Below are positions 1-6,021 of a stretch of DNA of 6,021 nucleotides, piece after piece. Under the pieces are notes generated by a model. It was given only the letters and a program-made list of their open reading frames with translations, ran no database searches and was not told where the DNA came from. The stretch is from Octopus sinensis (lineage: Eukaryota), in NCBI RefSeq assembly GCF_006345805.1, contig NW_021830079.1, forward strand, positions 1 to 6,021, in the 5' to 3' direction. Each line of letters starts with the position of its first letter. The first letter of the stretch is position 1. A program made the position numbers and the translations under genes.

Positions 1-20
1 GCTTGACTGTGTGCTTACAC

Positions 21-48
21 GTGTGTGTATGTGTGTGTGTGTGTGTGT
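21..48. repeat. (TG)n microsatellite
   Basis: GT dinucleotide run with one interruption (gtat at 27-30). Confidence 0.95.
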
Positions 49-227
49 CAGTTAATGGTACATGGTTCTTCGATGGATCTGAGTGTGTAGAACCACAATA
101 CATAACTACATCGCTTTATGAGCCATGTAGGACTCTTCTTTGCTTTAGCTAGTCCAGCTACAAATAACAGCTAAATATCCCTCATGTCACTCCCTACGCT
201 GTACAAAATGATATTCATAGATTATGC

Positions 228-525
228 TTGGTCCTTCTCGAGCCATGCCTGGCTCATAAGGGCCGGTTTCCCGGTTTCCTTGGCGTATAGGTTCCCCATC
301 TAGACGGGACGCCGGTCCGTCACAGGTGAGCTGCAAGATGCAGGAGGAAAGAGTGAGAGAAAGTTGTGGTGAAAGAGTCAGCAGAAATTCGCCATTACCT
401 TCTGCCGGAGCCGCGTGGAGCTTAGGTTTTTCGCTCATAAACACACACATCACCCGGTCTGAGATTCGAACCCGCGATCCCTCCACCGCGAGTCCGCTGC
501 TCTAACCACTAGGCCATGTGCCTCC
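228..525 (-). mobile_element. tRNA-derived SINE, full length (head A / body X / tail 1)
   Basis: The minus strand starts GGAGGCACATGGCCTAGTGGTTAGAGC. Pol III A box TGGCCTAGTGG (506-516) and B box GGTTCGAATCT (462-472). TSD TTC[A/T]TAGATTATG at 214-226 and 528-540. Head and body are homologous to 3350-3553, and the tail is homologous to 945-1020. Confidence 0.85.
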
Positions 526-822
526 CCTTCTTAGATTATGGTGTGGGAAAATAAAAAGCGAGACGGCCATCGCTGGAACGCCTTTGAATATATAGATCTA
601 CTATTTCAGGGCTGACATGGTTCTAAATAACAACGTGAGGGATAAGCGCATTGGATGATGTAGTCATGGATACACTATATCTGAGAGTGTGTCTGAATAC
701 CATTTTTTATAGAGTCTACTGGTCAAGCCTGACCTGGGGTTAAACACCAACATGAACAACCACAGCAAGAAAAGCAAGAAGGAACATAAAAACATTGTTT
801 TAGATAGGCTATGTCATATAGG

Positions 823-1052
823 GTGTCAGCATCATGATCGTAAGATTGTGGTTTCGATTCCTGGACCGGGCGACGCGTTGTGTTCTTGAGCAAAACATTT
901 CATTTCACGCTGCTCTAGTCCACTCAGCTGTCAAAAATGAGTAACGCTGCGATGGACTGGCGTCCCGTCCAGCTGGGGAACACATACGCCATTGAAACCG
1001 GGAAACCGTGCTCATGAGCTTGGCTAGGCTTTAAAAGGGTGCGTTTATTTTT
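823..1052 (+). mobile_element. 5'-truncated tRNA-derived SINE (CORE-like body, tail 1)
   Basis: Exact 13-bp TSD TATGTCATATAGG at 810-822 and 1053-1065. B-box-like GGTTTCGATTCC, then GACCGGGCG as in the other heads. GTTGTGTTCTTGAGCAAAACA resembles the SINE CORE domain. The 3' part GGACTGGCGTCCCGTC..GGGGAAC..GAAACCGGGAAACCG matches the tail of the 228-525 element. Confidence 0.85.
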
Positions 1053-1288
1053 TATGTCATATAGGTGAACAATCTTTGCAGATGAGGATTGACTTGGGTC
1101 TAAATGACGGCAACAAGGAGAAACACATTAGATAGTGCAGTCCTTGATACACTAGGTCCGAATGAAAGACGGTGGTCATAGCTGGAACAATGTTTATAGA
1201 TAAAAGCTAACTTGGGTCTAAGCAACAACAGCAACAACAAGGAAAATACATTAGATGATGTTGTCCAAGGTACACCATATCCGAAAAA

Positions 1289-1702
1289 GGCGGCCAGCTG
1301 GCAGAATCGTTAGCACGCCGGGCGAAATGCTTACCGGTATTTCGTCTGCCGTTACGTTCTGAGTTCAAATTCTGCCGAGGTCGACTTTGCCTTTCATCCT
1401 TTCGGGGTCGATTAAATAAGTACCAGTTACGCACTGGGGTCAATGTAATCGACTTAATCCGTTTGTCTGTCCTTGTTTGTCCCCTCTGTGTTTAGCCCCT
1501 TGTGGGTAGTAAAGAAATAGGTATTTCGTCTGTCACTACGTTCTGAGTTCAAATTCCGCCGGGGTCGACCTTGCCTTTCATCCTTTCGGAGTCGATAAAT
1601 TAAGTACCAGTCACGCACTGGGGTCAATGTAATCGACTTAATCCGTGTGTCTGTCCTTGTTTGTCCTCTCTGTGTTTAGCCCCTTGTGGGTAGTAAAGAA
1701 AT
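1289..1702 (+). mobile_element. tRNA-derived SINE with an internal 184-bp tandem duplication
   Basis: Head GGCGGCCAGCTGGCAGAATCG (A-box-like) and GAGTTCAAATTC (B-box-like). Units 1336-1519 and 1520-1703 differ at about 12 positions. Imperfect TSD AGGTACAC[C/T]ATATCC[G/A]AA at 1268-1285 and 1703-1720. Confidence 0.85.
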
Positions 1703-1949
1703 AGGTACACTATATCCAAATGAAAGACAAAGAAGTCATGGCTGGAACAATTTTTACCGATGATGATTGATTTAAGTCTAAATAACAACAACGAGGGAAA
1801 ACACCAAATATTGTAGTCCAAGTTACACTATATTTAAATGAACGACGGAATGGTCGTGGCTGGAATATCTTTCATCAAGGCGGCGGGTGGGTAAAAAAAC
1901 AAAACGAAAAAACTTGTCGCTGTATTTCATGCTTAACCCATTTTAACCC

Positions 1950-1971
1950 ACTGTCCTCGTTTGGGGACAGT
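1950..1971. other. GC-rich 9-bp hairpin
   Basis: ACTGTCCTC-GTTT-GGGGACAGT (one G-T pair), directly abutting the left arm of the 64-bp inverted repeat. Confidence 0.6.
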
Positions 1972-2549
1972 TGTATTTGGTTTATTTGCTGCAATAAAGG
2001 TTAACTGGACATTTCCGTATGTTTGTTATCCCTGTTTACTCTTTACTCTTTTACTTGTTTCAGTCATTTGACTGCGGCCATGCTGGAGCACCACCTTTAG
2101 TCGAGCAAATCGACCCCCAGGACTTATTCTTTGTAAGCCTAGTACTAATTCTATCGGTCTCTTTTTGCCGAACCGCTAAGTTACGGGGACGTAAACACAC
2201 CAGCATCGGTTGCCAAGCGTTGTTGAGGGGGACAAACACAGACACACAAACACACACACACCCACATACATATATATATATATATACATATAAACGACGG
2301 GCTTCTTTCAGTTTCCGTCTACCAAATCCACTCACAAGGCTTTGGTCGGCCCGAGGCTATAGTAGAAGACATTTGCCTAAGGTGCCACGCAGTGGGACTG
2401 AACCCGGTACCATGTAGTTGGTAAGCAAGCTACTTACCACACAACCACTTAACCCTGTCGAAATTTTCTAAATAGTTATATATAAACAGGGATAACAAAC
2501 ATACGGAAGCGTCCAGTTAACCTTTATTGCAGTAAATAAACCAAATATA
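1972..2549. repeat. 64-bp inverted repeat (foldback) later split by a SINE
   Basis: 1972-2035 is the reverse complement of 2486-2549 with 4 mismatches. The residual spacer 2459-2485 is 27 bp. Confidence 0.85.
2036..2448 (-). mobile_element. tRNA-derived SINE with internal (CA)/(TA) microsatellite
   Basis: The minus-strand head has an A-box-like TGGTTGTGTGG, a B box GGTTCAGTCCC and a CORE-like GGCACCTTAGGCAAATGTCTT. Microsatellite at ~2236-2292. Simple-repeat tail (TTTACTC)n on +. TSD TTA[T/A]CCCTGT at 2026-2035 and 2449-2458. Confidence 0.88.
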
Positions 2550-3162
2550 GTCACAACGTAACGAAAGTAAATCCACTATTAAGTAACCAATGGCAACTGT
2601 TGTGATTTTGGAAAACTACCAACCATATTTGAACACGTGGATCCCTAGCGGCAGTTACTGTACAGGAGATAATCACTTTTGGATTAATCTTAAATCATGA
2701 CGTGGTGAGGAATTTTAATTTTAAATCAAAGAGTAACAAAGATGCACCGAATAAACAAATTTGATATTCCTATTCATTACAAATACTATTAGCCATAGGT
2801 ATCCTTGAATAGCACCATTCTATTCTTATTTGGAACCAAGAACATGATATAACCCAAGGCAAACACATTGCACCAAATTACACCATTTTAGGAAGCGAAA
2901 TAGTTTAGAAGAAATTCAAGAAATGCGTGTTTTCAGTGCTAGGTTAAGCTTGACAGAACAAACAAGTGATAAAAGGCACTCCCTCTGGCTATGATGATTA
3001 CATTTATTTTCAGGCCTACCATATTTATAACAACAATATTTAATGTGTACTTTCTCTTTATAAGACGCTAGTGATTTGACTTAACGGTGATTTGACTGCT
3101 ATTTCTAACAGAATGAAGTGGCGATCCTTGGATTCAATAAACATATCAGTTGTTGTTGCTGT

Positions 3163-3553
3163 TTGTTTGTTGAGCGAAGCGGTCTTCGTCCCAGAGCTCG
3201 CAGGATCGTGCCTCTGTAGTGGGAGAAGTCCGAAATGTGGTCCTTTGCTATTCGTAAGACCCGCAAAAGAGAAAGCAGGTCAACCTCCGAACATCGACGG
3301 ATGGATGAATGCGCATCCAGGCTCAGCGGTTGCGTAGGAAGTCGGGGACAAGAAACAGGAAGAAAGAGTAAGAGAAAGTTGGAGGGAAAGAGTACAACAG
3401 GGGTCTCCACCACCCAATGTTGGAGGCTCGTGGAGCTTTAGGTGTTTCAGGTGTTTTCGCTCAATAAGCACACACAACGCCCGGTCTGGGAATCGAAACC
3501 GTGATCCTCCGACCGCGAGTCCATTGCCCTAACCACTGGGCCATTGCGCCTCC
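3163..3553 (-). mobile_element. tRNA-derived SINE, full length (head A / body X / tail 2)
   Basis: The minus strand starts GGAGGCGCAATGGCCCAGTGGTTAGGGC, with A box TGGCCCAGTGG and B-box-like GGTTTCGATTCC. AAC-type tail. TSD TGTTGTTGCTGT at 3151-3162 and 3556-3567. There is a 9-bp internal duplication AGGTGTTT[C/T] at 3440-3457. Confidence 0.85.
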
Positions 3554-3711
3554 ACTGTTGTTGCTGTCTCTGTTTAACTTCAAATTATGTGTTCATGTTG
3601 ATTAATGACCAAAGTCTCCAACAACCTTATGCTAACTGACATATTTAAACAGAGATCGCCAAACATCGAGAATATAGATGTCAACCATTTTGCATTTTAT
3701 ACATTTTTAGC

Positions 3712-3975
3712 TGTTTCAGTCAGTGGACTGAGGTCATGTTGGGGCAACACACTGAAGGGTTAAAGGCGCACAAATCGGCACCAGTTCTTATTTTCAAGTC
3801 TGTTACATATGAAATCGATCACTTTAGCCGAACCGCGATGTTACAAGGAGATAAACAAGCCAACACCAGTTGTTAAGTGGTAGGAGACGGACTCAATCTC
3901 AGACAGACACGCATATATATATATATATACACACACACATCCACATCCATCCAGCCCTCTTTTTGCGTCCGACCG
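3712..3975 (-). mobile_element. Old, diverged 3' part of the same SINE family as 2036-2448
   Basis: Colinear similarity to 2055-2320: TTTCAGTCA.TGGACTG.GG.CATG.TGG.GCA, CAAATCG, GCCGAACCGC..GTTAC, followed by the same CA/TA microsatellite at ~3900-3945. Confidence 0.7.
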
Positions 3976-4433
3976 TGGTCATTGTAACATCGATATTTTC
4001 CCTGTATTTGTGAAAGTTTTGTATCTCTGCCGTAAGGCTTCGTTTGCACACACGCCAGCTGAATTCAATTCGTCCCCAGTCAAAAGACACCTGTTGTTTT
4101 GTTCTGTTATTATTATTTTTATTTTTATTGTATTTTGTATTTATATTTGTGTAACATCGTCTGTTTTCTCGTCCTTGTTTTCGTATACATTCGATGCTTT
4201 CTTCAAAGGAATCTAACGCTCTTAGCTTAGTTTTTCCTTGGGGCTGGCGAGATTGGAGCAATCTCAAGATTAATCAGCCGAAATTGCGAGGATGATCCAG
4301 TTCTTGACTGAGGATAGAAAGCTTCGAATGACCAGTCCTTGTTTTTTTTTTTTGCATCGTCTATCTCGATGTTTTGTTGTCCCTTTTTGTATCACCTAGT
4401 TGTCTGGATGTTTTGCGTTCTTGTCCAATTTTG

Positions 4434-4439
<6 letters not shown>

Positions 4440-4465
<26 letters not shown>
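4440..4465. repeat. (TA)n tract, left flank of the foldback dimer
   Basis: Pure TA run. Its end overlaps the arm terminus ATAATAG. Confidence 0.95.
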
Positions 4466-4631
4466 ATAGTTATCGCCATACTAATATGGCATTCTTATAA
4501 AAATAAGAAAAAAGCTGTCCGCTTATTAGCTTCATGAGGCCATCGCCTTAAGTTAGCTATTTGATACACAAACTGTATTCATATAACCTTCGAACAAGGG
4601 AGGTCAGTCGCTCCACACTACTTGACCGGCA

Positions 4632-4673
4632 GCTACAGACCCGTTTCGGGGTATTGCCCCTTTTCAATGCAGC
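4632..4673 (-). ncRNA. Minimal type I hammerhead ribozyme motif (copy A1)
   Basis: The minus strand reads GCUGCA UUGAAAA GGGG CAAUA CCCC GAAA CGGG UC UGUAGC. Predicted cleavage is between 4638 and 4637. Stem III ACGGGU is not palindromic in this copy. Confidence 0.6.
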
Positions 4674-4858
4674 GTAGCCAGCCAGTAGGTGTCGCTTCCG
4701 ACAATCTCTGTTCGATGGTTTTATTTACCTAGTTTCGGTGGAATACATCCACTTGTTTTATATTTCTATTATTGAAAACAAGTGGAGTATTCCACCGAAA
4801 CTAGGTAAATAAAACCATCGAACAGAGATTGTCGGAAGCGACACCACTGGCTGGCTAC

Positions 4859-4899
4859 GCTGCATTGAAAAGGGCAATACCCCGAAACGCGTCTGTAGC
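4859..4899 (+). ncRNA. Minimal type I hammerhead ribozyme motif (copy B1)
   Basis: Stem I GCUGCA/UGUAGC, core UUGAAAA (4865-4871), stem II GGG-CAAUAC-CCC, GAAA (4884-4887), palindromic ACGCGU, and GUC cleavage triplet ending at 4893. Stem I extends through UGGCUGGC (4848-4855)/GCCGGUCA (4902-4909). Confidence 0.7.
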
Positions 4900-5125
4900 T
4901 TGCCGGTCAAGTAGTGTGGAGCGACTGACCTCCCTTGTTCGAAGGTTATATGGATACACGTTTGTGTTCAAATAGCTAACTTAAGCGATGGCCTCATGGA
5001 GCTAATAAGCGGACAGCTTTTTCTATTTTTAAGAATGCCATATTAGTATGGCGATAACTATTATTTTCCGGGAACGCGTGCCGCTGTTCTCTTTTAGAGA
5101 GACTTAGTTATTTTAATATTTCTAT

Positions 5126-5141
5126 TATATATATATATATA
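5126..5141. repeat. Short (TA)n tract between the two foldback units
   Basis: TA run joining the tail of unit 1 to arm A of unit 2. Confidence 0.9.
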
Positions 5142-5305
5142 ATAGTTATCGCCATACTAATATGGCATTCTTATAAAAATAAGAAAAAAGCTGTCCGCTT
5201 ATTAGCTTCATGAGGCCATCGCCTAAGTTAGCTATTTGATACACAAACTGTATTCATATAACCTTCGAACAAGGGAGGTCAGGCGCTCCACACTACTTGA
5301 CCGCA

Positions 5306-5347
5306 GCTACAGACCCGTTTTCGGGTATTGCCCCTTTTCAATGCAGC
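5306..5347 (-). ncRNA. Minimal type I hammerhead ribozyme motif (copy A2)
   Basis: The minus strand reads GCUGCA UUGAAAA GGGG CAAUA CCC GAAAA CGGG UC UGUAGC, a homopolymer shift relative to A1. Predicted cleavage is between 5312 and 5311. Confidence 0.5.
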
Positions 5348-5534
5348 GTAGCCAGCCAGTAGGTGTCGCTTCCGACAATCTCTGTTCGATGGTTTTATTT
5401 ACCTAGTTCGGTGGAATACATCCACTTGTTTTAATATTTCTATTATTGAAAACAAGTGGATGTATTTCACCGAAACTAGGTAAATAAAACCATCGAACAG
5501 AGATTGTCGGAAGCGACACCTACTGGCTGGCTAC

Positions 5535-5575
5535 GCTGCATTGAAAAGGGCAATACCCCGAAACGCGTCTGTATC
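5535..5575 (+). ncRNA. Minimal type I hammerhead ribozyme motif (copy B2)
   Basis: GCUGCA UUGAAAA GGG CAAUA CCCC GAAA CGCG UC UGUAUC. The GUC triplet ends at 5569. There is one stem I mismatch (T5574). Confidence 0.6.
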
Positions 5576-5801
5576 TGCCGGTCAGTAGTGTGGGGAGCGA
5601 CTGACCTCCCTTGTTCGAAGGTTATATGGATACAGTTTGTGTATCAAATAGCTAACTTAAGGCGATGGCCTCATGGAGCTAATAAGCGGACAGCTTTTTT
5701 CTTATTTTTATAAGAATGCCATATAGTATGGCGATAACTATTATTTTCCGGGAACGCTGCCGCTGTTCTCTTTTAGAGAGACTTAGTTATTTTAATATTT
5801 C

Positions 5802-5806
<5 letters not shown>

Positions 5807-5841
<35 letters not shown>
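5807..5841. repeat. (TA)n tract, right flank of the foldback dimer
   Basis: Pure TA run. Confidence 0.95.
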
Positions 5842-5847
<6 letters not shown>

Positions 5848-6021
5848 TGGAACTTGAAAATCCTTGGTAGAGAAGTATATTTAGTTAAAAAATAGTAATG
5901 AGTTTTCTGATAATCCCCATACAAAACAAAACATCTCGAGGATAGAATCACTCTAGAGGGCACCACTAAACGAATTCAAGGCATGACTGAGCTCGATTAT
6001 TGGGACTGCCTTAAAGCCTTG

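Follow-up and report, generated by a model that had tools for sequence, protein, structure and literature searches.

Organization of the locus

The window analysed here is a stretch of 6021 bp of Octopus sinensis genomic DNA (contig NW_021830079.1). Between two TA microsatellites it contains two composite repeats, each made up of an inverted copy, a short junction and a direct copy of the same element, with a short AT run separating the composites (Table 1). The two copies in a composite make up an almost perfect palindrome with arms of about 300 bp, and each arm carries a hammerhead-like motif.

Table 1. Coordinates of the repeats and of the four hammerhead-like motifs (arms 1–4) in the window.
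Feature	Positions	Strand	Remarks
(TA)13 microsatellite	4440–4465	.	Left insertion border/target
Inverted copy 1, element body	4466–4759	-	Without tail; 5' end at palindrome centre
Hammerhead-like motif, arm 1	4617–4690	-	Core model match 4632–4673, 28.4 bits
15-nt junction ATATTTCTATTATTG between arms	4760–4774	+	Repeats last 14–18 nt of 3' tail
Direct copy 1, element body	4775–5064	+	
Hammerhead-like motif, arm 2 (flagged in the earlier note)	4844–4917	+	Core match 4859–4899, 27.3 bits; GGG/CCCC
62-nt tail	5065–5126	+	On direct copy only
(AT)7	5127–5140	.	Separates the two composites
Inverted copy 2	5141–5432	-	
Hammerhead-like motif, arm 3	5293–5364	-	Core match 5306–5347, 17.5 bits
16-nt junction AATATTTCTATTATTG	5433–5448	+	Again matches tail end
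Direct copy 2, element body	5449–5744	+	
Hammerhead-like motif, arm 4	5519–5590	+	Core match 5535–5575, 18.6 bits
Tail of direct copy 2	5745–5805	+	
(TA)17.5 microsatellite	5807–5841	.	Right border

The junction between the arms (ATATTTCTATTAT) is identical to the final 14–18 nt of the tail. Because it repeats the tail end, the direct copy appears to be a partial tandem, made on a template longer than one unit that could have been either tandem or circular. The two motifs on the same strand are 676 bp apart with an inverted copy in between, and tandemness is visible only in the 14–18 nt of the junction. Joining the tail to the body gives an inferred unit of 356 nt, which is non-coding and has a GC content of 42.4%. 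The circularised 356-nt unit has a minimum free energy (MFE) of -102.5 kcal/mol (z = -4.1 against dinucleotide shuffles). Both the low GC content (<45%) and the extensive base pairing of the unit RNA are traits described for non-LTR retrozymes.

According to Craig et al. 2021 (PMC8557442), Penelope-like elements insert as partial tandems whose 5' end is often adjoined by an inverted copy that is itself truncated at the 5' end. They carry a 30–40 bp tail at one end only and show a bias for (TA)n (PMC8557442); the tail has been traced to internal initiation of reverse transcription in a 2024 in vitro study (PMC11167929). The layout in the window shows this signature in all its parts: the partial tandem and the inverted copy are there, the tail is on one side only and the target is (TA)n. 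It differs in its longer tail (62 nt versus 30–40 bp) and in that the element is non-coding and only ∼0.36 kb in size. The window has no open reading frame (ORF) for a reverse transcriptase or a GIY-YIG endonuclease, the longest ORF (132 aa) being in a SINE-like repeat, so that the element does not qualify as autonomous among the Penelope-like elements. The Penelope association proposed in the earlier note is supported by the insertion architecture and the (TA)n target; in a window lacking both ORFs, the link is one of architecture. ARAGORN found no tRNA in the window, and a blastn search with the flanks returned no usable paralogous empty site, its output being swamped by (TA)n matches.

Sequence and core of the hammerhead motif

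The + strand at 4844–4917 reads CCACUGGCUGGC-UAC-GCUGCA UUGAAAA GGG CAAUA CCCC GAAA CGCG UC UGUAGC-UU-GCCGGUCAAGUAG, which has the topology of a type I hammerhead with a 6-bp helix I that continues, beyond a UAC/U internal loop, into a further 12 bp. The remaining parts of the motif are a UUGAAAA core, a G-C closed helix II, GAAA, CG(C/G)G-UC and a GUC cleavage site. In the flagged arm (arm 2), U3 is found at 4865 and A8 at 4870, helix II spans 4872–4883 and is closed by G10.1-C11.1, GAAA occupies 4884–4887, the palindrome ACGCGU 4887–4892 and GUC 4891–4893. By hammerhead numbering, the scissile bond is predicted to follow C4893.

Comparison with the canonical core (C3 U4 G5 A6 N7 G8 A9 / G12 A13 A14 / A15.1-U16.1 / H17) reveals just two differences, C3 to U and G8 to A, the remaining core positions being unchanged in the consensus of the four arms, which also keeps G10.1-C11.1, a GUC site and the geometry of the loops. 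In the active hammerhead fold C3 and G8 form a Watson-Crick pair, and tolerance to exchanging this pair reportedly depends on context. Here, U3-A8 replaces C3-G8 in an isosteric double transition that keeps the pairing. The flagged stretch is a real hammerhead-class motif with a paired core change that has been published before.

The earlier note had described a 'hidden' hammerhead ribozyme with a 'covarying' U3-A8 core, present four times. Its reading of the sequence, its coordinates and its scissile position after C4893 all hold, and the type I topology, the G-C closed helix II, GAAA and the GUC site are confirmed by sequence and fold. The motif does occur four times, twice on each strand. 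It is hidden in so far as CUGAUGA and Rfam searches miss it, but the U3-A8 core has been in print since 2014. The change is covarying relative to the canonical C3-G8 consensus only; the four copies themselves carry no covariation information, for reasons that lie in their common origin.

Four positions distinguish the left arm from the right one, and they do so identically in both composites, from which it follows that the four motifs are duplicates from one insertion and are not independent; with a single origin, no covariation can be read from them. Judging by these common differences, the two 676-bp composites are duplicates of one composite.

At least one additional defect is present in each of the four extant copies. 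The helix II G run is GGG against CCCC, and thus one G short, in the two + arms and GGGG in the two - arms. CGCG, and with it the palindromic ACGCGU to which the earlier note had drawn attention, is confined to the two + arms; both - arms have CGGG instead. Arm 1, with a GGGG/CCCC helix II and CGGG in helix III, accordingly lacks the palindrome; its predicted cleavage falls between + positions 4638 and 4637. Arm 3 reads CCCGAAAACGGGUC (variant stretch CCCGAAAAC), which disturbs the helix II/G12 region at the junction of helix II and GAAA. Arm 4 has a mismatch in helix I (UGUAUC), and its cleavage is predicted after C5569.

Each hammerhead is moreover opposed by a perfect antisense copy ∼230 nt away in the same transcript. 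When the locus is transcribed, the motif would be tied up with its antisense arm in a hairpin of ∼300 bp, which would out-compete the ribozyme fold. In view of this trapping and of the further defect in each copy, we regard these four copies as by-products of insertion, not as working ribozymes.

Descriptor, covariance model and Rfam searches

The earlier note had proposed a search with a relaxed U3-A8 hammerhead descriptor. The type I descriptor that we used requires a 6-bp helix I, a YUGANRA core limited to C3/G8 or U3/A8, a helix II of 3–5 bp closed by G10.1-C11.1, GAAA, a helix III spacer of 0–6 nt and UH. It recovers three of the four arms, the remaining one failing through a single helix I mismatch. 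Applied to 120 Mb of random sequence from a first-order Markov model trained on the rest of the window, it gave no match, whether the core was set to U3-A8 or to the canonical one. By our own rough estimate, the post-hoc choice of two deviating core positions raises the chance rate 10^2–10^3-fold; even after this correction, the roughly estimated chance expectation per 6-kb window is far below one.

A covariance model, R1, was built from four aligned retrozyme hammerheads with the textbook structure, namely those of coral Amil224, mussel Mg353 and axolotl Ax353 and Ax330 (PMC7229834 supplement), whose self-cleavage sites have been mapped on the cloned retrozymes (PMC7229834). When the window was searched with R1 without filters, the four arms were the four best matches (28.4, 27.3, 18.6 and 17.5 bits), followed by a match of 6.5 bits. 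The corresponding E-values, from a rough calibration, are about 4e-7 to 8e-4. This ranking was obtained although the model penalises both U3 and A8.

Rfam gave no hammerhead family match at E ≤ 10, either for the whole window or for a 91-nt slice (4835–4925). As a control, motifs with canonical cores in 3.3 kb of DNA from the Argonauta hians locus L003 (see below) were missed too, and the Rfam negative consequently carries little weight. The only Rfam matches in the window were to models of long-hairpin microRNAs, all below their gathering scores (e.g. MIR6217, 95 versus 110 bits). A microRNA precursor was considered and rejected, since such matches are generic to any long perfect hairpin and these fall below the gathering scores.

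Folding and helix III

In the fold of the arm consensus, helices I and II form with a mean pair probability of 0.97, the outer part of helix I comprising 12 bp with one bulge. The MFE fold of arm 1 likewise forms both helices. Taken singly, the arms have folding z-scores of -1.3 to -3.1 against dinucleotide shuffles.

In the monomer, helix III consists of 2 bp (A15.1-U16.1 and C15.2-G16.2) around a 2-nt loop and is not viable by itself. In the + arms, pairing of two molecules through ACGCGU-ACGCGU would provide a 6-bp helix III with a predicted gain of about 6 kcal/mol. It is because helix III alone is too short that we propose pairing of a dimer through the palindrome. Animal type I hammerheads with a helix III of 1–2 bp and a palindromic loop are known to cleave as dimers (PMC4209133, PMC7229834).

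Hammerhead-bearing repeats in other octopods

Exact-pattern scans for further copies of the motif found none in metagenome, viral or prokaryote genome contigs, and an exact look-up of two ORFs that run across the arms and of one ORF from the SINE-like repeat found no recorded match. When the stop-free stretches from all six frames of the element consensus were concatenated and searched as protein, nothing matched at E ≤ 0.01. Other parts of the window do have relatives: the SINE-like ORF at 2019–2417 has matches among the hypothetical proteins of both Octopus vulgaris and Argonauta hians, and other repeats of the window are 85–90% identical to O. vulgaris loci, which marks the host as an octopod.

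The 61 kb of octopod DNA surrounding three of the matching proteins was scanned with R1, which revealed nine hammerhead-like motifs in four repeat families. In A. hians locus L003 (GCA_054771915.1), the units of one family are 354 bp long and arranged in tandem; an inverted partial copy precedes them, with 15 nt between the arms, and the array ends in (TA)n. A second L003 family consists of 357-bp tandem units that are 99–100% identical and also have an inverted copy; its core is CCGUUGA (U4 to C, A6 to U), a change that is not compensatory. A third family ends in (TA)n and has GAAACGCGU in common with the motif in the window.

The 354- and 357-bp repeats of A. hians resemble the element described here in their octopod host, unit length, sense-strand hammerhead and palindromic helix III. 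They also have the same layout, in which (TA)n is followed by an inverted partial copy, then by a loop of ∼15 nt and direct units, and again by (TA)n. They differ from it in forming real arrays of 2–3 units and in showing no detectable sequence similarity to the element (a blastn search with the element against the 61 kb gave no match). Further, their cores are canonical (CUGAUGA, CUGAAGA) or otherwise deviant (CCGUUGA), in contrast to the U3-A8 core of the window.

When the octopod motifs are aligned as five families, 91.9% of cells in the three helices are paired, as compared with 57% in shuffles and 25–45% after sliding of the partners; these figures lean towards structure, since the model served both to select the members and to fit the alignment. 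At the level of the class, 11 of the 13 pairs change on both sides across the five families.

Comparison with published systems

Hammerheads have been described in the pLTRs of Penelope-like elements, with pairs of motifs on opposite strands 100–700 bp apart (Cervera & de la Pena 2014, PMC4209133), and in this respect the motifs of the window are like them. The U3-A8 covariant core gave about 1300 matches in Schistosoma mansoni (PMC4209133). In common with the window motif, the hammerheads in the pLTRs of the S. mansoni element Cercyon have U3-A8, a conserved G10.1-C11.1 and a palindromic 15.2-16.2. The minimal hammerheads of Schistosoma, however, lack helix III and carry an additional nucleotide before 10.1; their helix II is 7–8 bp long and their helix I 4–5 bp, whereas the window motif has the canonical 6-bp/4-bp frame, its helix I being interrupted by an internal loop.

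A second group of relatives is formed by the non-LTR retrozymes, whose units are short (about 170–400 bp), non-coding and arranged in tandem, each with a type I hammerhead (PMC7229834). The element in the window agrees with those of metazoa (e.g. Mg353 and HHR_Amex1/Ax330; PMC7229834) in its low GC content, in a unit length that is ∼330–390 bp in the published cases and in its single type I hammerhead on the sense strand (helix I of 6 bp, helix II of 4 bp, GAAA). As in these retrozymes, the predicted unit RNA is highly structured and cleavage would be expected to depend on dimers; helix III has 1–2 bp and a palindromic loop in mussel (GAAACGCGCGUC), axolotl (GAAACAUGUC) and the window (GAAACGCGUC) alike. 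The likeness extends to the loops. A 3-nt/1-nt internal loop is positioned exactly 6 bp from the core in the window motif (UAC/U), in axolotl Ax330 (UGC/U) and in coral (AGC/U(A)), and the A-rich loop 2 is CAAUA in the window as compared with CAAAAA and AGAAA in published type I motifs. The Ax330-type motif keeps all conserved contacts between loops 1 and 2 (PMC7229834). The differences are that the window has U3-A8 instead of C3-G8 and that, in place of an uninterrupted tandem array, it has a 14–18 nt partial-tandem junction and an inverted copy.

Origin and activity of the element

These data are best explained if the motif is the type I hammerhead of a non-coding, retrozyme-like retroelement of ∼356 nt that is resident in an octopod and was probably mobilised by the reverse transcriptase/endonuclease of a Penelope-like element, an interpretation to which we assign a probability of roughly 0.78. 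At a master locus, the units would lie head to tail, and a sense transcript would carry successive hammerheads. Two such motifs could pair through ACGCGU into a double hammerhead with a 6-bp helix III, in which U3-A8 would take over the Watson-Crick pairing of C3-G8 in the active fold. Each motif would then cut after GUC (C17), releasing a unit-length RNA of 356 nt with a 5'-OH and a 2',3'-cyclic phosphate. Once this RNA has been circularised, a Penelope-type enzyme might copy it by target-primed reverse transcription into nicked (TA)n. Read-through slightly past unit length would give a direct copy preceded by a junction that repeats the tail end, and snap-back priming could produce the inverted copy, head to head with the direct one and, like it, inside (TA)n. 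The resulting 676-bp composite would later have been duplicated in tandem. A more tentative proposal, against which we lean slightly, is that the consensus of the family represents a hammerhead active in nature with U3-A8 in the full canonical type I frame (a 6-bp helix I with the tertiary layout of loops 1 and 2, a 4-bp helix II and a palindromic helix III), which would drive formation of the circular RNA of an undescribed family of cephalopod retrozymes.

The motif could instead be a catalytically dead hammerhead relic, either neutral or kept as a structural element that the retroelement machinery recognises. Several observations would fit such a relic: the additional defect in each of the four copies, the low or absent in vitro activity of hammerheads from Penelope-like elements (PMC4209133), and the finding that hammerhead cleavage is dispensable for PAc insertion in vitro, where no reads ended at the cleavage site (PMC11167929). 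To these can be added the 357-bp family of A. hians, whose near-identical tandem units, in spite of two changes in the core (U4 to C and A6 to U), suggest that intact catalysis may be dispensable for spread. What makes a relic rather unlikely is that the two changes in the window motif fall exactly on the C3-G8 partners and restore a Watson-Crick pair. According to our own arithmetic, two random substitutions among ∼13 core positions would yield C3U and G8A with a chance of ∼1/700, or about 1/78 if transitions alone are counted. The same covariant, moreover, recurs about 1300 times in Schistosoma (PMC4209133), and apart from these two changes the four-arm consensus is intact throughout the core, at G10.1-C11.1, at the GUC site and in its loop geometry.

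Since the locus is a nearly perfect palindrome with ∼300 bp per arm, and since Rfam returns long-hairpin microRNA models (below their gathering scores) and no hammerhead, the long hairpin might itself be the real feature, as the terminal inverted repeat of a foldback DNA repeat or MITE or as a precursor of hairpin or small RNAs, with a merely coincidental resemblance to a hammerhead. We consider this very improbable. A coincidence is at odds with the absence of descriptor matches from 120 Mb of random sequence and with the scores of the arms under a model derived from retrozymes (17–28 bits versus 6.5 for the best background match), and the microRNA-model matches are generic for long hairpins. 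A junction that repeats the tail end is not expected from a transposon with terminal inverted repeats, and the one-sided tail, the (TA)n target and the parallels in Argonauta with true tandem units also speak against this reading. We therefore reject a DNA-transposon or MITE foldback, the locus following no logic of terminal inverted repeats and target duplication.

The least credible alternative makes the 676-bp composite the functional unit, an ambisense, viroid-like foldback retrozyme that would be cut at C4893 and C5569 into an almost fully self-complementary RNA of 676 nt; it would accommodate the two same-strand sites 676 nt apart, the motifs on both strands and the arm differences common to both composites, as if the composite had been copied as a whole, but these shared differences are more simply accounted for if unequal exchange within the flanking (TA)n duplicated the composite in tandem, the palindrome is lost in the minus-strand motifs, the hairpin would sequester both ribozymes, and the inverted copies in Argonauta are partial and variable by-products.

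Novelty and significance

The ribozyme class, its U3-A8 variant, the dimer-dependent helix III, retrozymes in molluscs and the insertion architecture have all been published. What may be new is the family, its octopod host and the presence of U3-A8 in a canonical 6-bp/4-bp type I frame rather than in the minimal motif of Penelope-like elements. The gain is incremental in either case, consisting of a new host clade and a new family. Should the U3-A8 consensus cleave, it would represent a natural exchange of the catalytic C3-G8 base pair in a canonical type I hammerhead stabilised by tertiary contacts, and thus a natural test bed for this exchange in such a ribozyme; octopods would then join the animals whose genomes have been seeded by ribozyme circles mobilised by Penelope-like elements. 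Should it fail to cleave despite the spread of the family, it would add to the evidence that Penelope-type elements keep hammerhead-shaped RNAs for some other reason. Standard annotation with Rfam and CUGAUGA descriptors misses this whole class of hammerhead-bearing octopod repeats, which appear to be dense in the small sample of 61 kb, with nine motifs from four families.

Hammerhead-like repeats in Argonauta and Octopus vulgaris

In Argonauta hians, direct tandem 354-bp units carry a hammerhead with a canonical core and the helix III palindrome AUCAGCGCUGAU, and they are preceded by an inverted partial copy of 124 nt, with (TA)n at both ends of the array (see the table). The loop that separates the inverted copy from the direct units is 15 nt long, much like the loops of the element in the window (15–16 nt). 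Because this length is common to the two, it hints that the geometry of the snap-back, the proposed origin of the inverted copy during Penelope-type integration, is fixed.

A second Argonauta family consists of 357-bp units that are 99–100% identical to one another, each with a hammerhead-shaped motif in which helix I, the G-C closed helix II, GAAA, the palindromic CUAUAG and UC are intact and the core reads CCGUUGA (U4 to C, A6 to U). A motif with these core changes would be expected not to cleave; despite them, the amplification of this family looks recent.

Two copies of a further hammerhead-like family, reading UUGCCA CUGAUGA ... GAAA UCCAGA UC, lie 1.6 kb apart in Octopus vulgaris. With nine motifs in the 61 kb sampled, octopod DNA seems to be dense in hammerhead-like repeats.

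Features in the window and in the octopod DNA fetched for comparison (L001, O. vulgaris; L003, A. hians)
Feature	Location	Details
(TA)n, inverted partial copy, loop, direct tandem 354-bp units, (TA)n	L003 12505-13448	A. hians
357-bp tandem units and inverted copy	L003 14740-15744	A. hians, GCA_054771915.1
Hammerhead-like family, two copies	L001 3722-3767, 5368-5413	O. vulgaris, GCA_951406725.2; same strand
Repeat, two copies	window 437-517 and 3464-3544; also 334-378 and 3349-3393	83-84% identical
184-bp unit, tandem duplicate	window 1336-1707	93% identity
Inverted repeats, 78 nt	window 1974-2051 and 2470-2547	88% complementary
Matches to Rfam microRNA-precursor models	window 4675-4857, 5349-5533, 4988-5219	

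Other features of the window

The matches to microRNA-precursor models (MIR6217, MIR7723, MIR4208 and others) score 70–95 bits, under the gathering scores, and were rejected as microRNA genes, being generic matches to long perfect hairpins. The left flank of the insertion (4019-4460) is itself a repeat that continues into the (TA)n tract, and no hammerhead-like match was found in it; it shares 74–76% identity with two stretches of O. vulgaris L002, at 17604-18002 (+) and 16794-17139 (-), which likewise form an inverted pair.

Judged by eye, the 83–84% identical repeat looks tRNA-derived; ARAGORN called no tRNA in it. The repeat containing the 184-bp unit is also present in O. vulgaris L002 (85–90% identity). 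Between the 78-nt inverted repeats lies a SINE-like repeat of ∼ 410 bp (2039-2449) with O. vulgaris copies that are 87–90% identical, and together with its inverted flanks it may represent another foldback or a nested insertion.
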